Source: Escherichia phage EcS1. Taken from it: DNA of 64,000 bases. How positions within the stretch are numbered: the first letter of the stretch is position 1; every line of letters starts with the position of its first letter. The notes under the pieces were generated by a model. It saw only the letters and a list, made by a program, of their open reading frames with translations. It did not search any database and was not told the DNA's origin. Positions 1 to 64,000 of this stretch are shown here, piece by piece. The translations under genes were made by a program, and so were the position numbers. The stretch lies in the sequence record NC_055721.1, one strand, 5' to 3'.

Positions 1-183
1 AAATCGTTGACCTTTAAAAGGTCCTGACATGAATCGATACATTTTATAATCTAATACATCAATTGAATGAAGTATCTTAAAGAAGACTTTTTGATCGGTC
101 TGCTTTGAAGCCGTCATAAAATCAATGTATTCGGAAATGGTCATGCCTAGAGCATTCATAGCTTTTAAAAACGAAGTTTTCAT
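1..183 (-). CDS. hypothetical protein, partial (N-terminal 61 aa in window; C-terminus beyond window start)
   Basis: Minus-strand ATG at 183 overlaps the upstream stop (ATGA); frame stays open to position 1 (MKTSFLKAMNALGMTISEYIDF...). Confidence 0.35.
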   Translation of the reverse strand, partial: MKTSFLKAMNALGMTISEYIDFMTASKQTDQKVFFKILHSIDVLDYKMYRFMSGPFKGQRF

Positions 184-701
184 TGTATTCCCATCACGAA
201 GAAAAGAGGTAGAGGAACTTCACCTTGAGAAGTATAATTCACCCGCATAGATTCCCATGCTTCATAGAACTTATACATCTCAGGGATACGAATTGGTTCT
301 TCAATTATAATCAATGTTCTCTGAAGCGAAAGGCCTCGATAACGATCTTTATTATCACTCAAGAAGTTTCTGATTGTATCATCAACTAATACACCTTTGA
401 CTTTATCGATATTTTCTAAAGCCATCCATCGACGCATAATACGGTCTCTGGTTTTTCGAGCATAAGGAGATTTGTTGGCTAGAACAATTACTGATTTACC
501 GTCAGCGAGCCATTCAGCAGCGAATCTAGAGACAGCTTCAGTTTTACCAGATTGACGACCACCGTCAATACGAAGTGTGCAATATTCTTGCAGCAATGAG
601 ATAGGGTGTAACCCTTTATTATTCTTGTCTTCTAAACAATCATCAGCACGGTTATTAAAAGCATGCATCAAGGTTAGATAGATTGGAGTTAAGTATTTCA
701 T
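180..701 (-). CDS. hypothetical P-loop NTPase
   Basis: 173-aa ORF with a Walker-A-like motif GGRQSGKT; no closer family recognised. Confidence 0.5.
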   Translation of the reverse strand: MKYLTPIYLTLMHAFNNRADDCLEDKNNKGLHPISLLQEYCTLRIDGGRQSGKTEAVSRFAAEWLADGKSVIVLANKSPYARKTRDRIMRRWMALENIDKVKGVLVDDTIRNFLSDNKDRYRGLSLQRTLIIIEEPIRIPEMYKFYEAWESMRVNYTSQGEVPLPLFFVMGIQ

Positions 702-951
702 GTTGCCTCAGTTAGGGTATGCTTAAGAGGGGACATCCATGTCAATAAATCCATCAGCCGAATGTAACCTTTAGAGACGCGGTCTCACCTTAATTAAGAT
801 TAAGGTAGGAAGGCCCATTATTAAGAGGGTCGGGGTCCTTTTTTCTCGATTGTAACTGGCTTTACCGCACTTGGGCTAGACCTTTTCACAGGTACCAGAA
901 GCCACTTCACTAGAGGAACGAATGTTCATAGGAGAGGTTCGAGTTAGCTTT

Positions 952-1401
952 TTACATATCTACCAATTTGCCGTTTTTAACTCGCATAACTTTAGCGGCT
1001 AATTTATTAGTTGGATTTTTCTGACGGACAATAGATGCTAAGCTATTAGCTGCTGTTTTAGCTGCGGCATAATCGTCATACCAATCACGACCAGTTTTAA
1101 TACGCTTAGTTCCTTTGTCTACTGTAACAATCCATTGAGATTGATCATTAGGGTCCATTTCTATGCGAATATCACCACCTGATACTAAACCAGATTGGAC
1201 CTTAGTAGGTTTGTTAGGGACAGTACCACCTAATGCTTTCGCCGCCTTTACAGCATCTTCATAACTCAGCCCAGCTTCAATAGTTTCAGCCTTGCGTCCT
1301 TTGCCACGATTAACATTAAAGGTTGTACCCCATCCAGGAACAATTTCAATATCCATTTCATGTTTTGCCGCTTCAGCTATAAATTCTTGATAAGTTTTCA
1401 T
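952..1401 (-). CDS. internal head protein (IPII/IPIII-like) with capsid targeting sequence
   Basis: N-terminus MKTYQEFIAEA matches the T4 internal-protein capsid targeting sequence with a gp21 protease site after the Glu; basic 149-aa protein. Confidence 0.6.
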   Translation of the reverse strand: MKTYQEFIAEAAKHEMDIEIVPGWGTTFNVNRGKGRKAETIEAGLSYEDAVKAAKALGGTVPNKPTKVQSGLVSGGDIRIEMDPNDQSQWIVTVDKGTKRIKTGRDWYDDYAAAKTAANSLASIVRQKNPTNKLAAKVMRVKNGKLVDM

Positions 1402-1415
1402 AATATCCTTTGTAG

Positions 1416-1829
1416 TTAGTTAATAGCCTTACCATAATGTTTATACCACAAAGGCTTTTGAGTAATCTTTTCGTCAAGACGTTCCTGAGATAAACGAAGA
1501 GCACGTTGATTAGGAATATAATCATTACACCACTCGACAGGAATATCTGTTATGGGCTTAACAGTAGTATCAGTAATTTTGAAACCACGTTTTAAGCATT
1601 CATTGATGAGCTTAAACTGACGATTATGTAAGAACTTTAACTTGTTATAGAAGAATGTAACATGACCAGTCCCAAGCAAAAAGGTATCAGAGATTTTGAA
1701 ATCAGAAACCTTTTTACCAGCAGCAATATGCTTACGAACAGCACCAAACACACGAGGGAGCTCGCGATACTCCGCCATTAGATGTTGATCAGTTAATTCA
1801 GAAACAGGTGTTAAGTTAATACGTGTCAT
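1416..1829 (-). CDS. denV: endonuclease V, pyrimidine-dimer DNA glycosylase
   Basis: [34 protein letters not shown]... is near-identical in pattern to T4 DenV; start placed at the MTRINL Met, 4 codons inside the longest ORF. Confidence 0.85.
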
Positions 1830-1884
1830 GATGTCCTCCATTAGTTTAGGAAGACATCATACCACAGTACTATCTTGTTGTAAA

Positions 1885-2187
1885 CTACTTCTTAGAGTAA
1901 TCACTCATTAGTTTAACTATGTCACCAAGTTTCTTGTTGAACAGATAATCTACTTCTTTACCTGCTTTGTTAACAATCTGCCATTGGCCATCGCCTTTGT
2001 TACCGAAAGTGTAGTCGCCAACTTTAAATGAGTAGCCGCCTACTTTTTTAACAGGAGTTACTTCAAAGCCAAGTTTTTTAGCTTGGAAAGTTACACGACG
2101 CAGAGTGTCGTCCATTTCGCTTTCAGTTAGTGGTTGGGTATAAGTTTCAAGGTAAGATTCTAGTAAAGTCATTCGTATGCACCCCAA
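1885..2187 (-). CDS. hypothetical protein
   Basis: 100-aa ORF between denV and e; start uncertain (internal Met at MTLLESY). Confidence 0.4.
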
Positions 2188-2657
2188 GTGCCAGTTTTAA
2201 AAGTAGAGATAACACGCTTAGCGCGATTAGGTGTCTGATTATACCATCGGGATTTAGATAAATTAACTGCTGCTTCATCCCAACGTTTTTCTTTAAGCAT
2301 ACGCATAGAATTCGTAAATCCTGCGACGCCTGCAACACCCATTTGGAAGACCATATTAATCAGTGCAGCACGACGAACACCATCCAGAACATCATATACA
2401 GGCTTCAGAACTGAGTTGCCTAAGATGCCTCGAGTTGCCTTTTCAACATCTTTATTAAAGATGCTTTCAGCTTCGGCTTGACTGAGCTGACCGTTACAGT
2501 CGCGTCCAACAAGTTTATTAAGTTCAGTTTTAGCAATATCAAGAGATGGTTCTTTGGTCAAAAGATGACCGATACCAATTGTGTAATACCCTTCGGTATC
2601 TTTATAAATTTTAGAATCGTATCCTTCATCGATACGAAGCATTCCGAAAATATCCAT
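2169..2657 (-). CDS. e: T4-type lysozyme (endolysin)
   Basis: [35 protein letters not shown]...[15 protein letters not shown] matches T4 lysozyme along its whole length (162 aa). Confidence 0.9.
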
Positions 2658-2695
2658 AGAAACTCCTATACATTAATATAGGAGTATTTATTTAG

Positions 2696-3169
2696 TTACT
2701 TCCAGTTAGCTTCATGGATTTCCTTTCCGTAAAGCTTCTGCATTACATTGTAAAGAGATGGGCCCATTACGTAGTTCCACATACGAGGTTGGATAAAAGC
2801 AAATGCATCTAGTTCCGGGAAACTGACGCCGTCTTCACCAGTGTGTTGAGCTGTACAAACACAACCCTTGAAGTCCTCGACTTCGACAGCAAATGGATAG
2901 ACAAACAAATGAATATCTTTATTGGGCGCGTAGTCGTGTCGTCCTAGGTCCACTAGGGCTCCAGGATTGTACTTCTCGAAACTGGTTTCTTCTGTACATT
3001 CACGGACTGCAGCTTGAAGAACAGTTTCGCCTTCTTCAACATGTCCTTTAGGAATGTCCCAACGATGACCCTTGCCTGCTAGTCCCGAACCCGTAACGCG
3101 TCCCATGAATAAATGGTGTTCTTTTGTGAAGAACAAAATACCTGCTGATAATTCTTTTACTTTAGTCAT
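2696..3169 (-). CDS. nudE: Nudix hydrolase
   Basis: Nudix box GHVEEGETVLQAAVRECTEETS; sits next to e as in T4. Start placed at an internal Met; the longest ORF would begin at 3208. Confidence 0.7.
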   Translation of the reverse strand: MTKVKELSAGILFFTKEHHLFMGRVTGSGLAGKGHRWDIPKGHVEEGETVLQAAVRECTEETSFEKYNPGALVDLGRHDYAPNKDIHLFVYPFAVEVEDFKGCVCTAQHTGEDGVSFPELDAFAFIQPRMWNYVMGPSLYNVMQKLYGKEIHEANWK

Positions 3170-3401
3170 TAAAGTCGTCCCCGAGCCATGATAGGCTATA
3201 GATTTCACGAATCGTTTCTTCTACATCAGATTCTTCATATTCTGAATTTTCACTAACCGCTATAGTCCAATCAGCTATTGGTGAAAAATAGTCTAAATTT
3301 TCAGATAATTTAGAATGGATGGAATCTAATGATTGTGAATCTTCAAAAGAATACAGGTAAGAATCACCAGATTCAGATTTAATATAAACTGCTACAGCCA
3401 T
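3162..3401 (-). CDS. hypothetical acidic protein
   Basis: 79-aa ORF co-oriented and tightly packed with neighbours. Confidence 0.4.
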   Translation of the reverse strand: MAVAVYIKSESGDSYLYSFEDSQSLDSIHSKLSENLDYFSPIADWTIAVSENSEYEESDVEETIREIYSLSWLGDDFND

Positions 3402-3706
3402 TAAAAGGCCTCCACAAAGTTATAGAGATTAAAATCTTTTGCATCATACTTACCATAATGAATGGCTTTCATAGTATCGTACATATCATAATACTTTTCA
3501 CGAGCCAGCGTACCAAAGAGATGAATCTTGAGAATGTCCCAATCTTTGCCTAATTCACCACTACTGAAAGAATAAACCTTTTCTACTATTTTAATAATAC
3601 GAAGAGCAACTTCTTGGTCAGTAGGTGAGACCCAACCCCAGTTATGATAAACTGTTCCAGTCACTACACCATCTTTAAAACTTGCTAATCCGGTTGGACA
3701 ACTCAT
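3401..3706 (-). CDS. hypothetical protein
   Basis: 101-aa ORF; start overlaps the upstream stop. Confidence 0.45.
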   Translation of the reverse strand: MSCPTGLASFKDGVVTGTVYHNWGWVSPTDQEVALRIIKIVEKVYSFSSGELGKDWDILKIHLFGTLAREKYYDMYDTMKAIHYGKYDAKDFNLYNFVEAF

Positions 3707-4056
3707 GAGCGAATACCTTTTATGAAATCAAGTGCTTCATCTTTTTTAGATGGTTTAGTTTCTTTAACTATTTTAGGTTTCACAACATCAAAAGTTCCTC
3801 TTTGGACTTGACCTACAAAGAACACCCAACGAGCTGTGATACTTGAAAATGTAATTATTGCTGCAGCTATAGCTAAAAATAACAGTGGACTTCCAAAGAT
3901 AGGACTAAAGAAGAATAAAGTATAATAAGTCCCGAAGCCAGCTATTGCGGTTGAACCAAAAAGAACCAGAATGAAGAAGAATACCCAGCCTTCTTCATTG
4001 TAAGAAGACTTTCGGTACCCACGATAAATGGTCTTAATCATTTTGAACCTCTGCAT
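3703..4056 (-). CDS. hypothetical membrane protein
   Basis: 117 aa with two long hydrophobic segments (FFFILVLFGSTAIAGFG..., LLFLAIAAAIITF...). Confidence 0.45.
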   Translation of the reverse strand: MQRFKMIKTIYRGYRKSSYNEEGWVFFFILVLFGSTAIAGFGTYYTLFFFSPIFGSPLLFLAIAAAIITFSSITARWVFFVGQVQRGTFDVVKPKIVKETKPSKKDEALDFIKGIRS

Positions 4057-4583
4057 CCTTGAATAAAGTCAGCAATTGATTTCTGTGCTTCATATTTCTT
4101 CTCTTTACGAATAGCAAAAGGAAGTTTAACTAATGACCAAATGAGTCCATCAATCCAAGTTGTTAGAACAGAAAATAAAATCAATGTAATGTTAAGAAGA
4201 ATCCCTACAAAGATTAATTCAATTGTAGAATGAGACTGAGTTATAAAAGTAAAATTAGCTAAAACAATCATTGCAATAGTGATAGGGCCTAAGACACGGT
4301 TGATTCCAGTATCCTTAGGTTTCTTAATTTGAGGCTGATAACCTCTTGCTACGTAAGCCATAGTATTTTCCTCATAATGAAGACCAAGTTCTTCGGCTAC
4401 TTCTATTTCGGCTGATTTACGAATTTGGCGATCATAGTCACCATATTTTTCTTCAAAATTACGTACTCTTCTACAGAGTTTACAATCACAGTCGTCACTA
4501 TACCCTTCGCTAGTAGGCCAAAGGTCATGATGTTGAACAACCATTTTTAATCTCCAAAATTGAGTGACCAGTATATCACTCAA
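4038..4583 (-). CDS. hypothetical protein, Cys-containing N-terminal region and C-terminal transmembrane segments
   Basis: 181 aa; CDCKLCRR motif near the N-terminus, hydrophobic helices at the C-terminus. Confidence 0.5.
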   Translation of the reverse strand: MSDILVTQFWRLKMVVQHHDLWPTSEGYSDDCDCKLCRRVRNFEEKYGDYDRQIRKSAEIEVAEELGLHYEENTMAYVARGYQPQIKKPKDTGINRVLGPITIAMIVLANFTFITQSHSTIELIFVGILLNITLILFSVLTTWIDGLIWSLVKLPFAIRKEKKYEAQKSIADFIQGCRGSK

Positions 4584-4650
4584 TCTATTTGTTGTACACT
4601 ACTTTTTAACGTAGGTGATGAACTCAAGAGCATCAGAGATTTCAGCGCGT

Positions 4651-4989
4651 CTAGCTTCGGCTTTTTTTTTGTTTCTTAGCTTCTTTTGTTTCTTTGAATT
4701 GTTTACCGATCCATCCGTCTTGAGAATGAACTTGACAGCTGCTGTCCATTTTAACCCACCAACACCAACGGTAAATCCAATGAGCCCAAACATAGAATCC
4801 TGATACTATAAAGGACCAAACCAAGATACCTGAGTCTTCAACTTTAAAAATGGTTTCTAATCCAGTATAAACTGTGATTGCTGTCAACGTGCTGAAAATA
4901 ATTGAACATAAAAGGAACAAGAAGAATTTCTCAGTCTTCCAGATTTCACGAGAGTTACGATAATACATGTACAGAGTTTCAATAATCAT
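4651..4989 (-). CDS. hypothetical membrane protein (may extend to 4599 by a -1 shift at an A9 tract)
   Basis: 112-aa ORF with transmembrane helices, ending just after an A9 run; the overlapping 4599..4793 ORF continues in the -1 frame. Confidence 0.45.
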   Translation of the reverse strand: MIIETLYMYYRNSREIWKTEKFFLFLLCSIIFSTLTAITVYTGLETIFKVEDSGILVWSFIVSGFYVWAHWIYRWCWWVKMDSSCQVHSQDGWIGKQFKETKEAKKQKKSRS

Positions 4990-5363
4990 TATTTCACCTT
5001 ACATTCTTTGATGAACATCTCTATTTTAAGACTAGTTTTATTAGCTTCGGCTGCAGCTTCTTCTATTTGATTTTGTAGTTTGAGCTTTTGATTCCGAAGA
5101 CGAGCTGGGATAAAATAAATCCATCCTAATGGTTTATACCCAAATAATGCTAAAAATTCTACAATTACAAGAGAATAACCACCAATTGCGAAAAACAGTT
5201 TACCAAACTCTTGTCCAGAAACACCTATAATTCCTAAAGTCATAATTAATATTAATAAAACAAGACACCAAACTAATAATCCAATAAGAGCAGAAGATAT
5301 TTTATCAGGTTTATCAAATGAAGTGCGTTCAAAAGAATTATAACGAAAATAATGAGCCATCAT
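4989..5363 (-). CDS. hypothetical membrane protein
   Basis: 124 aa with long hydrophobic stretches (LIGLLVWCLVLLILIMTLGIIGV...). Confidence 0.5.
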   Translation of the reverse strand: MMAHYFRYNSFERTSFDKPDKISSALIGLLVWCLVLLILIMTLGIIGVSGQEFGKLFFAIGGYSLVIVEFLALFGYKPLGWIYFIPARLRNQKLKLQNQIEEAAAEANKTSLKIEMFIKECKVK

Positions 5364-6172
5364 TTCACCTCAACATGCTTAGTACGACACATCTTAACAA
5401 ACTCTTCTACAGCAAGAAGATTTACGCCTTTATCATGATCAACAAATGATTTCATTTGTTCTGGTAAATCTTCTAAGAACCATTGGCGATTTTTATCACT
5501 ATAACTTCCACGAGAAGATTCAAAATTATACACACTCATGCATAAAGCAAATCGGAATGTTTTACCTTCAATACGAGCTTCAAACCAGGCACCATATAAA
5601 GATTCAGTAGAATATTTACTTGAATCAGGTTTAATAAAATGATTAGCAGCATCATTATAATGCATCAAAGAATATTCATAAGCTCTGAGACCTAAGAACT
5701 TAATACCTTCAGACATACAAGAAACATCTTTTATAACTTTCAAAAATGTTTTTGAATCTTTAACATATACTGGAGCTGGGATTTTATTACCAATAGCATA
5801 TTGATGCATACGGATTTTATCAGTGCTCTGACGTTCGATATGCTTTACAATGTAATGTAAAAATGTATTAGGTGCTCCAGTATCAATTAGCTGTTGCATC
5901 ATAAGTACTCCGCCTGCGCTTGTTACATTCGACGGAATTTTAAATTTTTCTGGCTCTGCAGTCCAGACACCATCGCCTTCATAAAACATATTATTTCTCT
6001 CACTTAAAGGTAATGAATTTAATGCAATGAGTGCTTTCACTACGTATGAATCAAGTTTGCTCAATTCATAATTATCATGTAACAATGGTGTAATAAAACC
6101 TACACTCAGAGCATGTTCTTGACCTTGTTTGTTCGCATAGAAAACACGAAAGTCGTTAGTGAAAATAAACAT
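5360..6172 (-). CDS. hypothetical protein
   Basis: 270-aa ORF, 4-nt overlap with the downstream gene; no motif recognised. Confidence 0.55.
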   Translation of the reverse strand: MFIFTNDFRVFYANKQGQEHALSVGFITPLLHDNYELSKLDSYVVKALIALNSLPLSERNNMFYEGDGVWTAEPEKFKIPSNVTSAGGVLMMQQLIDTGAPNTFLHYIVKHIERQSTDKIRMHQYAIGNKIPAPVYVKDSKTFLKVIKDVSCMSEGIKFLGLRAYEYSLMHYNDAANHFIKPDSSKYSTESLYGAWFEARIEGKTFRFALCMSVYNFESSRGSYSDKNRQWFLEDLPEQMKSFVDHDKGVNLLAVEEFVKMCRTKHVEVK

Positions 6173-6211
6173 TGTTCCTCCAAAGAGGACCGAAGTCCTC
6201 TTTATTACGAT

Positions 6212-6817
6212 TTATGCTTTCAGAGATTCGAGGTATTCAGCCAAGTCAGCGCTGGTAGACTCGACACCTGTTGCATTGCTGCCGTTGAATGTATCGATAC
6301 GAGAGATAATGGTATCAACATCAACTTTAGCGAGTTCAGCTGTTTCAATGATATCGTCTGCGGTAGAGAGACCCATTGAGTTGGCTGCATTACTTTCACG
6401 GATGAACTCAAGCTTAACAGCCAGGTCAGCACGTTGGTCATCAAGAGCAACTGTAGTACGTTCAATTTCTTCTTGCATTGCTACAAGTTCAGAAGCTTTA
6501 GTACGAAGAGCTGCTGCGGTACGACGATACAGAAGACCCAGTTTAGCGTGAGTGGTCACATCAACTGTAGGCTGAGTTTGCATCAGATGACGGATTTCAC
6601 GTTCTTTAGAAGCTGCATTTTGGTCTTTTTCATCAGCCAGAGCTTTCAAACGTGAGATTTCTTTCTTAGAAGTCGCATAACGTTTACGCAACTGATTGAT
6701 TTTATCGATGATTTTGTTCGCTGCTTCAGCATACTGTTGTTCGATTGTAGTGTGCTTAGTCATGAAGAAAGACAGCTGAGAACGAATGAATTCAACGATT
6801 TTTTTCAGAATAGACAT
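6212..6817 (-). CDS. coiled-coil protein, PspA/IM30-like (tentative)
   Basis: 201 aa; N-terminal amphipathic helix followed by long charged heptad-like stretches (RLKALADEKDQNAASKEREIRHL..., ELVAMQEEIERTTVALDDQRADLAVKLEF...) resembling the PspA/Vipp1 family. Confidence 0.45.
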   Translation of the reverse strand: MSILKKIVEFIRSQLSFFMTKHTTIEQQYAEAANKIIDKINQLRKRYATSKKEISRLKALADEKDQNAASKEREIRHLMQTQPTVDVTTHAKLGLLYRRTAAALRTKASELVAMQEEIERTTVALDDQRADLAVKLEFIRESNAANSMGLSTADDIIETAELAKVDVDTIISRIDTFNGSNATGVESTSADLAEYLESLKA

Positions 6818-6874
6818 AATATTTCCTTTCAGTTTAAAGTAGATGTATTTTAATACTCAATAATATAAGCAAAC

Positions 6875-7099
6875 TTAGATTGTAGAACCAATCACAACTT
6901 TAGCGAAAGACCAATTTTTGTTAACATGCTTAACAATATCAGCCATTTTAACAGCTTCAAACAAATCAGTAACATGATACTCATGAGTTTCGGTATTCAG
7001 TATTGCACGGAAGTTTTCAAAACAGCCAAAGTCATCAGTGATTTCATCGATTGTTACTGTATTGAAAGTAGTCATTTTATTTCTCCAGGTTTCCATCAT
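6875..7099 (-). CDS. hypothetical protein
   Basis: 74-aa ORF. Confidence 0.4.
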   Translation of the reverse strand: MMETWRNKMTTFNTVTIDEITDDFGCFENFRAILNTETHEYHVTDLFEAVKMADIVKHVNKNWSFAKVVIGSTI

Positions 7100-7160
7100 T
7101 TGTTTCGATGGAGCTATAATAACATGCCCTCAGGAGAAGTAAACAGCTTTGTTTAAAGAC

Positions 7161-7196
7161 CCGAAAGGGACCGCTAGGGTCCCTTCTTTTATTTAC
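7161..7196 (-). terminator. intrinsic terminator candidate after internal-protein gene
   Basis: Hairpin GGGACC-CTAGC-GGTCCC followed on the minus strand by TTTCGGGTCTTT, immediately 3' of the 7189..7794 stop. Confidence 0.45.
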
Positions 7197-7794
7197 GTGA
7201 TTTTTCGTAACGAGCAGCGTCAGCAGCCAGAGTACCAGCGTTGCGAAGCTTATTGCTGATTTCTTTATGCAGAGGCTGAGTATAACGCAAACTTTCAATT
7301 GTTAGATACAGATTGTAAAGGTCTGGAGTTTCAAGGTTGTTCATGTGTTGATTATTACGCAGCTTAGCATATTCACGAACCAGAACGTTAGTTTCACTTT
7401 CAATCTCATTAATCAGTGAAGATAATTGCTTATACTTTTTAACTAATGAAGAAGTATCAAAGTTAAACTTAGGTCCTGCAACTGGTTTAGGAGCTGGCTT
7501 TGCGGCCGCAGGCTTAGGAGCCACAACTGGTTTAGCAACAGGAGCAGACTTAGGTGCTGGAGTTGCTTTTGGAGTTGCTTTAGCAGTACCGCCACCAGCT
7601 ACGATATCTTTAAACGCTTTAGATGCTTTATAATAGTCTTTTTGACTATCAGTACTAAAGCCATACATGTCTTTCACTGCTTTAAAGAACTCTGTAGTGG
7701 TTTTAGTTCCTTTAATCGAATCATAAGCAGCTTGCCACTTGTCTTTAGTCATACGCTCAGTAGCTTCTGAGATGAATTCTTTGAATTTTAACAT
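7189..7794 (-). CDS. internal head protein-like, capsid targeting sequence plus Ala/Pro/Lys-rich region
   Basis: N-terminus MLKFKEFISEA resembles the internal-protein targeting sequence; central low-complexity tract KATPKATPAPKSAPVAKPVVAPKPAAAKPAPKPVAGPK. Confidence 0.55.
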   Translation of the reverse strand: MLKFKEFISEATERMTKDKWQAAYDSIKGTKTTTEFFKAVKDMYGFSTDSQKDYYKASKAFKDIVAGGGTAKATPKATPAPKSAPVAKPVVAPKPAAAKPAPKPVAGPKFNFDTSSLVKKYKQLSSLINEIESETNVLVREYAKLRNNQHMNNLETPDLYNLYLTIESLRYTQPLHKEISNKLRNAGTLAADAARYEKSRK

Positions 7795-8119
7795 TTTTGG
7801 TTCCTTTGAATATGAATTAGGTTTATTTTATATTTATCATATTCGTCCAGTGCGCACCGCTTGCTCAGATAGCCCGAAAGGGTCCCACCGAAGTAGAACC
7901 CTTTCAGAAGAATTGACAGCACTACCCACTTGCGGATAGCCTGCAAATGTTCATTTTATTATGCTCGTAGAGGCAAGTCTCACATAATAAAACATAGCGT
8001 CAGGAGGTGTCACTTTGCAGGTGATTAACAACTATGCTCATCCTCGGATAGAACATAGCAACGTAAACGTTCTCTTCTAGACTGACGTCTTATCGTAGGG
8101 TTGCAGCCCTAAACGAAAT

Positions 8120-8196
8120 TGGTGCTGAATGCAGGAATCGAACCCGCGACCTTCTCATTACAAGTGAGCTGCTCTACCTACTGAGCTAATTCAGCA
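8120..8196 (-). tRNA. tRNA-Thr (anticodon TGT)
   Basis: Cloverleaf read by hand; sequence closely resembles T4 tRNA-Thr; CCA encoded. Confidence 0.75.
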
Positions 8197-8199
8197 ATT

Positions 8200-8284
8200 T
8201 GGTGCATCGAGAGGGATTCGAACCCTCAATCCTCGCGGCGTGGCATTTTAAGTGCCATGTGTATACCAGTTCCACCATCGATGC
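8200..8284 (-). tRNA. tRNA-Leu (anticodon TAA)
   Basis: 85-nt class II tRNA with long variable arm; anticodon loop CTTAAAA; CCA encoded. Confidence 0.7.
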
Positions 8285-8288
8285 GAAT

Positions 8289-8363
8289 TGGTCGAGACAG
8301 TAGGGATCGAACCTACGACCTAGGACTTAGAAGGTCCTTGCTCTTCCGTCTGAGCTATGCCCC
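8289..8363 (-). tRNA. tRNA-Arg (anticodon TCT)
   Basis: Anticodon arm GGAC-CTTCTAA-GTCC, T-loop TTCGATC, CCA encoded. Confidence 0.7.
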
Positions 8364-8525
8364 GTCTTTGTATAAACGTTCTAAGTAAACATGCTCCATC
8401 GGTTTAACGATTTCGCCTTGTTTCAATAATTGTGTTTGAATAGGATTCAAATTATAAAATTTGATCACATCTCTGAGATCTTGTTCGCTATAATTAAAAG
8501 TTCCTACTTCTACTCCGATTTGCAT
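8355..8525 (-). CDS. hypothetical small protein (56 aa)
   Basis: Small ORF between tRNA genes, not in the supplied track (below its length cut-off); stop overlaps the tRNA-Arg 5' end. Confidence 0.25.
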   Translation of the reverse strand: MQIGVEVGTFNYSEQDLRDVIKFYNLNPIQTQLLKQGEIVKPMEHVYLERLYKDGA

Positions 8526-8537
8526 AAGTATCCTTTT

Positions 8538-8624
8538 TGGAGCTAGGAGTGAGATTCGAACTCACGAAAGCATAACGCTACTGGATTTGCAATCCAGCGC
8601 CTTTGACCACTCGGCAATCCTAGC
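8538..8624 (-). tRNA. class II-type tRNA with anticodon GCA (Cys) and U73 discriminator
   Basis: 87 nt; acceptor GCTAGGA/TCCTAGC, Ser/Tyr-like D-arm GCCGAGTGGTCAAAGGC, anticodon stem CTGGA/TCCAG with loop TTGCAAA, 15-nt variable arm, T-loop TTCGAAT. Confidence 0.5.
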
Positions 8625-8626
8625 AA

Positions 8627-8754
8627 ATGTTCAGGTGGGAGTCGAACCCACACGATTGAAGCCTCTCATCGGGTTACCTCTTACTCAGCTGGGTGCTTAA
8701 ACCAGCGTTTCAAACAGAGTCCGCCAACATGTCTACCGATTCCATCACTGAACA
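8627..8754 (-). ncRNA. tRNA-like stable RNA candidate (about 128 nt)
   Basis: Perfect 7-bp acceptor-like pairing (TGTTCAG/CTGAACA) next to a canonical T-arm (GTGGG-TTCGACT-CCCAC) and a Leu-like D region (GGAATCGGTAGAC), but too long for a tRNA and without a clean anticodon arm. Confidence 0.35.
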
Positions 8755-8758
8755 ATTT

Positions 8759-8983
8759 TTACATATCTACTTGACAAAACCAGTTCATTTCAAAATATTC
8801 ATCAAAATGTAATGCAGGTTCTACTTGACAATTTTCTTCTAATAAGACCAAATTTCTTCTAACAATAGGGTCTAATGACGTGATGGTCAAAGCACTATCA
8901 TGATAGTAAATCAGAACACGAAGCGAATCTGTATCAACTAAATACCGAACATTCATATCAGGATGTTTGTAGAGGTTAATCAT
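8759..8983 (-). CDS. hypothetical protein
   Basis: 74-aa ORF upstream of the tRNA block. Confidence 0.4.
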   Translation of the reverse strand: MINLYKHPDMNVRYLVDTDSLRVLIYYHDSALTITSLDPIVRRNLVLLEENCQVEPALHFDEYFEMNWFCQVDM

Positions 8984-8989
8984 AACATT

Positions 8990-9436
8990 TTATCCTTGAA
9001 GCATTTCACGAACACGATAAAGATTAGAACAGAATTCTTGTTCAGTTAGAACAGTTTCATTCTTTTTATTCTTACCCATGCTATGAGTTAATGTTGAGTT
9101 ACGCGTAGCTAGGAGTGCTCTCTTGAATCCTTCATTCAAAGCCAGAGAATCATATGCTCGCTGAATTAAAGACGTATAGGCTATACTTTGACGTAAAATA
9201 GGGACACCTTTCCAGTACAACGTTTGGGTGCGCCACCAGTTCTTTTTCTTACCTTTGAACTTAGCTTTCTTACCAACTAATGTACAGACATGCTCTTGCA
9301 TTTCTACTGAAGAAAACTTCAATGATTGCAAGAAACCTTCCATTGATGCACACTGTACTCCATCAATTTCGAAAGCATGAGGAGCAAAGTTACTTAATGC
9401 ACAACTTGGGTACATTGAACCTGAACCAATATCCAT
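8990..9436 (-). CDS. NADAR-domain protein (YbiA/DUF1768-like)
   Basis: LSNFAPHAFEIDGVQCASMEGFLQSLKF and FKRALLATRNSTLTHS match conserved NADAR blocks (compare E. coli YbiA FSNFAAWPIKVDGKTWPTSEHYFQAQKF and LRALLLATAPAKLVEHT). Confidence 0.65.
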   Translation of the reverse strand: MDIGSGSMYPSCALSNFAPHAFEIDGVQCASMEGFLQSLKFSSVEMQEHVCTLVGKKAKFKGKKKNWWRTQTLYWKGVPILRQSIAYTSLIQRAYDSLALNEGFKRALLATRNSTLTHSMGKNKKNETVLTEQEFCSNLYRVREMLQG

Positions 9437-9527
9437 TATCCATTATTCCTTTGATGATAATAACAGCGTTTACATCGATACCAACCGAAATAATCTTTGT
9501 AGATTATTCTATTGCAGTTGGGACATT

Positions 9528-9782
9528 TCATGCTGGTTCTACCTCAGTCATTGTTGTCCGTTTCAGAACCACACAACCTTCTATTTCAGGGTCTTTCTTA
9601 ACCAGAACTCGTCCAGTAGGCGAAATAAGGCCAGTAATATGATTCAGAGCTTTAGCAGCATCATTGAAGCCATCAGCTTGCATAATCGTTCCGAATGAGA
9701 ACCCTTGATAGTGATTACTAAACTCGTAATAAGCGTATTCTTCACGAATAGGGCAATAAATCACATAATCAACATTCAGCAT
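9528..9782 (-). CDS. hypothetical protein
   Basis: 84-aa ORF. Confidence 0.4.
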   Translation of the reverse strand: MLNVDYVIYCPIREEYAYYEFSNHYQGFSFGTIMQADGFNDAAKALNHITGLISPTGRVLVKKDPEIEGCVVLKRTTMTEVEPA

Positions 9783-10114
9783 AAGTCACCTACACATTGG
9801 AGAGCACGATGGTGTGACCATATTTCTAAAGTCTTTTCGTTGGCTTTATTAATTCGACGAAGGTCATTTAAATTACCTTTAACATATAACCCAAGTTCAC
9901 TTAACAAATGATCGATAGTGAAATAAGAAATATCTCGCAGTGGAGCATAACGGAACTTAATGAAGTGCCATTCATCAAACTCGTTTTTGGTAAACGCATA
10001 ATCAGCATGCATCATGAGTTCGCGAATCGTTTCACGCATCAAAAAGACATTACCGTGATAAGAATCATTTATAGCAACAATATGTGGACCTACACCTAGA
10101 TAGATACGAGACAT
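9776..10114 (-). CDS. hypothetical protein
   Basis: 112-aa ORF preceded by RBS GAGGAAA. Confidence 0.45.
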   Translation of the reverse strand: MSRIYLGVGPHIVAINDSYHGNVFLMRETIRELMMHADYAFTKNEFDEWHFIKFRYAPLRDISYFTIDHLLSELGLYVKGNLNDLRRINKANEKTLEIWSHHRALQCVGDLC

Positions 10115-10133
10115 AATATTTTCCTCAGTCAGT

Positions 10134-10304
10134 TTATTCTACATCATATTCAACTACAAGCACTTCTTCATAATCTTCAGGATTAAGAGTTTTAATGTAG
10201 TCTTCTGCTTTTTCTTTACTCGATAGAATCTTTAATGGCTTTGAATATTCATCATATCCATATTCACAGTTAAACTCTGACATAACAACTGCGTATACTA
10301 TCAT
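10134..10304 (-). CDS. hypothetical small acidic protein (56 aa)
   Basis: ORF below the track cut-off; the same RBS (GAGGAAAATATT-ATG) as the downstream gene. Confidence 0.35.
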   Translation of the reverse strand: MIVYAVVMSEFNCEYGYDEYSKPLKILSSKEKAEDYIKTLNPEDYEEVLVVEYDVE

Positions 10305-10324
10305 AATATTTTCCTCATTTGAAT

Positions 10325-10401
10325 TGGTGGCCCTTGTCGGAGTCTAACCGACCTTACACCAGTTATGAGCTGGGCACTTTCACACGAAAGTATAAAGGGC
10401 C
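10325..10401 (-). tRNA. tRNA-Met-like (anticodon CAT), non-canonical D and T loops
   Basis: 77 nt with perfect acceptor stem and CCA, anticodon loop CTCATAA; D-loop lacks GG and T-loop is TTAGACT. Confidence 0.4.
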
Positions 10402-10458
10402 ATTATTAAAATATTTTTACTTTAATAATGGCCCTCTCCGAAGAGAGGACAGAGGGTA

Positions 10459-10743
10459 TTACTTACACATGAACTTAGCAACTTCATCGAAGCTGTTCAA
10501 GATGTAATAAGACTTAGGCGCACTGTATTCAGTAGGTTTAATAGTAATACGTACACGACCATGCAAGTCTTCAACTAATCCAACAACAGCACTTGAACGA
10601 ACAACAGCACGAGCAGTTGTAGGAATCTGACCGGTAGTCAGAGCTTGAAGTTCGGTGTCAATAAGGATTACAATACGTTCAGACATTTTAATTTCCATTT
10701 GTTGTTTCGATGTAGTAATAATAACATGATTATTTTGAAGCAT
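10459..10743 (-). CDS. hypothetical protein
   Basis: 94-aa ORF; start uncertain (internal Met candidates). Confidence 0.4.
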   Translation of the reverse strand: MLQNNHVIITTSKQQMEIKMSERIVILIDTELQALTTGQIPTTARAVVRSSAVVGLVEDLHGRVRITIKPTEYSAPKSYYILNSFDEVAKFMCK

Positions 10744-10801
10744 AACCGTTCAGAGACTAAAAAGCCCAGTACAAGATTTCTCTTGCCCGGGCGTCATTAT
10801 T

Positions 10802-10876
10802 TGGAGCAGCATATCGGACTCGAACCGATGTCGACTGGGTGGAAGCCAGTAATATTAACCACTATACGAATGCTGC
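10802..10876 (-). tRNA. tRNA-Gly (anticodon TCC)
   Basis: Acceptor GCAGCAT/ATGCTGC, anticodon arm ACTGG-CTTCCAC-CCAGT, T-loop TTCGAGT, CCA encoded. Confidence 0.7.
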
Positions 10877-10877
10877 A

Positions 10878-10951
10878 TGGCAGGCCCTGTAGGAATCGAA
10901 CCCACGTCGCTGAGGTTGGAGCTCAGAATGATACCACTATACCAAGGACCC
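10878..10951 (-). tRNA. tRNA-Trp (anticodon CCA)
   Basis: Anticodon arm CTGAG-CTCCAAC-CTCAG, T-loop TTCGATT, CCA encoded. Confidence 0.65.
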
Positions 10952-11102
10952 GTTGATTGTACGGAACGCCTGGATTCGAACCAGGTTACAAAGCAGTTGA
11001 CGCTCCTTTGTATTTTGTAAGGCCATCATCTCGACCATATCCGAACGTTTCGTCAAAAACGCTACTCGGCTTATGGCAAAGACAAATCCTCGAACCGATA
11101 AT

Positions 11103-11177
11103 TGGTGGGAGCTGTTGGTAACGATCCAACCTCTCGAGCTCTTCAGGCAAGCGCTAATCCGTCTCAGCTAAACTCCC
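11103..11177 (-). tRNA. tRNA-Phe-like (anticodon GAA), weakened anticodon stem
   Basis: 75 nt, acceptor GGGAGTT/AGCTCCC plus ACCA; anticodon loop CTGAAGA; two mismatches in the anticodon stem and an atypical T-loop. Confidence 0.4.
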
Positions 11178-11262
11178 AGATCCACAAGAACTTTACAAGC
11201 ATTGCGCTTAACCTTTTCAGGAAGTTAGGGTACTATTTCTAGTCTGTGGTTATCCCTATTTT

Positions 11263-11338
11263 TGGTGGGAATAGCTGGATTTGAACCAGCGACCTATCGC
11301 TTATCGGGCGAGTGCTCTACCAACTGAGCTATATTCCC
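11263..11338 (-). tRNA. tRNA-Ile (anticodon GAT)
   Basis: Acceptor GGGAATA/TATTCCC, D-arm GCTC-AGTTGGTA-GAGC, anticodon loop CCGATAA (C33), T-loop TTCAAAT, CCA encoded. Confidence 0.6.
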
Positions 11339-11344
11339 ATAATT

Positions 11345-11421
11345 TGGTCTCCATATAAGGATTTGAACCTTAGACCTCCTGGCCCCAAACCAGGCGCTCT
11401 ACCAAACTGAGCTACACGGAG
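11345..11421 (-). tRNA. tRNA-Pro (anticodon TGG)
   Basis: Anticodon arm CCTGG-TTTGGGG-CCAGG, T-loop TTCAAAT, CCA encoded. Confidence 0.7.
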
Positions 11422-11422
11422 A

Positions 11423-11668
11423 TTAATTTATATCAAATATGGTGCCATCTTTCCACATCATTGCGAAAAGAGGTGAAACTTTTGTTAAACGGTGTGCAAC
11501 TTTAACTTGACGGCTAAAACCTTCAATTTGAGCACCATAACCATTTATATCTAATACAAGACCAATATGAACTTTGCCAATATCAGACATACCATTTGAA
11601 GGTAATCCAATCATGACATAATCGTTAACTTCGATTTGTTTACCATATTTGTCAAATAATATCTTCAT
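11423..11668 (-). CDS. hypothetical protein
   Basis: 81-aa ORF embedded in the tRNA cluster. Confidence 0.4.
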   Translation of the reverse strand: MKILFDKYGKQIEVNDYVMIGLPSNGMSDIGKVHIGLVLDINGYGAQIEGFSRQVKVAHRLTKVSPLFAMMWKDGTIFDIN

Positions 11669-11693
11669 AATTATTTATTCACCATATTTTAAT

Positions 11694-11787
11694 TGGAGGA
11701 AGCTGTGAGATTTGAACTCACGGAACCTGTCCCCAGGACCTCTAGTTTTCAAGACTAGTGCAATAAACCAGACTCTGCCAAGCTTCC
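11694..11787 (-). tRNA. tRNA-Ser (anticodon TGA)
   Basis: 94-nt class II tRNA; anticodon arm CTAGT-CTTGAAA-ACTAG, long variable arm, T-loop TTCAAAT, CCA encoded. Confidence 0.7.
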
Positions 11788-11791
11788 GAAT

Positions 11792-11867
11792 TGGGGTGAC
11801 CTGTGGAATTCGAATCCACGACTACGAGAATCACAATCTCGAGTTCTACCAACTGAACTAAGGCCAC
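11792..11867 (-). tRNA. tRNA-His (anticodon GTG)
   Basis: Anticodon arm CGAGA-TTGTGAT-TCTCG, T-loop TTCGAAT, CCA encoded. Confidence 0.7.
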
Positions 11868-11967
11868 ATCAATATTCACTCAGCCACTTCGTGCGGACCT
11901 GTCTCGATATTACGTGTAGTGGATTAGCTAGTTCACACCACTATATCGTCTAGAATGAATATTAATT

Positions 11968-12043
11968 TGGCTAGAGCGCTTGGATTCGAACCAAGGAATA
12001 CCAGAATCAAAATCTGGTGTCGTAACCGCTTGACTACGCTCTA
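11968..12043 (-). tRNA. tRNA-Gln (anticodon TTG)
   Basis: Perfect acceptor TAGAGCG/CGCTCTA, anticodon arm CCAGA-TTTTGAT-TCTGG, T-loop TTCGAAT, CCA encoded. Confidence 0.7.
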
Positions 12044-12045
12044 AT

Positions 12046-12121
12046 TGGAGGCGAGTGATGGAATCGAACCATCGCGTAAAGGGATATGAACCCTTTATTC
12101 TACCACTGAAGTTAACTCGCT
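12046..12121 (-). tRNA. tRNA-Met (anticodon CAT), initiator-like features
   Basis: Anticodon loop TTCATAT closed by three consecutive G-C pairs (GGG/CCC); 1-72 position is an A-C mismatch; T-loop TTCGATT; CCA encoded. Confidence 0.55.
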
Positions 12122-12248
12122 ATTGTCCGGGTTCTCGAAGTAAAAACAAGTAGCTTGATGTAGAACACATAAAGTGGGAACAACTCACTTCATCTCCTAG
12201 CATTATTGTATGGAGACTCAAACTCATCTTCAAGAACTGCTTCGTATT

Positions 12249-12325
12249 TGGCGGACGTGCTTGGACTCGAACCAAGGACCTATCGCTTAACAGGCGACCG
12301 CTCTAACCAACTGAGCTACACATCC
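12249..12325 (-). tRNA. tRNA-Asn (anticodon GTT)
   Basis: Anticodon loop CTGTTAA, T-loop TTCGAGT, CCA encoded. Confidence 0.7.
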
Positions 12326-12329
12326 AAAA

Positions 12330-12461
12330 TTTACTTTCAGGGTTACTCGAAGCTCTCAAACCTTCCGGAAAGTCGAATAAGCATCTCATCCTCTCAGAAT
12401 CCCGTGCACAGGAAAAATCTTTATTAGGAGGAGACTAAATCAATATAACCCTGAAAGTAAA
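12330..12461. repeat. perfect 16-bp inverted repeat flanking a 100-nt spacer
   Basis: TTTACTTTCAGGGTTA (12330-12345) and its exact reverse complement TAACCCTGAAAGTAAA (12446-12461); the spacer contains the palindrome TTCCGGAA. Confidence 0.6.
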
Positions 12462-12475
12462 CTTACTTTCGAATT

Positions 12476-12552
12476 TGGTGGGACATCATGGACTCGAACC
12501 ATGGACACCCGGATTAAAAGTCCGGTGCTCTAACCAACTGAGCTAATATCCC
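12476..12552 (-). tRNA. tRNA-Lys (anticodon TTT)
   Basis: Anticodon arm CCGGA-CTTTTAA-TCCGG, T-loop TTCGAGT, CCA encoded. Confidence 0.7.
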
Positions 12553-13060
12553 ATAGATATTTATCTATAAATCTCTTAGCTTGAGTATGACTTATATTTA
12601 AACTTTTACTAAACTTGGTTAATGCACCTCGTTTAGTAAAATCTATTAAATTATAAGCTTCAATTCTAGAAGCAATTTCTTCTTCAGACAAAACCAAAGC
12701 ATGGTTTTCTGAAATCTTTTTACGAGATTCTGTTGTATGTGACATACCAGTAAAACCAAGAGTAGGTTTTAGTCTACCATTAGCTTTAGCGTCTTGTGCA
12801 TTTTGTTTATTTGTCGCACAATAAATGTTTTCTAATGAATAAGGACCTATATCGCCTTTACGACACATGCAATAATCCAAACTTGCTTTACCACGTAAAT
12901 GATATTTACCTGTTGATTTCCACCAAGTAAACCACTCATCAAAAGTTAGATTAAATTCAATACCACGAGCTTTGGCATGAACTTTTTGCATACGGTACTT
13001 TTCATAATCTTCCATACAACTCTCACAAATTGGCAGTGCCGACGGGATTCGAACCCGCAT
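12530..13060 (-). CDS. putative HNH-type homing endonuclease with NUMOD-like and HTH-like C-terminal motifs
   Basis: CxxC plus Cys/His-rich N-terminal region (CESC...DYCMCRKGDIGPYSLENIYCATNKQN), NUMOD3-like GFTGMSHTTESRKKISENH, C-terminal HTH-like segment; both ORF ends overlap tRNA genes, so the true start is probably the internal Met at about 13015. Confidence 0.45.
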   Translation of the reverse strand: MRVRIPSALPICESCMEDYEKYRMQKVHAKARGIEFNLTFDEWFTWWKSTGKYHLRGKASLDYCMCRKGDIGPYSLENIYCATNKQNAQDAKANGRLKPTLGFTGMSHTTESRKKISENHALVLSEEEIASRIEAYNLIDFTKRGALTKFSKSLNISHTQAKRFIDKYLWDISSVG

Positions 13061-13105
13061 GGTCTCCCGTGACAGGGGAGTATATTACCAAGTCTACCAC
13101 GGCAC
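13030..13105 (-). tRNA. tRNA-Asp (anticodon GTC)
   Basis: Perfect acceptor AGTGCCG/CGGCACT, anticodon arm CTCCC-CTGTCAC-GGGAG, T-loop TTCGAAT, CCA encoded. Confidence 0.7.
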
Positions 13106-13111
13106 TATTGT

Positions 13112-13187
13112 TTGGTACTCTGTAGGAGAATTGAACTCCTCTTCCCAGGTTGAAAACCTGGTGTCCTAACCGATAGACGAACAGAGC
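13112..13187 (-). tRNA. tRNA-Glu (anticodon TTC)
   Basis: Anticodon arm CCAGG-TTTTCAA-CCTGG, T-loop TTCAATT, CCA encoded. Confidence 0.65.
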
Positions 13188-13195
13188 TAAGAATT

Positions 13196-13284
13196 TGGTG
13201 CACCGAGAAGGACTCGAACCTACGAAGCTCATTACAAGCAGGAGATTTACAGTCTCCACCCTTTGCCACTCGGGTCATCGATGC
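13196..13284 (-). tRNA. tRNA-Tyr (anticodon GTA)
   Basis: 89-nt class II tRNA; D region CCCGAGTGGCAAAGGG and anticodon arm GGAGA-CTGTAAA-TCTCC resemble E. coli tRNA-Tyr; CCA encoded. Confidence 0.65.
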
Positions 13285-13394
13285 ATTGAAGACGTTATAT
13301 TTTATTTATATCATCGAAATGATATCGTCTTCGGCATGACTTGCTTCATTAGCAAGTCCATGTATTAATAATAACACTTAAAACTTAAAGCATA

Positions 13395-13628
13395 TTACAA
13401 ATCGCCACTTCCAACAACAGTGAATGAAGAATCAACAATTTGGTATTCACCACCACAACTGTAGCCTGATTCATTCTGTTTGGCTTCTACGGTCTTCATA
13501 GCTTCTTCAAGAGAATCGTATTCACCTTCAAGGTCGTTCAGCCCACCACGTGGGTAATAATTGTCCCACAAAAATAATTTATACATCTTCACGTTTCCAA
13601 GACATATGAATAACAAACAGACCAACAA
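13395..13628 (-). CDS. hypothetical protein
   Basis: 77-aa ORF; real start probably the internal Met (MYKLFLWDNYYPRGG...). Confidence 0.3.
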   Translation of the reverse strand: MLVCLLFICLGNVKMYKLFLWDNYYPRGGLNDLEGEYDSLEEAMKTVEAKQNESGYSCGGEYQIVDSSFTVVGSGDL

Positions 13629-13839
13629 GTAAAGCTAACATAAAACTACCAATATTTACTAAAGTAGCACCAGCAGCCATACCCATCATAGCGTAGTCCC
13701 ACTTGCCAAGTTCATCTTTAACTTCGTAGTTCTTTTTGAACCAAGTTTTAGCTTTCAAGAACAGTTCATTAACTTTTTGCATTTGCATTTGCAATTTTAT
13801 CCATAATGAATGATACAATACCAGATGCAAATGATGCAC
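13579..13839 (-). CDS. hypothetical small membrane protein
   Basis: ORF with one C-terminal transmembrane helix (MMGMAAGATLVNIGSFMLALLVGLFVI); start probably an internal Met. Confidence 0.35.
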   Translation of the reverse strand: MHHLHLVLYHSLWIKLQMQMQKVNELFLKAKTWFKKNYEVKDELGKWDYAMMGMAAGATLVNIGSFMLALLVGLFVIHMSWKREDV

Positions 13840-14020
13840 CTAGCACAATGATTGTTTCTTTAGTATCGATAACTCCAAGACTTCCAGCGAAGATTGCAGT
13901 ACCGACAGCTCCTAATGTTACTACACTTGCAATGTTACGAATCAGTTCACAACGTTTCATTTTACATCTCCATTTAGTTTGTAGGAGTACTATACCATGT
14001 TCAAATGGAGATGTAAACAC
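13769..14020 (-). CDS. hypothetical small membrane protein
   Basis: ORF with hydrophobic segments (VVTLGAVGTAIFAGSLGVI...); start probably at MKRCELIRN. Confidence 0.35.
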   Translation of the reverse strand: MFTSPFEHGIVLLQTKWRCKMKRCELIRNIASVVTLGAVGTAIFAGSLGVIDTKETIIVLGASFASGIVSFIMDKIANANAKS

Positions 14021-14021
14021 C

Positions 14022-14933
<912 letters not shown>

Positions 14934-14934
<1 letters not shown>

Positions 14935-15623
14935 TATATTACCTTTTTAATTTGTTCAAATAGTTGTTCTAAAGTACCAGTGTTCATTATAACACTGTCA
15001 CCAGGAGAAATTGGAAGACCTGCTTCAGTTATGTGCTGGTCTGTATTTTGATCGGTTTCAGGACGAACTACATGAATAATCGTAGCACCCATCGCCCTGA
15101 GCGAATCAATTTCGTGCACTTGACGGACATCAGGAATAACATAATAGTTATAACCTGAATAGAAGTTATCAAGATAGTTTTCTGTAAATAATTTAACCCA
15201 ATACATACGGTCGAGTTTATTAACAATCACATCAGTCCCAAGGGTCTGCATGAGACGACGGATTGTCCATTCCTCTACATTATTATTTAATACAGAAGAA
15301 ATCGCATCTTGGACTTTACTATCATATCGAGTGTATCTGAAATTGAAAACTTCATGAAGGACTTCAATACATTCATGCAGAAGAACACACACATCTTCAT
15401 TGTTTATAGGAAGGACCATTTCACGATCTATGCCAGTTCCTTCCCAATCACAATATAGTAACTGATGTAGTTCATTGATACCAGAGCGTTCCCAGGCACA
15501 CCTAAGAGCATACTTAATAGGCATAGCAAGTTGCCATTTCAAAGAACTAAAATTTTCAGTTATGTAATCAGCCGTAGTATCTTTACCACTACGTTTTTTA
15601 CCCACAATCACTAAGAGTTTCAT
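14934..15623 (-). CDS. 1: deoxynucleoside monophosphate kinase
   Basis: P-loop MKLLVIVGKKRSGKDT at the N-terminus; size and position match T4 gp1. Confidence 0.8.
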
Positions 15624-15624
15624 A

Positions 15625-16212
15625 TTACCTCATTGATGGATGCATAGCCATTCTGGCCTCTATATTACTTTGCGCCGCAGAATCAATCTGAGGACGACCT
15701 TGTACTATTTTACCATCAATTTCAACTTCAAAATATTTGTATTGGAATGTTGCTGTAGAAACAATTGCCGGGTCGCCATCTTCAGCATAGTTAAATTCAA
15801 CTTCGGTTAAATCTGATGGCCAAGCACCATAATAATGAATGGACATCACGATACTAGTTTTCTTATTGTCAAGGATATGTAGAGTTACCGCTTCAGGCTG
15901 TCCCTTTGGATGCCAGGCGGTGCTCTCGTGTGTAGAATAGTTATTGAGTGTTAACATCCATTTATAGATGTCGAGCCAACTGACGAGTTCCCTGTCCACT
16001 AGGAAGCGCACGACCAAAGGGTCAAATTCTATAGTTGAACCTGGTAGATTAGCACGGGCTATACCTTGAGTACCTGAAGGCACGTTTGATGGCGGAATAT
16101 GAATCCCAGGAATCAAAGCCATTTGTACATTCATTTTGAATGTTTCAGTTAATCCTGAATCAGCTACTTCAAGAATAAAGTTAGTTGTATTTGTTTGGTT
16201 AGATAATGACAT
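15625..16212 (-). CDS. 3: tail completion and sheath stabilizer protein gp3
   Basis: 195-aa ORF in the conserved 1-3-2-4 order. Confidence 0.75.
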   Translation of the reverse strand: MSLSNQTNTTNFILEVADSGLTETFKMNVQMALIPGIHIPPSNVPSGTQGIARANLPGSTIEFDPLVVRFLVDRELVSWLDIYKWMLTLNNYSTHESTAWHPKGQPEAVTLHILDNKKTSIVMSIHYYGAWPSDLTEVEFNYAEDGDPAIVSTATFQYKYFEVEIDGKIVQGRPQIDSAAQSNIEARMAMHPSMR

Positions 16213-16306
16213 AGTTCCTCCAGGGCCGAAGCCCTGTTTGCTAAATTATAATGACGGTATAATGGTTTTAGGTCTTTAAAACAGGGTGATTCAGTTGGTG
16301 ATAGAA

Positions 16307-17149
16307 TTAAGAAGACCAGACTTTGGTTGCTGAATAACGCTTACCTTGAGACATAAATTGCTGAGTTGGTAACATAACGACATTAGCCCAATCAGAAGGT
16401 TTTATTTCAATCAACTTTCCTTTTATATTGCCTGGAATATAGGCTTTAATCATCTTATCTGCACCAGCAAATCCTTTCACAGAAGACCAATCAATTTTTA
16501 ATTTAGTATTATTAGTTATCGTAGGTGTGCTTGCATATTGCTTCAGCAATTCTTCTAAGAACTGTTGACGAGCCTTAGGTGGAATATAGTGCAAGTTCAA
16601 ACCATACATTAAATGACCAGTAGTACCTGAACCACGTCCTAGATAAATGATAAGTGGATACTTATCCCAGAATGGAAGAGTATCTTTATGCTTTGCATCG
16701 TAGATGTAAGCATATAACTTACCAGCCATTGGTTTGGTTACTTGGTGACCACGCACGTTCTTTTTAATAGTTTCAGCAAACCATTTAGCTGATTTATTAT
16801 TGACTGCAGCACCTTCGTTAGCGAGTTTATCTCGAATCGAAGTACGAAAACTATTAATCATTAAAACTTGACGTTCTTGCTTAGTCATTTTATTAGGAGA
16901 TTTCTTTCCTAAATCATCAACTTGTAAAGCAACCTTGATTCGCGAAGCGTATCGAGACATCGATTTAGTAAATGTAGCATAATTGATACCACGTTCGTCT
17001 GCGAATGCTTTAGCTGTTACACCTTTACGCTTTTCTTTTTGATACTCTACACCAATCTTAACCCATTGTTGTTCTGATTTCGTAGCTGGTCTTAATGGTT
17101 TAGCAACTGATTCGTTTATTAATTGAAAAATAGCCATTATCCTCTCCAA
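16307..17149 (-). CDS. 2: DNA end protector protein gp2
   Basis: 280-aa basic protein in the conserved position (T4 gp2 is 274 aa). Confidence 0.75.
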
Positions 17150-17586
17150 CCTATTTTCTTCAATCCATCCTCAGTTAGAACTCTAAAGATGATACCCATT
17201 TTATCTGCTGTAGCTTGAGCAGCTTTCCATTTATCTTGATTCACACTCCATGTATAAACTTCATTGATATATCGTTTTTTAGCTGCTGTAGTAAGCTTAA
17301 CAGGCGTAGGTGGAGCAGTTGTTTCTTTCTTAGGCTTCACCTCAATGAAGAATTGTTTACCGTCTTGTGTTTTGAACCAAAAGTCCATAAAATAACGGCG
17401 CTTCTTTCCTTCAGCATTACAGAAATAAGGAATCACAACCTCTTCAGAGTTCCATTGAATTACTTCATTGTTATTATCTAACCATTTCATGAAGTAATGC
17501 TCCCAAGAAGAACGGTATGTAATCTTTCTGAAATCGCCTTTATATTTTTCTAATTTAGTTGGCAGAAACTTCCCGCTATAGGCCAT
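17137..17586 (-). CDS. 4: head completion protein gp4
   Basis: 149-aa ORF (T4 gp4 150 aa), divergent from gene 53. Confidence 0.75.
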
Positions 17587-17596
17587 AATGCCTCCT

Positions 17597-17604
17597 TATA
17601 AATA
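17597..17604 (+). promoter_or_regulatory. T4-type late promoter TATAAATA (gene 53)
   Basis: Exact TATAAATA 31 nt upstream of the gene 53 ATG. Confidence 0.55.
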
Positions 17605-17614
17605 TTCATATACT

Positions 17615-17622
17615 TATTTATA
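17615..17622 (-). promoter_or_regulatory. T4-type late promoter TATAAATA (gene 4, minus strand)
   Basis: Exact TATAAATA on the minus strand about 30 nt upstream of the gene 4 ATG. Confidence 0.5.
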
Positions 17623-17634
17623 AATGGAGACTCT

Positions 17635-18210
17635 ATGATCTTTTCATTTTTTGACCCAGTCTCATACCAGGCAAAAACTGTCGATGTGAATGCACCAGTT
17701 GTTAAGCTAACGGATATTTATCGAGACTACCAAACATACTTCAATCGTGTGATCGCTAAATTCAAATTAAAAACATATTACATTAGTGGTGCTCCACGCC
17801 CTGAAGAACTAGCTAACATTCTTTATGGTAATACTCAATTATATTGGGTCCTACTGATGTGTAATGCTAATTTCGATCCGTTCCATGGTTGGATTACATC
17901 TCAAGAAGCAGCATATCAATCAGCAATCCAAAGATATCAAGATGTTGGCGGCGAACAAGTTTTATACCATATTGATGCCCTAGGCGAACTCTGGTATAAC
18001 TTAGTTGAAGACCCAGCGAACCCAGGTAATTGGTATGATAAAGGCGATAAGCTTATGCGATATAGACAATATCAAGGGCCTTTAGCGGCTGTAGATACTT
18101 ATGAAGATGCTATTCGTAAGAATGAACACGCTCGCGAAATTAAAATAATTGACCCTAATGATATTGAGTCGTTCCTTTCCGGATTAATTAGAGAAATGGA
18201 AAAAGCATAA
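17635..18210 (+). CDS. 53: baseplate wedge protein gp53
   Basis: 191-aa ORF beginning the late baseplate block (T4 gp53 196 aa). Confidence 0.85.
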   Translation: MIFSFFDPVSYQAKTVDVNAPVVKLTDIYRDYQTYFNRVIAKFKLKTYYISGAPRPEELANILYGNTQLYWVLLMCNANFDPFHGWITSQEAAYQSAIQRYQDVGGEQVLYHIDALGELWYNLVEDPANPGNWYDKGDKLMRYRQYQGPLAAVDTYEDAIRKNEHAREIKIIDPNDIESFLSGLIREMEKA

Positions 18211-19937
18211 TGTTGAATATGAATACACACGTTGAGTGGTTCGTTGGCGTAGTTGAAGATCGAATGGACCCTCTAGAACAAGGCCGTGTACGCACCCGTG
18301 TATACGGTCTACACCCTTACCAGAAAACTCAAGGTAATATCTCTGGTGTCCCTACAGCAGAATTACCATGGATGTCTATCCTTCAAGGAACAAATTCAGC
18401 AGCTATTTCAGGCGTACAATCTGCAATTACCGGTATGGTTGAAGGGACCCATGTCTTTGGTCTTTGGTTAGATGAATATAAATTGAACGGTTTAATTATT
18501 GGAACATATTCATCTAATTCAAAAACAAAACCGAACTTTAATGAAGGCTTCTCTGACCCAACAGGTCAGTATCCTCGTTATTTAGGTAATGACACAAACC
18601 CATTAAACCGTGGTGGAGAATCGGGTTTTACATCAACACCAAACGTTATTCAAGATGCGAATTTAGACACAGGCATTAATCCAGATGATACAGATTTATC
18701 TGATATTCCTGAAGATGATAACCCAGACTATACAATCCAAGCAATGCTTCGCCGTGATGAAGGACTCAGATTAAAAGTGTATTGGGATAGTGAAGGATAT
18801 CCTACTATTGGTATTGGTCATTTAATAATGACAACCAAAACACGTAATATGGATGAAATCAATAAAGCATTAAGTAATCAAATAAAACGTGAAGTTAGAG
18901 GTAATCCTGGCTCAATCTCTATGGATGAAGCAGTTTCTTTATTCCAACAAGATTTAAAAAAGATGCAGGACGATATCACTAAAAATTCCACTGTTGGTCC
19001 TGTTTATGCTAAAATGAACAAATCCCGTAAAATGGCTCTTGAAAATATGTCATTCCAAATGGGCGTAGGTGGGTTAGCTAAATTTACTAATATGTTAGCT
19101 GCTATGTTTATCGGTGATTGGACTACAGCTTATAATGAAGCAAGAGATTCAACATGGTATAACCAAACTAAAGGCCGTGCATCAAGAGTATCAATGATTA
19201 TTCTTGTAGGCAACATGGAATCATATGGCATTCCTGTTTCAACTTCAACACCTAAATCATTATCGGCAGCAGCGACTGTAAGAACTAGTTCTGACCCTAG
19301 TGACCCATGGACTCCTACTGATTCTCGTATTCTGTTTAAAGAACCTATAAGTTCATATAAAGGACAATATCCTTATGTCCAAAGTATGGAAACTGAAGGT
19401 GGTCATATTCAAGAGTTTGATAATACTCCAGGACAAGAACGTTATCGCTTAAGTCATCCTACAGGAAGTTATGAAGAAGTTGCTCCTGACGGACGCAGAA
19501 CAATTAAAACTGTGGCTGACGGTTATTACATCACTAATGGTGACGGGAATACTTTAATTTCAGGTGACAATAAAGTCAACGTTGGCGGTGATGAAGTTTA
19601 TTACAACATGTCCAGCAGACGTCAACAAATTGACGGAAACCAAGAAATCTTTATAAGAGGAAATGATACTTGTACTGTTGAAGGCGATGGGACTTTAATT
19701 GTAAAGGGTAACATCAAAATTGTCGTAGAAGGTGATGCTGATATAGAAGTTCAAGGTAATGCCAAGTCTCATGTTGTTGGCAATCATGAATATACTGTAG
19801 ATGGGAATCTTGTTTGGAAAGTTGCTGGAACAGTTGATATGCAGGCTGGTGGCGCATGGACACAAACAATGGCTTCGATGTCTTCTAAAGCAGCTGGACA
19901 ATACACAATCGACGGTTCACGTATCGATATAGGCTAA
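18210..19937 (+). CDS. 5: baseplate hub and tail lysozyme gp5
   Basis: 575 aa; internal T4-lysozyme-like domain (LRRDEGLRLKVYWDSEGYPTIGIGHL...WYNQTKGRASRV) and C-terminal beta-helix repeats (VxGNxxxxVxG). Confidence 0.92.
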   Translation: MLNMNTHVEWFVGVVEDRMDPLEQGRVRTRVYGLHPYQKTQGNISGVPTAELPWMSILQGTNSAAISGVQSAITGMVEGTHVFGLWLDEYKLNGLIIGTYSSNSKTKPNFNEGFSDPTGQYPRYLGNDTNPLNRGGESGFTSTPNVIQDANLDTGINPDDTDLSDIPEDDNPDYTIQAMLRRDEGLRLKVYWDSEGYPTIGIGHLIMTTKTRNMDEINKALSNQIKREVRGNPGSISMDEAVSLFQQDLKKMQDDITKNSTVGPVYAKMNKSRKMALENMSFQMGVGGLAKFTNMLAAMFIGDWTTAYNEARDSTWYNQTKGRASRVSMIILVGNMESYGIPVSTSTPKSLSAAATVRTSSDPSDPWTPTDSRILFKEPISSYKGQYPYVQSMETEGGHIQEFDNTPGQERYRLSHPTGSYEEVAPDGRRTIKTVADGYYITNGDGNTLISGDNKVNVGGDEVYYNMSSRRQQIDGNQEIFIRGNDTCTVEGDGTLIVKGNIKIVVEGDADIEVQGNAKSHVVGNHEYTVDGNLVWKVAGTVDMQAGGAWTQTMASMSSKAAGQYTIDGSRIDIG

Positions 19938-20452
19938 TGGCTCAAATACTCCCAGTAAATACTACCCTAGATGAAGATATCGAGGGTAGTTCAATAGACA
20001 TAATGTTTACTCCTGTATTTGATACAGGAGAAAGTCTTGTCTCAATAAATATAACTGACTATCAACCTACTCCTGGTATAAATGTTGATGGAGCTCATTT
20101 ATATGGAACTTATTCAAGCGTATTTTCATTTAGTGGAGATGCATTAAGTTATAGAATAGGTGATGAATTAAAAAGTGCTTCAGCATGGGAGGACCTTCCT
20201 CCTAAAGAAGATGCTGATTTATACTTATGGAGAGCCCCCTCTAAGCTCGAGAGGACATTCACTTATACGGTTGAGTTAATCTATATGTACCAGGCTCCTG
20301 ATGTCCCTGGCGCTACAGGAAGTGACGGATCGGCTGGTACTCCAACTACGCCTCCTCCAGTTCAAAAGACCTTAACTCAAGTTTATTCAAAACGAATAGT
20401 CGGTAATTGGTCTAAATGGGCAATTCAACTTCGTAACTATGTGGTGAGATAA
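19937..20452 (+). CDS. gp5.1-like hypothetical protein
   Basis: 171-aa ORF between gene 5 and the PAAR gene, with ATGA start/stop overlaps. Confidence 0.55.
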
Positions 20453-20745
20453 TGGCAGGTCTTTCATTCAATCAATGCGTAACTGCTGGACATGATGCTT
20501 ATCCTCCTACAGCAGTTAATGCAACGCAATCTAAAGTATTCACTGGTGGAATCCCAGTATTAGTAGATGGTGATAAAATTACACCTCATACTAAAACAGT
20601 TAAGCCTTATGACACACATGATGGCACTGTTCAACCTCGTACGTCTAAAGTGTATGTGACAGGGAAAAAGGCAGTCCAAATGGCCGATCCTATTTCTTGT
20701 GGTGACACTGTGGCTCAATCCTCAAATAAAGTGTTTATAAAATAA
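20452..20745 (+). CDS. 5.4: PAAR-repeat spike tip protein gp5.4
   Basis: 97 aa with PAAR-like motifs (AGHDAYPP...[10 protein letters not shown]...ISCGDTVAQ); position matches T4 5.4. Confidence 0.8.
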
Positions 20746-22700
20746 TGGCAACTACTCAACCAGTAAATTACCAACTGACACGTACAGTTAATGCAATCCC
20801 AGAAGCATTCGTGGGTGGAACGTTCGATGAAATTAAAAAGAACTTAACTGACTGGCTACGTGGTCAAAAAGAATTCTTGGATTATGATTTCACCGGTTCA
20901 AGAATTAACGTCCTTTTAGACCTTTTAGCATATAACACTCTTTATATGCAGCAGTTCGCGAACACGGCAATCTATGAAAGTTTTATCGGAACTGCTAACC
21001 AACGTTCTTCAGTTGTTCAGGCTGCTCAAGACGAAGGATATCTGCCTTCATCTAAATCGGCTGCACAAACAAGTATCCTTTTAACATGTACTCATGCATT
21101 GAATCAGCCTAATATTAAAATTCCACGTGGAACAAGATTCTTGGCTTATGCTCGAGATACAAGCGCCGATCCATATGCATTCGTCGTATTAGAAGACGTA
21201 ATTGCAATTAAAGACAACAAGAGCCAATACAAGCCTATTGTTAATTTAGCTCAAGGTCGTATTATTCGTACTGAATTACTTTATGACCCAACACAACCTA
21301 TTTTGATTCGCGACGAAAAGATTGACCGTAAACAAGTCAACTTATCAGTGAATGGCGTTTCATGGACTGACTGGACCAATAAATCAATGGTTCATGCTGG
21401 CTCTACCTCTACTATTTTCTATATGCGTGAAACCATTGATGGTCATACTGAATTCTTCTTTGGTGAAGGTGTTCAGTCTAAAGCTGTTGCAGGTGGCGTG
21501 TTAGAATCAAATTATATTGGTGGGTTGAAGCCAACTGCCAATTCAAGTATTGTAATCGAATACTTACGTACTGATGGTGAATCAGCTAATGGTGCAACAG
21601 ACTTTAGTTATGCCGATTCATTGCAATATATCACTGTAGAAAAAATCACTGAAAACTACGATGAGAATCCTGATTATGTAGGTGCTGATGGTGGTGGTGA
21701 ACCTGAAAATATTGAACGTATTCGCGAACTAGCCGTAGTGAAACGTGAATCACAGATGCGTTGTGTAACAGCAAGTGACTATGATACATTTGTTTCCGAA
21801 CGTTTTGGTTCTATTGTTCAAGCTGTTCAAACGTTTACTGACTCTGAAAAACCTGGTTATGCATTCATTGCGATTAAACCTAATTCTGGTTTATACTTGA
21901 CTGCAGTACAACGTGAAGATATTCAAGCTTATTTGAATGACTACAACTTGGCTCCAATTACTCCTTCAGTTATTTCACCAAACTATCTTTTCTTGAAGCA
22001 TAATATCAAGGTGTCATATGCCTTAAATAAACTCCAAGAATCAGAACAATGGTTGAGAAGTCAGGTAATTGATCAAATTGATGCTTATTACACTAAAGAA
22101 GTTGAAATCTTTAATGCTGGATTTGCTAAATCTAAGATGTTGACTTATGTCGATAATGCAGACCATAGTATCTTGGGTTCAACTGCAGTAATAACAATGG
22201 TTCGTGAAATATTGAACTTTGCTGCGACTCCTTCAGCTGGTATTAAATACTATAATCAATATACGCCGCGTTCTGTAGTTTCAAGTCCATTTGAATTTAC
22301 CCCAGTAGCTCCACTCGTTCCGTATATGGTTCGAATTGCTTCAACTGATAAAGGCGAAGATGGAATGGGTAAAATGGTAATCGGTCCATTCAGGGATGGA
22401 GATGTTAAAGAAAATGCTAACATCGTTCCTTACACAGGAACTGATTTCAATAAAATGACTGCTCCTGCAGACCAAACAAAATATTACGTCATTGGTGAAT
22501 TAAGCTATTATTCTGATTACATTTATTGGGATATTGCTAAAATTGATTTAACTTCTGCTCAATTTGAAGTCCAATCAATTGAATTATCTGCTGACCCAAT
22601 AGAAGATAATATCTTTACTAAAGACGGTTCACTTATCGTATTTGAAGACGATCTTCGTCCTCAATACACAGTTATCACAATGGAGCCAATTACTCAATGA
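20745..22700 (+). CDS. 6: baseplate wedge protein gp6
   Basis: 651 aa (T4 gp6 660) in the conserved order. Confidence 0.88.
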   Translation: MATTQPVNYQLTRTVNAIPEAFVGGTFDEIKKNLTDWLRGQKEFLDYDFTGSRINVLLDLLAYNTLYMQQFANTAIYESFIGTANQRSSVVQAAQDEGYLPSSKSAAQTSILLTCTHALNQPNIKIPRGTRFLAYARDTSADPYAFVVLEDVIAIKDNKSQYKPIVNLAQGRIIRTELLYDPTQPILIRDEKIDRKQVNLSVNGVSWTDWTNKSMVHAGSTSTIFYMRETIDGHTEFFFGEGVQSKAVAGGVLESNYIGGLKPTANSSIVIEYLRTDGESANGATDFSYADSLQYITVEKITENYDENPDYVGADGGGEPENIERIRELAVVKRESQMRCVTASDYDTFVSERFGSIVQAVQTFTDSEKPGYAFIAIKPNSGLYLTAVQREDIQAYLNDYNLAPITPSVISPNYLFLKHNIKVSYALNKLQESEQWLRSQVIDQIDAYYTKEVEIFNAGFAKSKMLTYVDNADHSILGSTAVITMVREILNFAATPSAGIKYYNQYTPRSVVSSPFEFTPVAPLVPYMVRIASTDKGEDGMGKMVIGPFRDGDVKENANIVPYTGTDFNKMTAPADQTKYYVIGELSYYSDYIYWDIAKIDLTSAQFEVQSIELSADPIEDNIFTKDGSLIVFEDDLRPQYTVITMEPITQ

Positions 22701-25700
22701 CTGTAAAAGCACCTATCGTTACCAGTTTACGAATTGATAAACTGTCTGCGAACCAGGTTCACATTCGTTGGGATGACGTTGGTGCTAATTTCTACTATTT
22801 TGTAGAACTTACTAATACACGAGATGGTCTTGGGGTCGTAATTGACCCCTCTCGTTATCAGTGGAGAGCACTAGGTTATACCGCGGACAATGACTGGTTT
22901 GAAGAAGCATACATCTATCCACTCTCATATTATAAAATGCGCGTAGGCGTAGCTGCTGCAGGCTTCGAACAATCTGAATGGGTTACAACTGAAGAATTCC
23001 AAACATTTGAGACAAATGCGTATACATTTGAGACTATGCGTGAATTAACTTTAGTTAATAAGTTTATTCAAGAAAAATTTACAAAAAACAATCAAGATTA
23101 TATTAATTTCAACAGAGATTCTATTGAAGCTTCTTTAATGAATGAGAGCTTCCAATTTAGTCCTTCTTTTGACGACTTATCTTCAGTTAAAAACTTTATT
23201 TTAAATGAAGATCAATATCATGAGGTCCAAGGTCCAATAGTCCATGTTTGTAATCCGGACACAGACCGAGTAATGTTAGCTGAGATGGATGATGTTCTTT
23301 ATTTGTTTGAGCGCTTCCAACCTATGGTTAAAGTGTCAAATGATAAAGGACAGAACTGGCAATATATCCAATTGTTTAATGACCGTGTAGGCAATCCTGT
23401 TTCACGTATTTGTCATTATCAATCTAAATCGACTACGTATGTTCTTGGATATGACCGTATATTTTATGGACGTCGTTCTAATGATATCAGATGGTCAGCT
23501 GATGATGTTAAATTCAGTTCACAAGATATAACCTTCGCTAAAATCGGTGACCAATTAAAACTTGGATTTGATGTTGAAATCTTTGGGACTTATTCTAGAC
23601 TCCCAGGTGAAGTCTCTCGTATCGCAGAGGCAATCGTATGTAATGATGACTATGTCTATGTGGTTGCTCGTGATAAAGTCCGCTATGCTAAGCTGAAGAA
23701 TGCTCCTATAGATGTTGACCCAGCTTCTCCTACCTTTGGTGAGAAATTATTTGAAACTGAAGTTTTGAATATCACAGGCAATCCTAAAGCTGTATGCTTT
23801 AAAATGGATTCAATTGGCGGTCGTATATTTGCTTTAATCACAGGTGAAGTTAAAGTAGAAAAACAAGACCCAACGAATCCTGAAAATGTCATTGATTCAG
23901 CATCTAAAGGCGTTTATGTTCTTGAAGGTTCTACATGGCGCAGAGTATTCGGTAACACTGATGAAGAACGACGTCGGATTGAGCATCAATATACTTCAAT
24001 GTCTACTGATGGTATCGAATTATTCTTTAGCTCAAGTAACTTCAAATATCTTGAAACTGTTAAAGACACTGCACTGCTTCTTGAATACCCAGAATTATCA
24101 GATGCAATAAAATACGTCCCAGTCGAAGAGTTCTTGCATGATAAGCATTATCATATGATGAGCTTCCGTTCAGGCGAAGATTCTAATTGGGAAACATTTA
24201 AACCAGGACGTATGAAGTATTATGCTGAGCCATTCTTTGCTTGGATGAAACGTTCTGGGAATCGCAATTGGATTACAACTGATGACCACTGTATGGTTGT
24301 TTATGCAGACCGTTTGTATACAACTGTAATTGATGAATATGGTTCAGGTTCTCCAGACCGTATTATGCATGAAACTTGGAACAAAGGTGAATGTATTGTC
24401 AATTCGCCTAACATTGAGTTCAGAGGTTTTAAAAAATATGCCGGTGGTGTTTTGATTCATAAAAACACCGGTGAGCTTATTGGATATTTTGAATTTGACT
24501 ATCGAGTTCGTGATGAAGCTCGTATCATTTGGAAACCAAAAGAAGTAATGCTTAAAGCATATCTTCAGAACCAGGTTCGTGAAGTTCCTTGGACTCCAGA
24601 AGTAAACGATGCAGAACGTGATCCTGATTTACGACCACTAATTAATAAAATGATGCCTGACACTTACTTACTTCAAGATACTAATTTTGAAAAGTTTAGT
24701 GAATACTATTTGCAATATATTTCAGATGGATATGGCACTCATTATAATAAATTGTTGAATCTTATCAAAGAGAAATATCCTAGAGAAGAACATGCTTGGG
24801 AATACCTTTGGTCTGAAGTGTATAAACGCAATATCTATTTGGATAAAGAAAAACGTGATACAGTAACTCGATTCTTTGAGGCTCGTAAAGCTGACTTCTT
24901 TAAAACAAAAGGTATTGAAGAATCATATAAGTTCTTATTCAAAGTTCTTTATAATGAAGATGTTGAAATTGATATTGAATCTAAGAACACAACTGAATAT
25001 GGTGTTATTGTCGAATCTGATAATATCAGTGAAGATTTAGCAGGAAGAACAGTTTATACGCCAACAGGTCGTTGTAATGTGACTTATATCGAACGAGTTT
25101 ATTCTGAAGGTAAGCTGCAATGGCGATTAACTATTCATAACCTTTTAGGACGTTTCTTAGTTGGTCAAACTATTAAATCTGAAAAGACTAATTTCACTGG
25201 GACTATTGTTCAAGGTGTAAGAGGTAAAGAACTTCTTTCTAACAATATCGATTATATTAATCGTAATCGTTCTTATTACGTTATGAAGATTAAGTCTAAC
25301 CTGCCTACATCACGTTATCGTAATGACGTGTTAAGATTCGTTCATCCAGTTGGCTTTGGCTTTATTGGTATAACTCTTTTAACCATGTTCATTAACGTTG
25401 GTCTTACATTAAAGCATTCGGAAACAATCATCAATATGCTCAAAACATATCGTTGGGATGCTGGTTTACCTAATGTCTGGCCTGATAGAATTGCCGTCCT
25501 TGATTCAAATGGTAATATTGAATTTGACTCAGTTACAGGTGAAGCTAAATATGATAACCACCCTAATTCAGGACAACCGTTCCCATTGCCTACAGATTAT
25601 AATTCTGAAAATGACGATAGTATATTTGGTGGACAAACTCCGGATGAACGCCGTAAAGAATTAAGTCCAACTATGGACCAATCTGCAGTGACGTTCTCTA

Positions 25701-25786
25701 AATTCCGTAATTTGGTTGATAAGAGACTTAAAGATAATATTGGACATCCTCGTGACCCAATTAATCCAACACAGGCTAAAGTATAA
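22697..25786 (+). CDS. 7: baseplate wedge protein gp7
   Basis: 1029 aa (T4 gp7 1032) in the conserved order. Confidence 0.88.
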   Translation: MTVKAPIVTSLRIDKLSANQVHIRWDDVGANFYYFVELTNTRDGLGVVIDPSRYQWRALGYTADNDWFEEAYIYPLSYYKMRVGVAAAGFEQSEWVTTEEFQTFETNAYTFETMRELTLVNKFIQEKFTKNNQDYINFNRDSIEASLMNESFQFSPSFDDLSSVKNFILNEDQYHEVQGPIVHVCNPDTDRVMLAEMDDVLYLFERFQPMVKVSNDKGQNWQYIQLFNDRVGNPVSRICHYQSKSTTYVLGYDRIFYGRRSNDIRWSADDVKFSSQDITFAKIGDQLKLGFDVEIFGTYSRLPGEVSRIAEAIVCNDDYVYVVARDKVRYAKLKNAPIDVDPASPTFGEKLFETEVLNITGNPKAVCFKMDSIGGRIFALITGEVKVEKQDPTNPENVIDSASKGVYVLEGSTWRRVFGNTDEERRRIEHQYTSMSTDGIELFFSSSNFKYLETVKDTALLLEYPELSDAIKYVPVEEFLHDKHYHMMSFRSGEDSNWETFKPGRMKYYAEPFFAWMKRSGNRNWITTDDHCMVVYADRLYTTVIDEYGSGSPDRIMHETWNKGECIVNSPNIEFRGFKKYAGGVLIHKNTGELIGYFEFDYRVRDEARIIWKPKEVMLKAYLQNQVREVPWTPEVNDAERDPDLRPLINKMMPDTYLLQDTNFEKFSEYYLQYISDGYGTHYNKLLNLIKEKYPREEHAWEYLWSEVYKRNIYLDKEKRDTVTRFFEARKADFFKTKGIEESYKFLFKVLYNEDVEIDIESKNTTEYGVIVESDNISEDLAGRTVYTPTGRCNVTYIERVYSEGKLQWRLTIHNLLGRFLVGQTIKSEKTNFTGTIVQGVRGKELLSNNIDYINRNRSYYVMKIKSNLPTSRYRNDVLRFVHPVGFGFIGITLLTMFINVGLTLKHSETIINMLKTYRWDAGLPNVWPDRIAVLDSNGNIEFDSVTGEAKYDNHPNSGQPFPLPTDYNSENDDSIFGGQTPDERRKELSPTMDQSAVTFSKFRNLVDKRLKDNIGHPRDPINPTQAKV

Positions 25787-26790
25787 TGTTAAATTCAAGC
25801 GTAATTTATCGTGCAATTGTTACTTCAAAGTTTCGTACTGAGAAATTGCACACGTTTTACCAAAACGTAGGTGATGGTAAAACACAAAATACCTTGTTTA
25901 TTACATTTGGTCGTTCTGAGCCTTGGGCTGCAAACGAAACGGAGGCGGGCTTCGCCCCGCCTTATCCAAATGATAGTGAAGAAGGCGTAGTAGATATGTG
26001 GACTCATATGATGGGTTCAGTTAAAGTAATGCCATCAATGTTAGATGCTGTTACTCCGCGTAAAGACTGGGGTGATATTCGTTTTCCAAACCCAAGAAAC
26101 TTCCAAATTGGTGAAATAATTGTATCTAATACTGCTCCATATAACAAAACAGATGTAGGCGCAGGTTGGATGGTTTATCGTTGTGTCGATATTCCTGAAG
26201 ACGGAACTTGTTCTGTTGCTTCCATTACCAATAAGTCTGAATGTATTAAATTAGGCGGAACTTGGACTGCTAACCATGAATCAGCATTCCCACCTCGTGG
26301 TCGTGGCGATACAGAGGGAATGGTAGATTTAGGTGATGGATATCTATGGGAATATCTTTATGAGATCCCTGCCGACGTCTCTATTAACCGTTGCACTAAC
26401 GAATACATTGTTGTGCCATGGCCAGACGAAGTAGCTGCTGATCCTGAACGTTGGGGCTACAATAACAACTTGACTTGGCAACATAATGATTATGGAATCA
26501 TTTATCGAGTTAAGGCTAATACTATTCGATTCAAAGCTTATTTGGATTCGGTGTATTTCCCAGAAGCTTCTTTACCAGGTAATAAAGGTTTCCGTCAGAT
26601 TTCTTTAATCATAAATCCATTAGAGAAAAAAGTTCATCCAAGTGACCCTAATGTTAAAGCAGTTAAAGACTATTATAATGTAGTCGATATGGAACGTCAT
26701 TCAGGTGAAATGGTGTATATGGAAAACCGTCCTCCAATTGTTCGTTCAATGGACCAAACAGAAGAAATCAATTTGATCTTCGAATTCTAA
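25786..26790 (+). CDS. 8: baseplate wedge protein gp8
   Basis: 334 aa (T4 gp8 334). Confidence 0.88.
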   Translation: MLNSSVIYRAIVTSKFRTEKLHTFYQNVGDGKTQNTLFITFGRSEPWAANETEAGFAPPYPNDSEEGVVDMWTHMMGSVKVMPSMLDAVTPRKDWGDIRFPNPRNFQIGEIIVSNTAPYNKTDVGAGWMVYRCVDIPEDGTCSVASITNKSECIKLGGTWTANHESAFPPRGRGDTEGMVDLGDGYLWEYLYEIPADVSINRCTNEYIVVPWPDEVAADPERWGYNNNLTWQHNDYGIIYRVKANTIRFKAYLDSVYFPEASLPGNKGFRQISLIINPLEKKVHPSDPNVKAVKDYYNVVDMERHSGEMVYMENRPPIVRSMDQTEEINLIFEF

Positions 26791-26792
26791 TA

Positions 26793-26812
26793 AAGGGCCG
26801 AAAGGCCCTTTC
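26793..26812 (+). terminator. stem-loop after gene 8 (terminator or processing site candidate)
   Basis: AAAGGGCC-GAAA-GGCCCTTT hairpin directly after the gp8 stop. Confidence 0.35.
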
Positions 26813-26817
26813 GGGGC

Positions 26818-26825
26818 TATAAATA
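26818..26825 (+). promoter_or_regulatory. T4-type late promoter TATAAATA (gene 9)
   Basis: Exact TATAAATA 28 nt upstream of the gp9 ATG. Confidence 0.55.
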
Positions 26826-26852
26826 TAACTATAACTTATATGAGGCTAAATT

Positions 26853-27722
26853 ATGGTCGTTCAAACTCCAAAACAAATAGTAGACACCGGTGAAATCGGT
26901 AACGCCTCGACTGGCGACATTTTATTTGACGGTGGTAAAAAACTAAACGATAACTTCAATGCTGTGTATAACACCTTTGGAGACCAACGTCTTTTTGCTG
27001 GTAATGAAGGCGAAGCAACACAAGTTCTTCATGCTACTGGCTATTATCAAAAAGCTGTGAGTCCTAGTGAATTCGCAGTAGAATTACCACTTGGCTCTCA
27101 ACACGATATTGATAGCACAACTGGTCCTATAGTTGTTCGACTTAAAAAGGGTAAACTTGGCGAAGGCTATGTATTCATTAACTCTAACGGAACACTTAGT
27201 CAAGATAATCCATTAATCATTCAACCTAATGGTTCATTCGTTAATTTAGGTGGTGATGGTAATCTTCGAGTAACGTCTCCTCATTCTCGAGTACTAGTTT
27301 GGTGTATATCTGATGTAGGTGGCGTATCGCGCTGGGATTATTCTATTGAATCAATGTTTGGCCAGAAATATATTCCACTCGACAGAACTTACTCATTAAA
27401 TAATACTATTAAAGAGATTCGTATTTCATATCGTGACGAATTCCACACAATGAAACTTCTTTTGACTGCTGCAACAACGGATGACTCTAAAGTTAAAACT
27501 TCTGAAGTTATGGTTTCAGCTGATTGGAAGAACAAAAAAGTATATTCTACAGAGTATGCTGTTGTTCGTCGTGGCAATCTTAATGAAGAAGATGAAATAT
27601 ATGATCTTGACTTCAAATATGATAGTGATGGGTATTTGATTGCGGCTGCGCGCTCAGATAATAACAACTTACGCTTTGCTATTAAAGTAATTGCGACTCA
27701 GAAGATTGGGGTATCAGTATAA
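26853..27722 (+). CDS. 9: baseplate wedge tail fiber connector gp9
   Basis: 289 aa (T4 gp9 288). Confidence 0.85.
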   Translation: MVVQTPKQIVDTGEIGNASTGDILFDGGKKLNDNFNAVYNTFGDQRLFAGNEGEATQVLHATGYYQKAVSPSEFAVELPLGSQHDIDSTTGPIVVRLKKGKLGEGYVFINSNGTLSQDNPLIIQPNGSFVNLGGDGNLRVTSPHSRVLVWCISDVGGVSRWDYSIESMFGQKYIPLDRTYSLNNTIKEIRISYRDEFHTMKLLLTAATTDDSKVKTSEVMVSADWKNKKVYSTEYAVVRRGNLNEEDEIYDLDFKYDSDGYLIAAARSDNNNLRFAIKVIATQKIGVSV

Positions 27723-29548
27723 TGAAACAAAATTTAAAAATAGGTAATGTCGTTGATGATGGTACTGGCGACTATCTTCGTGCTGGTGGTTTAAAATTAA
27801 ATTCCAACTTTGACGAACTTTACTATCAATTAGGCGATGGCGATGTACCACATGCTGCTGGTGCCTGGAAAACTCATAAAACCTCAGATGGTGCTGATGT
27901 TGCTGCAGATTTTGGTAAATCCTACACATTAGATACAACTGCCGGTCGTATTAACTTTAAATTGCCTAAAGGCTCAATTACCGATTATAATAAAGTAATT
28001 CGTGTACGTGATGTATTCAATACTTGGCAACGTCAACCGGTTTCTTTGATTCCAGCTACAGGTGATACCATTAAAGGTGCTGCTACACCTAAAGAAATTG
28101 CTCGTAATTTAGCTGACCTTGAATTAGTTTATTGCGCACCAGGCCGTTGGGAATATATCGACAATAAACAAGTCGACAAAATTTCTAATAACGATTTAGC
28201 TACTGTTGTTCGTGAAGACTTTGTTGCTACTGAAGGTCAAACTGACTTCTTAGATGTCTTCTCTGGGTATGATTATAATATCGCAAGTCTTCAAGTTTAT
28301 CATCGTGGTAACTTGCTGTTTTATGCTGAAAAAGGCAAAGACTTCGATAAATCAATTGCTGAATTTGGTTCTCCTGATACTAACCCAGCTGATATCAAAG
28401 CCTTAGATGGAAGAAATATCCGTATTAAAATGGCTTGTAAAGCAGGTGATACTGTTACAGTTGTGTCATTTATGGATGGTATTAGCCAATGGCGTTCATC
28501 TTATAATCGTCGTGAAGTTCGTATTTTAGATAAAAACTTTACTCAAAAAACTACTATTAATGGTTCAATTGTTGTTGCTGATTTAGCTACTAAAACAAGT
28601 ATCACTGTTGCCGAATTAGGTATTGATACTTCATCACCAATAAATCCAAGATCGCTTCAAGTTTATTTGAATAGTACTTTGTTATATGAAGCTGGCACTG
28701 CTGGTTTACCTACATTTATTTGTGAAGGCTATGATCATATAACTGATAGTGCATCGTGTGCAACAGTAAATGGTAATTGGAAAGAATCTTATACTGATTA
28801 TTTGTTTACCACAGATGATGCTACAGGTATTATTGAAGAATTTAAATTCGATAGAAAATTCGAAGATAATGACGTTCTTTCAATTGTTTGGTATAATAAT
28901 GATATTGGAACTACATTAGATATTGATGATATCACTGATGTGACAAATGAAATGTATGTTGCAATTGGTAGCACACTTAGTATCACCGGTGCTGTTAATA
29001 TTACAGATTTTGATCACCCAGGTTGGCCTAACGTAGAACCAGCAGCGGCATCCGAAACAAAACCTTCTTCTGTTGGCTCTATTTTTGAATTAGTTTATCC
29101 AATTGGAACAATTTACGAAAATGCAGTGAACCCAAACAACCCTGCTACATATATGGGATTTGGTCAATGGAAACGTTGGGGTGAAGGTAAGTTTTTAGCT
29201 GGTTGGTCATCTGATTCAAGCAATGCAGCATTTGGCTTAAATAACAATGACATTAATGCTTCTGGTGACCCTTCTCATACAGCAGGTGGTACCCACGGTG
29301 TTGAAAGCATTTATATTAAAGATGTTAACGTTCCTAAGCTTAAAACTGACGACAAAGTTTTAGTATCTGACGCTAATGGAAACATTGTTATTGGTGGGTG
29401 TCAATTTGACCCAGATGACAACGGTCCTGCTTATACTAAATATCGTGAAGATAATGCGACAATTAATAAGCAATTTGACCCAGATGCTCAAGCCGTTGCC
29501 ACTATGCCGCCATATATCACCGTTTATCGCTGGTTAAGGATTTCATAA
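27722..29548 (+). CDS. 10: baseplate wedge and short tail fiber attachment protein gp10
   Basis: 608 aa (T4 gp10 602). Confidence 0.85.
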   Translation: MKQNLKIGNVVDDGTGDYLRAGGLKLNSNFDELYYQLGDGDVPHAAGAWKTHKTSDGADVAADFGKSYTLDTTAGRINFKLPKGSITDYNKVIRVRDVFNTWQRQPVSLIPATGDTIKGAATPKEIARNLADLELVYCAPGRWEYIDNKQVDKISNNDLATVVREDFVATEGQTDFLDVFSGYDYNIASLQVYHRGNLLFYAEKGKDFDKSIAEFGSPDTNPADIKALDGRNIRIKMACKAGDTVTVVSFMDGISQWRSSYNRREVRILDKNFTQKTTINGSIVVADLATKTSITVAELGIDTSSPINPRSLQVYLNSTLLYEAGTAGLPTFICEGYDHITDSASCATVNGNWKESYTDYLFTTDDATGIIEEFKFDRKFEDNDVLSIVWYNNDIGTTLDIDDITDVTNEMYVAIGSTLSITGAVNITDFDHPGWPNVEPAAASETKPSSVGSIFELVYPIGTIYENAVNPNNPATYMGFGQWKRWGEGKFLAGWSSDSSNAAFGLNNNDINASGDPSHTAGGTHGVESIYIKDVNVPKLKTDDKVLVSDANGNIVIGGCQFDPDDNGPAYTKYREDNATINKQFDPDAQAVATMPPYITVYRWLRIS

Positions 29549-30231
29549 TGATTAAAAGTAAAATTATTACCAAAGCGGGAGTTTACTCTCGTGATGCAGA
29601 CCATATTGAATTTAGACAAGACTTAACAAAACCTGCCGTAGTGGCAGGTAACAACAAATTTGGCGATGTGACTGTATCCCAATTGAGTTCTGGATTTGAC
29701 TTCCCAACAGTTCAAAGCGCGATTAATGACCTTCAATATCGTTGTGAAGTCCCAGTTAATGGTGTTGTAATGAATACAAGTGGTGTTATTCCAACATTCT
29801 TACAACAAAATGACCAATGGAAAATTACAGGTGAAATCAAACCAACTGCATCTTCATCTACAACTGGCGATGCTGTAATGATTTATTTCCTTGGGTTCCC
29901 AGTGATGGTATCTGTTGGTGACCAACCTGTAAAAATAGCATCAGAAATTCAAAAAGTATTGAATGAAGCTTCTATTAATTTAAAGGCTATTTCAACTGCT
30001 GCTATTGATGCTACAGATACGACTATCATTAATGTTAAATACTTAGATTACCAACATCATGTATTTGAGCCATTAGAATTACAAGGTGCGTTGGCTACCC
30101 AAACCACAGTCGTTTTACCACAAGCTGGATATGGCACATGGGAACAAATGGGTACTCAATCAGTAACTTTAGCAGGTGGTTCAGCTAATGGTACTCCATT
30201 CACTATGTATTATTTTAAGAGAACAGCATAA
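29548..30231 (+). CDS. 11: baseplate wedge protein gp11
   Basis: 227 aa (T4 gp11 219). Confidence 0.85.
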   Translation: MIKSKIITKAGVYSRDADHIEFRQDLTKPAVVAGNNKFGDVTVSQLSSGFDFPTVQSAINDLQYRCEVPVNGVVMNTSGVIPTFLQQNDQWKITGEIKPTASSSTTGDAVMIYFLGFPVMVSVGDQPVKIASEIQKVLNEASINLKAISTAAIDATDTTIINVKYLDYQHHVFEPLELQGALATQTTVVLPQAGYGTWEQMGTQSVTLAGGSANGTPFTMYYFKRTA

Positions 30232-31775
30232 TGGCTACTAATACTATTGCTCACATCAGTGATGATTCAAGATATAAAACATTTGACCCAGCGGGAACTA
30301 GTTTCCCTGGAAATATCACTAATGTTCAGGCAGCTTTGGCTGCCTTAAAACCTATTGCAGTTGATGGCATTCCTGATGCAACAACAACTGTAAAGGGTAT
30401 TATTCGTATTTCGACTCAACAAGAAGTAACAGATGGCGTTGATACAACATCAGCTGTTACTCCTGCTACTTTAGCTGTTCGACTTCAACACCCACAAGCA
30501 ACTGAAACTGTTTTAGGGATAACTCGTTATTCTACTTTAGCTGAAACAAAAGCCGGAACTATTTCTAATGCTGCTGTTGTTCCTTCAACATTAAAAGGAA
30601 CATTAGATGAAGCTTTCACTGTAAGAACTTCTTCTGAAACTGTTTTAGGTGTTATTAAGCTTTCAACCACTCCGGCTGCTTTAGCTGGTGTTGATGATAC
30701 TACCGCTATGACCCCTCTAAAGACCACTCAGGCTATTAATGCAGCTACTGCTAAGATACCATCACCTGCAGTAGGTAATGAAACAGTGACTGGCTTGCTA
30801 CGTTTAGCGACGGCAGCAGAAACTCGTGCAGGAACATTCCGTGATGGCGTGGCTGTTTCACCATTTGGATTAATGTCCTTACGCTCATCTGCTACAGAAT
30901 TTGGTATTGTTAAAGGAACATCTCAAGCTGAAGTTGCTGCAGGTGCAATTACTAACCAATACGTTTCGCCACAGTCTTTGTTAGGATTAACAGGTAATAC
31001 TGGACGTCTTGGGTTAGTTAAATTAACAACTACCGCTGGTGCCGGTGATGCAAATACCGCTTTAGCCTTTAATGCTGATGTTGTTCATTTACGTGGTGGA
31101 CAAACAATTAACGGTTCATTGGTTGTTGGTGGTAATTTTAATACAAACCGTATTGATATGACTTCAGGTTTTATTAATGGTCAACAAATCATGACTACCA
31201 ATATGATTACGGATGACGTTCCAGTTGGTTGTATTATGATGTGGCCTACAGATAATTTGCCTAATGGTAAGTGGCGCTTCTGTCATGGTGGAACATTGCC
31301 AAGTGCTAGTTTCCCTACTTATTATAATACTGTAGGAACTACGTATGGTGGTGATGGCGGAAATGCTGGTATACCTGATATGCGAGGACTTTTTGTTCGT
31401 GGTACAGGTCGAAGTGCTATGATGGCTGCATTTGACGGTAATGATTCTAAAGGTAAACAAGGTTTAGGTTATGGATGTTCAGGTGCAGGTATTGGACAAG
31501 TCCAGGCACAACAAAACCGTGTTCATAAACATGAATCTGGATGGGGTGAACATTATCAACGTGGTGAAGCTCGTAATGGGTGTTCGGTTTATAGCGGTCA
31601 ATTAGGTTCCAACAAAACTGACTGGGACAACTACAAATATTTTACCAATGATGGACAAGAAGTAGAAGCTGCTAATGTTCGAGACTCATGGGGTACGATG
31701 AATACTGAAAATCTTATGGGTTGGGAAAACCGTCCTTGGAATATATCAATGAACTATATTATCAAAGTAGCATAA
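30231..31775 (+). CDS. 12: short tail fiber protein gp12
   Basis: 514 aa (T4 gp12 527); repetitive Thr/Ala/Val-rich central segments typical of a fiber shaft. Confidence 0.85.
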   Translation: MATNTIAHISDDSRYKTFDPAGTSFPGNITNVQAALAALKPIAVDGIPDATTTVKGIIRISTQQEVTDGVDTTSAVTPATLAVRLQHPQATETVLGITRYSTLAETKAGTISNAAVVPSTLKGTLDEAFTVRTSSETVLGVIKLSTTPAALAGVDDTTAMTPLKTTQAINAATAKIPSPAVGNETVTGLLRLATAAETRAGTFRDGVAVSPFGLMSLRSSATEFGIVKGTSQAEVAAGAITNQYVSPQSLLGLTGNTGRLGLVKLTTTAGAGDANTALAFNADVVHLRGGQTINGSLVVGGNFNTNRIDMTSGFINGQQIMTTNMITDDVPVGCIMMWPTDNLPNGKWRFCHGGTLPSASFPTYYNTVGTTYGGDGGNAGIPDMRGLFVRGTGRSAMMAAFDGNDSKGKQGLGYGCSGAGIGQVQAQQNRVHKHESGWGEHYQRGEARNGCSVYSGQLGSNKTDWDNYKYFTNDGQEVEAANVRDSWGTMNTENLMGWENRPWNISMNYIIKVA

Positions 31776-31784
31776 GGAAAATAA

Positions 31785-33608
31785 ATGATTAACGATCTGG
31801 TACTAAAAGACATTCCTTTTGTTGATGGGCTCCCAGATGATGGTCAGCAGCGTATCCGTTGGATACGCACTGGCGATTGTTTAAGTGCCGCTGAAACAAA
31901 AAATGGCAATGAAGGTTTTCTTAATACAGCAGGAGTAGAGATTCAAAAGAACGTAGTTCTTCTGGATGAGAATGCTGAAACTACTAAAGCCACTGTTAAT
32001 GAACTGATTGCTAACGTTAATAATATTAACGAAGCTCTTGAAATGGGATCAGATACTGAGATCATTAAACAAGTAGGCATTAACAAAGACAATATCGAAA
32101 TTCTTCAAGAGCATATGCAATTTGCAGAAAATGATATTGGTAATCTTATTACTGGACTAACTCAAGTAGCTGATGATGTTGGTCCTTATGACCAAGATGT
32201 TGACCCGTATTACCGTACAGTGCGTGATAACCTTGTATGGGTTAAAAAAGAAATGGGTCAATACCCAGGACAAGATTTTAATGGTCAATCTGTAGTTGGA
32301 AATGTCTCGACAGGTATGAAACGTCGTATCATTGAAAACAGTTCAGAAATAGCTAGTCAAGGTTCTCGTATTACCGAGTTAGAAGACAATTACGAAAACT
32401 CAGATATCGGTGCATTAACAATTGAAGTAAACAAACTTCGTAAAGAAGTAGGTCCTTCAACTGCGGCTAAAGCTGATACTTTGTATAAACGTACTGATAC
32501 ATTAGAAACAAAATCAGCTTCAATGGATCGTAATATCGATGAGATCGAAATAGCAATTGGTTTTGGTGGAACTCCTATTGATACTCGTGTTACTACAAAC
32601 ACTAATAGCATCTCTACACTTACTACTCAAATCACTGCACCTATTACAGGTCTTTCGCCACGTGTTGTTGTAATTGAAAATGCTATTGGAACAACCACAC
32701 AACCTGCTACTATTAACGGTAAAATCTTTGTTTTACGTCGTGATTTAGATGCACTATCTCTTGTAGTCGGAAGCGATACTTCATCTGGTCTTCGCGGTGA
32801 TGTTGCATGGCTGAACCAGCGCGTAGGTATTGTCCCACAAGGACAACAACCTGGTCCTACTACAGCATTTGGTCAGATTGCTACTTTATCTTCATTGGCT
32901 AACTCTAATGCTTCAGCTATTCAGGATATCCAAGCTGAAATTGGTAACAACACAACTGGTCTTAAAGGACAAGTAATTAGCCTGACAAGTATCATTAATG
33001 GTACTAACCCTAATGGTGTTACTGTCGAAGAACGTGGTCTTTTAAGAACTGTTAAGGCTCATGATGTAACAATTAAGACATTAATTCCAGAAGCCCCAAT
33101 TAATGGTAAATCTTATGTGCGTAAAGATGCCGCTTGGAGTGAGTCTAATGCAATTGATACGAGTACTTTAGTTGCTGAAGCTCCTAACGACGGTAAAGAA
33201 TACGTCCGTAAGAGTAAAGCCTGGGAAGAACTTGTTTTAACATCTTATTTGACTGATGCTGCTTCTGATAGCAAATTATATGGAAGACAAGATGGAGCTT
33301 GGACTGAAGTTGTTATTCCAAGTGTAACCGGATTTATCACAGATGCTCCTAAAGAAGTTAAAAACTTCGTACGTAATAATGGCGCTTGGGTTGCTATTAC
33401 TATTCCTACTGTGCCGGATGTTTCAGATTTTATTACTGATGCACCTAACGATACCAAATTATATGGTCGTAAGGCTGAAGCATGGGAAGAAGTTGTTATT
33501 CCTGCAGCTCCAGATATCACTAATTTGATTCCTGAAGCGCCTAAAGATGGTAAGGCTTATGTTCGTAAAGATGGGGCTTGGGTAGATATTACCACATTGA
33601 CTCCATAA
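31785..33608 (+). CDS. wac: fibritin (whisker antigen control) with tandem foldon-like C-terminal repeats
   Basis: 607 aa; long coiled-coil body; the C-terminus carries six copies of an APxDGKxYVRKDGAW-like unit related to the T4 foldon ([27 protein letters not shown]). Confidence 0.85.
   Translation: MINDLVLKDIPFVDGLPDDGQQRIRWIRTGDCLSAAETKNGNEGFLNTAGVEIQKNVVLLDENAETTKATVNELIANVNNINEALEMGSDTEIIKQVGINKDNIEILQEHMQFAENDIGNLITGLTQVADDVGPYDQDVDPYYRTVRDNLVWVKKEMGQYPGQDFNGQSVVGNVSTGMKRRIIENSSEIASQGSRITELEDNYENSDIGALTIEVNKLRKEVGPSTAAKADTLYKRTDTLETKSASMDRNIDEIEIAIGFGGTPIDTRVTTNTNSISTLTTQITAPITGLSPRVVVIENAIGTTTQPATINGKIFVLRRDLDALSLVVGSDTSSGLRGDVAWLNQRVGIVPQGQQPGPTTAFGQIATLSSLANSNASAIQDIQAEIGNNTTGLKGQVISLTSIINGTNPNGVTVEERGLLRTVKAHDVTIKTLIPEAPINGKSYVRKDAAWSESNAIDTSTLVAEAPNDGKEYVRKSKAWEELVLTSYLTDAASDSKLYGRQDGAWTEVVIPSVTGFITDAPKEVKNFVRNNGAWVAITIPTVPDVSDFITDAPNDTKLYGRKAEAWEEVVIPAAPDITNLIPEAPKDGKAYVRKDGAWVDITTLTP
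33078..33605 (+). repeat. six tandem foldon-like repeats within wac
   Basis: IPEAPINGKSYVRKDAAW / VAEAPNDGKEYVRKSKAW / LTDAASDSKLYGRQDGAW / ITDAPKEVKNFVRNNGAW / ITDAPNDTKLYGRKAEAW / IPEAPKDGKAYVRKDGAW. Confidence 0.7.
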
Positions 33609-33613
33609 AAATT

Positions 33614-33640
33614 ATGGGAGACTTCGGTCTCCCTTTCTTG
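33614..33640 (+). terminator. intrinsic terminator after wac
   Basis: GGGAGAC-TTCG-GTCTCCC hairpin followed by TTTCTTG; the identical hairpin recurs after gene 23. Confidence 0.6.
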
Positions 33641-33672
33641 CATAAATACAGTTATTAATACAAGGACATCCT

Positions 33673-34614
33673 ATGGCCGGCTATAACGCATATAACCCAA
33701 AAGAGCTCAAGGACGTAATCCTACGTCGCCTGGGAGCTCCAATAGTAAACGTTGAAGTAACAACAGAACAAGTATATGATTGCATCCAGCGCTCCCTGGA
33801 GCTATTTGGCGAGTATCATTTCGATGGCCTTAATAAAGGCTATCAAGTATTCACAATAGGTGAAGATGACGAAGAACTTTATCGTACAGGTGTATTTGAC
33901 CTTTCAGGTAAAAACATTTATGCAATAACCCAAATTGTTCGTACTAATGTAGGCTCAATTACCTCAATGGATGGTAATGCTACTTATCCATGGTTCACTG
34001 ACTTTATGCTAGGCATGGCTGGTATTAATGGTGGTATGGGTTCAAGCTGTAATAAGTTTTATGGACCTAATGCCTTCGGTGCAGACCTTGGTTATTTCAC
34101 CCAATTGATGCAATACCGCACAATGATGCAAGACATGCTTTCGCCATTACCTGATTATTGGTATAATGATGCTACAGGCCAATTAAAGATTATGGGTAAC
34201 TTCAAAAAGAATGATATCATCATTTGTGAAGTATTCGTTAAATCTTATATAGATGTAGAGAAAGCCGTAGGGAATACTGCTGGCTATGGCTTTGCAAGTA
34301 ATTGTGCTTCTGTAAATCCTTATACCGCTAGCCAAATCTACGATAACCCAGACCGTGCGTTGTCCGGTATGCGTGCAGGTGAGGACCCTGTAATTAAGCA
34401 AGGTTCTTATAATAATCGTTGGGTCAAAGATTATGCGACCACATTAGTTAAAGAACTCAATGGACAAATTCTAGCCAAGCATCAAGGTATGCAATTACCT
34501 GGTGGAATTACAGTTGATGGCACTCGTCTAATTGAAGAAGCTCGTATTGAGAAAGAAGCATTACGACAAGAGCTTGATTTACTTGATCCACCATTTGGTA
34601 TTCTGTTAGGATAA
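33673..34614 (+). CDS. 13: neck protein gp13
   Basis: 313 aa (T4 gp13 309). Confidence 0.85.
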
Positions 34615-34616
34615 TT

Positions 34617-35393
34617 ATGACTACTTACGATTCATCGCTTTTTGCTAAATTAGAGAATCATACTGGGTACGGTAAAACAAATGAAGAAGAGATATTAAAC
34701 CCATTTGTTAATTTCCATAAGTATGAAAACACTCAGAATTTAGCCGATGTATTAGTAGCCGAAAGTATTCAGATGCGTGGGATAGAACTATACTATGTCC
34801 CACGTGAATTTGTTAAACCAGATATGATATTTGGTGAAGACATTCAATCTAAATTTACAAAGGCCTGGAAATTTGCGGCCTATTTAGATTCATTTGATGG
34901 TTATTCAGGCGATAATACATTCTTTAGTAAATTCGGTATGTCAGTTAATGATGAAGTAAACTTTAGTATTAACCCTAGACTCTTCAAACATCAATGTAAT
35001 GGAACAGAACCTATTGCAGGTGATTTGATTTATTTCCCAATGGATAACAGCTTATTTGAAATTAACTGGGTTGAACCTTATGACCCATTCTATCAAGTAG
35101 GGCAAAATGCTATCCGCAAAGTAACAGCTCAGAAATTCGTTTATTCTGGTGAAGAACTTAAGCCTGAACTTCAACGTAATGAAGGTATCAACATTGCTGA
35201 ATTCAGTGAACTTGATTTACGTCCTATCCATAATATTGATGGATTAGCTGATATCAATGACGACCAATATGCTGAATCAAATCAGTTTAATGAAGAAGCT
35301 TCTAAGTATGTAGAACCATACACTGTTATTAATGGTAAAGGTCTTCAAGAACCGCCTAAAGCAGATTCATTTGATGATTCTTTCTTTGATTAA
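34617..35393 (+). CDS. 14: neck protein gp14
   Basis: 258 aa (T4 gp14 256). Confidence 0.85.
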
Positions 35394-35437
35394 TAAATAA
35401 GCATATATCATGGGGCTTCGGCCCCTTAGGAGAAAAA

Positions 35438-36267
35438 ATGTTCGGACACTGGTATAATTCATCACTGCGTCGCTATATTGTTTTAATGGGTGATTTGTTT
35501 TCCCATGTCCAGGTAGCACGTGTCAGAGCGGATGTAGGCACTAAGTTTATTAAAGTTCCTATTACTTATGCTTCAAAAGAAAAATTTATGTCTCAACTTG
35601 GCAAATGGACTGCTATTCAAAGCGCTCAAGATAAAGCCAAGATTGAAACAGTTCTTCCACGTATGAATCTTCATTTAGTGGACTTGCAATATAACGCACA
35701 ATATAAAACAGCTACCCAAAACAGAACTGCGGCTCAATATCAAGACGGTGACCCAAGAAAATCTGTTTCACAATTCAGTCCTACTCCAGTCAAAATGATT
35801 TTTGAGTTAGGCATTTATACTCGTCACCAAGACGATATGTATCAAATCATAGAACAAATTTTGCCTTATTTCCAACCTCATTTTAATACAACAATAACAG
35901 AACTTTATACAAATGAGATTAAATTCGAGCGTGACATCAGGATTGTATTCCAATCAGCTGCAATGGACGAACAAATAGAAGGTGACCCGATGACAAGACG
36001 TCGTTTGGAATGGTCTATTATGTTCGAAGTGAATGGTTGGCTTTATCCACCAGTTGCATCAATTGAAGGCGAAATCAGAACAGTATATATTGACTTCTTT
36101 GCCAATACTAAAGAGCTTACGCCTGAAGGCATATTCGAATCAGTTGATAGTGAAGTAGTTCCTAGATATGTAGAAGAAGCCGATTGGGACGGAAAATCAG
36201 AACAAACTTATTCGCATGATATTCCTATTCCTGTTGAGCCTGCGCCACCTAGCCCGAGGACTAATAA

Positions 36268-36271
<4 letters not shown>
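35438..36271 (+). CDS. 15: tail sheath stabilizer and completion protein gp15
   Basis: 277 aa (T4 gp15 272). Confidence 0.85.
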
Positions 36272-38584
<2,313 letters not shown>

Positions 38585-38619
38585 ATAAAAGTAAAGCAAA
38601 ACAATATTGAGGATTCAAA

Positions 38620-40602
38620 ATGGCTTTATTATCCCCGGGCATTGAGCTCAAAGAAACTAGTGTACAAAGCACCGTCGTTCGTAACGCTACAGGACGTGCT
38701 GCATTGGTAGGGAAGTTCCAGTGGGGTCCTGCGTATCAGGTTACTCAAATCACTAACGAAGTAGAATTGGTTGAACGTTTCGGTGGACCTAATAATGAAA
38801 CGGCTGACTATTTTATGTCGGGTATGAACTTCCTCCAATATGGTAATGATTTACGTGTTGCACGTGTTGTTGACCGTTTGACTGCTAAGAACGCTTCGCC
38901 TATTGCAGGCAATATTAAAACAACTATCACTTCAGCCGGTGCAAACTATGCTGTAGGCGATAAAATCACAATTAAATATCTCCAAACTGTTGTTGAAACT
39001 GAAGGTGAAGTTTCACAAGTTGACGCCGATGGTAAAATTCTGAAAGTATTCATCCCTTCAGAAAAAATCATTGCATATGCTAAATCAGTAAATCAGTATC
39101 CAGCTCTTGGTTCTGCTTGGGTTGCCGAAACGGCATCAAGTTCTTCAGGTACAAACGGAACTATTGCAGTAAATTCAATAGTCACTGATTCAGGTATTTT
39201 ACTGACTGAACCAGAAAGTGCTACAGCTGAAATTACTTCAGTCAAGTATCAAGAACTGTTGGCTGAATATGCTATGCCTGGTATTGTCGCGATTTACCCA
39301 GGTGAAATTGGTTCTCAAATCGAAGTAGAAATTGTTTCTAAAACTTCTTACGATTCGACTACTATCACTGAGCTGCCTATTTACCCAAGTGGTGGTAGTC
39401 GTGCTTCTTCAGGACGTGCTGTATTCAATTACGGACCACAGAATGATAATCAATTTGGACTTATTGTTCGTCGTGATGGTGCTATTGTAGAAACTGTTAT
39501 CCTGTCTATTAAAGAAGGTGATAAAGACGTTTACGGTAATAACATCTTCATGGATGATTATTTCTCTAAAGGAACTTCTAATTACATCTTCGGTACTACT
39601 GTGGGTTGGCCAGTAAACTTCTCAGGTATTATCCAATTGTCTGGTGGTGTTTCTTCTAGCTCAACAATTACTGCCGGTGATTTGATGCAAGGTTGGGATT
39701 TGTTCGCTGACCGTGAAGCGCTTCATATCAACCTGTTAATTGCTGGTGCGTGCGCTGGTGAAGGTGATGAAATTGCAAGTACTGTTCAGAAGCATGTTGT
39801 TTCAATTGCAGATGAACGTCAAGATTGTTTAGCATTCCTTTCTCCACCTAAAGGTACCTTAGTTAATGTTCCATTGACTAATGCGATTGATAACCTTATT
39901 AATTGGCGTACAGGTAATGGGTCATTTGATACTAATAACATGAATATCAGCACGACTTATGCTGCTATTGATGGTAACTACAAATACCAATACGACAAAT
40001 ACAACGACGTAAACCGTTGGGTCCCATTATCTGCTGATATGGCAGGTTTGTGTGCTCGTACTGATGATATCTCTCAACCTTGGATGTCGCCAGCTGGTTA
40101 TAACCGTGGACAAATTCTGAATGTCATTAAATTGGCTGTAGAACCACGTCAAGCGCATCGTGACCGTATGTATCAAGAAGGTATTAACCCAGTTACTGGC
40201 TTCGCAGGTGGTGATGGATTTATTCTTTATGGCGACAAAACCGCTACTAAAGTTCCGACTCCATTTGACCATATTAACGTGCGTCGTTTGTTCAACATGT
40301 TGAAGAAAAATATCGGTGATGCATCTAAATATCGTCTGTTCGAAAATAACGATAACTTCACGCGTTCAAGCTTCCGTATGGAAACTTCACAATACCTGAG
40401 TGGTATTAAAGCCTTAGGTGGTGTATACGAATTCCGTGTAGTTTGCGATACGACTAACAACACCCCAGCTGTTATTGACCGTAATGAATTCGTAGGAAGC
40501 ATTTACGTTAAACCTGCTCGCAGCATTAACTACATCACTCTGAACTTTGTGGCTACAAGCACTGGTGCAGACTTCGATGAGCTGATTGGTCCTGCTCAAT
40601 AA
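38620..40602 (+). CDS. 18: tail sheath protein gp18
   Basis: 660 aa (T4 gp18 659). Confidence 0.92.
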   Translation: MALLSPGIELKETSVQSTVVRNATGRAALVGKFQWGPAYQVTQITNEVELVERFGGPNNETADYFMSGMNFLQYGNDLRVARVVDRLTAKNASPIAGNIKTTITSAGANYAVGDKITIKYLQTVVETEGEVSQVDADGKILKVFIPSEKIIAYAKSVNQYPALGSAWVAETASSSSGTNGTIAVNSIVTDSGILLTEPESATAEITSVKYQELLAEYAMPGIVAIYPGEIGSQIEVEIVSKTSYDSTTITELPIYPSGGSRASSGRAVFNYGPQNDNQFGLIVRRDGAIVETVILSIKEGDKDVYGNNIFMDDYFSKGTSNYIFGTTVGWPVNFSGIIQLSGGVSSSSTITAGDLMQGWDLFADREALHINLLIAGACAGEGDEIASTVQKHVVSIADERQDCLAFLSPPKGTLVNVPLTNAIDNLINWRTGNGSFDTNNMNISTTYAAIDGNYKYQYDKYNDVNRWVPLSADMAGLCARTDDISQPWMSPAGYNRGQILNVIKLAVEPRQAHRDRMYQEGINPVTGFAGGDGFILYGDKTATKVPTPFDHINVRRLFNMLKKNIGDASKYRLFENNDNFTRSSFRMETSQYLSGIKALGGVYEFRVVCDTTNNTPAVIDRNEFVGSIYVKPARSINYITLNFVATSTGADFDELIGPAQ

Positions 40603-40605
40603 TAG

Positions 40606-40650
40606 GATGGCGCCTAGGACATCTAATCTAGGCGCCATATATTCTATTAG
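40606..40650 (+). terminator. terminator candidate after gene 18
   Basis: 11-bp stem ATGGCGCCTAG / CTAGGCGCCAT followed by an AT-rich T-containing tract. Confidence 0.4.
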
Positions 40651-40688
40651 GTTAATAAAAATTCTTTCCCTGACGTCCACTGAGACGT

Positions 40689-40696
40689 TATAAATA
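40689..40696 (+). promoter_or_regulatory. T4-type late promoter TATAAATA (gene 19)
   Basis: Exact TATAAATA 18 nt upstream of the gp19 ATG. Confidence 0.55.
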
Positions 40697-40713
40697 ATAC
40701 ATGAGAGTGCACA

Positions 40714-41205
40714 ATGGAATTAACTGATATCACACGTGCCTTCGAATCCGGTGACTTCGCTCGTCCTAACTTGTTCGAAGTCGAAATCCCATTCCTTGGT
40801 AAAAACTTCAGCTTCAAATGTAAAGCTGCTCCGATGCCTGCAGGCATTGTAGATAAAGTCCCAGTCGGTTATATGAACCGTAAAATTAACGTTGCTGGCG
40901 ACCGTACCTTTGACGATTGGACTATCACCATTTATAATGATGACGCCCATAAAACACGTCAGTCTATTGTTGATTGGCAGAATATCTGTCATGGTATGAC
41001 TAACGAAATTACTGGTGGAGCTCCAGCAGAATATAAGAAAACTGCTATTGTTCGTCAATTCCATCGTGATGGCAAAACAGTAACTAAAGAACACACTATC
41101 ACTGGTCTGTGGCCAACTACTGTTGGTGAAGTACAGATGGACTGGGATTCAAATAACGAAGTAGAAACATTTGAAACTACTTTCGCTATCGATTGGTGGG
41201 AATAA
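40714..41205 (+). CDS. 19: tail tube protein gp19
   Basis: 163 aa (T4 gp19 163). Confidence 0.92.
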   Translation: MELTDITRAFESGDFARPNLFEVEIPFLGKNFSFKCKAAPMPAGIVDKVPVGYMNRKINVAGDRTFDDWTITIYNDDAHKTRQSIVDWQNICHGMTNEITGGAPAEYKKTAIVRQFHRDGKTVTKEHTITGLWPTTVGEVQMDWDSNNEVETFETTFAIDWWE

Positions 41206-41211
41206 ATAAGT

Positions 41212-41240
41212 ATGGAGCTTCGGCTCCATCAATTTTTAAA
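41212..41240 (+). terminator. intrinsic terminator after gene 19
   Basis: ATGGAGC-TTCG-GCTCCAT hairpin followed by CAATTTTTAAAAG. Confidence 0.5.
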
Positions 41241-41273
41241 AGTGTTTTAAGCAAATCACTTTTAAAAGTTCGG

Positions 41274-41281
41274 TATAAATA
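41274..41281 (+). promoter_or_regulatory. T4-type late promoter TATAAATA (gene 20)
   Basis: Exact TATAAATA 41 nt upstream of the portal gene ATG. Confidence 0.5.
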
Positions 41282-41321
41282 TTATCAGAGAGCAACGCTC
41301 TGTTAACTTTGGAGACTCTAA

Positions 41322-42890
41322 ATGGCTTTTGACATTCTAAGTATTTTTGTTCCTTGGGCAAAAGAAGACGAACAAGAATACAAACAAACAATAAATGATG
41401 GATTAGAGTCGATTACGGCACCTAAATTTGATGATGGTGCTCTTGAAATCGAAGCTAACGAGAACGATCGCCCTGGTAATGGCTTCATGCAACAAATGTT
41501 TGGTATTCAAGAACCAGGCATGAAGACTACACGAGATATCATTGATACTTATCGTAGTTTAATGAATAACTATGAAGTTGATAATGCTGTCCAAGAAATT
41601 GTTTCTGATGCTATCGTTTATGAAGATAATCATGACGTGGTTTCATTAGATTTAGATTCAACTGACTTTAGTCAGAATATCAAAGATCGAATTCATGAAG
41701 AATTTAATGACGTATTGACAAGTCTTAATTTCCAGCGTAAAGGAACAGACCATTTCCAGCGTTGGTATGTTGATTCACGTATTTTCTTCCATAAAATTAT
41801 AAATCCTAATAAGATTAAAGATGGTATCCAAGAACTTCGTAGATTAGACCCGCGTAATGTCCAATTCGTTCGTGAAGTAATCACTAAAGATGAAGCTGGA
41901 ACTAAAGTAGTTAAAGGATATCGTGATTTCTTTATTTACGATACAGGCAATGAATCATATCAAGCCGATGGCAGAATATATGCTGCTGGAACTAAAATTA
42001 AAATTCCTCGTGCAGCCATTGTGTATGCTCACTCTGGATTAGTTGATTGTTCAGGTAAAAATATAATTGGCTATTTACATCGTGCTGTAAAGCCTGCGAA
42101 CCAATTAAAACTAATGGAAGATTCATTAGTGATTTACCGTATTACGCGTGCACCTGATCGTCGTGTATTCTACATTGATACAGGTAATATGCCTTCACGT
42201 AAGGCAGCACAACACATGCAACACATCATGAACACGATGAAAAACCGTGTTGTGTATGATGCAAGTACCGGTAAAATTAAAAACCAACAACACAACATGT
42301 CAATGACCGAAGATTATTGGTTACAAAGACGTGATGGTAAAGCTGTTACAGAAGTTGACACAATGCCTGGCGCTACTGGTATGTCGGATATGGATGACGT
42401 CCGTTATTTCCGTACTAACCTTTATCGTGCTCTACGTATCCCTGAATCCCGTATCCCTAATGATCAAGGTGGTGGCGGTGTTCAATTCGAATCGGGTGTA
42501 GCAATTACTCGTGACGAACTTAAATTTTCTAAATTTATCCGTGACCTTCAACACAAATTTGAAGAAATCATGTTGGACCCACTCAAAACTAATTTAATTC
42601 TTCGTAAGGTTATTACAGAAGACGAGTGGAACAAAGAGATAAATAATATTAAAGTTGTGTTCCACCGTGATTCATACTTCACTGAAATGAAGGATGCTGA
42701 AATCATGGAACGTAGAATCAATATGCTGACTATGGCCGAACCGTTCATAGGTAAATATATTTCTCATCAAACTGCAATGAAAGATTTCTTGCAAATGTCT
42801 GAAGAGGAAATTGAACAAGAAGCTAAGCAGATTGAACTTGAGTCTAAAGAGGCTCGTTTCCAAGACCCTGAAAATGAAGAGGATTTCTAA
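41322..42890 (+). CDS. 20: portal vertex protein gp20
   Basis: 522 aa (T4 gp20 524). Confidence 0.92.
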
Positions 42891-43165
42891 TGGAAGATTT
42901 CGTTTCCGCAGTTAAATCCAACGACCTCATCAAAGCTAAGAAAGCGTTCAGCGCTATTATGCTTGAAAGGACCGCTGGTTTAGTCGCTGAGCAGCGTAAG
43001 CTTATTGCTCAGTCTATTGTTATCGAAGGCGAAGAAGCTGAAGATAATGATGACGAAGATAAAAAAGATAAAAAACCTCCTTTCCCACCTAAAAAAGGCG
43101 AAAAGGACGAAGATAAAGACGACAAATCTGATTCTGAAGACGACAAAGACGATAAGGAAGATTAA
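42890..43165 (+). CDS. 67: prohead core protein gp67
   Basis: 91 aa with a highly acidic Asp/Lys-rich C-terminal tail; position between 20 and 68. Confidence 0.7.
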   Translation: MEDFVSAVKSNDLIKAKKAFSAIMLERTAGLVAEQRKLIAQSIVIEGEEAEDNDDEDKKDKKPPFPPKKGEKDEDKDDKSDSEDDKDDKED

Positions 43166-43591
43166 ATGTTAATGCTCCCTGAAGACCACGAATTAGTAAT
43201 CGATAATGTCGAAGCTCTGATTCCTGAAGCACAGGGTCGCCTTGACATCTTGTCGAAAGCACTTGATAAAGCCGATATAAATAAAATTGTAGAGAACATG
43301 CTGAGTGATAATACCGATTTGGCTATTGCACTTGGTTCTCTCAATGAAGATATGCAATTAAATGAATTCATTGTTAAACATGTTTCTAGTCGTGGAGAAA
43401 TTACTCGTACTAAAGACCGTAAAACACGTGAACGTAATGCTTATCAGACAACTGGCTTATCTAAAGCAGCTCGTCGTCAAATTGCTCGCAAGGCGACCAA
43501 AACAAAACGCGCTAATCCGTCTATCACCACGCGTGCCCAACGTAAAAAGAAAAAAGCGATGGCCAAGCGTAAAGCATTTGGACTAAGCTAA
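43166..43591 (+). CDS. 68: prohead core protein gp68
   Basis: 141 aa (T4 gp68 141), basic C-terminus. Confidence 0.7.
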
Positions 43592-44235
43592 TGAATGAAC
43601 CCCAATTACTAATTGAAAATTGGGGTCAACCAGGCGAAGTGATTAATGGTATTCCGATGCTTGAATCTCACGATGGTTCAGATTCTGGTTTAAAACCAGG
43701 TCTTTATATCGAAGGTGTATTCATGCAAGCTGAAGTTGTTAACCGTAATAAACGTCTTTACCCAAAAACAATTTTGGAAAAAGCTGTTTCTAATTACATT
43801 AAAGAACAAGTTCAGACTAAACAAGCTTTAGGAGAATTAAACCATCCACCTCGTGCTAACGTTGACCCTATGCAAGCTGCCATCATCATTGAAGAAATGT
43901 GGTGGAAAGGCAATGATGTATACGGACGTGCACGTATTATCGAAGGTGACCACGGTCCTGGTGATAAATTAGCTGCAAACATCCGTGCAGGCTGGATTCC
44001 TGGTGTGTCCAGTCGCGGCCTAGGAGCTTTGAAAGCTTCAGGTAAAGGTTATAACATCGTTCAGGAAGGTTTTCGCCTGACGGTTGGTGTGGACGCTGTA
44101 TGGGGACCTAGTGCTCCTGATGCGTGGGTCCAGCCGAAACAAATTTCTGAAAGTACAGAAGAAAAGGCGCAAGTCGCCAATACAAGTGCTGATGATGCTT
44201 TTAATGCACTAGCCGAGCGCTTAAAAGCGTTATAA
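43591..44235 (+). CDS. 21: prohead core scaffold and protease gp21
   Basis: 214 aa (T4 gp21 212) in the conserved position. Confidence 0.88.
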   Translation: MNEPQLLIENWGQPGEVINGIPMLESHDGSDSGLKPGLYIEGVFMQAEVVNRNKRLYPKTILEKAVSNYIKEQVQTKQALGELNHPPRANVDPMQAAIIIEEMWWKGNDVYGRARIIEGDHGPGDKLAANIRAGWIPGVSSRGLGALKASGKGYNIVQEGFRLTVGVDAVWGPSAPDAWVQPKQISESTEEKAQVANTSADDAFNALAERLKAL

Positions 44236-44267
44236 ATAATTATGTAACTTAACAACAGGACTTAAAA

Positions 44268-45074
44268 ATGCTGAAAGAACTACTGATTAGCGAAGCTAAA
44301 GAAATCGAAGCTTCCGTAGAACTTGATAGCGTTTTCGAATCAGTTAATCTGTCTGATGAAGCAAAAGCTAATTTCAGCACTGTATTCGAAGCGACCGTCA
44401 AAAAACACGCCGTACAACTGGCAGAATCTCATATTACTAAAATTGCCGAATTGGCCGAATCTCAGGTTCAAGAAGGTATCGAAGCTGCTAAAATCGAAGC
44501 AGAAGCTACTTTGACCGAATCTGCTTCTAAATTCTTCGACCACATCGCTAAAGAATGGCTGGCAGAAAATAAAATTGCAATTGATCGTGGTATTAAAGGC
44601 GACCTGTTCGAATCTATGCTGACCGGCATGAAAGAACTGTTCGTAGAACACAACGTTGTTATTCCTGCTGAATCTGTAGATGTTGTTGCAGAAATGGAAG
44701 AAGAACTTGCTGAAGCTAACGCCGAAACTACTAAATTGTTTGAGTCTAATGTTTCTCTGACTGCTGAAATTGCTTCTATGAAGCGTGATTTTGCAATCAC
44801 TGAAATGACTCGTGATTTAACTGAATCTCAGAAAGAGAGTGTAACATCTCTAACTGAAGGAATGGATTATTCAGATGCTTTTACTGGTAAGTTGACCGCT
44901 ATCGTCGAGATGGTTAAAACATCTAAAGATAAAACCATTACTGAAGGTGTAATAAATACTCCTGAAGATGATGCTGCAAAACTGAACTTTGTATCAGAAG
45001 CAGTCGATGAAAAATCAACTAAAGCACCTTCAGTCATGGATGCATACATCCGCGGTGCGACCCGTCTTTCTTAA
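44268..45074 (+). CDS. 22: prohead core scaffold protein gp22
   Basis: 268 aa (T4 gp22 269); acidic, alanine/glutamate-rich helical protein. Confidence 0.85.
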   Translation: MLKELLISEAKEIEASVELDSVFESVNLSDEAKANFSTVFEATVKKHAVQLAESHITKIAELAESQVQEGIEAAKIEAEATLTESASKFFDHIAKEWLAENKIAIDRGIKGDLFESMLTGMKELFVEHNVVIPAESVDVVAEMEEELAEANAETTKLFESNVSLTAEIASMKRDFAITEMTRDLTESQKESVTSLTEGMDYSDAFTGKLTAIVEMVKTSKDKTITEGVINTPEDDAAKLNFVSEAVDEKSTKAPSVMDAYIRGATRLS

Positions 45075-45095
45075 TTTAACAAGGTTATACAACAC

Positions 45096-46655
45096 ATGAA
45101 AAAGAACGCTCTCTTAGAAAAATGGCAGCCACTGCTGGAAAATGAAGAACTGCCAGAAATTGTTGGTGCTTCAAAACAAGCCATTATCGCTAAAATCCTG
45201 GAAAACCAGGAAAAAGACTTTACTACTTCCCCTGAATACAAAGATGAAAAAATCGCAGAAGCTTTTGGTTCGTTCCTGAGTGAAGCAGAAATTGGTGGTG
45301 ACCATGGTTATGATGCAACCAATATCGCTGCTGGTCAAACCTCTGGTGCTGTAACTCATATCGGTCCTGCTGTAATGGGTATGGTTCGTCGTTCAATCCC
45401 TAATCTGATTGCTTTCGATATCTGTGGTGTTCAGCCGATGAATAACCCTACTGGCCAGGTGTTCGCACTGCGTGCTGTGTATGGCAAAGATCCAATCGCA
45501 GCTGGCGCTAAAGAAGCATTCCACCCAATGTTCGCTCCAGATGCAATGTTCTCTGGTCAAGGTGCTGCTGAAGTATTCCCTAAAGCAACCGCTGGTAAAG
45601 TGTTAGCTGTTGGTGATATTGTAGTTCATGATTTCGAACAAACTGGTCGTGCTCATCTTCAAACTGTAGTTGCTTTCACTATTGATGCTGCTGCTACTGA
45701 TGCTGGTAAACTGGACGTAGAAATCACTAAGCAATTAGAAGCTGGTAAACTGGCTGAAATCGCTGAAGGTATGGCTACCTCTATCGCCGAATTGCAAGAA
45801 GGCTTTAACGGTTCTACTGATAATGCTTGGAACGAAATGGGCTTCCGTATCGATAAACAAGTTATCGAAGCTAAATCTCGTCAGCTTAAAGCTGCTTACT
45901 CTATCGAACTGGCTCAAGACTTACGTGCTGTTCACGGTATGGACGCTGATGCCGAACTGAGTGGTATTCTGGCTACAGAAATTATGCTGGAAATTAACCG
46001 TGAAGTAATCGACTGGATTAACTATTCAGCACAGGTTGGTAAAACCGGTATGACTCAAACTGTTGGTTCTAAAGCCGGTGTGTTTGACTTCCAAGACCCA
46101 ATCGATACGCGTGGTGCTCGTTGGGCTGGTGAAAGCTTTAAAGCTCTTCTGTTCCAAATCGATAAAGAATCAGCTGAAATCGCACGTCAAACCGGTCGTG
46201 GTGCAGGTAACTTCCTGATTGCTTCACGTAACGTTGTTAACGTACTGGCTGCTGTTGATACCAACGTATCTGTAGCTGCTCAAGGTCTGGGTCGTGGTTT
46301 CGAAACTGATACCACTAAAGCCGTATTTGCTGGTGTATTGGGTGGACGCTACCGTGTCTATATCGACCAGTATGCACGTCAAGACTACTTCACCATGGGT
46401 TATAAAGGTTCTAACGAAATGGATGCTGGTATCTACTACGCGCCATACGTTGCACTGACTCCGCTGCGTGGTTCCGATCCTAAGAACTTCCAACCAGTAA
46501 TGGGCTTCAAAACTCGTTATGGTATCGGTATTAACCCATTCGCTGACCCAGAAGCTCAGGCTCCTAAAGGTCGTGTCGTGTCTGGTATGCCTTCATTGGC
46601 TAACAGCATCGGTAAAAACGGTTACTTCCGTCGTGTGTTCGTTAAAGGTATCTAA
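45096..46655 (+). CDS. 23: major capsid protein gp23
   Basis: 519 aa (T4 gp23 521); N-terminal propeptide followed by a conserved capsid fold region. Confidence 0.95.
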   Translation: MKKNALLEKWQPLLENEELPEIVGASKQAIIAKILENQEKDFTTSPEYKDEKIAEAFGSFLSEAEIGGDHGYDATNIAAGQTSGAVTHIGPAVMGMVRRSIPNLIAFDICGVQPMNNPTGQVFALRAVYGKDPIAAGAKEAFHPMFAPDAMFSGQGAAEVFPKATAGKVLAVGDIVVHDFEQTGRAHLQTVVAFTIDAAATDAGKLDVEITKQLEAGKLAEIAEGMATSIAELQEGFNGSTDNAWNEMGFRIDKQVIEAKSRQLKAAYSIELAQDLRAVHGMDADAELSGILATEIMLEINREVIDWINYSAQVGKTGMTQTVGSKAGVFDFQDPIDTRGARWAGESFKALLFQIDKESAEIARQTGRGAGNFLIASRNVVNVLAAVDTNVSVAAQGLGRGFETDTTKAVFAGVLGGRYRVYIDQYARQDYFTMGYKGSNEMDAGIYYAPYVALTPLRGSDPKNFQPVMGFKTRYGIGINPFADPEAQAPKGRVVSGMPSLANSIGKNGYFRRVFVKGI

Positions 46656-46671
46656 TACTTTAAAAAATTAT

Positions 46672-46700
46672 GGGAGACTTCGGTCTCCCATTTTTGTTTC
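46672..46700 (+). terminator. intrinsic terminator after gene 23
   Basis: GGGAGAC-TTCG-GTCTCCC hairpin followed by ATTTTTGTTT; identical to the hairpin after wac. Confidence 0.65.
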
Positions 46701-46708
46701 TGAAGCTT

Positions 46709-46728
46709 TATAAATAAACTTATAAATA
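46709..46728 (+). promoter_or_regulatory. tandem T4-type late promoters (two exact TATAAATA) upstream of gene 24
   Basis: 12-nt unit TTATAAATAAAC repeated twice, then a third degenerate copy TTATAAACAAAA, 30-45 nt upstream of the gp24 ATG. Confidence 0.55.
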
Positions 46729-46755
46729 AACTTATAAACAAAAGAGGAATGTGCA

Positions 46756-48036
46756 ATGAGCAAAATTCATACCCTGTTGCGCGAATCTACAACTACGAGC
46801 AGTTCGTCTCTTGGGCGTCCCGACCTCGTTGCATTGACTCGCGCCACGACTAAATTAATCTATAGCGATATTGTGGCAGAACAACGTACATCTCAACCAG
46901 TTGCGGCATTATATGGTATCAAATATTTGAACCCTAATGATGATATGACCTTTACTTCTGGTGCTACTTATGCTGGCCCATTCGGTACTAAAGAACGCAA
47001 AACGGTAGTTGAAATTACTGATGCAAATAAAGCAACATTTACAACAGGCAAATACTTCAAATATAAAGATATCGTTTATAAAGTATTAGGTGTTTCTGTT
47101 ACCGATGGGACTACTGAAACCGATCTTGATTTTATGATTCAAGAATCAATGGTTCTTTTGAATATTCGAAGTGTGCACGAAGCAGCTGAAACGGCTAAAT
47201 TTGAAGCCTCTGATGTAGAAGTATCTGAAGCATCATTTGAAGTGTCTAAATGGAATGCTCCAGTTAAATCACGTAAATTAAAAACAGCTTTGACTGTTGA
47301 ATTGATGCAAGACCTTGAAGCTAATGGATTCAATTCGCCTAATTTCGTAGAAGATCTTTTGGCTACCGAAATGGCTGATGAAATTAATAAAGACATTATC
47401 CAGTCATTGATTACAGTTTCTAGTCGTTATAAAGTTACTGGTGAAACAGATAAAGGCATTCTTGATTTAACTACTGTTGAAGACCCGTTAGCTGGACGTA
47501 AATTGTATCGTATGGTATGTGAAATCAATTCGCATATTCAAAGAACAACTTCTTATTCAGGAACTTATGTCGTTGCATCAACTCGTGTCGCTGCTGTATT
47601 AGCTTCTTCAGGTTGGTTAAAACATAAGCCAGAAGATGACCAATATCTGTCACCGGCTGCATATGGATTCTTGGCTAATGGTCTGCCACTTTATTGTGAT
47701 GCAAGTTCACCATTAGATTATGTTATTGTTGGTGTTAAAGAGGACTTTGGTGAACTAGAAATGGTTGGCTCATTGTTCTATGCGCCGTATACTGAAGGAT
47801 TGGATTTAGAAGACCCTGAACACGTAGGTGCGTTTAAGGTAATTGTTGACCCGGAATCTTTGCAACCATCTGTTGCATTACTGGTTAGATATGCTCTGTC
47901 AGCGAACCCTTATACAGTAGCTAAAAACGAGGCTGATGCTCGTATTATTGATGCTACTGATATGGATAAAATGGCAGGTCAAAGTGATATGTCTGTATTG
48001 CTTGGTGTTAAGTTACCGAAGTTAATTGCAGGCTAA
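46756..48036 (+). CDS. 24: capsid vertex protein gp24
   Basis: 426 aa (T4 gp24 427), paralogous to gp23. Confidence 0.9.
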   Translation: MSKIHTLLRESTTTSSSSLGRPDLVALTRATTKLIYSDIVAEQRTSQPVAALYGIKYLNPNDDMTFTSGATYAGPFGTKERKTVVEITDANKATFTTGKYFKYKDIVYKVLGVSVTDGTTETDLDFMIQESMVLLNIRSVHEAAETAKFEASDVEVSEASFEVSKWNAPVKSRKLKTALTVELMQDLEANGFNSPNFVEDLLATEMADEINKDIIQSLITVSSRYKVTGETDKGILDLTTVEDPLAGRKLYRMVCEINSHIQRTTSYSGTYVVASTRVAAVLASSGWLKHKPEDDQYLSPAAYGFLANGLPLYCDASSPLDYVIVGVKEDFGELEMVGSLFYAPYTEGLDLEDPEHVGAFKVIVDPESLQPSVALLVRYALSANPYTVAKNEADARIIDATDMDKMAGQSDMSVLLGVKLPKLIAG

Positions 48037-48075
48037 AAAAAAAAGGGAACCATATGGTTCCCTTTTTTTGTTTTT
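48035..48075. terminator. bidirectional intrinsic terminator between gene 24 and rnlB
   Basis: A10 - GGGAACCATATGGTTCCC palindrome - T7GT5; serves both convergent genes. Confidence 0.65.
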
Positions 48076-49078
48076 ATACTACTTCATGCCATTTTTCACG
48101 AATGGTAGCCATTACTATTTGCTGAAGTTCTTTCTTAACTAAGTTCGGTTGGTCAGCATCGATAAGTACGATACCTTCACGTTCTGCTTCGACAAAAATA
48201 TCTTGCATAGTAAGACCCATTACCTTACCGAAGTCTTTAGCTGTCACTTCACCAATATGACTCAAAACGTTGGACACACGGTTCCAGGTACTATATTCAG
48301 CTAATGTAGACAGTGCAACCTTATCTTGGTCGCTTAATACCGCAGCCGGCTTAATAGGCTTATCAGATTTAGCCTTTTCACTGAACTTAGAGTTCTTACA
48401 TTTAATAGCAACACGATTACCGTTAGCTAAAATCACTGGATAACAAGGCTTCAGAACATAGCCTTCTGCGATATTCTTTTCACCATGAGGCAAGAAACCA
48501 AAGTGAGCTATGTTAGCATATTCAATACCGTTGGCCACAGCAAGTTCATTATAATGATTAACTACAGAATCAAAGTCATTAACTAACTGAGATAATTCTT
48601 CGAAAGAGCCACGAGCTATTAGTGGTGCTACTTTAAAACCAAAGGTACAGCACATACGTTCAACCATGAAATCATCAGCATAAGTGCCTTCTTGGTCGTG
48701 TTCTGACTTAATTAAGATATCGAATACGTAGAAGTCTTTCTCACCGTAATCCATACCTTTTTGAATTCCACCACCTGCGAACTCGCCGAAAATTTGATAC
48801 GAAGATGCTGTACCACAGATAGAGTCTTGAAGAAACTTAATAGACTTATCATATTTCTTCATAATAATTTCATGAGCAAAGAAACTTTCACCGGGCAGAA
48901 TAGGTCCTGTCCGCTTACACGGAGTGACTGCGTCACGACTAATAATTAGAGAGAAGTTTGTACCATGAATCTTTTCACGTGCTACCCATACGCCAGTGTC
49001 ATTACCAGAGAAACGAATCTTCTCGATGAACTTACCGTTGTAATGATTCTCTAAAGAGGAGTACTTTTCAAATGTCAT
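48074..49078 (-). CDS. rnlB: RNA ligase 2
   Basis: 334 aa (T4 Rnl2 334); nucleotidyltransferase lysine motif KIHGTNFS. Confidence 0.85.
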
Positions 49079-49176
49079 AAATCACCATATTAAAATAATT
49101 AATCTTCTAGCCCCAGGCTTATAAATAGGCCTCTGAACCATTATATCGAATATATCACATATATTCTTAAAGCATA

Positions 49177-49449
49177 TTAGAACTTAATTTCAACCCATTC
49201 GCCATCACGTTGACAACTACGCCATTTGGCTTCAATACCTTCATCTTCGAGCCATTTAAGGAAAACGTCTTTATATTTCGAGAATTTTGAAACATTCTTC
49301 AAAGGATAATAATGGAATTCTCTGCGTCCTTGTTTAGCAACATCAGTGATACACTTTTCAAAGTCTTTTTTAAGTTCAGTGTATTCTGAACTTGAAATAG
49401 AATCGGCAATAGCACCATAGTAAGTAGCTAATTTAGTAGTACGTGTCAT
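49177..49449 (-). CDS. hypothetical protein (24.2-like position)
   Basis: ORF downstream of the HTH protein gene; start placed at an internal Met to avoid overlap. Confidence 0.4.
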   Translation of the reverse strand: MTRTTKLATYYGAIADSISSSEYTELKKDFEKCITDVAKQGRREFHYYPLKNVSKFSKYKDVFLKWLEDEGIEAKWRSCQRDGEWVEIKF

Positions 49450-49450
49450 T

Positions 49451-49726
49451 TTAGGCCTCGGTTTTGGATAAGGTAGCGTGTGCATTGATATTTTTAACCA
49501 ATTTTTTGTGATGCAAAGTTGATGTAGTCATTCGCTTGCGATAAACAACTTTCTCGCGTGATTTGAATTTGATTTTAAGCTTTTCACCTTCAGCCCAATG
49601 TTTAGCAGCTTCTCGAGCTGAAATACCTAATTTTTCAGCTACATCACCAAATGTCATTTTTAAATCTTCAATCATTGTATAAATTTGAACAGCAATATTC
49701 ATAGTCACCTCATGTTTGTAGGTCAA
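49451..49726 (-). CDS. hypothetical HTH DNA-binding protein (24.3-like position)
   Basis: 91 aa with a helix-turn-helix-like segment FGDVAEKLGISAREAAKHW. Confidence 0.45.
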   Translation of the reverse strand: MTYKHEVTMNIAVQIYTMIEDLKMTFGDVAEKLGISAREAAKHWAEGEKLKIKFKSREKVVYRKRMTTSTLHHKKLVKNINAHATLSKTEA

Positions 49727-49786
49727 TTATACTCAATATTCTTATAGCATAAATACACTATATTTCATAATAAGAGGACACATCTT

Positions 49787-51124
49787 ATGGCTATTCCTTC
49801 AGTAACGATTACCCCAGTTAATGCCTCACCACAACTTGGTCAGACATTAACTATCAATTCAGTAGTTGAATTCGACCCAACAGATGTTTATACATCGTAT
49901 AAATGGGAACTTTCTGGCGCAGATACAGGCGTTACTACTGCAACATACACTAAAGCCAATATCACAAGTGCTGATGCTGGTTCTTACGTATTAAAAGTTA
50001 TGCATGGTGTTGATGCAGGTTCTGCAACTGAAACCGCTTCAAGTCCTGCCGTTATTACTACTTTACCGGCAACAACTGTTTCTATTGTTTCAACCACTAC
50101 TGACATTTATGTCGGTGATACATTAACTATTACTGCTACCCCAACTGGTGTTCCTTCTGGCGCAACAGTAGGCGCATATGAATGGTCTAAAGGTGGTACT
50201 GTAGTTTCGGGCCAAACTACTTCTACATTGACTAAAACAGTTGCGGCTGGCGATGCCGGTTCTTATACTGCTAAAGTATCTTATACTGTAACAGGCCAAG
50301 CACCAATTAAAACTGCTGCATCTAATGCTATCTCTGTTACTGTTGGACCTGCATTAGCATTTGCTACTAACCTTAATGCAACAGCTTCTGTATCAACAGG
50401 CCAAGCTCTTACCCTAACTGTAGCAGCATCCGGTGGTAAATCTCCATATACATATCAATGGAAGAAAGGAAGTGCTAACATAGGAACTAATTTAAATACA
50501 TTTATAGTTCCTTCTGCGGATTCAACAACTGCAGGAACTTATACTGTTGAAGTGACAGATGCTGCAAGTCATAAAATCACATCAGCTTCTTGTGTTGTTA
50601 CAGTGGTGCCTGCTTTATCTTTGAGCACCGATTTGTCTGCGACTAAATCAGTTGTTTCAGGTAAAACTCTTACTCTAACTATTGTTGCAGCTAATGGCAA
50701 AACGCCTTATACATATCAATGGAAAAGAGCTGGCGTTGAAATCCCAAGTGAAACAGCTGCTACATTTACTAAATCTGCGTCACCAGCGGACGCAGGTACG
50801 TATACATGTGAAGTGACAGATGATAATAACGATAAAATCACATCTAATACATGTGTTGTAACTGTTAGTTTATTGCCTGATTTAGAAGTTCTTTGGACTG
50901 TACATCCTATCCCATGGCGAGATACAAGTTTCACTCCGTTAGGTTATTGGGTATTAGATGAAATCTTACTTCAAAAAGCTGATGGCAAAGACTGGAAAAC
51001 TGATTACGCTACTTATCATTACACAGAAGAAGTTCAAACTATTTTAGAAGCATTTAATGCTATGGGTGAAGTTGAAATTCAAGACTCGCGTAATGGGTAT
51101 ATCCACAAAATGAGTTTAATTTAA
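49787..51124 (+). CDS. hoc: highly immunogenic outer capsid protein Hoc
   Basis: 445 aa; repeated Ig-like modules (internal repeats TPYTYQWK...AGTYT...EVTD) followed by a C-terminal capsid-binding-like segment PIPWRDTSF...SRNGYIH. Confidence 0.8.
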   Translation: MAIPSVTITPVNASPQLGQTLTINSVVEFDPTDVYTSYKWELSGADTGVTTATYTKANITSADAGSYVLKVMHGVDAGSATETASSPAVITTLPATTVSIVSTTTDIYVGDTLTITATPTGVPSGATVGAYEWSKGGTVVSGQTTSTLTKTVAAGDAGSYTAKVSYTVTGQAPIKTAASNAISVTVGPALAFATNLNATASVSTGQALTLTVAASGGKSPYTYQWKKGSANIGTNLNTFIVPSADSTTAGTYTVEVTDAASHKITSASCVVTVVPALSLSTDLSATKSVVSGKTLTLTIVAANGKTPYTYQWKRAGVEIPSETAATFTKSASPADAGTYTCEVTDDNNDKITSNTCVVTVSLLPDLEVLWTVHPIPWRDTSFTPLGYWVLDEILLQKADGKDWKTDYATYHYTEEVQTILEAFNAMGEVEIQDSRNGYIHKMSLI

Positions 51125-51133
51125 GAAGGTTTT

Positions 51134-51631
51134 ATGGCTGATAAATGGACAACAGTTAACCCAATCCCGTGGCGAGATACAAGTTTTACGTATCTCCCTT
51201 ACTGGCTTTACGATATTATAGTTAAAGCCTTTAAAGACGGTAATGATTGGCGTGATTATTCTGAAACGAAATACAAATTAGAATTTGATACCTTGATTCA
51301 AGCATTCGAAGACTACGATGACATTTCAGTTATTGAATCACGTAATGGTAATCTACATGATTTATCTAATTTTACACCAGTAACAATCACAGCTAAATCA
51401 CCTGTGCCAGCTTTTAAAGTTGGTGACCCAGATTTAGTTATCAGCGCATTGTTCACAATTGATCCAGTTAAATTAGGGCAGCATGCAGTGTTATCTGTTG
51501 ATGCTTCTGGACATGCTGTATTAAGCAGCAGTGCTGTACCATCCGTTAAGGCTGTTTCGGCTGGGACAACTGTGGTGACATGTACTATTGGTGATGTATC
51601 AGAAACAATTAGTTTAGTTGTAACTGTATAG
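51134..51631 (+). CDS. Hoc-like protein: capsid-binding-like module plus Big_2-type Ig domain
   Basis: N-terminus VNPIPWRDTSFTYLPYW...ESRNGNLH repeats the Hoc C-terminal module; C-terminus resembles a bacterial Ig-like domain (SAGTTVVTCTIGDVSETISLVVTV). Confidence 0.6.
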   Translation: MADKWTTVNPIPWRDTSFTYLPYWLYDIIVKAFKDGNDWRDYSETKYKLEFDTLIQAFEDYDDISVIESRNGNLHDLSNFTPVTITAKSPVPAFKVGDPDLVISALFTIDPVKLGQHAVLSVDASGHAVLSSSAVPSVKAVSAGTTVVTCTIGDVSETISLVVTV

Positions 51632-51632
51632 C

Positions 51633-51668
51633 AAAAAGGGAGAGCTTACGCTCTCCCTTTTTTATTTT
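51633..51668. terminator. bidirectional terminator between the Hoc-like gene and inh
   Basis: A5 - GGGAGAGC-TTAC-GCTCTCCC - T6ATTTT. Confidence 0.6.
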
Positions 51669-52375
51669 ATAACTTGGAAACTTGAATTACGCGTTTCACG
51701 AACGCGAACTAACCCATCACGCTTAATGTAATATAAAAGACTTAATATCGTATCAATACCGTAGTGGTGTGGGAACGAATGCGGATTCACTTTCCATTCT
51801 GGGTTCTTTGTAATCCATTCATAAATCCACCAAGGTAGAGTTACATAAGTTAATCCACGTCCAATTTGAGCTAATGTAGGACTGAAATCTTTTGGAAGCT
51901 CAAATACCTTTTCAGATTCAATAATCTGTTCAATAGCTTTTTCAAGAGCAGGGAGATCTTCTTCAGTCATAGGCTTGGTTGGGATAGTTTCAATGCCTTC
52001 GCTATGAATAACTGTAACAACTTCACCAATTGGAGCTTGAATAGAGTTAATGATTTTAGCTTCAACGGAAGGAGCTCCGATAGAATCGATCAAAAGTGTC
52101 TTGGCTTCATCTTTAGCTTCATCTTTAAAAACAGAAGTGCCAGTGAGTTCATCATCAGCTTGAATCAAATCAGAGATACTCATTCCGCCAATATCTTCAG
52201 GCATTGGTTCAGAAGCAAGTTTTTTCATTTCTTCTGACAAGTCAGCAACCATGTTATCAAATGACTTAGTTTTCTTTAAAGTTATGTTGAAAGTAAGAGC
52301 GTAGTCGGCCAGTTTTTCTTTGGCTTCTTTTTTGTCTAGCTCACGAAGTTCGTCAATATAAATTTTATCAATCAT
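51662..52375 (-). CDS. inh: inhibitor of prohead protease (Inh)-like protein
   Basis: 237 aa (T4 Inh 226) in the conserved position between hoc and uvsW. Confidence 0.5.
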   Translation of the reverse strand: MIDKIYIDELRELDKKEAKEKLADYALTFNITLKKTKSFDNMVADLSEEMKKLASEPMPEDIGGMSISDLIQADDELTGTSVFKDEAKDEAKTLLIDSIGAPSVEAKIINSIQAPIGEVVTVIHSEGIETIPTKPMTEEDLPALEKAIEQIIESEKVFELPKDFSPTLAQIGRGLTYVTLPWWIYEWITKNPEWKVNPHSFPHHYGIDTILSLLYYIKRDGLVRVRETRNSSFQVIK

Positions 52376-52390
52376 AGTATAGCCTCAGTG

Positions 52391-52398
52391 TATAAATA
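52391..52398 (+). promoter_or_regulatory. T4-type late promoter TATAAATA (uvsW)
   Basis: Exact TATAAATA 30 nt upstream of the uvsW ATG. Confidence 0.45.
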
Positions 52399-52427
52399 TA
52401 TCTATATTTATTACTTAGGAATCTCTC

Positions 52428-53927
52428 GTGGATATCAATGTACATTTTGAAGATTATAGTCATGTTCTGATTGAATGCTCAGAGAGCATCTTCTTTGAAC
52501 TAAGAGACTACTTTTCATTTGAAGCTGATGGCTTCAAATTTAACCCACAATACAAATATGGTCATTGGGATGGACGAATTCGCCTTTTAGGTTATGACCG
52601 TCGTTTGCCATTTGGACTAGTTGGATTCATCGATAAATTTGCTTCCAATATGGATTACAAAGTAGCAATTGACCCTAAAATCAATGAGAAAGAAGATATC
52701 GCTCGTGTTGATTTTGATAATTGGTTGAATGCTCTTGAAATTTATTCTGGGTCTACCAAGATTGAGCCACATTGGTACCAGAAGGACGCCGTGTACACTG
52801 GCCTGATGAATCGTAGAAACATTCTTAATTTACCTACTTCCGCAGGTAAGTCATTGATTCAGGCGCTCCTGGCACGTTATTATGTTGAGAACTATGTTGG
52901 TAAGATTTTAATCATTGTTCCAACAACAGCTTTAGTTGATCAAATGATTGACGATTTTGTTGATTATCGTTTGTTCAATCGTAAGAATATGCTAGGCATT
53001 CGTGGTGGTACAGCTCGTGATTCTGACGCAGAGATTTATGTTGCTACTTGGCAAACTGCTGTTAAACAACCTAAAGAATGGTTCAGTCAGTTTGGTATGA
53101 TGATGAACGACGAATGTCATCTTGCTACAGGCAAAAGTATTTCATCTATTATTGCAGGCTTAAATAATTGTGCTTTCAAATATGGTCTTTCTGGTTCTTT
53201 AAAAGATGGTAAAGCCAATTTGATGCAATATGTAGGTATGTTTGGTAATGTTTTTAAGCCTGTGTCAACATCACAGCTTATGGAAGATGGTCAAGTAACT
53301 GATTTGAAAATCAACTCTATTTTCTTACGTTACCCTGATGAATTCTGTGCTCAAATGAAAGGCAAAGATTATCAGACAGAAATTAAGGTTATCCAAAAAG
53401 CTAAGAAACGAAATCTTTGGGTCTCTAAGCTTGCTGTTAAATTAGCTAAAAAAGAAGAGAACGTTTTCTTGATGTTCAAGAATGCCGAACATGGTAAAGA
53501 ACTTTTCCAAATGGTTAAAGACCTTGAGCATAAAGAAGTATTCTTCGTAAATGGTGAAGTTGATACTGATACTCGTAATGCATTGAAAGTAATGGCTGAA
53601 AATGGCAAGGGTATTATTGTTGTCGCTTCATACGGCGTATTCTCTACCGGCATCAGTGTTAAAAACTTACATCATATTATTTTTGCACACCCGGTAAAAT
53701 CAAAGATCATTGTGCTTCAGACTATTGGTCGTGTACTTCGTAAACACGTAAGTAAAACAACGGCTCAAGTCTGGGACATTATAGATGATATGGGTGTTAA
53801 ACCTAAGTCTGCTAATGCTAAAAAGAAATATGTTCATTTGAATTATGCATTAAAACATGCTCTTGAACGTATTCAACGTTATGCAGAAGAAAAATTCAAT
53901 TATGTAATGAAACAGGTAGACTTATGA
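52428..53927 (+). CDS. uvsW: DNA/RNA helicase UvsW
   Basis: 499 aa; Walker A LNLPTSAGKS and DECH box; size matches T4 UvsW. Confidence 0.9.
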   Translation: MDINVHFEDYSHVLIECSESIFFELRDYFSFEADGFKFNPQYKYGHWDGRIRLLGYDRRLPFGLVGFIDKFASNMDYKVAIDPKINEKEDIARVDFDNWLNALEIYSGSTKIEPHWYQKDAVYTGLMNRRNILNLPTSAGKSLIQALLARYYVENYVGKILIIVPTTALVDQMIDDFVDYRLFNRKNMLGIRGGTARDSDAEIYVATWQTAVKQPKEWFSQFGMMMNDECHLATGKSISSIIAGLNNCAFKYGLSGSLKDGKANLMQYVGMFGNVFKPVSTSQLMEDGQVTDLKINSIFLRYPDEFCAQMKGKDYQTEIKVIQKAKKRNLWVSKLAVKLAKKEENVFLMFKNAEHGKELFQMVKDLEHKEVFFVNGEVDTDTRNALKVMAENGKGIIVVASYGVFSTGISVKNLHHIIFAHPVKSKIIVLQTIGRVLRKHVSKTTAQVWDIIDDMGVKPKSANAKKKYVHLNYALKHALERIQRYAEEKFNYVMKQVDL

Positions 53928-54151
53928 TTGACTTCAAACAATTTGTTCATGAAGCAGCAATCGAAACCTTTATGTCTAAAATAGGGTCTTGTATGACCCT
54001 TGATGGACTTAAAGAACTCGAAGGCTATTACAAGAAACGTTCAGGTGAAACTGAATTAGGTGATTCAGACGACATCAGTATTCGTGATGCATTGGCAGGC
54101 AAGCGTACAGAGCTTGAGTCGATGGATGATGAAGAAGATGAAGATTTTTAA
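53924..54151 (+). CDS. uvsW.1: UvsW.1 protein
   Basis: 75-aa acidic ORF overlapping the uvsW stop (ATGA), as in T4. Confidence 0.7.
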   Translation: MIDFKQFVHEAAIETFMSKIGSCMTLDGLKELEGYYKKRSGETELGDSDDISIRDALAGKRTELESMDDEEDEDF

Positions 54152-54212
54152 TACAAAAAAGCCCCGACCATAAGGAAGGGGCAAAACCAACAAAGTGGCT
54201 ATCAACACTAGA

Positions 54213-54377
54213 CTAAATTAAAAGTTGCGTTTCGTTCAATTGCTCTTGTGTGTCTTCAGTGACAGGCAATTCACACGCATAATTATAGCAAGGACCTGGA
54301 TGAACCAGACCTTTGTCTGATTGAACAACCAATGCCGAATCGATTGGTGTTTTACAGACGACACAAATCTCAGACAT
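54213..54377 (-). CDS. UvsY.-2-like small Cys-containing protein (54 aa)
   Basis: ORF below the track cut-off: MSEICVVCKTPIDSALVVQSDKGLVHPGPCYNYACELPV...; located upstream of uvsY.-1 and uvsY. Confidence 0.5.
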   Translation of the reverse strand: MSEICVVCKTPIDSALVVQSDKGLVHPGPCYNYACELPVTEDTQEQLNETQLLI

Positions 54378-54406
54378 AATTGTCTCCTTGGTTGTCGTTA
54401 CATATC

Positions 54407-54414
54407 TATTTATA
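54407..54414 (-). promoter_or_regulatory. T4-type late promoter TATAAATA (minus strand)
   Basis: Exact TATAAATA on the minus strand 30 nt upstream of the 54377 ATG. Confidence 0.4.
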
Positions 54415-54625
54415 TTTGCTTTCTGGCTTTAGCTTTAAAGTCTCGCATATGCATGTCTATGCCCATTTGTGTTTCGTAGAAATACTCATCTATATACCCA
54501 GCAAACTTGCCTTTAATATAAAGAACATCTTCACCACACGGATGATCAGGTACAATACGGATATCTGAATCGGAAATTCCATGCTTTTTCTTTAAGAACT
54601 TTATCTCTTCTTCAAACTCTTCCAT
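54410..54625 (-). CDS. UvsY.-1-like protein
   Basis: 71-aa ORF directly downstream of uvsY (T4 uvsY.-1 is of similar size). Confidence 0.6.
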   Translation of the reverse strand: MEEFEEEIKFLKKKHGISDSDIRIVPDHPCGEDVLYIKGKFAGYIDEYFYETQMGIDMHMRDFKAKARKQI

Positions 54626-55059
54626 TACTTACCACCAGCTTCAAATACTCTGATATCAAGAATATGTTTAATGCTGAAACCACGAGCCTTTACAGCGTCC
54701 ATAGCACTTGAACAGAATTCAAGCAGAATAGCCCAATATTGCAATTGAGTTTCTACTTTCAACACATTGCTGTCTGCCGACAGAACCATTTTCATTTCTG
54801 ACTTCTCATATTGGTCCATACTCACAGCTTCACCTGGCTCACCACGACCGGTATAAAAATCCAATCGCTTCTTAAGCGCAGTCTTTTTCTGCGCTTCAAT
54901 TCTTAATATCTCTTTTCGACAAGTCGAATGCAGACGCAACCACTTCCCGTATAAAACAGGATTATTAGCAGCTTCATACTGTAACTTGGTTGAATCTATC
55001 TTTAAATCCTTATCTAACTCATCTTGAAACGACTCTAATTTAAACTCTAATCCACTCAT
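54625..55059 (-). CDS. uvsY: recombination mediator UvsY
   Basis: KIDSTKLQYEAANNPVLYGKWL...LRIEAQKK...YEKSEMKMVLSADSNVLKVETQLQYWAILLEFCSSAMDAVKARGFSIKHI tracks T4 UvsY. Confidence 0.88.
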   Translation of the reverse strand: MSGLEFKLESFQDELDKDLKIDSTKLQYEAANNPVLYGKWLRLHSTCRKEILRIEAQKKTALKKRLDFYTGRGEPGEAVSMDQYEKSEMKMVLSADSNVLKVETQLQYWAILLEFCSSAMDAVKARGFSIKHILDIRVFEAGGK

Positions 55060-55116
55060 TAATGTTCCTTAGCAATAAACCCGTAACCCATTATACACAC
55101 CTTCAAAAGAAAGCGT

Positions 55117-55515
55117 TTAACGAGCTGAATTACTAAGTTGAAGCTTGATTTGTTCAACGGTATCCGGGTTGTCTATAATACTAAATTGAACTGTCACAAT
55201 AAGCGTATAACTATCATACAACGGTGTAACATCAACTAATAGTTTATCAATACGAGGTTCAAAGTTACGAATAGCAGATATGATATTACGCTGAGTTGTA
55301 TCTGCTGTAAGTGGTGTCATGTTTTCAAAAAGCTGATCAGACAACTCACATCCAAATTCTGGATTAAAGGGTCGAGACCCTTTACGAGTCGTAATAATGC
55401 CTAACAAACTGTTTTTAACTGCACGAGACCCAGTGGCTTTAGAAATATCGCGATCCCAAGCCATATTCATCTCGGGATCGATATCAGAGTATAATTGATT
55501 TATGTTTTTGATCAT
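55117..55515 (-). CDS. 25: baseplate wedge protein gp25
   Basis: 132 aa (T4 gp25 132). Confidence 0.88.
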   Translation of the reverse strand: MIKNINQLYSDIDPEMNMAWDRDISKATGSRAVKNSLLGIITTRKGSRPFNPEFGCELSDQLFENMTPLTADTTQRNIISAIRNFEPRIDKLLVDVTPLYDSYTLIVTVQFSIIDNPDTVEQIKLQLSNSAR

Positions 55516-56144
55516 TATAGTAGCTTAAAGAATTCTTTAAGTCCTTTAATTACATGAACACTGGTTTCGCCACATTCACATGAAATAGGCACTGCTAATA
55601 CTACTTGTGGTTTTAATAGCATAGCGGTAATGTCTTTTAGTGCTTCACTAGAGATAGCAGCATAAAGATCATCTAATTCTAAATCTGAAAGATCATCTAC
55701 TTTAATGACTGAACCATCAACATCAATGAACTCAATACACTTAGCAACCATCATAGCCATATTAGAGTCATCAAAAAGTTTAGGGTATTTGAACTTGACC
55801 TTAAAGTTAGTGAATTCCCACACCAGGGGCTCAGAGGGAGCATCAATTTGTGCATGTGTAAAGTTAAGTGGCACCTCTTGTTCCCGCTTACAGGCACACA
55901 CCCACGTATGCTCATGATTAACTTCACCTAATGAATGAGCCCAAAGTTTAATGACAAGCAATTCAGATTCTTGGCGATTAAGGTTATCAGCATCAGTACA
56001 GTTTTTAATCAGTTCTACGATGGCTAAGTCTAATGTTCCCTTAAGCTTTGCATGCATAAGGTCTTTATATTCTCTAAGAGTAAATGCTCGGCAATTAACC
56101 ACTTTACCTGAGACATGTACTGTAAATTTATATTCAAAGTTCAT
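55515..56144 (-). CDS. 26: baseplate hub protein gp26
   Basis: 209 aa (T4 gp26 208). Confidence 0.8.
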   Translation of the reverse strand: MNFEYKFTVHVSGKVVNCRAFTLREYKDLMHAKLKGTLDLAIVELIKNCTDADNLNRQESELLVIKLWAHSLGEVNHEHTWVCACKREQEVPLNFTHAQIDAPSEPLVWEFTNFKVKFKYPKLFDDSNMAMMVAKCIEFIDVDGSVIKVDDLSDLELDDLYAAISSEALKDITAMLLKPQVVLAVPISCECGETSVHVIKGLKEFFKLL

Positions 56145-56166
56145 AAAATAGTTCCTCTTATATGTG

Positions 56167-56178
56167 TATTTATAAATA
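56167..56178. promoter_or_regulatory. palindromic divergent late promoter pair TATTTATAAATA (gene 26 minus, gene 51 plus)
   Basis: The 12-mer contains TATAAATA on both strands, centred between the divergent gene 26 and gene 51 start codons. Confidence 0.55.
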
Positions 56179-56194
56179 GATGAAAGGAGATACT

Positions 56195-56947
56195 ATGGCT
56201 AATATCGTACGTTGCAATTTGCCTGATGGTACTCATCGTTTCAAGCCGTTCACAGTCGCAGATTATCGAGATTTCTTGTTAGTTCGAAATGACATGAACA
56301 CTAAATCAAAAGAAGAACAAATCGAATTGCTTGACGATCTCTTAGATGATTATTTCGATGAATATCCTAAATCATGGCGCCCTTACATTTTTATTTCAGT
56401 TTTTACTTCATCTATCGGTAAAACAAAAATACCTGTAGCATATGAATGTTCTAAATGTGGTAACACAAAACGATTCATGATTAACCTGGCCCAACCGCCA
56501 TTAACAGCTCCAACCATTGAATGCTCAGGTGTCAAAATCAAATTCAAATACCCAAATGAATTCACTGATGACTTAGTCCAATTAGTCGCTGACAATATCG
56601 ATTCAGTCGAAGACAGTGAAGCTGTTTATAAGTGGGATGAACTTGATAATGAAACTAAAGTTCAAGTGATTGATTCTATTGATTACAAATCATTTGAAGC
56701 TCTTATCAAGAAAATGAAACCACTTTATATAGAAGTTAATTACGGCTGCTGTACAAAACACCAATATGTTTATGATTCATTAGTAGATGTATTTAAATTA
56801 TTATTGAACCCAGATGAAGTCTTTTCTTTTTATCAAGTGAATCATCTTTTAGTTAAAAGTCATTATGACTTAAATTCTGTTATGAGTATGATTCCAATTG
56901 AAAGAAGTATTGCTTTATCATTAGTCGAAAAGGACCTTAAGAAATGA
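56195..56947 (+). CDS. 51: baseplate hub assembly catalyst gp51
   Basis: Start placed at the Met preceded by AGGAG (MANIVRCNLPDG...); 250 aa (T4 gp51 249). Confidence 0.8.
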   Translation: MANIVRCNLPDGTHRFKPFTVADYRDFLLVRNDMNTKSKEEQIELLDDLLDDYFDEYPKSWRPYIFISVFTSSIGKTKIPVAYECSKCGNTKRFMINLAQPPLTAPTIECSGVKIKFKYPNEFTDDLVQLVADNIDSVEDSEAVYKWDELDNETKVQVIDSIDYKSFEALIKKMKPLYIEVNYGCCTKHQYVYDSLVDVFKLLLNPDEVFSFYQVNHLLVKSHYDLNSVMSMIPIERSIALSLVEKDLKK

Positions 56948-58152
56948 CCAAAACAGTCCAGATGGCTGGGTATCCTAATATTAGTATCAAGCTATATGAA
57001 AACTATGATGCTTGGCTTGAAAATAGATTTGTTGAACTTGCTGCTACATTCACTACACTCACAATGAGAGATGGACTTTATGGAAACAATGAAGGCCTTC
57101 TTCAGTTCTATGATAACAAGAATCTCCATACTAAAATGGATGGTGAACAAGTCATTCAGATTTCTGTAGCTAATGCTAACACTCAAAGAACATTATCTCG
57201 TATCTATGGATGTAAACACTTTGCTGTAGGTGTTGACTCTAAAAGTGATAACATCATTACGATTCAATTAGCACCAATTCATATTTTAGAAGACTTGAAA
57301 TTCTCAAGAACATTTTTTGCTAATGCCTCACAAAGTATTAACGAAATGATTAACGTCATCTATCAAGACCGACCGTTAATTGCACCACCCGTTGAATCAC
57401 TTAACATATATGTTCCTAAGGTTCCATGGTGTGGCAATGTTCCTAAATACTATGACTTCGTTCGCGATACTGGGTTAGCTGTTGATTCTGACCAATTCGT
57501 TTTTGTTTGGGAAGATATCCAAGGCATCAGGTTCATGGATTATCAACAAATGACTGCTCAAGAAGCTAAAACATTTGTTGTTGGTGAACCAAGACTAATT
57601 GGACAATATGTTAATCAATTAGAAACACCTATCGCATTTGACTTTGAATGGCTAACTAAAGCTAACCAACACACACGTAAGCCAATGACTAACGTTACGA
57701 TATATGCTCATTCATTTATGGATAAAGAGGTTACTCGTATTGTTGTTGGTGAAGGACAAAATAGTGTATTAGTTTCACGTTCAGGTGCTTATGCTGAACA
57801 GATTTATCGTAACGGTTATGAAGAAGCATTGCGATTAGGAACAATGGCTCAATACGATGGTTATGCTCACGTGAAGGTATACGGTGACTTTGAATTATGC
57901 CCAGGTCAAAAATTAAACTTTGCTGATATTAAGAACCAATTCGTATCTGATTTTTATATTGATGAAGTGATTCATGAAATAAGCAATAATCAATCAATCA
58001 CTAACATCTATGCATTTACAAATGGTAAGCCGATTACACCGGTAGAACCAATTAAGGTGAAAAATGAACTTAAAACTTATAATCCCGATGAAGACATTGA
58101 AACTGAATGGGAAGGACCTCAAGATCCCGAAACTGGGACTGAAACACCATAA
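56944..58152 (+). CDS. 27: baseplate hub protein gp27
   Basis: 402 aa (T4 gp27 391). Confidence 0.88.
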   Translation: MTKTVQMAGYPNISIKLYENYDAWLENRFVELAATFTTLTMRDGLYGNNEGLLQFYDNKNLHTKMDGEQVIQISVANANTQRTLSRIYGCKHFAVGVDSKSDNIITIQLAPIHILEDLKFSRTFFANASQSINEMINVIYQDRPLIAPPVESLNIYVPKVPWCGNVPKYYDFVRDTGLAVDSDQFVFVWEDIQGIRFMDYQQMTAQEAKTFVVGEPRLIGQYVNQLETPIAFDFEWLTKANQHTRKPMTNVTIYAHSFMDKEVTRIVVGEGQNSVLVSRSGAYAEQIYRNGYEEALRLGTMAQYDGYAHVKVYGDFELCPGQKLNFADIKNQFVSDFYIDEVIHEISNNQSITNIYAFTNGKPITPVEPIKVKNELKTYNPDEDIETEWEGPQDPETGTETP

Positions 58153-58606
58153 ACTAGTTCGTGATGTCCGCGGCCCAGATGAGAATCTTAAAATACTAAT
58201 GGATTCTATATGTCCTGGTTTAACGGCTGCTGAAACAGATTTCGTTGCTCTTCATGTATTAGCATTTAATAATCGTTTGAAAGATGAAGTCACAATAGAT
58301 GGCTTCACTTATAAATTGAATGACATTTATATTTGTCAACGATTAGAACAACAATTTGCTGGTCATACATTCTATTTCAGGTCTAATAAGCCATTTGAAC
58401 AGTTCGGACCAGTCGATGATGTATTAGAGAAATGTTTCTTAAAAGTAGATAATTCTACCGAATGCCCTGATTTCATGGGTATGCCTGCATTTGTTTCTAA
58501 ATGGGCTGATGATATTACTTCGACTGTAGCTATTCCTGGTCCTAATGGCCCTATCAAAGGAATAATACCTATTATGGACATTTTAAATGATTCAACCAAA
58601 CAGTGA
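58064..58606 (+). CDS. 28: baseplate hub distal protein gp28
   Basis: 180 aa (T4 gp28 177); start uncertain because the longest ORF overlaps the gp27 3' end by 89 nt. Confidence 0.7.
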   Translation: MNLKLIIPMKTLKLNGKDLKIPKLGLKHHKLVRDVRGPDENLKILMDSICPGLTAAETDFVALHVLAFNNRLKDEVTIDGFTYKLNDIYICQRLEQQFAGHTFYFRSNKPFEQFGPVDDVLEKCFLKVDNSTECPDFMGMPAFVSKWADDITSTVAIPGPNGPIKGIIPIMDILNDSTKQ

Positions 58607-60353
58607 TAAAACTACATTACGTCGTAAGAAAAAAATAGAAGATGGCGAACCTGAGCGTAAAGCTCAGGGGGCAGCATCAGATCAAACTGTTGTCCTTAAT
58701 GATATATCTGCTAAATTAACCGACGTACAAGCAGCAACTGAACTAATTTCAGATACGGTTGAAGCTAAAGGTAATCAAATATTAGGAAGCATTGATGGGC
58801 TTTCTAAAGGTCTAGAAAATGTAGAAGCGGCCTCAGAATTAGCGGCTGAAGCTTCAGAGAAAACAACTGAACAAGTTTCTAAACTCAATGATGTTGCTTC
58901 AGCTATTTCAGATAAATTAGCTAAGCTTTCAGAGATGTTCGAGCATAAGCTTTTTGGTGCATCTGATTTTGTTGGCCCACAACCTTCAGCATCTCCTGAT
59001 TCATCTTTACTTGAAGCAATTAAAGCTGCAATGCCTCTTGAAGTAATTCAGCCATCGTTGAATGAATTACTTGAAAAACTATTACCAGGAGGACAACCGC
59101 CAGAACCGCCAACTCCTCCACCTGAAGACCCTCCTGCAGAAGAGAAACCTTCTAAAGAAAAACCAGGTAAGAGTGAAGATTCTAAATTAGATGATTTGAT
59201 TAAAATCACTAAAGGAGGATTCAAAGCTTCAGTAGGTGTGTCTGACAAAATTGCTGGTATGTTGTTCAAATATACATTGACAGCAGCAGCCGAAGCAGCT
59301 AAATTAGCCGGGATGATGTTTGCACTTATTTTAGGTATTGATCTTATTAGAATTCATTTCAAATATTGGAGCGATTTGTTTAATAAGAGTTTTGAAGAGT
59401 TCTTTGCTAAAGCTGAAGAATGGGGACCTTTAATTCAATCAGTTGTTGAGATGGCTAAAAATATTTCTACAATGTGGGACGAAAAGAATTGGTCTGGTCT
59501 TGCAGGTGCTATTATTAAAGGCATCGGTGATATTACTATTGCATTAGCTGATTTAATGTTCTTAGGCATCACTAAAATTACGGCTGCAATGCTTCGTGCA
59601 ATGGGTATGGATGATAAAGCCTTAACTGTAGAAGGTTATGGTTTAGAACAATTCCAAAAATCAGGTGCAGTTCTTGATGAACAAGACCAAGATACTTTGG
59701 CTCGTTATCAAGATCGTAATATGCAAAAAGATACTAAGAAAAAAACTGAAACAGCTGAAAGGTACAAAAATAGCAAAGCGGCTCGTGAACAAGCAGTTAA
59801 TTATGGGTCTCTGACAAAAGAAGAAGCTGCTCAAATCGAAGCTGGTACTTATGGCAAAGAGAATGAAATTGCTAATCTTCCTGAAGATCAACGTATTAAA
59901 GCTATCAAGGCTCGTAATGAAACTCAAGCTGCATTAAAACGTACTAATGATTTAACAGCGACAACTCGAAGCAGTGATACTTCGCGCATCGAAAATCTCG
60001 ATAAATCTATTGACTCAATTGGTAAGCGTTTAGCTGATCCTGCATTAGCTAAAACACCTAAGCTTCGTAAAGACATGGAAGGCGAATTAGGTAAATTAAC
60101 GGCTGCAGTAGATAAGCTTAAAGCAGATGCTAAGGTAGCTCCAGCTCCGGTTGAAGAACAAGAAGATACTCAAAAATCTAATCGTATTGAACAACAGAAA
60201 CGAGCTAATGAAGCAGCTAAAAATGCTCCAGCATCAAATGCTCAAGTCACTAACAATACTGTTGTAAATAAGACTAGTAAAACCAATGTTACTGTGCCAC
60301 CTACAAGTTCAACTCCTGCTCCAGGCATGGGTGGCTCACGAAGGGTTAATTAA
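58587..60353 (+). CDS. 29: baseplate hub / tail length determinator gp29
   Basis: 588 aa (T4 gp29 590); Pro-rich linker and long helical regions. Confidence 0.85.
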   Translation: MIQPNSDKTTLRRKKKIEDGEPERKAQGAASDQTVVLNDISAKLTDVQAATELISDTVEAKGNQILGSIDGLSKGLENVEAASELAAEASEKTTEQVSKLNDVASAISDKLAKLSEMFEHKLFGASDFVGPQPSASPDSSLLEAIKAAMPLEVIQPSLNELLEKLLPGGQPPEPPTPPPEDPPAEEKPSKEKPGKSEDSKLDDLIKITKGGFKASVGVSDKIAGMLFKYTLTAAAEAAKLAGMMFALILGIDLIRIHFKYWSDLFNKSFEEFFAKAEEWGPLIQSVVEMAKNISTMWDEKNWSGLAGAIIKGIGDITIALADLMFLGITKITAAMLRAMGMDDKALTVEGYGLEQFQKSGAVLDEQDQDTLARYQDRNMQKDTKKKTETAERYKNSKAAREQAVNYGSLTKEEAAQIEAGTYGKENEIANLPEDQRIKAIKARNETQAALKRTNDLTATTRSSDTSRIENLDKSIDSIGKRLADPALAKTPKLRKDMEGELGKLTAAVDKLKADAKVAPAPVEEQEDTQKSNRIEQQKRANEAAKNAPASNAQVTNNTVVNKTSKTNVTVPPTSSTPAPGMGGSRRVN

Positions 60354-60361
60354 GGAATATT

Positions 60362-61420
60362 ATGGACATCAAAATTTTAGATGATTTCAAAGATAAGTTT
60401 GATTCACTTATTGGCGAAAAAACATCTGCCGGACAAAGTAAAGTTCAACCAATGAGAAAAACCATTAGCGCTCAATATCCGGCTGAGCGCGCCTCAGGCA
60501 ATGATGGTATAGACGATTTACGCATTAACGATCTTTATAAAAATGGGCTGTTATTTACAGCCTATGATTATAAATCAAGAACAACTCCTGATTTACGTTC
60601 AATGCGTTCATCTGTTATTGAAAGTGTTCGTAATAGTTTTGACCCTGTGAAAGGCACCACTGTTGGTGCCGGAACTCAATTCGATAAGAATCCTATTGCT
60701 AATATATTGTTACCACGTTCTAAATCTGACACCGATTCTATTTCGCATAAGTTCAATGATGTGGGTGAATCACTTATTACTCGTGGTGCAGGGACGGCCA
60801 CTGGTGTTTTAAGTAATGTCGCTTCTACCACAGTATTTGGTGCCATTGAATCAATTACTCAAGGTTGGATGTCAGACCATGGTGAACAGATTTATAACAC
60901 AGCACGTTCAATGTATGCTGGCCCTGATAATAGAAGCAAAGTATTCACGTGGGACTTAACCCCACGAAATGTTCAAGACTTAATTCAAATCATTAACATC
61001 TATGAGACCTTTAACTATTTCTCATATGGTGAAACAGGCAATAGTAATTTTGCTGCTGATTTGAAAGAACAGATTGACTCATGGTACAAAACCACATTCA
61101 TTAATAATCTGACACCAACAGGAGCTGACACTTCAAATACGATGATGGAACAAGTTACTTCGTTCTTGAGTAATGTCATTGTTGTGAGTAATCCAACAGT
61201 TTGGTTTATTCGTAACTTTGGTAAAACATCATCGTTTGACGGTCGCCCAGATGTGTTTGGGCCTTGTCAAATACAAAGTATAAGATTTGATAAGTCACCA
61301 AATGGTAATTTTAATGGATTGGCTATTGCTCCTAACTTACCAAGTTCATTCGTATTGGAAATCACTTTCCGTGAAATCTTGACATTGAACCGTGGAACTC
61401 TTTATAATGGAGCTCTATAA
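60362..61420 (+). CDS. 48: baseplate tail tube cap gp48
   Basis: 352 aa (T4 gp48 364). Confidence 0.85.
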   Translation: MDIKILDDFKDKFDSLIGEKTSAGQSKVQPMRKTISAQYPAERASGNDGIDDLRINDLYKNGLLFTAYDYKSRTTPDLRSMRSSVIESVRNSFDPVKGTTVGAGTQFDKNPIANILLPRSKSDTDSISHKFNDVGESLITRGAGTATGVLSNVASTTVFGAIESITQGWMSDHGEQIYNTARSMYAGPDNRSKVFTWDLTPRNVQDLIQIINIYETFNYFSYGETGNSNFAADLKEQIDSWYKTTFINNLTPTGADTSNTMMEQVTSFLSNVIVVSNPTVWFIRNFGKTSSFDGRPDVFGPCQIQSIRFDKSPNGNFNGLAIAPNLPSSFVLEITFREILTLNRGTLYNGAL

Positions 61421-62385
61421 TGTTTACATTAGAAGAATTTAAAAACCAAGCTGGGAATATAGATTTTCAGCGTACCAACCTTTTTAGTGTAGTCTTCGCG
61501 ACTACACCATCAAGTAAATCACAACAACTGCTCGATCAATTTGGCGGCATGATATTCAACAACATTGCATTAGATTCTGATTGGTTAGGGTTAAAGCCTG
61601 GAGATATTACTCAGGCAGTAACGTCTATAGCCGTCGCTGGCGGTCAGCAATTGATTCGTAAGTCAGGTATAAGTAAATATCTGATTGGTGCGATGTCCAA
61701 CAGGGTTGTGCAGAGCTTACTAGGTGAGTTCCAAGTAGGAACTTATCTTTTGGACTTCTTCAATATGGCATTCCCTACTTCAGGTTTAATGGTATCAGCA
61801 GTCAAATTGCCTGAGAACCAATTACAACATGAAATGGATTTGAATCATAATGCGCCAAACATTAGAATCACTGGTCGTGATTATACTCCTTTGATTCTTA
61901 CATTCCGTATGGACCCTGAAGCAAGTAACTTTCGTGCAATGCATGATTGGGTGAATGCAGTCCAAGACCCAGTAACAGGTTTACGAGCTTTACCTGAAGA
62001 TGTTGAAGCTGATATTCAAGTTAACTTACACGCACGTAATGGTTTACCACATACCGTAGTAATGATGCAAGGGTGTGTGCCTGTGGGCGTAGGAGCCCCT
62101 GAATTAACTTATGATGGTGATAATCAGATAGCTATTTTCGATGTGACCTTCGCATACAGAGTGATGTCTGTTGGTGCTGTAGGACGTCAAGCCGCATACG
62201 ATTGGTTAGAAGATAAAGCCATAAACGTTATAACTGGTATCAATGGCGATATGAGTATGAATTCATTACTTCCAAGATTAAGTCGCTTAGGCGGAGCAGG
62301 AGGTGGTATAAGTCAGATAGTTACTGGCGCAGGACGAGCTACAGGAGCATGGAATACTCAGTCGAGGATTTTAGGCGGGATATAA
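61420..62385 (+). CDS. 54: baseplate tail tube initiator gp54
   Basis: 321 aa (T4 gp54 320). Confidence 0.85.
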   Translation: MFTLEEFKNQAGNIDFQRTNLFSVVFATTPSSKSQQLLDQFGGMIFNNIALDSDWLGLKPGDITQAVTSIAVAGGQQLIRKSGISKYLIGAMSNRVVQSLLGEFQVGTYLLDFFNMAFPTSGLMVSAVKLPENQLQHEMDLNHNAPNIRITGRDYTPLILTFRMDPEASNFRAMHDWVNAVQDPVTGLRALPEDVEADIQVNLHARNGLPHTVVMMQGCVPVGVGAPELTYDGDNQIAIFDVTFAYRVMSVGAVGRQAAYDWLEDKAINVITGINGDMSMNSLLPRLSRLGGAGGGISQIVTGAGRATGAWNTQSRILGGI

Positions 62386-62409
62386 AAAAAGGGAGAGCTA
62401 AGCTCTCCC
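62384..62409 (-). terminator. intrinsic terminator (minus-strand orientation) between gene 54 and the alt-side operon
   Basis: Palindrome GGGAGAGCT-A-AGCTCTCCC preceded on the plus strand by A7 (a T7 run on the minus strand). Confidence 0.5.
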
Positions 62410-62417
62410 TTCAGGGT

Positions 62418-62729
62418 TTAGTTACGGAAACCAATGAAAGCTGGAATTTCAAGGAACAAACTTGTGAATTGCTCTTTACCTTCAAGAGATTTATGGAAGA
62501 ACTTCACTGATACTGGGAATTCACCTTCAATTTTGCCATGAAGGATACCGTCAACAATTGTTTCAGATTGTTCTTCTTTACCAAAGATTTCTTGAGGAAT
62601 CATTAGAACATCATATTGCTCAGGTGATTTAAAAATCTGAGATGAGGCTTTTAATGCAAACTCATCAGAAATAGGAGTAACATTTTCAACAACGATTTCA
62701 GTTTGGTTAATACGTAAGATAGATTTCAT
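62418..62729 (-). CDS. hypothetical protein (alt-proximal ORF)
   Basis: 103-aa ORF downstream of alt on the minus strand. Confidence 0.45.
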   Translation of the reverse strand: MKSILRINQTEIVVENVTPISDEFALKASSQIFKSPEQYDVLMIPQEIFGKEEQSETIVDGILHGKIEGEFPVSVKFFHKSLEGKEQFTSLFLEIPAFIGFRN

Positions 62730-62786
62730 AATAAGTTCCTCATGTGATTGAGGTTCTATAGTACCACATCCTTGTGGTGTTGTAAA

Positions 62787-64000
62787 CTACCCTTGAATAA
62801 AACGTTCTGGGATTTCTTGGATGTCTATTAAAGAAGCTAAAAGAGCTAGTCCTTCTTTGTTAGGATTAGGCTTTGAAGCCTTCACAAATGAGGTAAAGTT
62901 CAATGGTTCAGAAGTGTCCATAGCAACAAGTTCACCATTCTCAAACAATGCATCACCATCATACACTATAGTAGATTCTTCAATTTGTTCTGAAGTCATG
63001 ATTTCAGCTTGAATGAACTTTTGGTTACTATATTGAATACCGTCATTATAAGAAGCATCAGTTATAGAATTAATGGATACCATTGTTCCACGAGGTAAAA
63101 TGATTTCCATTTCAGAAGGCATATTACTCAAATCACCAGGGAAGATGACGTTAATTTTATGACCACCATCAATAGCCCAACCAACTGTAACTCTGATATC
63201 ATTTTCAAATTGGCCTGGCATATCTTTTGCTTCTTCGGAACCTGCATCAATGTTAAGTTCACTACGAACTTCTTCAGGAGCTAAACCAATAGCCGAATTT
63301 CCTTTCCAACCACCAAAGATGATAGGAGCTAATGAAGTAGAAACATAATTACGGAAATAGAATACACGGTTTTTAATCAATGATTCCCAAATAGGCTTAC
63401 GTATAGTTTGAGAACGCCATAACGTAATATTTTCTGGGATGCGGTCACCACGTTCAAAAGCAGCATCAATTCCATCAATAGCTTCTAAGACTTCATAGCG
63501 ATTCATTATATTGCTACTTTGCTCAGACCAACGGCCAAGCAAATAATCATTAATATCATGATAACCAGAACCAACATATTCTCTGATACCACGTTGCTCT
63601 TTTACTGGATATTGTAAAGGAGTACGAGAGCCAGCTATACCATTAATATTATCTGATACGTTTTTGGCATAGTTTTGAAGTGATTCTTTGATGAACTTAG
63701 TTCTTAACATAGTCCATTCAGCTTGAGCACGTTCTTTTGACATGCCATAATTATCATCCAATTGTTTATCTATAAAATCTTCTTTAAAATCTTCAGTCAT
63801 ATCCATGCATAATTTAGCATATTCTTGCATACTTTTAACAGAAGTTAAAGGAGCTTGACCTATATTTTTAATTAAAACTTCAGTCATTCGATCTGACATT
63901 CTAGCAATAGTATCTTCATCAATAAATCTTAAATTTTTTAATCTATAACCAATACCGTTGACGGCTCTTTCTGCTGATCTTGTTCTAGCAGCCTTAGAAG
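62787..64000 (-). CDS. alt: ADP-ribosyltransferase Alt, 5'-truncated by the window edge
   Basis: The frame is open from 62787 to the window end. Carries ART hallmarks: R-region YVGSGYHDINDYLLGR, STS motif (NYVSTSL) and E-x-E (SEMEIILPRG). Confidence 0.75.
   Translation of the reverse strand, partial: SKAARTRSAERAVNGIGYRLKNLRFIDEDTIARMSDRMTEVLIKNIGQAPLTSVKSMQEYAKLCMDMTEDFKEDFIDKQLDDNYGMSKERAQAEWTMLRTKFIKESLQNYAKNVSDNINGIAGSRTPLQYPVKEQRGIREYVGSGYHDINDYLLGRWSEQSSNIMNRYEVLEAIDGIDAAFERGDRIPENITLWRSQTIRKPIWESLIKNRVFYFRNYVSTSLAPIIFGGWKGNSAIGLAPEEVRSELNIDAGSEEAKDMPGQFENDIRVTVGWAIDGGHKINVIFPGDLSNMPSEMEIILPRGTMVSINSITDASYNDGIQYSNQKFIQAEIMTSEQIEESTIVYDGDALFENGELVAMDTSEPLNFTSFVKASKPNPNKEGLALLASLIDIQEIPERFIQG

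What the first reader, a model, noticed from the sequence alone, without database searches (positions are those of the whole stretch)
952..1401. Second capsid-targeted internal protein (MKTYQEFIAEA) beside denV
The exact T4-type targeting decapeptide MKTYQEFIAE-A heads a 149-aa basic protein whose body is not recognisably IPII or IPIII. Internal protein repertoires vary between T-even phages and are linked to host range and defence evasion.
Basis: partly seen in the sequence, partly recalled or inferred. Interest (0 to 1): 0.45.

Follow-up and report, generated by a model that had tools for sequence, protein, structure and literature searches.

The report
Capsid-targeted internal protein of phage EcS1
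This is a real gene of the T4-like phage EcS1 for a small basic protein carrying the exact T4 "pack me into the head" tag; its rear half belongs to a known but uncharacterised family of putative internal head proteins and its front half is an orphan module, so it is a new member of a well-known, notoriously variable class.

Summary
Window 952..1401 (minus strand) is a 149-aa ORF starting MKTYQEFIAEA, 14 nt after denV, pI 9.5. The window is Escherichia phage EcS1 (Kagamiyamavirus) and the ORF is its gp135, "hypothetical protein".

The first 11 residues are identical to T4 IPII and IPIII. Nothing else matches either. The body has two parts:
- Residues ~69-149 are homologous (41% identity, E 4e-11) to ~97-aa tagged proteins (phrog_3966; "ip10" in phage VR25). 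In CC31 and VR25 these directly follow denV; in RB69 one CTS gene intervenes.
- Residues ~12-68 are an orphan module seen only in two metagenomic T4-like contigs.

The same window encodes the prohead protease gp21 and scaffold gp22. The only (L/I)xE site is IAE|A at residues 8-10.

Most likely the protein is packaged through the tag, cut to a 139-aa basic protein and ejected with the DNA. Its target is unknown. No fold, Pfam or PDB relative is informative.

EcS1's nearest relatives carry IPIII in this slot, so the body was swapped between the conserved tag-coding 5' end and a conserved 3' element.

Verdict: new member of a known kind, modest interest. The ~100-nt non-coding 3' element, found in 328 phage records, deserves its own look.

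The parts
952..1401 (-). Coding sequence of the 149-aa precursor (EcS1 gp135, KNT65_gp135). The stop codon is at 952-954.
   Evidence: ORF list. 100% identical to P0001, 'Hypothetical protein KNT65_gp135 [Escherichia phage EcS1]'. dN/dS 0.12-0.27 against two homologues.
1372..1401 (-). Codons 1-10, MKTYQEFIAE: the capsid targeting sequence. The predicted gp21 cleavage is after Glu10, in the motif I8-A9-E10|A11.
   Evidence: Identical to the N-termini of T4 IPII and IPIII. The first 10 residues of IPIII suffice for head incorporation; residues 4 and 7 matter for targeting and 8 and 10 for processing (PMC9026906). The homologues keep F4/F7/I8/E10 and F4/L7/L8/E10. Reading by eye, this is the only [LI]xE site in the protein.
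1198..1368 (-). Residues ~12-68: the orphan N-terminal module (predicted strand-strand-strand-helix) plus a Lys/Pro-rich linker of variable length.
   Evidence: Found only in P0002 and P0003. A profile search with the module alone found nothing. AF2 gives strands 19-22, 27-31 and 39-42 and a helix at 47-56, at pLDDT 55-63, with the linker at 64-70 below 50. The linker has indels among the homologues.
955..1197 (-). Residues ~69-149: the C-terminal domain, homologous to the Ip10-type / phrog_3966 tagged proteins.
   Evidence: BLASTP against P0005: 41% identity over 82 residues, E 4e-11. The profile search retrieves six ~97-aa proteins at E 5e-31 to 2e-22. The P0005 family is in 190 phage records and maps to phrog_3966. 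AF2 pLDDT is 75-87, with topology strand-strand-strand-helix-hairpin.
1406..1411 (-). Ribosome-binding site AAAGGA, 4 nt before the ATG.
   Evidence: Read from the sequence. The same RBS/tag block is conserved at the DNA level with other tagged genes.
1416..1841 (-). denV (endonuclease V), the upstream neighbour. The T4-like start MTRINL is at 1829.
   Evidence: Pfam Pyr_excise 2.2e-15 and phrog_1183 2.7e-59.
1856..1884 (-). Sigma-70-like promoter (TTTACA-17-TATGAT with an upstream TG) ahead of denV. It is the likely source of a denV-gp135 co-transcript.
   Evidence: Promoter scan. There is no exact late promoter TATAAATA near the gene; only a one-mismatch TATAAACA at 1445..1438.
848..951 (-). 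Conserved non-coding element immediately 3' of the gene. It forms the 3' boundary of the variable internal-protein slot.
   Evidence: 92% identical to Virsaitis27 (after IPIII) and 89% to CC31 (after the Ip10-type gene); 99% to Yersinia phage TG1, and present in 328 phage records. Modest covariation. No Rfam match.
43591..44226 (+). gp21 prohead protease, the trans-acting enzyme expected to remove the tag.
   Evidence: tblastn with T4 gp21: 82% identity over 212 aa, E 2e-118.
44268..45068 (+). gp22 scaffolding core protein, the expected docking partner of the tag.
   Evidence: tblastn with T4 gp22: 63% identity over 270 aa, E 5e-70. Internal proteins co-purify with gp22 (PMC9026906).

Best explanation
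The gene encodes a capsid-targeted internal (ejection) protein of phage EcS1.

Proposed sequence of events:
1. The 149-aa precursor is probably made from a denV-gp135 co-transcript.
2. It docks on the gp22 scaffolding core of the assembling prohead through its N-terminal decapeptide MKTYQEFIAE.
3. The prohead protease gp21 cuts after Glu10.
4. The 139-aa, ~15-kDa basic product (pI 9.7) stays inside the head with the packaged DNA.
5. It is ejected into the next host cell together with the genome.

The mature protein has two small alpha/beta modules joined by a flexible Lys/Pro linker:
- The C-terminal module is the domain of the ~97-aa Ip10-type (phrog_3966) tagged proteins of CC31-, RB69- and VR25-like phages.
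- The N-terminal module is lineage-specific.

Neither module looks like an enzyme. The most likely activity is stoichiometric binding, either to DNA in the head or to a host factor on arrival, by analogy with T4 IPI*, which inhibits the GmrSD restriction enzyme.

The body occupies a slot that holds IPIII in EcS1's closest relatives. This fits replacement by recombination between the conserved tag-coding 5' end and a conserved ~100-nt 3' element.

What is shown: the sequence features, the homologies, the synteny and the presence of gp21 and gp22. What is inferred: packaging, cleavage, ejection, the type of activity and the swap mechanism.
For: - The tag is identical to T4 IPII/IPIII over 11 residues.
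- The literature shows that the first 10 residues of IPIII are sufficient to package even foreign proteins, and it maps the targeting residues (4, 7) and processing residues (8, 10) (PMC9026906; PMC3012670). All four are kept or conservatively replaced in the three homologues.
- gp20, gp67, gp68, gp21 (82% identity) and gp22 (63%) are encoded in the same window.
- The protein is basic, pI 9.5-9.7.
- It sits in the e-denV-vs.8 internal-protein locus, where relatives carry one to four tagged genes.
- The C-terminal domain is homologous to a family of tagged ~97-aa proteins. In CC31 and VR25 their gene directly follows denV; in RB69 another CTS gene (RB69p125) lies between.
- Both modules and the tag are under purifying selection, dN/dS 0.07-0.46.
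- The flanks are conserved while the body differs. Lysozyme e is 91% identical to Virsaitis27, which has IPIII in the slot. The tag/RBS block and the 3' element are conserved at the DNA level.
Against: - No virion proteomics or N-terminal sequencing of this protein or of any phrog_3966 member was found, so packaging is inferred from the tag alone.
- No exact late promoter precedes the gene. The only promoter-like site is of an early sigma-70 type upstream of denV. Timing relative to prohead assembly is therefore not established. T4 ipII and ipIII also carry early-type rather than TATAAATA promoters directly upstream.
- The AF2 model is only moderate: mean pLDDT 69.6, with the N-module at 55-63. 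BFVD's model of the same protein superposes poorly on it (TM 0.19).
- Nothing indicates what the mature protein binds.
Confidence: 0.75

Rival explanations
1. The protein is packaged as above, but its role is structural or physical rather than anti-defence. It would be an abundant basic protein that helps core assembly kinetics or neutralises DNA charge, as proposed for T4 IPIII, with no specific host target.
For: - It replaces IPIII in the slot.
- T4 IPIII mutants show slowed head assembly and a reduced burst (PMC9026906).
- Lysines of internal proteins contact DNA phosphates in the T4 head (PMC3012670).
- The protein is Lys/Arg-rich, 23 of 139 residues.
Against: - The body is unrelated to IPIII.
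- The rapid turnover of bodies in this slot between close relatives fits an arms-race function better than a housekeeping one.
- A purely charge-neutralising role would not need two folded modules under purifying selection.
Confidence: 0.3
2. The N-terminal module arose by partial tandem duplication of the Ip10-type domain. The protein would then be simply an internally duplicated Ip10 orthologue rather than a fusion with a foreign module.
For: - Both modules are predicted as strand-strand-strand-helix.
- hhalign aligns them in the register seen by eye (VNRGKGRKAETIE..YEDAVKAAK against VDKGTKRIKTGRD..YDDYAAAK).
- Smith-Waterman against shuffles gives p about 0.03 in two of the three homologues.
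Against: - The hhalign E-value is 0.088 and the probability below 1%.
- The third homologue gives p = 0.96.
- The N-module against a stand-alone Ip10-type protein gives p = 0.5-0.8.
- The N-module model has low confidence.
Confidence: 0.25
3. The tag is a relic. The protein would be an early cytoplasmic protein co-expressed with denV that is not packaged in meaningful amounts.
For: - It has no late promoter of its own.
- It lies 14 nt behind denV, downstream of an early-type promoter.
Against: - The tag is 11/11 identical to T4's, and its key residues are conserved in homologues that are only 60-65% identical overall.
- dN/dS in the tag is below 0.5.
- The tag alone suffices for packaging in T4.
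- T4 ip genes also have early-type promoters directly upstream.
Confidence: 0.07

Closest known systems
T4 internal proteins IPII and IPIII (ipII, ipIII)
   Same: The N-terminal 11 residues MKTYQEFIAEA are identical, including the IAE|A gp21 site. Like them, the protein is small and basic. It sits in the same e-denV neighbourhood, and the phage has the gp21/gp22 machinery.
   Different: There is no detectable similarity beyond residue 12. The length is 149 aa against 100 and 193. In T4 the ip genes lie between e and denV, whereas this gene lies after denV.
Ip10-type tagged proteins (phrog_3966): VR25 'ip10', CC31p129, RB69 ORF124c, Pet-CM3-4 A0A1D3RL33
   Same: The tag is of the same type. The C-terminal ~80 residues are homologous (41% identity, E 4e-11), sharing the motifs GG.I.IE, W.VTVD, Y..AKTAA, NPTNK.AAKV and GKL.D. 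In CC31 and VR25 the gene has the same position directly after denV and before vs.8; in RB69 another CTS gene (RB69p125) lies between denV and ORF124c.
   Different: These proteins are 90-105 aa with a single domain. The EcS1 protein inserts a ~55-residue module and a linker between the tag and the domain. PHROG scoring of the EcS1 protein against phrog_3966 is weak (E 1e-4, best stretch residues 1-18). The family itself has no demonstrated function or virion localisation.
T4 IPI* (inhibitor of the GmrSD type IV restriction enzyme)
   Same: It is the functional model: a tag-bearing precursor cut by gp21 to a small compact basic protein, which is injected with the DNA and blocks a host nuclease (PMC3012670).
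   Different: No sequence similarity was detected between the two in any search here. No host target is known for the EcS1 protein. The EcS1 gene at the tRNA-proximal locus, where T4 ipI lies (from memory of the T4 map), is a different 70-aa ORF (14022..14234).
PeSL promoter-terminator cassettes of T4-like phages (Arbiol 2010; Comeau 2014)
   Same: Like PeSLs, the conserved sequences bounding this gene sit at the edges of a hyperplastic slot and could mediate modular swapping (PMC4122927).
   Different: The 3' element here has a 32-nt near-invariant core with no counterpart in the PeSL description. Its TTTACA..N17.. segment lacks a good -10 box. It occurs once per genome rather than as a dispersed repeat.

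Membership tests
T4-type capsid-targeted internal proteins (CTS proteins) | N-terminal ~10-residue capsid targeting sequence resembling MKTYQEFIAE | tested here: met
   11/11 identity to T4 IPII and IPIII.
T4-type capsid-targeted internal proteins (CTS proteins) | gp21 processing site at the end of the tag (hydrophobic residue at position 8, Glu at position 10) | tested here: met
   I8-A9-E10|A11. The homologues have ITE|A and LAE|T. The determinants come from PMC9026906. The test is by sequence only.
T4-type capsid-targeted internal proteins (CTS proteins) | The phage encodes the prohead protease gp21 and the scaffolding core gp22 | tested here: met
   gp21 at 43591-44226 (82% identity) and gp22 at 44268-45068 (63%).
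T4-type capsid-targeted internal proteins (CTS proteins) | Small basic protein encoded in a variable internal-protein locus | tested here: met
   pI 9.5-9.7 and 15 kDa when mature. The e-denV-vs.8 locus holds tagged genes in Virsaitis27, CC31, RB69, VR25, TG1 and T4.
T4-type capsid-targeted internal proteins (CTS proteins) | Physically present in the mature head in processed form and ejected with the DNA | not testable with these tools
   This needs virion mass spectrometry and N-terminal mapping. No proteomic data for EcS1 were found in the paper library.
T4 IPII | Sequence homology of the mature body | tested here: not met
   BLASTP aligns residues 1-11 only.
T4 IPIII | Sequence homology of the mature body | tested here: not met
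   BLASTP aligns residues 1-12 only; a second segment has E 5.7. The true IPIII orthologue in Virsaitis27 is 189 aa and clearly alignable to T4 IPIII by eye.
Ip10-type / phrog_3966 | Homology to the family domain | tested here: met
   Residues 69-148 against P0005: 41% identity, E 4e-11. Profile hits at E 5e-31 to 2e-22. P0005, RB69 ORF124c and VR25 ip10 all map to phrog_3966.
Ip10-type / phrog_3966 | Single-domain architecture of ~90-105 aa (tag directly followed by the domain) | tested here: not met
   The protein is 149 aa, with an extra ~55-residue module and linker between tag and domain.
Ip10-type / phrog_3966 | Gene position downstream of denV, upstream of vs.8 | tested here: met
   Directly after denV in CC31 and VR25. 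In RB69 another CTS gene (RB69p125) lies between denV and ORF124c. The EcS1 gene starts 14 nt after the denV stop.
PepSY domain (PF03413) | Score at or above the Pfam gathering threshold | tested here: not met
   14 bits against a cut-off of 24, E 0.063, residues 45-107.
UPF0339 / YegP-like or FtsH periplasmic-domain fold | Significant structural similarity | tested here: inconclusive

The most novel reading that the evidence does not exclude
The orphan N-terminal module is a new host-factor-binding (anti-defence) domain grafted onto an Ip10-type carrier. This would give EcS1 and two uncultured relatives an injected two-headed inhibitor aimed at a defence system, for example a modification-dependent nuclease, that IPIII-carrying relatives do not counter. 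The swap would have happened by recombination between the tag-coding sequence and the conserved 3' RNA-like element, which would then act as the right-hand recombination or regulatory boundary of an internal-protein cassette system.
Probability: 0.15. Interest if true: 0.55.

Novelty: new member of a known kind. Interest (0 to 1): 0.3.

Why it matters
Internal proteins are the first phage proteins to reach the host cytoplasm. The one characterised case, T4 IPI*, is a dedicated restriction-enzyme inhibitor, while the roles of IPII, IPIII and the many "Ip" variants are still open (PMC9026906).

This gene adds a rare two-module variant, with only three sequences among about 5.8 billion proteins. 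It also links the previously unnamed phrog_3966 family to the tag-bearing class by position and homology. And it gives a clean natural swap for host-range tests: IPIII against gp135 between phages whose flanking lysozyme is 91% identical.

It does not change the understanding of the system. Diversity of tagged proteins in this locus has been known since the 1990s.

Tried and rejected
Searches on the protein that gave nothing useful:
- Orthology to T4 IPII or IPIII is rejected; only the tag aligns.
- tblastn of the whole protein against 50,697 phage records found no match. The collection apparently lacks EcS1, and the low-complexity filter and short tag prevent hits.
- Exhaustive phmmer against 1.84 billion representatives found only itself, one Ip10-type protein (E 8e-4) and a spurious repeat protein.
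- A profile of the N-module alone found nothing, not even the source sequences, so this null is weak.
- Pfam gave only a sub-threshold PepSY hit. CsgH hits to some Ip10-type members (best E 0.003) were not pursued.
- A PDB sequence profile search found nothing at E up to 10.
- Internal duplication of the modules has suggestive topology but is statistically unsupported.
- No dedicated late promoter was found; only a one-mismatch TATAAACA inside the denV 3' end, shared with CC31.

Checks on the 3' element:
- Folding of the whole 702-960 spacer is unremarkable, z = 0.27.
- No Rfam family matches and there is no tRNA.
- It does not fit the PeSL definition.
- It is not a dispersed repeat, and it does not generally flank internal-protein genes on both sides.

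Literature searches for EcS1 proteomics and for "Ip10" returned nothing usable.

Full report
**Identity of the window and of the gene**

The ORF lister reports a 149-aa ORF on the minus strand at 952..1401. It begins MKTYQEFIAEAAKHEMDIEIVPGW and has an AAAGGA ribosome-binding site 4 nt upstream (sequence). A search of about 5.8 billion proteins returned a 100% match to "Hypothetical protein KNT65_gp135 [Escherichia phage EcS1]" on a 175,437-bp contig. EcS1 is the sole species of Kagamiyamavirus in the Tevenvirinae.

The neighbours on the same strand are:
- lysozyme e at 2657..2169;
- a 95-aa phrog_8765 "internal virion protein" at 2172..1885;
- denV at 1841..1416;
- the target gene;
- a 250-nt spacer;
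- a 173-aa homologue of T4 vs.8 at 701..180 (phrog_1488).

**Check of the observation**

Translation of T4 ipII and ipIII from NC_000866 shows that both start MKTYQEFIAEA. BLASTP of the EcS1 protein against either aligns only residues 1-11 or 1-12. The precursor has pI 9.49 and the protein lacking the first ten residues has pI 9.66.

A pattern scan of all six frames finds only one other canonical tag-bearing ORF in the 64-kb window, at 14022..14234 (70 aa, [11 protein letters not shown]). It lies just beyond the tRNA cluster, where ipI lies in T4 (from memory of the T4 map).

**What the body is**

tblastn of the whole protein against 50,697 phage records gave nothing. Only two other full-length homologues exist in the large protein collections: P0002 (143 aa, 65% identity) and P0003 (153 aa, 60%). 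Both come from Logan assemblies of T4-like contigs.

The gene is syntenic in both contigs. In L002 the order is e, denV, the gene, vs.8. In L003 it directly follows a lysozyme e gene and precedes vs.8. The three sequences keep the frame despite indels in a Lys/Pro-rich linker. Pairwise dN/dS is 0.12-0.27 overall and is similar in the tag, the N-module and the C-module.

An exhaustive phmmer scan of 1.84 billion representatives added one informative hit. P0005 is a 97-aa protein starting MKTYQEFLTE that aligns to residues 69-148 at 41% identity, pairwise E 4e-11.

The P0005 family has these properties:
- It occurs in 190 phage records: Karamvirus/CC31-like, Mosigvirus/RB69-like and Gaprivervirus.
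- It corresponds to phrog_3966, "unknown function".
- Its gene lies directly after denV in CC31 (CC31p129) and VR25, where it is annotated "ip10, putative internal head protein". In RB69, ORF124c follows denV with one CTS gene (RB69p125) between them.

The EcS1 protein is thus tag, then a ~55-residue module and linker, then an Ip10-type domain. The N-module has no relative outside the three proteins.

**Structure**

AlphaFold2 on an 11-sequence alignment gave mean pLDDT 69.6.
- The C-module is predicted as strand-strand-strand-long helix-hairpin, at pLDDT 75-87.
- The N-module is predicted as strand-strand-strand-helix, at pLDDT 55-63.
- The linker at 64-70 is below 50.

No structural search was informative:
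- Foldseek against PDB had nothing at E 0.001 or below.
- BFVD returned only the EcS1 protein itself and an Ip10-type protein of Cronobacter phage Pet-CM3-4.
- Pfam gave only a sub-threshold PepSY hit of 14 bits against a cut-off of 24.
- A PDB sequence profile search found nothing.

The idea that the N-module is a duplicate of the C-module rests on similar predicted topology and a by-eye register that hhalign reproduces. The statistics are weak: hhalign E 0.088, shuffle p about 0.03 in two homologues and 0.96 in the third.

**Why packaging is the best reading**

The literature establishes several points (PMC9026906; PMC3012670):
- The first ten residues of IPIII suffice to incorporate IPIII, and foreign proteins such as GFP or nucleases, into the T4 head.
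- Residues 4 and 7 matter for targeting, and residues 8 and 10 for processing.

The EcS1 protein has that exact decapeptide. Its homologues keep F4/F7/I8/E10 and F4/L7/L8/E10. IAE|A is the only (L/I)xE site in the protein, so a single cut giving a 139-aa product is expected.

The same window encodes portal gp20, gp67, gp68, the protease gp21 (82% identity to T4) and the scaffold gp22 (63%).

No exact late promoter lies nearby. A sigma-70-like promoter with an extended -10 box sits just upstream of denV, so a denV-gp135 co-transcript is likely. T4 ipII and ipIII likewise have early-type promoters, not TATAAATA, directly upstream.

**Evolutionary context**

By flanking genes, EcS1's nearest relatives in the phage collection are Winklervirus phages such as Virsaitis27 (lysozyme e 91% and denV 71% amino-acid identity). 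These carry a 189-aa IPIII orthologue in the slot after denV.

The two contigs that share gp135 are much more distant overall (e 68%, denV 65%, vs.8 48-56%). They nevertheless keep gp135 at 64-68% identity.

At the DNA level, similarity between EcS1 and Virsaitis27, CC31 or VR25 disappears across the gene body. It is found again only at two places: the RBS/tag-coding block (about 1361-1418) and window 848-953, immediately 3' of the stop codon.

This pattern is what recombinational replacement of the body between two conserved boundaries would leave. It also agrees with the long-standing view that the tag lets T-even phages shuffle diverse cargo.

**Comparison with known families, and novelty**

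As a mechanism this is a standard T4-type tagged internal protein. All sequence-testable defining features are met. Physical presence in the virion could not be tested.

It is not IPII or IPIII. It is a distant, expanded relative of the uncharacterised phrog_3966/"Ip10" group and fails that group's single-domain architecture.

I rate it a new member of a known kind, of modest interest. Its rarity and the orphan module are mildly notable, and the natural IPIII-for-gp135 swap offers a tidy experiment.

**A side observation that may be more interesting**

Window 848-951 (minus strand) is a non-coding element conserved more strongly than the genes around it.
- It is 99% identical in Yersinia phage TG1, 92% in Virsaitis27 and 89% in CC31.
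- It is present in 328 phage records of many Tevenvirinae genera and in 34 IMG/VR contigs.
- In every locus inspected it lies after the last gene of the e/IP/denV block, and before vs.8 or, in Klebsiella Jiaodavirus-like phages, before another tagged gene.
- It has a 32-nt near-invariant core, ACCTGTAATAAGGTCGAGCCCAAGTGCGGTAA.
- Its indels are not multiples of three.
- It contains a small hairpin, ACCU-N6-AGGU, which changes to GCCU/AGGC in STML-198.
- A flanking two-pair helix alternates CC/GG with GG/CC in 4 of 13 sequences. Covariation exceeds all 500 shuffles and all slid controls, but only three pairs vary.
- It has no Rfam match.
- In T4 it lies inside the annotated 5' end of vs.8, which is probably over-extended.
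- EcS1 and two IMG/VR phages carry a second, degenerate tandem copy; in EcS1 it is at about 745-843.

Its function is unknown. Candidates are a structured RNA, a processing site or a boundary for cassette exchange.

Noticed in passing
window 848-951 (minus strand); also L004:1850-1945 (T4) and loci L010-L051: A ~100-nt non-coding element directly 3' of the gene is conserved more strongly than the flanking genes. It is 99% identical in Yersinia phage TG1 and is present in 328 phage records and 34 IMG/VR contigs. It has a 32-nt near-invariant core, ACCTGTAATAAGGTCGAGCCCAAGTGCGGTAA. Its indels are not multiples of three, a few pairs covary, and it has no Rfam match. In every locus inspected it lies between the e/IP/denV block and vs.8, or before a further tagged gene.
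   Followed up: partly
window ~745-843 (minus strand); L025:5091-5165, L032:9105-9181: EcS1 carries a second, degenerate tandem copy of the same element (AAAGGACCCCGACCCTCT...GGGCCTTCCTACCTTAATCTTAATTAAGGT...). This explains its unusually long 250-nt spacer before vs.8. Two IMG/VR phages also have a tandem second copy.
   Followed up: partly
L004:1254-1913 (T4 vs.8, NC_000866 64253-64912): The annotated T4 vs.8 (219 aa) runs across the conserved non-coding element. Homologues in EcS1, RB69 and others are ~167-199 aa and start downstream of it (T4/RB69: MRTFLTG; EcS1: MKYLTPIY). The T4 start codon is therefore probably annotated too far upstream.
   Followed up: partly
window 1885-2172 (minus strand): A 95-aa protein lies between e and denV (phrog_8765 'internal virion protein', E 1.7e-44). 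It occupies the slot that holds MKTY-tagged proteins in CC31, RB69 and VR25, but it starts [17 protein letters not shown]|SE. It has no canonical tag, though it does have a possible L-x-E protease site after residue 17. The ORF lister's longer TTG start at 2187 overlaps e.
   Followed up: partly
window 14022-14234 (minus strand): This is the second canonical tag-bearing ORF in the window (70 aa, [11 protein letters not shown]..., phrog_23867 'unknown function', E 1e-32). It lies just past the tRNA cluster, the position of ipI in T4 (from memory of the T4 map). Its body was not compared with T4 IPI.
   Followed up: partly
window 180-701 (minus strand): The vs.8 homologue (phrog_1488, unknown function) shows weak similarity to the P-loop ATPase region of large terminases and to AAA domains (Terminase_6N E 2e-4, phrog_2 E 2e-8).
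   Followed up: no
L004:2720-2840 and 3417-3510 (T4, upstream of ipII and ipIII): Both T4 ip genes are preceded by GTTTAC-type early promoter-like sequences overlapping long perfect palindromes (CTAGAATTGTGA...TCACAATTCTAG and GGAATTGTGA...TCACAATT). These look like PeSL-type promoter/stem-loop cassettes. EcS1 gp135 has no such unit of its own.
   Followed up: no
L003:2-151 and 151-582: In the metagenomic contig SRR25394075_84424 the gp135 homologue directly follows a lysozyme e gene, with no denV in between. The slot is therefore defined by the downstream element and vs.8 rather than by denV.
   Followed up: no
window 8120-13284 (minus strand): There is a cluster of 17 tRNA genes, about twice the eight I recall for T4 (not checked here).
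   Followed up: no
window 1416-1841 (minus strand): The first ATG of the denV ORF (1841, [10 protein letters not shown]) lies 12 nt upstream of the T4-like start MTRINL (1829). The sigma-70-like promoter at 1884..1856 leaves very little leader for the longer form.
   Followed up: no

What the first reader, a model, noticed from the sequence alone, without database searches (positions are those of the whole stretch)
4599..4989. A9 slippery tract joining two overlapping membrane-protein ORFs: candidate -1 frameshift or slippage site
The 112-aa membrane ORF (4651..4989) ends three codons after a run of nine A on the coding strand (T9 on the plus strand at 4662..4670). The overlapping ORF 4599..4793 is in the -1 frame and continues for 20 more codons past that point. 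The sequence A-AAA-AAA is a classical tandem-slippage site, so ribosomal frameshifting or transcriptional slippage would give a C-terminally extended isoform; alternatively the tract is a phase-variable or miscalled homopolymer.
Basis: seen in the sequence. Interest (0 to 1): 0.5.

Follow-up and report, generated by a model that had tools for sequence, protein, structure and literature searches.

The report
One extra A splits ordinary gene
A small membrane-protein gene of the T4-like phage EcS1 appears cut short because its run of A's is one base longer than the reading frame allows, most likely through a sequencing miscall or a recent mutation, not a programmed frameshift signal.

Summary
The downstream ORF, however, is in the +1 frame of the 112-aa ORF, not the -1 frame. 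A -1 tandem slip on A_AAA_AAA therefore cannot reach it.

The +1 extension is the gene's real C-terminus:
- Codon usage downstream of the run fits only the +1 frame.
- Removing one A gives a 129-aa protein. It aligns end to end with 13 contiguous relatives (122-134 aa) found in T4-like metagenomic genomes at the same genomic position, including the conserved tail (SDALEFITYVKK* against RDALYFASSLKK*).
- In the seven relatives read at DNA level, no A/T run in the gene is longer than 6, so the tract is not a conserved signal.

Published E. coli data argue against efficient rescue. RNA polymerase slippage at A/T runs mainly inserts bases, which leads to the wrong frame here. Deletion on poly(A) was not detected. 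Ribosome sliding is weak at A9.

Verdict: an ordinary gene interrupted by an A8-to-A9 length change. It is either a homopolymer miscall or a recent genuine insertion, and reads are needed to decide. The depositing lab used 454 pyrosequencing for its 2017 phage genomes. Interest is low.

The parts
4651..4989 (-). Annotated 112-aa ORF (EcS1 KNT65_gp144). It holds the N-terminal 109 residues of a small two-helix membrane protein, then three out-of-frame codons (SRS) and a stop.
   Evidence: ORF list. Identity to P0001 = Escherichia phage EcS1 gp144. Matches phrog_9350 over profile positions 1-106 of 118. Matches the 13-relative profile over positions 1-109 of 129. Hydrophobic segments at about residues 22-44 and 54-79.
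4662..4670 (-). A9 homopolymer (T9 on the plus strand) inside the Lys-rich linker. This is where the reading frame is lost. A8 would read CAA AAA AAA GCC (Q K K A).
   Evidence: Sequence. It is the only homopolymer-associated ORF interruption in the window. The longest A/T run in the seven relatives' genes is 5-6.
4599..4661 (-). The gene's true C-terminal coding segment, now in the +1 frame: AEARRAEISDALEFITYVKK plus stop (stop codon at 4599..4601).
   Evidence: Codon-usage frame test gives +14.9 bits, against 14.3 +/- 6.1 for genuine in-frame windows. The tail motif ranks 2nd of 66,950 six-frame positions. Ungapped alignment to the C-termini of P0004 and other relatives. Profile gain of 11.0 bits, reached by 1 of 1657 null tails.
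4662..4793 (-). Upstream part of the mechanical ORF 4599..4793. It is the +1-frame read-through of the transmembrane-coding region and is not coding in its own right.
   Evidence: Only the last 20 codons match any family. The rest overlaps the conserved frame-0 sequence.
4559..4584 (-). 9-bp hairpin in the 53-nt spacer between the +1-frame stop (4599) and the next gene's ribosome-binding site and ATG (4545). It marks the natural end of the gene.
   Evidence: and the sequence.

Best explanation
This is one ordinary gene for a 129-aa inner-membrane protein. Its parts are an N-terminal MII..LY.Y motif, two transmembrane helices, an RWC motif, a Lys/Glu-rich linker, and a conserved AL-F tail.

The gene's reading frame is broken in the deposited EcS1 sequence by one extra A in a homopolymer of the Lys-rich linker (A8 read as, or mutated to, A9). 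Standard decoding of the sequence as written gives a 112-aa product that keeps both helices and lacks the tail.

The extra base is either a homopolymer-length miscall in the assembly or a genuine, very recent insertion by replication slippage in the sequenced stock. I put these at roughly 0.45-0.5 and 0.35-0.4 respectively.

If the insertion is genuine, a small amount of full-length protein could still arise incidentally, from mRNAs with A8 or A11 or from rare +1 ribosomal slips. A8 revertants would also be frequent in the phage population. Neither would be an evolved recoding device.

Shown: the frame relation, the homology of the +1 segment, and the absence of the tract in relatives.
Inferred: the origin of the extra base.
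For: 1. Frame: the downstream ORF is +1 relative to the 112-aa ORF, and deleting one A fuses them into 129 aa.
2. Codon usage: the 57 nt after the run score +14.9 bits as coding in the +1 frame. True-frame windows of this phage average 14.3 +/- 6.1. The -1 frame scores -10.5 and frame 0 scores -55.
3. Relatives: exhaustive and profile searches found 13 relatives of 122-134 aa. All are contiguous ORFs, and EcS1's 112 aa is the only short one.
4. Alignment: the fused product aligns with P0004 (also 129 aa) from residue 1 to 129, E = 2e-20. It ends SDALEFITYVKK* against RDALYFASSLKK*.
5. Profile built from the 13 relatives only: A8 product 86.9 bits (profile 1-128 of 129), A11 85.6, -1 product 79.0 (1-111), annotated product 77.7 (1-109). 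The tail gain is 11.0 bits against a null of 2.6 +/- 1.8, reached by 1 of 1657 null tails.
6. Independent curated profile phrog_9350: 40.2 bits and 1-117 of 118 for the fused product, against 35.4 bits and 1-106 for the annotated one.
7. Synteny: the relatives lie in the same T4-like neighbourhood.
8. Tract conservation: the longest A/T run in the seven relatives' genes is 5-6.
9. Gene spacing: the extended gene ends 53 nt before the next start codon and is followed by a hairpin. The annotated stop would leave 105 nt of non-coding sequence in an otherwise tightly packed gene array.
10. Platform (circumstantial): EcS1 was published by Saad, Askora, Kawasaki, Fujie and Yamada. Two 2017 phage genomes by Yamada, Kawasaki and Fujie were sequenced on Roche GS Junior 454. 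That chemistry is known for homopolymer-length errors (my own knowledge).
Against: - No reads, second isolate or near-identical genome exists in any collection searched. Artefact and genuine insertion therefore cannot be separated.
- The EcS1 paper is not held, so the sequencing platform for this genome is not established.
- No other homopolymer-split gene is visible in the 64 kb, so there is no sign of systematic miscalling. However, this is the only coding run longer than 7.
- The perfectly preserved downstream coding signal is equally what selection on a recoded product would leave.
Confidence: 0.85

Rival explanations
1. Programmed (selected) recoding into the +1 frame. RNA polymerase slippage on the A9 tract makes a fraction of mRNAs with A8 or A11, or ribosomes shift +1 on AAA-A. 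The phage would then make a fixed ratio of a tail-less 112-aa form and a tailed 129-aa form.
For: - A9 is the run length at which slippage becomes significant in many bacteria, and genes disrupted at such runs can be rescued (PMC1088944).
- The +1 segment keeps full coding quality and the family tail.
- Both products would keep the two membrane helices.
Against: - None of the 13 relatives is split, and none of the seven examined at DNA level has a run longer than 6. A recoding signal is normally conserved.
- The required event is a 1-nt deletion or a 2-nt insertion. In E. coli, slippage at homopolymers is overwhelmingly insertion, and deletions inside runs are rare (PMC5574713).
- E. coli RNAP gave no detectable deletion rescue on the poly(A) runs tested, against about 10% on T8 (PMC6260861).
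- Ribosome sliding is robust at A11 but gave little product at A9 or A10 (PMC4363877).
[quoted passage not shown] - There is no strong downstream structure.
Confidence: 0.06
2. One reading: -1 tandem ribosomal slippage on A_AAA_AAA gives a C-terminally extended isoform.
For: - The heptamer A AAA AAA is in the correct phase for tandem slippage in frame 0.
- The -1 frame is open for 27 codons after the run.
Against: - The -1 frame is not the frame of ORF 4599..4793.
- Its product (..KKKPKLDALKSLMLLSSSPTLKSSVQQID) has off-frame codon usage, -10.5 bits.
- It adds only about 1 bit against the family profile and stops matching at position 111 of 129.
- There is no stable stimulatory hairpin or pseudoknot 5-9 nt downstream.
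- It is not conserved in relatives.
Confidence: 0.02
3. A DNA-level contingency (phase-variable) locus. Replication slippage toggles the tract between A8 (tailed protein ON) and A9 (tail OFF), giving the phage population heritable heterogeneity in an accessory membrane protein.
For: - Long A-runs are hypermutable by replication slippage (PMC1088944).
- T4 homopolymer frameshift hot spots are classical (my own knowledge).
- The gene lies in a variable accessory array of small membrane proteins.
Against: - Relatives have no long run at this position, so there is no sign of selection for hypermutability.
- An 8/9-nt run arises trivially from Lys codons (Q-K-K = CAA AAA AAA).
- There are no population data.
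Confidence: 0.05
4. ORF 4599..4793 is an independent overlapping gene with its own start (ATG 4793, preceded by AGGA).
For: An ATG with a weak AGGA four bases upstream is present.
Against: - Its first 44 codons are the +1 reading of a conserved transmembrane-coding region and match nothing.
- Only its last 20 codons are homologous, and they continue the family alignment exactly where frame 0 leaves it.
Confidence: 0.01

Closest known systems
Homopolymer-length frameshift, either as a sequencing artefact (pyrosequencing-type miscall) or as a Streisinger replication-slippage mutation at an A-run
   Same: A single-base length change inside a mononucleotide run splits an otherwise intact, conserved ORF. 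The downstream segment keeps full coding quality in the shifted frame.
   Different: Nothing distinguishes it, except that the two origins cannot be told apart without reads.
Thermus thermophilus dnaX A9 transcriptional slippage, as summarised in PMC1088944
   Same: Nine A's on the sense strand near the 3' end of a gene, with all three frames accessible downstream.
   Different: In dnaX the slipped product is the shorter one and both products are functional. Here the templated product is the short one. The homologous frame needs -1 or +2 nt. No relative of the EcS1 gene has the run.
Shigella mxiE / spa13 and IS-element ORF fusions by slippage at A/T runs (PMC1088944; PMC5009743)
   Same: Two overlapping ORFs are fused into a longer product when the transcript differs in run length from the template.
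   Different: Those fusions use insertion of one nucleotide, the direction favoured by bacterial RNAP, and they are required for function. Here a one-nucleotide insertion leads to the non-homologous frame.
Programmed -1 ribosomal frameshifting, e.g. E. coli dnaX (A AAA AAG) and phage tail-chaperone G/GT
   Same: An in-phase X XXY YYZ heptamer (A AAA AAA).
   Different: The conserved extension is not in the -1 frame. There is no downstream stimulator and no conservation.
phrog_9350 and its ORF-A-like subgroup: small two-helix membrane proteins of T4-like phages, function unknown
   Same: Same N-terminal motif, two hydrophobic helices, RW(C) motif, charged linker and AL-F tail. Same genomic neighbourhood upstream of nudE and e.
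   Different: EcS1's copy is the only one whose tail is out of frame.

Membership tests
ORF-A subgroup of phrog_9350 (small T4-like phage membrane proteins) | N-terminal MI(I/T)K.LY.Y motif, two transmembrane segments and an RWC motif | tested here: met
   Alignments. Invariant or near-invariant columns are Y7, E20, F22, R74, W75 and C76. Hydropathy. phrog_9350 E = 1.8e-8 for the annotated ORF alone.
ORF-A subgroup of phrog_9350 (small T4-like phage membrane proteins) | Charged linker followed by a C-terminal AL.F(A/I)...(K/R) tail a few residues before the stop, in one continuous ORF | tested here: not met
   The tail is present and homologous, but only in the +1 frame. As written, the ORF is not continuous. 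It becomes a full member with A8.
ORF-A subgroup of phrog_9350 (small T4-like phage membrane proteins) | Position in the accessory array upstream of nudE (NUDIX) and e (lysozyme) | tested here: met
   In the window, NUDIX-like ORF 2696..3208 lies downstream. Relatives are in loci L012-L018.
Programmed -1 ribosomal frameshift site | In-phase slippery heptamer X XXY YYZ | tested here: met
   A AAA AAA in frame-0 phase.
Programmed -1 ribosomal frameshift site | A functional or conserved coding sequence in the -1 frame | tested here: not met
   Codon-usage score of the -1 frame is -10.5 bits. There is no family match beyond profile position 111 of 129. The conserved tail is in the +1 frame.
Programmed -1 ribosomal frameshift site | Stimulatory RNA structure a few nucleotides downstream | tested here: not met
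   Only a weak 5-bp hairpin directly follows the run. The stable hairpin is about 80 nt downstream.
Programmed transcriptional slippage site | Run of at least about 9 A or T in the coding region | tested here: met
   A9 at 4662..4670. Threshold as in PMC1088944.
Programmed transcriptional slippage site | Conservation of the run among homologs with the same two-ORF organisation | tested here: not met
   13 of 13 relatives are contiguous ORFs. The longest run in the seven genes read at DNA level is 5-6.
Programmed transcriptional slippage site | The polymerase's favoured slip direction gives the functional frame | tested here: not met
   The functional frame needs -1 or +2 nt. E. coli RNAP favours +1 insertions and showed no deletion rescue on poly(A) (PMC5574713; PMC6260861). 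These are literature data, not measured on this sequence.
Programmed transcriptional slippage site | Heterogeneous transcripts and both protein products detected | not testable with these tools
   Needs RNA-seq or cDNA sequencing and proteomics of EcS1-infected cells.
Programmed +1 ribosomal frameshift site (prfB type) | Slippery P-site codon followed by a stop or slowly decoded A-site codon, with an upstream Shine-Dalgarno-like stimulator | tested here: not met
   AAA can re-pair at +1, but the A-site codon is AGC, the stop is three codons further on, and the upstream sequence GAAGCTAAGAAAC has no SD-like element.
Sequencing artefact (homopolymer miscall) | Reads or an independent sequence showing a different run length | not testable with these tools
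   No reads, no second assembly and no near-identical contig. Circumstantially, the depositing lab's 2017 phage genomes used Roche GS Junior.

The most novel reading that the evidence does not exclude
The A9 tract is genuine and is used. Through RNA polymerase or ribosome slippage, or through rapid A8/A9 switching during replication, EcS1 makes both a tail-less and a tailed version of an accessory membrane protein. That would be a lineage-specific, recently evolved switch in a T4-like phage, and it would work through the unusual deletion or +2 direction.
Probability: 0.08. Interest if true: 0.45.

Novelty: already known. Interest (0 to 1): 0.1.

Why it matters
The main value is in annotation. 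EcS1 gp144 should be treated as a 129-aa protein, or flagged as frameshifted, and the site should not enter lists of candidate recoding signals.

It also shows why the exact frame relation must be checked before invoking -1 slippage. Here all three frames are open after the run, and only one is homologous.

If the A9 proved genuine and the long form were made at a substantial level, it would be a rare case of gene expression through deletion-type slippage by E. coli RNA polymerase in a T4-like phage. Nothing in the present evidence points that way.

One side product is a set of 13 previously unlinked relatives, and recognition of a shared C-terminal tail across an array of small T4-like phage membrane proteins of unknown function.

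Tried and rejected
- Megablast and tblastn of the locus and the fused protein against the phage collection found nothing for this gene. EcS1 itself seems absent from that collection.
- blastn 'distant' matched only the neighbouring genes in Winklervirus phages.
- Scans of viral contigs and metagenome contigs found nothing, whether by protein patterns or by a DNA pattern allowing any run length from 6 to 12. No close copy exists in which to compare run length.
- An exact-protein look-up found no encoding contig.
- A whole-length profile of the gp142 paralog group could not separate the three C-terminal alternatives, because that group has a shorter linker. This was resolved only after the exhaustive HMMER search found the true subgroup.
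- I searched for a second homopolymer-split gene as a sign of systematic miscalls. The only candidate, at 49.2-49.7 kb, is two normal genes with stop, GAGG and ATG.
- The other long run (A10 at 48,035) is a terminator arm, not coding.
- The EcS1 genome paper and the related isolation paper could not be read, so the platform is unknown.
- An independent overlapping gene at 4599..4793 was considered and rejected.
- Pfam gave no family for any of the four neighbouring proteins.

Full report
**What is in the sequence**

The region is transcribed from the minus strand. ORF 4651..4989(-) encodes 112 aa. On the coding strand, a run of nine A occupies 4662..4670. Frame 0 reads CAA AAA AAA AGC CGA AGC TAG, so it stops three codons after the run. 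The mechanical ORF 4599..4793(-) overlaps it and continues 20 codons beyond the run.

The frame relation is not. 4989-4793 = 196 = 3x65+1, so the downstream ORF is in the +1 (= -2) frame of the 112-aa ORF. Fusion therefore requires one A fewer (A8, 129 aa) or two more (A11, 130 aa). A10, or a -1 ribosomal slip, leads into the third frame. That frame also happens to be open (27 codons) and reads KPKLDALKSLMLLSSSPTLKSSVQQID.

The run as such is not statistically unusual. There are two A/T runs of 9 or more in 64 kb, against 4.0 +/- 2.0 expected from first-order Markov simulations. The other one (A10 at 48,035) is an arm of a bidirectional terminator.

**Source**

The 112-aa product is identical to Escherichia phage EcS1 KNT65_gp144. 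EcS1 is a T4-like phage and the only member of the genus Kagamiyamavirus. Its nearest relatives share about 66% intergenomic similarity (PMC10132071). That explains why no close copy was found in the following:
- the phage collection;
- IMG/VR;
- JGI metagenomes;
- the index of encoding contigs.

**Which frame is coding after the run?**

I built a codon-usage model from 47 long ORFs of the window and tested the 57 nt downstream of the run:

| Frame | Score |
|---|---|
| +1 | +14.9 bits |
| -1 | -10.5 bits |
| 0 | -55 bits (it contains stops) |

For comparison, genuine in-frame windows of the same length average 14.3 +/- 6.1 bits and 99% are above 0. Off-frame windows average -28.7 and 1% are above 0. 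The segment 4599..4661 is therefore real coding sequence in the +1 frame.

**Homology**

The neighbouring gene 3703..4056(-) (EcS1 gp142, phrog_9350) is a distant paralog (BLASTP E = 3e-4 over the full length). It has full-length homologs in 184 T4-like phage records.

A position-specific matrix was built from the last 11 aligned residues of the non-EcS1 members of that family. With it, SDALEFITYVK (window 4637, one residue before the +1 stop) ranks 2nd of 66,950 six-frame positions, behind only gp142 itself.

phrog_9350 aligns with the fused protein over profile positions 1-117 of 118 (40.2 bits). The annotated product covers 1-106 (35.4 bits) and the -1 product 1-113 (37.6 bits).

The decisive step was an exhaustive HMMER search of 1.84 billion representatives with the annotated ORF, followed by a profile search. 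Together they gave 13 closer relatives. Their properties are:
- They are 122-134 aa long, and several are exactly 129 aa.
- All are continuous ORFs.
- All come from metagenomic or Logan assemblies, including T4-sized contigs of 170-175 kb.
- Those read at DNA level lie in the same neighbourhood as in EcS1: after a DUF7277/DUF7275 gene and before the NUDIX (nudE) and lysozyme genes.

The A8 product aligns with P0004 from residue 1 to residue 129 (E = 2e-20). It ends ...AEISDALEFITYVKK* against ...NEQARDALYFASSLKK*.

A profile built from the 13 relatives alone gives these scores:

| Product | Score | Profile positions covered |
|---|---|---|
| A8 (+1 frame) | 86.9 bits | 1-128 of 129 |
| A11 (+1 frame) | 85.6 bits | 1-128 of 129 |
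| A10 (-1 frame) | 79.0 bits | 1-111 of 129 |
| annotated | 77.7 bits | 1-109 of 129 |

The tail contributes 11.0 bits. The null distribution, from 1657 stop-anchored 20-mers taken from all six frames of the window, has mean 2.6 +/- 1.8. One null tail reaches the observed value, and it is an off-frame chance peptide.

At the nucleotide level, the longest A or T run in the seven relatives' genes is 5-6. The A9 tract and the split organisation are therefore private to the EcS1 record.

**Gene layout**

With the +1 tail, the gene ends at 4599. That is 53 nt before the next gene's ATG (4545, preceded by GGAG), and a 9-bp hairpin lies in between. With the annotated stop there would be 105 nt of non-coding DNA, in an array whose other genes abut or overlap.

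**Mechanisms considered**

(a) *-1 tandem slippage.* The heptamer A AAA AAA is in phase, but this leads to the wrong frame. That frame has neither coding character nor homology, and there is no downstream stimulator. Rejected.

(b) *Transcriptional slippage.* A9 is long enough for bacterial RNAP to slip (PMC1088944), but the homologous frame needs a deletion of one A or an insertion of two.
- Genome-wide data for E. coli show that slippage in A/T runs is essentially insertion. Deletions starting inside homopolymers were under 1% of transcription deletions (PMC5574713).
- Reporter assays with E. coli RNAP found no deletion rescue on the poly(A) runs tested, against about 10% on T8 (PMC6260861).
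- The common +1-nt slip would produce the non-homologous -1 tail.

(c) *Ribosome sliding or a +1 shift.* Sliding is robust at A11, but little product was seen at A9 or A10 (PMC4363877). The classical +1 signals are absent: there is no stop or hungry codon in the A site and no upstream SD-like element.

(d) *Phase variation by replication slippage.* This is possible for any long run. However, there is no conservation of the run and there are no population data.

(e) *An independent overlapping gene.* Rejected, because only the last 20 codons of ORF 4599..4793 have any homology, and they continue the family alignment exactly where frame 0 leaves it.

**Origin of the extra A**

There are two ordinary explanations, and they cannot be separated here.

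*A homopolymer miscall.*
- The EcS1 genome paper is Saad, Askora, Kawasaki, Fujie and Yamada, Arch Virol 2018. It is not held.
- Two 2017 phage-genome papers by Yamada, Kawasaki and Fujie state that they used the Roche GS Junior system with the GS De Novo Assembler.
- That pyrosequencing mis-estimates long homopolymers is my own background knowledge, not a tool result.
- This evidence is circumstantial, not proof.

*A genuine recent A8-to-A9 insertion.*
- The Lys-rich linker is made of AAA/AAG codons, and Q-K-K is CAA AAA AAA.
- Long A-runs are replication-slippage hot spots.
- The downstream segment shows no decay, so any real mutation must be recent.

I found no other homopolymer-interrupted gene in the window. 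But this is the only coding run longer than 7, so that says little.

My split is about 0.45-0.5 artefact, about 0.35-0.4 genuine mutation, and about 0.1 some form of used slippage or phase variation.

**Comparison with known systems**

Formally, the site resembles the disrupted ORFs with 9A/9T runs catalogued by Baranov et al. (PMC1088944), and the dnaX (Thermus), mxiE/spa13 and IS-element cases. It fails the features that make those cases programmed: conservation of the run, and a slip direction that yields the functional frame.

As a protein, it is a member of an uncharacterised family of small two-helix membrane proteins of T4-like phages (phrog_9350 and the subgroup found here). The one defect is that its tail is out of frame.

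**Verdict**

The programmed-frameshift interpretation is not supported, and the miscalled or mutated homopolymer alternative is. The finding is ordinary, and its practical consequence is an annotation correction. Interest 0.1.

Noticed in passing
window 3703..5363 (-); also L004, L006, L007 positions 469..1878: Four consecutive small membrane-protein genes (EcS1 gp142-gp145) belong to different PHROGs: 9350, 2203, an ORF-A-like member of 9350, and 36051. All end in the same kind of tail, acidic-F-I/A-x-x-(I/C/L)-(K/R), a few residues before the stop: ALDFIKGIRS*, IADFIQGCRGSK*, ALEFITYVKK*, IEMFIKECKVK*. Neighbouring paralogs in Karamvirus phages carry it too: EEFIAECRGKK*, LENFISRCRIKR*, ALNFIQGIRGTR*. 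This looks like a shared C-terminal peptide on an array of accessory membrane proteins. Function unknown.
   Followed up: partly
L004 (Enterobacter phage vB_EclM-UFV01) and L006 (Cronobacter phage Pet-CM3-4), locus positions about 1181..1519: An intact 112-aa ORF (MKYNPKMNIRHFEREI...NLENFISRCRIKR) is unannotated in both records. It is annotated in Erwinia phage COW86c (L007, 1181..1519).
   Followed up: partly
window 48035..48077: A10 + GGGAACC ATAT GGTTCCC + T7 forms a textbook bidirectional intrinsic terminator between the convergent genes 46756..48036(+) and 48074..49078(-). It is the only other homopolymer of 9 or more in the window.
   Followed up: yes
window 4545..4598 (-): A 9-bp hairpin (ATTGAGTGA / TCACTCAAT, 4559..4584) sits in the spacer after the +1-frame stop. 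It overlaps a sigma-70-like TGTACA-17-TATACT match (4598..4570). It is followed by GGAG and the ATG at 4545. That ATG is a more plausible start for the next gene than the TTG at 4583 listed by the ORF finder.
   Followed up: partly
window 4579..4661 (-): After the A9, both non-zero frames are open: +1 for 20 codons and -1 for 27 codons. An extension exists for either slip direction, but only the +1 one is homologous or has coding character.
   Followed up: yes
window 49177..49726 (-): Two small ORFs (91 and 102 aa by the ORF finder) overlap mechanically and would fuse if an A6 run lost a base. In fact they are two normal genes, arranged as stop TAA, GAGG, then ATG. It is not a second split gene.
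   Followed up: yes
L012-L018 (metagenomic T4-like contigs): In all relatives examined, the ORF-A-like gene lies shortly downstream of a roughly 311-322-aa DUF7277/DUF7275 protein, either adjacent or separated by at most two small ORFs (L016). It lies a few small genes upstream of NUDIX and lysozyme. The number and identity of the small genes in between differ in every genome, so this is a hyperplastic accessory region.
   Followed up: no

What the first reader, a model, noticed from the sequence alone, without database searches (positions are those of the whole stretch)
6212..6817. PspA/IM30 (Vipp1)-like coiled-coil protein in the early accessory region
The 201-aa product has an N-terminal amphipathic helix followed by long charged heptad-like helices, a pattern reminiscent of the PspA/IM30 family of membrane-remodelling, envelope-stress proteins. 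Sitting beside a run of small membrane proteins, it could protect or remodel the inner membrane during infection or take part in lysis timing. I am not aware of such a gene in T4.
Basis: inference. Interest (0 to 1): 0.55.

Follow-up and report, generated by a model that had tools for sequence, protein, structure and literature searches.

The report
Phage T4 e.6-type PspA-like protein
This gene is the EcS1 copy of phage T4's uncharacterised early gene e.6, and profile comparisons show that the whole e.6 family is a very diverged, phage-only branch of the bacterial PspA/Vipp1 (ESCRT-III-like) membrane-protecting proteins; that kinship had already been proposed in 2022 for a Salmonella phage relative, and the function is still untested.

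Summary
Window 6212-6817 (minus strand) encodes a 201-aa soluble, all-helical protein with an N-terminal amphipathic helix and a long helical hairpin. The window comes from Escherichia phage EcS1 (gp147).

The protein itself has no PF04012 hit, and its T4-type clade alone gives no signal above a reversed-sequence control. It is nevertheless clearly homologous (HHalign 100%, E 4e-42, full length) to an Ackermannviridae-type branch. Members of that branch pass Pfam's own PspA_IM30 threshold (39.0 and 35.1 bits against 33.9). A diverse family profile aligns end to end with E. coli PspA (93.6%, E 3e-8), and its eight best PDB sequence hits are all Vipp1/PspA. Shuffle and reversal controls exclude composition bias.

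The statement that T4 lacks such a gene is wrong. This is the ortholog of T4 e.6 (54% identity), present in more than 1,100 phage records. In T4 it has early RNA and middle protein kinetics and is non-essential.

The PspA kinship of this family (phrog_1203) was already published for a Kuttervirus in 2022. This is therefore a new member of a known, functionally untested kind. The most likely role is a phage-supplied, regulator-free inner-membrane and proton-motive-force stabiliser; that role is inferred.

The parts
6212..6817 (-). CDS, 201 aa. EcS1 gp147, the ortholog of T4 e.6 (phrog_1203). A divergent PspA/IM30-like protein.
   Evidence: PspA link.
6755..6814 (-). Codons 2-21: N-terminal amphipathic helix, the counterpart of PspA/Vipp1 helix alpha0.
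   Evidence: Hydrophobic moment 0.54, the top 18-mer of the protein. The hydrophobic/basic pattern '.hh++hh-hh+..h.hhh.+' is in register with PspA '.hh.+h.-hh...h..hh-+' and with Vipp1. The region is aligned.
6575..6748 (-). Codons 24-81: first arm of the helical hairpin (alpha1 equivalent).
   Evidence: AF2 helix 3-81, pLDDT >90 from ~residue 30. Aligned to PspA alpha1.
6557..6574 (-). Codons 82-87: hairpin tip loop.
   Evidence: AF2 non-helical residues 82-87. This is the site of length variation in the family. It aligns to the PspA/Vipp1 hairpin tip.
6329..6556 (-). Codons 88-163: second arm of the hairpin (alpha2/3 equivalent). Contains Gly149, the only residue invariant across the diverse family.
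   Evidence: AF2 helix 88-163. G149 is invariant in A4.
6218..6319 (-). Codons 167-200: two short C-terminal helices (alpha4/alpha5 equivalents). Conserved R-I-D-T-F and D-L-A-E-Y-L-E-S-L-K motifs.
   Evidence: AF2 helices 167-180 and 188-200, but pLDDT is below 60. Global HHalign places RIDTF on PspA RFESF (167-171) and the C-terminus on ISEQLAQLKAK, with a ~21-residue deletion between them.
6824..6828 (-). Shine-Dalgarno sequence AAGGA, 6 nt upstream of the ATG.
   Evidence: Read directly. AAGGAAAT is invariant in five phages.
6847..6873 (-). Putative middle-type promoter: MotA-box-like TTTGCTTAT, 12 nt, then TAAAAT. It starts directly after the stop codon of the upstream gene.
   Evidence: Read directly. 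This is an inference only. The generic sigma-70 scan is at background level. T4, T2, CBH8 and Virsaitis27 instead share GTTTAC at the corresponding place. T4 e.6 RNA is classed as early.
6182..6203 (-). UUCG-tetraloop hairpin (AAAGAGGAC-UUCG-GUCCUCUUU) 8 nt after the stop codon. Probably an mRNA 3' stabiliser or partial terminator, followed by the ribosome-binding site of the e.5-like gene.
   Evidence: -15.1 kcal/mol, z -4.1, 0 of 200 shuffles fold as well. It is conserved in T4, T2, CBH8 and Virsaitis27 with compensatory stem changes. Terminator-like hairpins also follow the homologs in Kevin and Maroon.
5360..6172 (-). Downstream neighbour, 270 aa, e.5-like (phrog_13418 / phrog_2607). Shown for the conserved e.6-e.5 synteny. 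Not a demonstrated functional partner.
   Evidence: T4 e.5 = phrog_2607. No TM segment.

Best explanation
Window 6212-6817(-) is the Escherichia phage EcS1 ortholog of T4 gene e.6. It is a 201-aa soluble all-helical protein belonging to a phage-restricted family (phrog_1203). That family is a deeply diverged, slightly shortened branch of the PspA/IM30/Vipp1 (bacterial ESCRT-III-like) superfamily.

Shown:
- Orthology to T4 e.6.
- Full-length homology to a branch of the family whose members pass Pfam's PspA_IM30 threshold.
- End-to-end, N-terminus-anchored profile alignment to E. coli PspA.
- A PspA-type amphipathic alpha0 helix followed by a confident long helical hairpin.
- In T4: early RNA, middle protein kinetics, and dispensability in standard laboratory infection.

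Inferred mechanism:
- The protein is made early from its own promoter-to-hairpin unit.
- It docks on the cytoplasmic face of the inner membrane through alpha0.
- It polymerises through the hairpin into ESCRT-III-like carpets or rods.
- This limits proton leakage and keeps the proton-motive force and ATP supply up during the latent period.
- The membrane insults it would counter are tail puncture and superinfection, insertion of many small phage membrane proteins and holin, and pore-forming or depolarising host abortive-infection effectors.

T4-type phages shut off host transcription, so the sigma-54/PspF-dependent host psp operon cannot be properly induced. The phage would therefore bring its own PspA, free of PspF and PspBC control.
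For: Identity:
- 100% identical to EcS1 gp147.
- phrog_1203 at 7e-75 over the full length.
- T4 e.6 is 54% identical, E 8e-70.
- 1,132 phage records carry a relative, with e.5/tRNA synteny as in T2 and T4.

PspA homology:
- PF04012 is the Pfam family hit by most members of the diverse alignment (6 of 31).
- P0067 scores 39.0 bits and P0073 scores 35.1 bits against a gathering threshold of 33.9. The match covers protein 6-146 and profile 2-143 of 220.
- Those proteins match the window protein by phmmer at 5.4e-9 and 3.5e-7 in a library of 1.84 billion proteins.
- HHalign of the T4-type clade against that branch gives 100%, E 4e-42, 199 columns.
- hmmsearch with the family profile against the PDB returns Vipp1/PspA as all of the top 8 hits (4.8e-5 to 6e-4), query 1-143 on chain 1-144.
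- HHalign against E. coli-type PspA gives 91%, E 1.1e-6 in local mode, and 93.6%, E 3.3e-8 in global mode, covering 1-201 on 1-222.
- Controls score far lower than the real 47.0: reversed 15.3, column shuffles <=19.2, heptad-block shuffles <=20.7. Circular shifts recover the same register.
- Foldseek against the PDB puts Vipp1 (7o3w) at rank 1, with several other Vipp1 entries and CHMP1B among the top hits.
- The alpha0 pattern and hydrophobic moment fit PspA and Vipp1.
- The AF2 hairpin has pLDDT above 90.

Independent annotations:
- 'PspA protein' in Serratia phage Kevin.
- 'PspA/IM30 family protein' in Salmonella phage vB_SentM_sal1.
- HHsearch against pdb70 for the Kuttervirus SeF3a protein, with a proposal that phrog_1203 = phage_shock_protein_A (PMC9409062).

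Expression and context:
- T4 e.6 has early RNA and middle protein kinetics (PMC9697503).
- The host psp operon is only weakly induced by T4 but strongly by PhiX174 (PMC12795941).
- The gene has its own promoter-like element and a conserved hairpin after the stop codon.
Against: - The window protein itself has no PF04012 hit.
- Its own clade gives no significant PspA signal: no PDB hit, and HHalign 20.6 against a reversed control of 21.9. Membership therefore rests on transitivity.
- HH identity to PspA is only ~12%.
- Foldseek E-values are weak, at 2e-3 or worse.
- The structure model used one sequence only, and its C-terminal third has low confidence.
- No membrane binding, polymerisation or PMF effect has been measured for any family member.
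- T4 e.6 knock-down has no fitness cost (PMC11879866 supplement).
- Transposon insertions in T4 e.6 are fully tolerated. The gene is not among the conditional hits reported with RexAB, RnlAB, CBASS, DarTG1/2 or minimal medium (bioRxiv 10.1101/2025.11.20.689424).
- No pspB, pspC or pspF partner is nearby, and the membrane-protein neighbours are not conserved in Citrobacter phage Maroon.
Confidence: 0.6

Rival explanations
1. A dedicated counter-defence factor. The PspA-like protein specifically neutralises host abortive-infection systems that kill by depolarising or permeabilising the inner membrane. This is the hypothesis published for the Kuttervirus homolog.
For: - Proposed for Gp_125 of Salmonella phage SeF3a (PMC9409062).
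- Early expression, location in an accessory region and dispensability are typical of anti-defence genes.
- The gene is patchy within Kuttervirus: 4 of 15 genomes.
Against: - T4 e.6 insertions were not depleted in the presence of RexAB, the classic depolarising Abi system. Only rIIA and rIIB were reported as hits. The gene was also not a hit with CBASS, RnlAB or DarTG.
- The gene is nearly universal in Tevenvirinae (1,132 records). That fits a housekeeping-like accessory function better than a narrow anti-defence gene.
Confidence: 0.17
2. A modulator of the host Psp system rather than an effector. It co-assembles with or caps host PspA (dominant negative), or it binds PspF as PspA does. Either would blunt or rewire the host envelope-stress response, possibly to tune holin triggering, lysis timing or lysis inhibition.
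For: - Homology covers the PspA 1-144 hairpin region. In E. coli PspA this region carries the PspF-binding and self-association surfaces (established knowledge of PspA; not tested here).
- All known hosts of the family are Enterobacterales or Aeromonas.
Against: - Only ~12% identity to host PspA makes conserved heterotypic interfaces unlikely.
- Host transcription is shut off early in T4 infection, so regulating PspF would have little effect.
- Expression is early or middle, not late with the lysis genes.
- No lysis phenotype was reported in the genome-wide screens.
Confidence: 0.1
3. A generic coiled-coil or helical-hairpin protein unrelated by descent to PspA. The similarity would be convergence or composition, and the function something else, such as a scaffold, a chaperone, or a virion component as some database names suggest ('host specificity protein', 'tail completion protein').
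For: - No direct PF04012 hit.
- The T4-type clade alone is indistinguishable from the reversed control.
- Weak sub-threshold hits to many coiled-coil families such as DUF4407.
- Structural-protein names appear in some records.
Against: - Position-specific signal: the real HHalign score of 47 far exceeds reversed, shuffled and heptad-block-shuffled controls (<=21).
- The top 8 of 177,635 PDB sequences are all Vipp1/PspA, although the PDB holds thousands of coiled coils.
- Two members pass the curated Pfam threshold.
- The alignment is co-linear from residue 1 to the C-terminus.
- The alpha0 pattern is in register.
- The structural names carry no supporting evidence, and the T4 gene is expressed early.
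Confidence: 0.08

Closest known systems
T4 gene e.6 (T4p129, NP_049742, UniProt P39224) and phrog_1203
   Same: Ortholog: 54% identity over the full length, E 8e-70. Same length class (197-204 aa). Same position between the tRNA cluster/e.8 and e.5. Same UUCG hairpin after the stop codon. phrog_1203 matches at 7e-75.
   Different: EcS1 (genus Kagamiyamavirus) has a 2-residue longer hairpin tip. It has a TGCTT MotA-box-like element instead of the GTTTAC motif upstream. Its e.5-like neighbour is longer and there are more small TM ORFs downstream.
Kuttervirus/Ackermannviridae PspA-like proteins (Salmonella phage SeF3a Gp_125; Serratia phage Kevin XCN28025; Salmonella phage vB_SentM_sal1)
   Same: Same family: HHalign 100%, E 4e-42, full length; tblastn 27.5% identity. 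Same size, and a terminator-like hairpin follows the gene. The SeF3a protein was already described as a PspA homolog and a possible anti-Abi factor (PMC9409062).
   Different: Only 22-28% identical. That branch retains enough PspA signal to pass PF04012 directly, whereas the T4-type branch does not. The genomic context differs: DNA replication genes in Kevin.
Bacterial PspA / cyanobacterial and plastid Vipp1 (IM30), Pfam PF04012, ESCRT-III superfamily
   Same: N-terminal amphipathic helix in the same register. A long alpha1-alpha2/3 hairpin. C-terminal helices with RFESF-like and LxxLK-like motifs. End-to-end co-linear profile alignment. The size is similar (201 aa against 222 aa).
   Different: ~12% identity. 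A ~21-residue deletion between alpha4 and alpha5. No Pro after alpha0 in this protein, though Pro is present at that position in several family members. No pspBCDE or pspF context. Phage-encoded and expressed early. No Vipp1-type C-terminal extension. No biochemical data.
Eukaryotic/archaeal ESCRT-III (CHMP1B, Vps24, CdvB2)
   Different: No sequence-level signal. No MIM motif or Vps4 partner is evident. The resemblance is at the level of a common hairpin shared with many unrelated proteins.

Membership tests
T4 e.6 family (phrog_1203) | Full-length sequence match to the family profile and to T4 e.6 | tested here: met
   phrog_1203 at E 7e-75, residues 1-200 on profile 1-199 of 200. T4 e.6 at 54% identity, E 8e-70. 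T4 e.6 is listed as phrog_1203 (PMC11879866 supplement).
T4 e.6 family (phrog_1203) | Conserved position in the e-to-tRNA accessory region of Tevenvirinae, upstream of e.5 | tested here: met
   tRNA genes from 8120 upward on the same strand. The downstream gene hits phrog_2607, which is T4 e.5. T2 and T4 maps.
PspA/IM30 (Pfam PF04012) | This protein scores above the Pfam gathering threshold for PspA_IM30 | tested here: not met
   No PF04012 hit at E<=10 for the window protein or for T2 e.6 and the Kevin protein.
PspA/IM30 (Pfam PF04012) | Homology to PspA/IM30 at profile level, directly or through intermediate sequences | tested here: met
   Family members P0067 and P0073 pass the gathering threshold (39.0 and 35.1 against 33.9 bits). 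They are full-length homologs of the window clade. Family profile against the PDB: top 8 hits are Vipp1/PspA. HHalign 91-94%, E 1e-6 to 3e-8, with clean controls. Caveat: the T4-type clade alone is not significant.
PspA/IM30 (Pfam PF04012) | N-terminal amphipathic membrane-binding helix (alpha0) | tested here: met
   Residues 2-19 have hydrophobic moment 0.54, the highest in the protein. The pattern is in register with PspA and Vipp1 alpha0. Membrane binding itself was not tested.
PspA/IM30 (Pfam PF04012) | Long alpha1-alpha2/3 coiled-coil hairpin | tested here: met
PspA/IM30 (Pfam PF04012) | C-terminal helices alpha4/alpha5 that mediate inter-protomer packing | tested here: inconclusive
   Helices 167-180 and 188-200 are predicted, but pLDDT is <60. 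Global HHalign aligns RIDTF on RFESF and the C-terminal LxxLK motif, with a 21-residue deletion and low per-column confidence.
PspA/IM30 (Pfam PF04012) | Self-assembly into rings, rods or carpets on membranes, and reduction of proton leak | not testable with these tools
   Needs purified protein, EM and liposome assays.
Canonical Psp stress-response system (pspF-pspABCDE) | Operon partners PspB/PspC and regulator PspF; sigma-54 promoter | tested here: not met
   The neighbours are phage ORFs of unknown function. The E. coli operon is shown for comparison. The gene sits in a phage early/middle transcription unit.
ESCRT-III superfamily (eukaryotic/archaeal) | ESCRT-III fold with Vps4/MIM-dependent remodelling | tested here: inconclusive
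   The hairpin core matches CdvB2, Vps24, CHMP3 and CHMP1B, but so do many unrelated hairpins. No AAA+ partner was looked for beyond the immediate neighbours.

The most novel reading that the evidence does not exclude
T4 and more than a thousand related Straboviridae and Ackermannviridae phages carry a minimal, regulator-free ESCRT-III/PspA-type polymer. They deploy it early in infection to actively repair or remodel the host inner membrane. Examples would be sealing the injection site, tolerating superinfection and prolonged lysis inhibition, or resisting pore-forming immune effectors. This would be a bacterial-virus counterpart of the use of ESCRT-III by eukaryotic viruses. It would also provide a compact 200-residue model for PspA mechanism in the best-studied phage.
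Probability: 0.35. Interest if true: 0.7.

Novelty: new member of a known kind. Interest (0 to 1): 0.4.

Why it matters
T4 e.6 is still listed as 'conserved hypothetical' or 'unknown function' in RefSeq and in the 2025 genome-wide T4 screens. Tying it and its EcS1 ortholog to the PspA/Vipp1/ESCRT-III superfamily turns an anonymous, near-universal Tevenvirinae gene into a testable one. It suggests how lytic phages that silence host transcription keep the inner membrane energised through the latent period, superinfection and lysis inhibition. It also suggests a class of counter-measures against membrane-depolarising immunity.

The kinship was already proposed at PHROG level in 2022 (PMC9409062). 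The added value here is:
- the explicit link to T4 e.6;
- the demonstration that the signal is transitive;
- the controls against composition bias;
- the compilation of expression and dispensability data.

It is not a new class of protein.

Tried and rejected
1. Only sub-threshold coiled-coil noise appeared: DUF4407 at 6e-5 below its cutoff, and an SMC-related archaeal protein. I rejected these as composition matches because only 3 of 31 members hit DUF4407.

2. A profile of close homologs only (A1) searched against the PDB found nothing relevant. A1 against PspA in HHalign was not above the reversed control.

I used the single sequence instead.

4. The afdb50 fold library was unavailable.

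6. The generic sigma-70 and terminator scan was at background level. Regulatory elements were read by eye and by comparison.

7. Literature searches for 'e.6', P39224 or T4p129 and for phage PspA/ESCRT-III found nothing beyond PMC9409062.

8. The names 'host specificity protein' and 'tail completion protein' were considered and rejected. They have no supporting evidence, and the gene is early and non-structural.

9. A functional operon with the neighbouring small membrane proteins was considered. It was not adopted because the association is absent in Citrobacter phage Maroon, and a hairpin separates e.6 from the downstream genes.
Full report
**1. The observation**

The window contains an ORF at 6212..6817 on the minus strand. 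It has ATG at 6815-6817, TAA at 6212-6214 and encodes 201 aa. An AAGGA ribosome-binding site sits 6 nt upstream.

The protein is 100% identical to KNT65_gp147 of Escherichia phage EcS1. EcS1 belongs to Tevenvirinae, genus Kagamiyamavirus.

The gene is not a chance ORF:
- It matches phrog_1203 end to end at E 7e-75.
- tblastn finds relatives in 1,132 of 50,697 phage records, and 1,130 of those cover at least 80% of the query.
- An exhaustive phmmer scan of 1.84 billion representative proteins finds only 36 clusters, almost all 195-205 aa. The family is compact and phage-restricted.

- Residues 2-19 form the most amphipathic 18-mer in the protein, with hydrophobic moment 0.54. Only 2% of shuffles reach that value.
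- AlphaFold2 on the single sequence predicts helices 3-81 and 88-163 joined by a loop at 82-87. pLDDT is above 90 for residues ~30-130. Two short, low-confidence helices follow at 167-180 and 188-200.
- The protein has no transmembrane segment.

**2. What the gene is**

It is the ortholog of T4/T2 gene e.6:
- T2 e.6 is 53.5% identical by tblastn.
- T4 e.6 (T4p129, 69312-69905, minus strand) is 54% identical over the full length, E 8e-70.

Synteny is the same as in T4:
- A tRNA cluster lies upstream: 17 tRNA genes from 8120 to 13284 on the same strand.
- An e.5-like gene lies immediately downstream. ORF 5360-6172 hits phrog_2607, which is T4 e.5.
- Small membrane proteins follow. ORFs 4989-5363, 4651-4989, 4038-4583 and 3703-4056 all have TM-like segments. 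T2 e.4 and e.3 do as well.

**3. Is it PspA/IM30-like?**

*Tests that fail*
The protein has no PF04012 hit even at E<=10, and no relevant NCBIfam hit.
- A profile built from close relatives (A1, at least 50% identity) finds no PspA in the PDB.
- In HHalign that clade scores 20.6 against PspA and 21.9 against reversed PspA.

*Tests that succeed, using a more diverse alignment*

The diverse alignment A4 has 31 sequences, down to 19% identity to the window protein.
- (a) Scanning every member against Pfam, PspA_IM30 is the family hit by the most members, 6 of 31. Two members pass Pfam's curated gathering threshold: P0067 at 39.0 bits and P0073 at 35.1 bits against 33.9. The match covers protein 6-146 and profile 2-143 of 220. 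P0073 also carries a precomputed PF04012 call and sits on a 156-kb contig.
- (b) hmmsearch with the A4 profile against all PDB sequences returns Vipp1/PspA as all eight top hits (E 4.8e-5 to 6e-4). They are aligned from residue 1 to ~143 in both partners. E. coli PspA 1-144 (4whe) lies further down the list, in the same register.
- (c) HHalign of A4 against an E. coli-type PspA alignment plus Synechocystis Vipp1 (A5) gives 91%, E 1.1e-6 in local mode. In global mode it gives 93.6%, E 3.3e-8, over 197 columns, covering e.6 1-201 and PspA 1-222.
- (d) Controls show the signal is position-specific and not coiled-coil composition. The real score is 47.0. Reversed PspA scores 15.3, 30 column shuffles score at most 19.2, and 30 heptad-block shuffles score at most 20.7. 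Circular permutations always recover the same register.
- (e) The link between the window's clade and the PspA-passing branch is beyond doubt. HHalign of A1 against the below-30%-identity branch gives 100%, E 4e-42, over 199 columns. Against only the four PF04012-hitting members it gives 99.7%, E 1e-25. phmmer from the window protein gives 5.4e-9 and 3.5e-7.

*Conclusion on homology*

The homology is real but transitive. The Ackermannviridae-type branch has kept recognisable PspA sequence features. The T4-type branch, including this protein, has diverged beyond direct detection.

**4. Feature-by-feature comparison with PspA**

- *Alpha0.* The pattern of SILKKIVEFIRSQLSFFMTK matches [20 protein letters not shown] (PspA) and GLFDRLGRVVRANLNDLVSK (Vipp1) position for position in hydrophobic and basic residues.
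- *Proline after alpha0.* Several family members have a Pro at the position of PspA Pro25 (for example SPED, TPED and SPEE). This protein has TTIEQ there.
- *Hairpin tip.* The tip carries a conserved Gly in most family members, and an LAL / LGLLY motif follows where PspA and Vipp1 have LAREAL.
- *Alpha4 and alpha5.* The conserved R-I-D-T-F (173-177) aligns on PspA R-F-E-S-F (167-171). The C-terminal DLAEYLESLK aligns on ISEQLAQLKAK. A ~21-residue deletion lies between them. Both the model confidence and the alignment confidence are low in this region, so the alpha4/alpha5 equivalence is provisional.
- *Gly149.* This is the only residue invariant across the diverse family. Its role is unknown.

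**5. Structure comparison**

- Foldseek against the PDB puts Vipp1 first (7o3w_A, E 2.3e-3, 218 columns, 18% identity). More Vipp1 entries and CHMP1B are among the top hits. Chemoreceptor, F-BAR and SMC hairpins are interleaved, and no hit is below 1e-3.
- The fold is compatible with PspA but does not by itself establish membership.
- BFVD returned only family members.

**6. Expression, regulation and dispensability**

*Expression in T4.* T4 e.6 is classed as early RNA / middle protein in time-resolved omics (PMC9697503, supplementary files 4 and 6).

*Upstream element.*
- In EcS1 the stop codon of the upstream gene is followed directly by TTTGCTTAT, 12 nt, then TAAAAT (6873-6847). This resembles a T4 MotA-dependent middle promoter.
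- T4, T2, CBH8 and Virsaitis27 instead share GTTTAC, a T4 early -35-like motif, at the corresponding place.
- These promoter assignments are my inference. The generic scan was at background level.

*Downstream hairpin.*
- Eight nucleotides after the stop codon lies a UUCG-tetraloop hairpin at 6203-6182. It folds at -15.1 kcal/mol with z -4.1.
- It is conserved in five phages with compensatory stem changes.
- GNRA-loop, U-tailed hairpins follow the homologs in Serratia phage Kevin and Citrobacter phage Maroon.
- The gene therefore looks like a discrete, well-expressed unit.

*Dispensability in the laboratory.*
- CRISPRi-ART knock-down of T4 e.6 is 'Not Fit', meaning no fitness effect (PMC11879866, supplementary file 15).
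- In HIDEN-SEQ, 43 of 43 insertion sites are tolerated and the gene is called 'Non-essential'. One conditional comparison gives log2FC -0.20, not significant.
- The paper reports no e.6 hit with RexAB, RnlAB, CBASS, DarTG1/2 or minimal medium.

**7. Prior knowledge**

- One paper in the searchable library mentions phrog_1203. PMC9409062 (Int J Mol Sci 2022) found by HHsearch against pdb70 that Gp_125 of Salmonella Kuttervirus SeF3a is homologous to PspA. It proposed the annotation 'phage_shock_protein_A' for phrog_1203 (125 members) and hypothesised an anti-abortive-infection role through preservation of the proton-motive force.
- A few GenBank records carry 'PspA protein' or 'PspA/IM30 family protein'.
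- Most records say 'hypothetical'. Some say, without visible basis, 'host specificity protein' or 'tail completion protein'.
- I found no source that connects T4 e.6 itself with PspA.

**8. Mechanism (inferred)**

By analogy with established PspA/Vipp1 biology:
- Alpha0 senses and binds stressed inner membrane.
- The hairpin polymerises into ESCRT-III-like assemblies.
- Proton leak is reduced.

The most economical reading is that e.6 is a phage-supplied membrane and proton-motive-force stabiliser.

The rationale is as follows. T4-type phages shut off host transcription, so the sigma-54/PspF-dependent psp operon cannot respond. Published transcriptomics fit this: psp is strongly induced by PhiX174 but only weakly or partially by T4 (PMC12795941). 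Meanwhile the phage itself perforates the membrane and loads it with proteins. A regulator-free PspA made early would fill that gap.

Its dispensability in rich-medium, single-host laboratory infections fits a stress or condition-specific role. It could also reflect redundancy with basal host PspA.

Rivals:
- A dedicated anti-Abi factor. This is weakened by the negative RexAB result, although rII may mask an effect.
- A modulator of host PspA or PspF, or of lysis timing. This is weakened by ~12% identity and early expression.
- An unrelated coiled coil. This is weakened by the controls and the Pfam-threshold hits.

**9. Verdict**

- The feature is real.
- The T4 statement is wrong.
- The thing is a new member of an already-noted, still uncharacterised kind.
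- Interest is moderate. It concerns a near-universal gene of the model phage T4 with a clear, testable hypothesis, but it is not a new class and there is no functional evidence.

Noticed in passing
window 8990-9436 (-): A 148-aa ORF matches Pfam PF08010 Phage_30_3 at 1.5e-57. This is the family of T4 gp30.3/AdfN, the NADAR-type anti-DarTG1 factor described in the HIDEN-SEQ paper. Here it sits inside the tRNA region, not at the T4 gene-30 locus.
   Followed up: partly
window 8120-13284 (-): A large tRNA cluster of 17 genes (Thr, Leu, Arg, Cys, Gly, Trp, Ile, Pro, Ser, His, Gln, Met, Asn, Lys, Asp, Glu, Tyr), interrupted by small ORFs. It has about twice as many tRNA genes as T4's own cluster (8, from my knowledge of T4; not checked here).
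   Followed up: no
window 3703-4056 (-) and 4651-4989 (-): Two small ORFs with TM-like segments both hit phrog_9350 (9e-39 and 2e-8). They look like diverged paralogs within the run of small membrane proteins downstream of e.6/e.5.
   Followed up: partly
window 7189-7794 (-): A 201-aa ORF (phrog_2280, unknown function) with a ~45-residue Ala/Pro/Lys-rich low-complexity linker (KATPKATPAPKSAPVAKPVVAPKPAAAKPAPKPVAGPK) between two folded-looking ends. A terminator-like hairpin lies on the opposite strand at 7165-7185.
   Followed up: no
window 9436-9531 (-): A 31-aa ORF, MKCPNCNRIIYKDYFGWYRCKRCYYHQRNNG, with two CxxC pairs. It looks like a zinc-ribbon mini-protein, and its last base is the first base of the gp30.3-like gene.
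   Followed up: no
window 6182-6203 (-); L001 5597-5612; L005, L006 and L007 equivalents: The UUCG-tetraloop hairpin after e.6 is conserved across EcS1, T2, T4, CBH8 and Virsaitis27. The stem sequence changes in a compensatory way (GAGGAC/GUCCUC, GAGGGC/GCCCUC, GGGGC/GCCCC). This suggests selection for the RNA structure itself.
   Followed up: partly
public records of e.6 homologs: Several database entries name e.6 homologs 'host specificity protein' (UniRef/Winklervirus, Kosakonia phage Kc304, vB-Eco-KMB26, UPEC01) or 'tail completion protein' (Klebsiella phage UPM 2146). These names look like unsupported propagated annotations.
   Followed up: partly
window 6847-6873 (-) compared with T4/T2/CBH8/Virsaitis27 upstream regions (alignment A6): EcS1 has replaced the GTTTAC early-promoter-like motif that the other four phages share upstream of e.6 with a TGCTT MotA-box-like motif. 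This may shift the gene from early to middle timing in this genus.
   Followed up: partly

What the first reader, a model, noticed from the sequence alone, without database searches (positions are those of the whole stretch)
7189..7794. Internal-protein-like gene with capsid targeting sequence and an Ala/Pro/Lys-rich low-complexity core
The N-terminus MLKFKEFISEA matches the T4 capsid targeting sequence that is cleaved by the gp21 protease and directs proteins into the head for injection with the DNA. The body contains a 45-residue AP/K-rich tract (KATPKATPAPKSAPVAKPVVAPKPAAAKPAPKPVAGPK), unlike T4 IPI to IPIII. Injected internal proteins are a known reservoir of anti-restriction functions (IPI* against GmrSD), so a divergent member is a candidate early-acting anti-defence or DNA-binding protein.
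Basis: partly seen in the sequence, partly recalled or inferred. Interest (0 to 1): 0.6.

Follow-up and report, generated by a model that had tools for sequence, protein, structure and literature searches.

The report
Candidate injected head protein of phage EcS1
This is a real gene of a T4-like phage whose first ten residues match the signal T4 uses to load small proteins into its head for injection, so it is probably a new, unannotated member of the known "internal protein" class, but packaging has not been shown.

Summary
The ORF is real: window 7189..7794, minus strand, 201 aa. The window is Escherichia phage EcS1. The N-terminus MLKFKEFISE|A keeps the four positions of the T4 capsid targeting sequence (CTS) that matter: 4 and 7 for targeting, 8 and 10 for processing. 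All 21 family sequences tabulated keep the [LIV]xE cleavage motif, and nearly all keep the whole CTS pattern, with varied codons. EcS1 encodes the prohead protease gp21 (82% identical to T4, catalytic H85/S140 kept). A late-promoter-like GATAAATA lies 36 nt upstream.

The protein has a small helical N-domain, a disordered cationic Ala/Pro/Lys linker of about 42 residues, and a conserved helical C-domain. Neither domain matches a known family or fold. Similarity to T4 IPIII stops after about 25 residues.

The locus is polymorphic. Related phages keep the promoter and CTS codons but carry other gene bodies, and one allele is frameshifted. This copies the known behaviour of T-even ip loci, but at a third position.

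Against packaging, a published virion proteome of a phage with a distant family member shows no peptide from it.

Verdict: probable new member of the Ip class. The anti-defence and DNA-binding roles are untested.

The parts
7189..7794 (-). Coding sequence, 201 aa plus TAA stop. Precursor 22.4 kDa. Identical to EcS1 KNT65_gp149. Member of phrog_2280 (unknown function).
7765..7794 (-). Codons 1-10, MLKFKEFISE: the CTS-like leader. Predicted gp21 cleavage after Glu10 (ISE|A), leaving a 191-aa product of 21.2 kDa, pI 9.75, net charge +14.
   Evidence: The roles of positions 4, 7, 8 and 10 are taken from PMC9026906. The I/LxE specificity is taken from PMC12991175.
7594..7764 (-). N-domain, aa 11-67. 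Predicted helices at 17-26, 33-44 and 51-66. It begins with the conserved RMTKDKW motif, which resembles GINKDEW of T4 IPIII.
7468..7593 (-). Ala/Pro/Lys-rich linker, aa 68-109. Predicted disordered (pLDDT below 50), no acidic residue, net +8. Length and sequence vary among homologues, but the composition and a net positive charge are kept.
7558..7581 (-). Perfect 12-nt tandem duplication inside the linker, encoding KATPKATP.
7192..7467 (-). C-domain, aa 110-201. This is the most conserved part (FDTS...LVRE..LRN.Q..NNL.TPDLY.LYL..E.L.YTQP). Predicted helices at 115-146, 157-170 and 173-199, pLDDT 78-93.
7802..7806 (-). Shine-Dalgarno AAGGA, conserved in homologues.
7831..7838 (-). GATAAATA, 7 of 8 matches to the T4 late promoter TATAAATA, 36 nt before the ATG. 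NATAAATA lies 14-41 nt before many late genes of this window. JS98 has the exact TATAAATA and Marfa has CATAAATA.
7880..7901 (-). Upstream hairpin GGGTTCTAC-TTCG-GTGGGACCC followed by TTT. It separates the gene from the tRNA and small-RNA region.
   Evidence: the base pairing was read from the sequence
7165..7185 (-). Hairpin just after the stop codon (AAGGGACC-CTAGC-GGTCCCTT). A similar one follows the Kosakonia 305 allele. The next gene has its own sigma-70-like promoter at 7143..7116.
43591..44226 (+). Prohead protease gp21, the enzyme predicted to process the protein. It is 82% identical to T4 gp21, with H85 and S140 conserved. The cleavage sites of gp23 (FLSE|AEIGG) and gp24 (LLRE|S) are conserved too.

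Best explanation
The gene encodes an internal head protein of the T4 Ip class.

**Proposed sequence of events (inferred, not shown)**
1. It is transcribed late, from its own late promoter.
2. The ten-residue leader docks the 22.4-kDa precursor onto the scaffolding core of the assembling prohead.
3. The protease gp21 cuts after Glu10 (ISE|A).
4. This frees a basic 191-aa protein that stays in the head with the DNA. The extended lysine-rich linker is likely to lie along the DNA phosphates.
5. The protein leaves the head with the DNA at infection. [quoted passage not shown] The only functions known for this class are those of T4 Ip1-3, which each inhibit one type IV (GmrSD) restriction enzyme. 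The most likely role is therefore to neutralise a host defence at the moment of DNA entry.

**What is shown:** the sequence features, their conservation, the protease gene, the promoter-like site and the locus polymorphism.

**What is inferred:** packaging, cleavage, ejection and the target.
For: **The leader**
- MLKFKEFISE|A compares with T4 IPII/III MKTYQEFIAE|A and IPI MKTFKEF.... Positions 4, 7, 8 and 10 are kept.
- All 21 family sequences tabulated carry an [LIV]xE site at residue 9-17. Nineteen have it at residue 9-10, and most have a second site at 14-17. The further alleles translated later (Virsaitis27, UTI-K1, VMC04) start the same way.
- Codons vary while residues hold. Position 8 (I/L) uses 8 different codons, and position 4 uses TTC, TTT, TAC and TAT.
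- The pattern is found 3 times in the window against 0.05 expected.

**The processing machinery**
- gp21 is 82% identical to T4 with its catalytic residues intact, and the gp23 and gp24 cleavage sites are conserved.
- In T4 the CTS alone is sufficient to package foreign proteins (PMC9026906).

**Expression**
- GATAAATA lies 36 nt upstream, in the same layout as for lysozyme e, gp22 and gp24 in this window.
- An ATAAATA core is present upstream in all six homologues aligned.

**Properties of the product**
- The mature protein (21.2 kDa, pI 9.75) is close to T4 IPIII* (20.4 kDa, pI 9.65).
- Only lysines of the internal proteins contact DNA in T4 heads (PMC3012670).

**Behaviour of the locus**
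- Kosakonia 305 and CIP9 are near-identical (mostly identical columns) in the flanks and through the promoter and CTS codons. Identity collapses within the gene body and resumes just after the stop.
- Other alleles exist in Virsaitis27, UTI-K1 and OR088902. The X20 allele is frameshifted.
- T4 Ip1-3 are GmrSD inhibitors that share only their leader (PMC12373910).
Against: - There is no direct evidence of virion presence for any family member.
- LC-MS/MS of CsCl-purified ValerieMcCarty03/04 virions detected 135-153 proteins. These include the IPII-like protein (66 PSM) and Alt (189 PSM). I found no peptide of the family member WKM80661.1 in the held text.
- That allele has another C-domain and a leader one residue shorter, and the supplementary files were truncated when stored. 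Even so, the genome-ordered sheet goes from WKM80658 directly to WKM80662.
- T4 ipI-III have no late-promoter motif within 80 nt upstream, so the promoter is not a class feature.
- The gene is not at either of the two T-even Ip loci.
- The C-domain is highly conserved across phages of several host genera. That is less expected for an arms-race inhibitor.
- No fold or sequence match suggests any activity.
Confidence: 0.58

Rival explanations
1. It is a prohead-core or DNA-condensation accessory. It is targeted and trimmed as above, but it works inside the phage. It would help the scaffold, or neutralise DNA charge through the cationic linker as a histone-like protein, and would have no target in the host.
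For: - T4 IPIII mutants assemble heads more slowly (PMC9026906).
- The mature protein matches IPIII* in size and charge.
- The linker is net positive in every member.
- The C-domain is a generic helical hairpin or bundle, like oligomerisation domains, and is conserved rather than fast-evolving.
Against: - The gene is absent, replaced or frameshifted in close relatives. Whole domains are exchanged. Both are odd for a part of the assembly machinery.
- The linker's net charge drops to +2 in some members.
- T4 Ip3 now has a host target.
Confidence: 0.2
2. It is not packaged. It would be a late cytoplasmic protein whose 5' end was inherited by recombination with ip genes, so that the leader is vestigial or serves some other purpose.
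For: - No peptides were found in the ValerieMcCarty virion proteome for the family member there. The ipI-locus CTS protein WKM80674 was also not convincingly detected.
- Ip genes recombine at their 5' ends.
Against: - The leader is kept at the protein level with varied codons across deeply diverged alleles, and is better conserved than the adjacent domains.
- In T4 the CTS alone is sufficient for packaging.
- A second cleavage motif is also maintained in most members.
Confidence: 0.17
3. It is a chance ORF or a mis-called gene.
For: None beyond the low-complexity core.
Against: - Full-length homologues occur in 142 phage records.
- The protein matches phrog_2280 with E 3e-53.
- It has a Shine-Dalgarno site, a promoter-like site and a confident predicted fold for both domains.
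Confidence: 0.01

Closest known systems
T4 internal protein III (Ip3, IPIII; Pfam PF26861)
   Same: - A ten-residue leader ending in I-x-E|A.
- Mature size and basicity: 183 aa and pI 9.65, against 191 aa and pI 9.75.
- Profile similarity over the first 25 or so residues, including x-K-D-x-W (hhalign E 8e-5, probability 61%).
- Dispensable.
   Different: - No similarity beyond residue 25 or so, and no PF26861 hit.
- A different locus.
- Two helical domains joined by an Ala/Pro/Lys linker.
- It co-occurs with a true IPIII homologue in fHe-Yen9-01, so it is not a replacement.
T4 internal protein I (Ip1, IPI*), the GmrSD inhibitor
   Same: - The leader MKTFKEF.
- IPI has a long 19-residue propeptide, and most homologues here also have a second cleavage site at residue 14-17.
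- A small basic product.
   Different: - IPI* is a 76-residue compact alpha/beta protein (PMC3012670). This protein is all-helical, with two domains and 191 residues.
- It belongs to a different PHROG (4363 against 2280).
- It lies at another locus.
Polymorphic ip genes of T-even phages (Repoila et al. 1994, as cited in PMC12373910 and PMC3012670)
   Same: Unrelated gene bodies sit behind a shared leader and are exchanged as cassettes at a fixed position, as seen here between Kosakonia 305 and CIP9.
   Different: - The described loci are the ipI locus and the ipII/ipIII locus of Tequatrovirus.
- This one lies between the tRNA cluster and the e.8-e.6 block. It is found in Kagamiyamavirus, Winklervirus, Dhakavirus, Kanagawavirus, Jiaodavirus, Marfavirus and several other T4-like phages whose genus I did not check.
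- The alleles share more than the leader, namely an N-domain and a linker.
- I could not read the 1994 paper.
Ala/Pro/Lys-rich spacers: TonB proline-rich region, E2 acetyltransferase linkers, and the histone H1 / AlgP-type KPAA tails (the last from my own knowledge)
   Same: The composition. There are weak composition-driven hits to TonB (E 0.005, 16.8 bits) and to a PDH E2 linker (E 0.59).
   Different: The scores are far below the family cut-offs (TonB cut-off 315 bits). There is no homology, so the resemblance says only that the tract is extended and flexible.

Membership tests
T4-type internal proteins (Ip class) | N-terminal capsid targeting sequence (M-K-T-Y/F-x-E-F-I/L-x-E) | tested here: met
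   MLKFKEFISE. Positions 4, 7, 8 and 10 are kept. The cleavage motif is present in all 21 tabulated members and nearly all keep the full pattern.
T4-type internal proteins (Ip class) | I/LxE cleavage motif for the prohead protease at the end of the leader, with the protease encoded by the same phage | tested here: met
   ISE|A. gp21 lies at 43591..44226 and is 82% identical to T4, with H85 and S140 kept. The gp23 and gp24 sites are conserved. Actual cleavage was not tested.
T4-type internal proteins (Ip class) | Present in purified virions in processed form | tested here: inconclusive
   There are no data for EcS1. The published ValerieMcCarty03/04 virion LC-MS/MS shows no peptide of the distant member WKM80661.1 in the held, truncated files.
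T4-type internal proteins (Ip class) | Ejected into the host with the DNA | not testable with these tools
   This needs an experiment.
T4-type internal proteins (Ip class) | Small, basic, dispensable, and encoded at a polymorphic locus | tested here: met
   pI 9.75. Alleles are exchanged, absent or frameshifted among relatives.
T4-type internal proteins (Ip class) | Encoded at one of the two T-even Ip loci (next to denV/e, or next to 57B) | tested here: not met
   It lies between tRNA-Thr and the e.6-like gene. T4 has no gene there. This is a matter of position, not of mechanism.
IPIII family (PF26861) | Sequence homology over the mature protein | tested here: not met
   There is no Pfam hit at E up to 1. 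hhalign aligns only columns 1-26.
IPI and IPII families (phrog_4363, phrog_7857) | Sequence homology | tested here: not met
   The protein falls in phrog_2280 only.
GmrSD (type IV restriction) inhibitors | Blocks a cognate GmrSD enzyme | not testable with these tools
   This is inferred only from T4 Ip1-3 (PMC12373910).
TonB / H1-like proline-lysine repeat proteins | Family-level profile match | tested here: not met
   TonB scores 16.8 bits against a cut-off of 315.

The most novel reading that the evidence does not exclude
This locus may hold a modular family of injected effectors. A conserved delivery module (leader, small N-domain and cationic extended tether) would carry interchangeable C-terminal effector domains. 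At least three unrelated types are seen. They would be swapped by recombination at the leader codons, rather as in polymorphic toxins. It would be a third Ip locus, serving the T4-like genera that lack T4's own Ip1-3 repertoire. Each C-domain would disarm a different host defence at DNA entry.
Probability: 0.25. Interest if true: 0.65.

Novelty: new member of a known kind. Interest (0 to 1): 0.4.

Why it matters
In 2025 all three T4 internal proteins were shown to be specific inhibitors of type IV restriction enzymes (PMC12373910). Every uncharacterised leader-bearing protein is therefore a candidate counter-defence factor.

This family is labelled only "hypothetical protein" or "unknown function" in every listed record among the 142 and 100 phage genomes that hold it. 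Many of those phages are therapeutic candidates against E. coli, Klebsiella and Enterobacter. In some records the start codon is mis-called, which hides the leader.

If the protein is packaged, three things follow:
- It adds a third ip locus.
- It shows that such proteins can have two domains.
- It offers a natural, longer delivery module for loading cargo into T4-type heads.

If it is not packaged, a good leader is not sufficient outside T4. That would also be useful to know.

Tried and rejected
**Searches for a function that found nothing**
- Pfam, NCBIfam and PDB-sequence profile searches gave only composition-driven hits to the linker (DEC-1, TonB, PDH E2), all far below the cut-offs.
- Foldseek against the PDB found nothing with E below 0.8.
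- Foldseek against BFVD found only family members.
- I reject any specific fold assignment, including an HTH reading of the N-domain.

**Searches for relatives**
- An exhaustive profile search of 1.84 billion representatives found only 13 clusters, all phage proteins of this kind. There are no cellular relatives and no T4 homologue.
- The alternative C-domains (P0024, P0026, P0022) have no Pfam or PHROG annotation either.

**The IPIII idea**
- I considered that this might be a diverged IPIII and rejected it. The similarity ends at about residue 25, and both proteins co-occur in fHe-Yen9-01.

**Regulatory features**
- There is no exact TATAAATA upstream. The 7-of-8 variant was accepted only after I saw the same variants before known late genes.
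- T4 ip genes lack the motif within 80 nt upstream.
- An internal gp21 site (INE130) is not conserved in the family.

**Literature that could not be reached**
- The JS98 virion proteome paper (PMC2168658), Repoila 1994 (PMC395341) and the Bair and Rifat papers are not held.
- The papers on LC53 and Pet-CM3-4 contain no proteomics.

**Other**
- Rfam finds nothing but tRNAs in 6800..14500.
- EcS1 itself does not appear as a full-length match in the phage collection, so I could not check its DNA-modification genes.

Full report
**1. What is there**

The window is from a T4-like phage. The ORF at 7189..7794 on the minus strand encodes 201 aa beginning MLKFKEFISEATERM. The protein is identical to hypothetical protein KNT65_gp149 of Escherichia phage EcS1. 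EcS1 is placed in the genus Kagamiyamavirus (PMC10132071). The nearest DNA relatives in the phage collection are Winklervirus phages of Erwinia and Serratia.

The gene lies just downstream, in the direction of transcription, of the first block of the tRNA cluster, which includes tRNA-Thr at 8120..8195. It lies upstream of an e.6-like gene at 6212..6817. T4 has no gene at this position: there, only non-coding DNA separates e.8 from rnaC, rnaD and the tRNAs. JS98, Marfa, Kosakonia 305, CIP9, UTI-K1 and ValerieMcCarty04 all carry a related gene at the same place.

**2. The leader**

T4 IPII and IPIII begin MKTYQEFIAE|A, and IPI begins MKTFKEFTSTTTPVSTITE|A. In T4 the first ten residues of IPIII suffice for packaging. 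Positions 4 and 7 matter most for targeting, and positions 8 and 10 for processing (PMC9026906). gp21 cuts after Glu in I/LxE motifs (PMC12991175).

EcS1 has F4, F7, I8 and E10, followed by Ala. A strict pattern for these features matches 3 of 1226 candidate starts in the six frames of the window, against 0.05 expected. The other two matches are:
- a 149-aa ORF next to denV (MKTYQEFIAEA);
- a 70-aa ORF at the ipI position ([11 protein letters not shown]).

All 21 family sequences tabulated have an [LIV]xE site at residue 9-17. Nineteen have it at residue 9-10, and most have a second site at 14-17, for example MKTYNEFLNE|SVLSE|AG in the JS98 type. The alleles translated later start in the same way.

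The conservation is at the protein level. Position 8 (I or L) is written with eight different codons, and position 4 with TTC, TTT, TAC and TAT.

**3. The processing enzyme and the timing**

The window encodes gp21 at 43591..44226. It is 82% identical to T4 gp21, with catalytic H85 and S140 in place. The known cleavage sites of gp23 (FLSE|AEIGG) and gp24 (LLRE|S) are conserved.

GATAAATA lies 36 nt before the ATG. In this window NATAAATA lies 14-41 nt before many ORFs, including gp22, gp24 and lysozyme e. JS98 has the exact TATAAATA, and Marfa has CATAAATA.

A UUCG-loop hairpin lies upstream and another hairpin follows the stop codon. The next gene has its own sigma-70-like promoter. The gene therefore looks like a self-contained late unit inside an early region. 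T4 ipI-III lack the late motif within 80 nt upstream, so this supports the timing but is not a class feature.

**4. The protein**

The AlphaFold model (13 sequences, mean pLDDT 73) shows four parts:
- a disordered leader;
- a small helical N-domain (helices 17-26, 33-44 and 51-66);
- a disordered stretch at 68-103;
- a helical C-domain (helices 115-146, 157-170 and 173-199, pLDDT 78-93).

The linker G68-K109 is 74% Ala, Pro or Lys, has no acidic residue and carries net charge +8. It contains a perfect 12-nt duplication that encodes KATPKATP. Among homologues the linker varies in length and sequence, but it stays Ala/Pro/Lys-rich and net positive, from +2 to +11.

The mature protein would be 191 aa, 21.2 kDa, pI 9.75. 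T4 IPIII* is 183 aa, 20.4 kDa, pI 9.65.

The C-domain carries the strongest conservation, with a near-invariant NNL-TPDLY-LYL motif.

**5. Relation to known Ips**

Profile-profile comparison with an IPIII alignment aligns only the first 25-26 columns. These are the leader plus an x-K-D-x-W motif (E 8e-5, probability 61%). There is no PF26861 hit. fHe-Yen9-01 has both an IPIII homologue and a member of this family. The protein is therefore not IPIII, IPI or IPII. It shares only the delivery end with them.

**6. The locus behaves like an ip locus**

Kosakonia 305 and CIP9 belong to the same genus. They are near-identical (mostly identical columns) in the flanks and through the promoter, Shine-Dalgarno site and leader codons. 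Identity collapses within the gene body and resumes just after the stop codon. At the protein level the two share the leader, N-domain and linker but have different C-domains.

Other combinations exist:
- a third C-domain in OR088902 (P0026);
- a different N-domain with a related C-domain (KTPDLY) in P0027, P0028 and Virsaitis27.

In X20 the allele is split by a frameshift. In Virsaitis27 and X20 the annotated starts hide the leader. This is the pattern reported for T-even ip genes: unrelated bodies behind a common leader, at hotspots (PMC3012670; PMC12373910).

**7. Function**

T4 Ip1, Ip2 and Ip3 each inhibit one GmrSD-type restriction enzyme, and they share only the leader (PMC12373910). 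JS98- and RB69-type phages encode gene 42 and so make hydroxymethyl-dCMP for their DNA (PMC2993671).

By class analogy, a counter-defence role at DNA entry is the best guess for the C-domain. The cationic linker could also lie on DNA, since only lysines of internal proteins touch DNA phosphates in T4 heads (PMC3012670). None of this is tested. The high conservation of the C-domain across phages of several host genera fits a conserved target better than a rapidly diversifying one.

**8. Evidence against**

The one virion proteome I could reach for a phage carrying a family member is that of ValerieMcCarty03/04 (Jiaodavirus; PMC13119998). The member there is WKM80661.1, which begins MKFKDFLTEEELFEAAPGRMTKSKW and has the CIP9-type C-domain.

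The held supplementary tables contain no peptide from it. The genome-ordered sheet passes from WKM80658 to WKM80662. In the same data the IPII-like protein has 66 spectra and Alt has 189. The ipI-locus leader protein of that phage, WKM80674, is also not convincingly detected.

There are caveats. The files were truncated when stored, the allele differs from the EcS1 type, and its leader is one residue shorter. Even so, this lowers my confidence that the family is an abundant head component.

**9. Verdict**

The reading as an Ip-class protein is well supported by sequence and comparative evidence, but it is unproven. The functional claims remain hypotheses.

It is a new, unannotated member of a known kind, with two unusual traits: a third locus, and a two-domain, tethered architecture with exchangeable modules.

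Noticed in passing
window 952..1401 (-): A 149-aa ORF next to denV starts with the exact T4 leader MKTYQEFIAEA. Its body matches no PHROG beyond the first 20-40 residues, so it is another orphan candidate internal protein.
   Followed up: partly
window 14022..14234 (-): A 70-aa ORF at the ipI position, just past the tRNA cluster, starts [11 protein letters not shown]. It belongs to phrog_23867, of unknown function. It is a likely small internal protein that is not annotated as one.
   Followed up: partly
window 1885..2187 (-): An ORF between lysozyme e and denV matches phrog_8765 'internal virion protein' (E 2e-44). Its N-terminus, [19 protein letters not shown], is not the canonical leader, although it contains L-x-E motifs.
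   Followed up: no
window 7840..8119 (-): About 280 nt of non-coding DNA lie between tRNA-Thr and the gene. The 5' part resembles the start of T4 rnaD, and a sigma-70-like promoter lies at 8013..7984. A TATCTGAGCAAGCGGTGCGC motif is shared with Kosakonia 305 and CIP9, where a second, diverged copy follows it. Rfam has no match. It may be a T4 rnaC/rnaD-like stable RNA.
   Followed up: partly
window 11106..11177 (-): Rfam calls an 18th tRNA here (36 bits) that ARAGORN did not report.
   Followed up: no
window 7158..7170 and 7871..7884 (-): Both hairpins that flank the gene are followed by the same CCCTTTCGGG string. They may be paired boundary elements of the cassette.
   Followed up: no
L013 1798..2361 (Virsaitis27 ORF145); L012 1686..2250 (X20): The annotated starts hide the leader. 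In Virsaitis27 the CTS begins at an internal Met (MKFKEFLSE). In X20 the gene is split by a frameshift into a 68-aa piece and a 124-aa piece.
   Followed up: yes
window 6212..6817 (-): The e.6-like neighbour (phrog_1203, unknown function) is labelled 'host specificity protein' in Kc304 and ValerieMcCarty04. I saw no evidence for that label. In the ValerieMcCarty virion data it has only spurious peptide matches.
   Followed up: no
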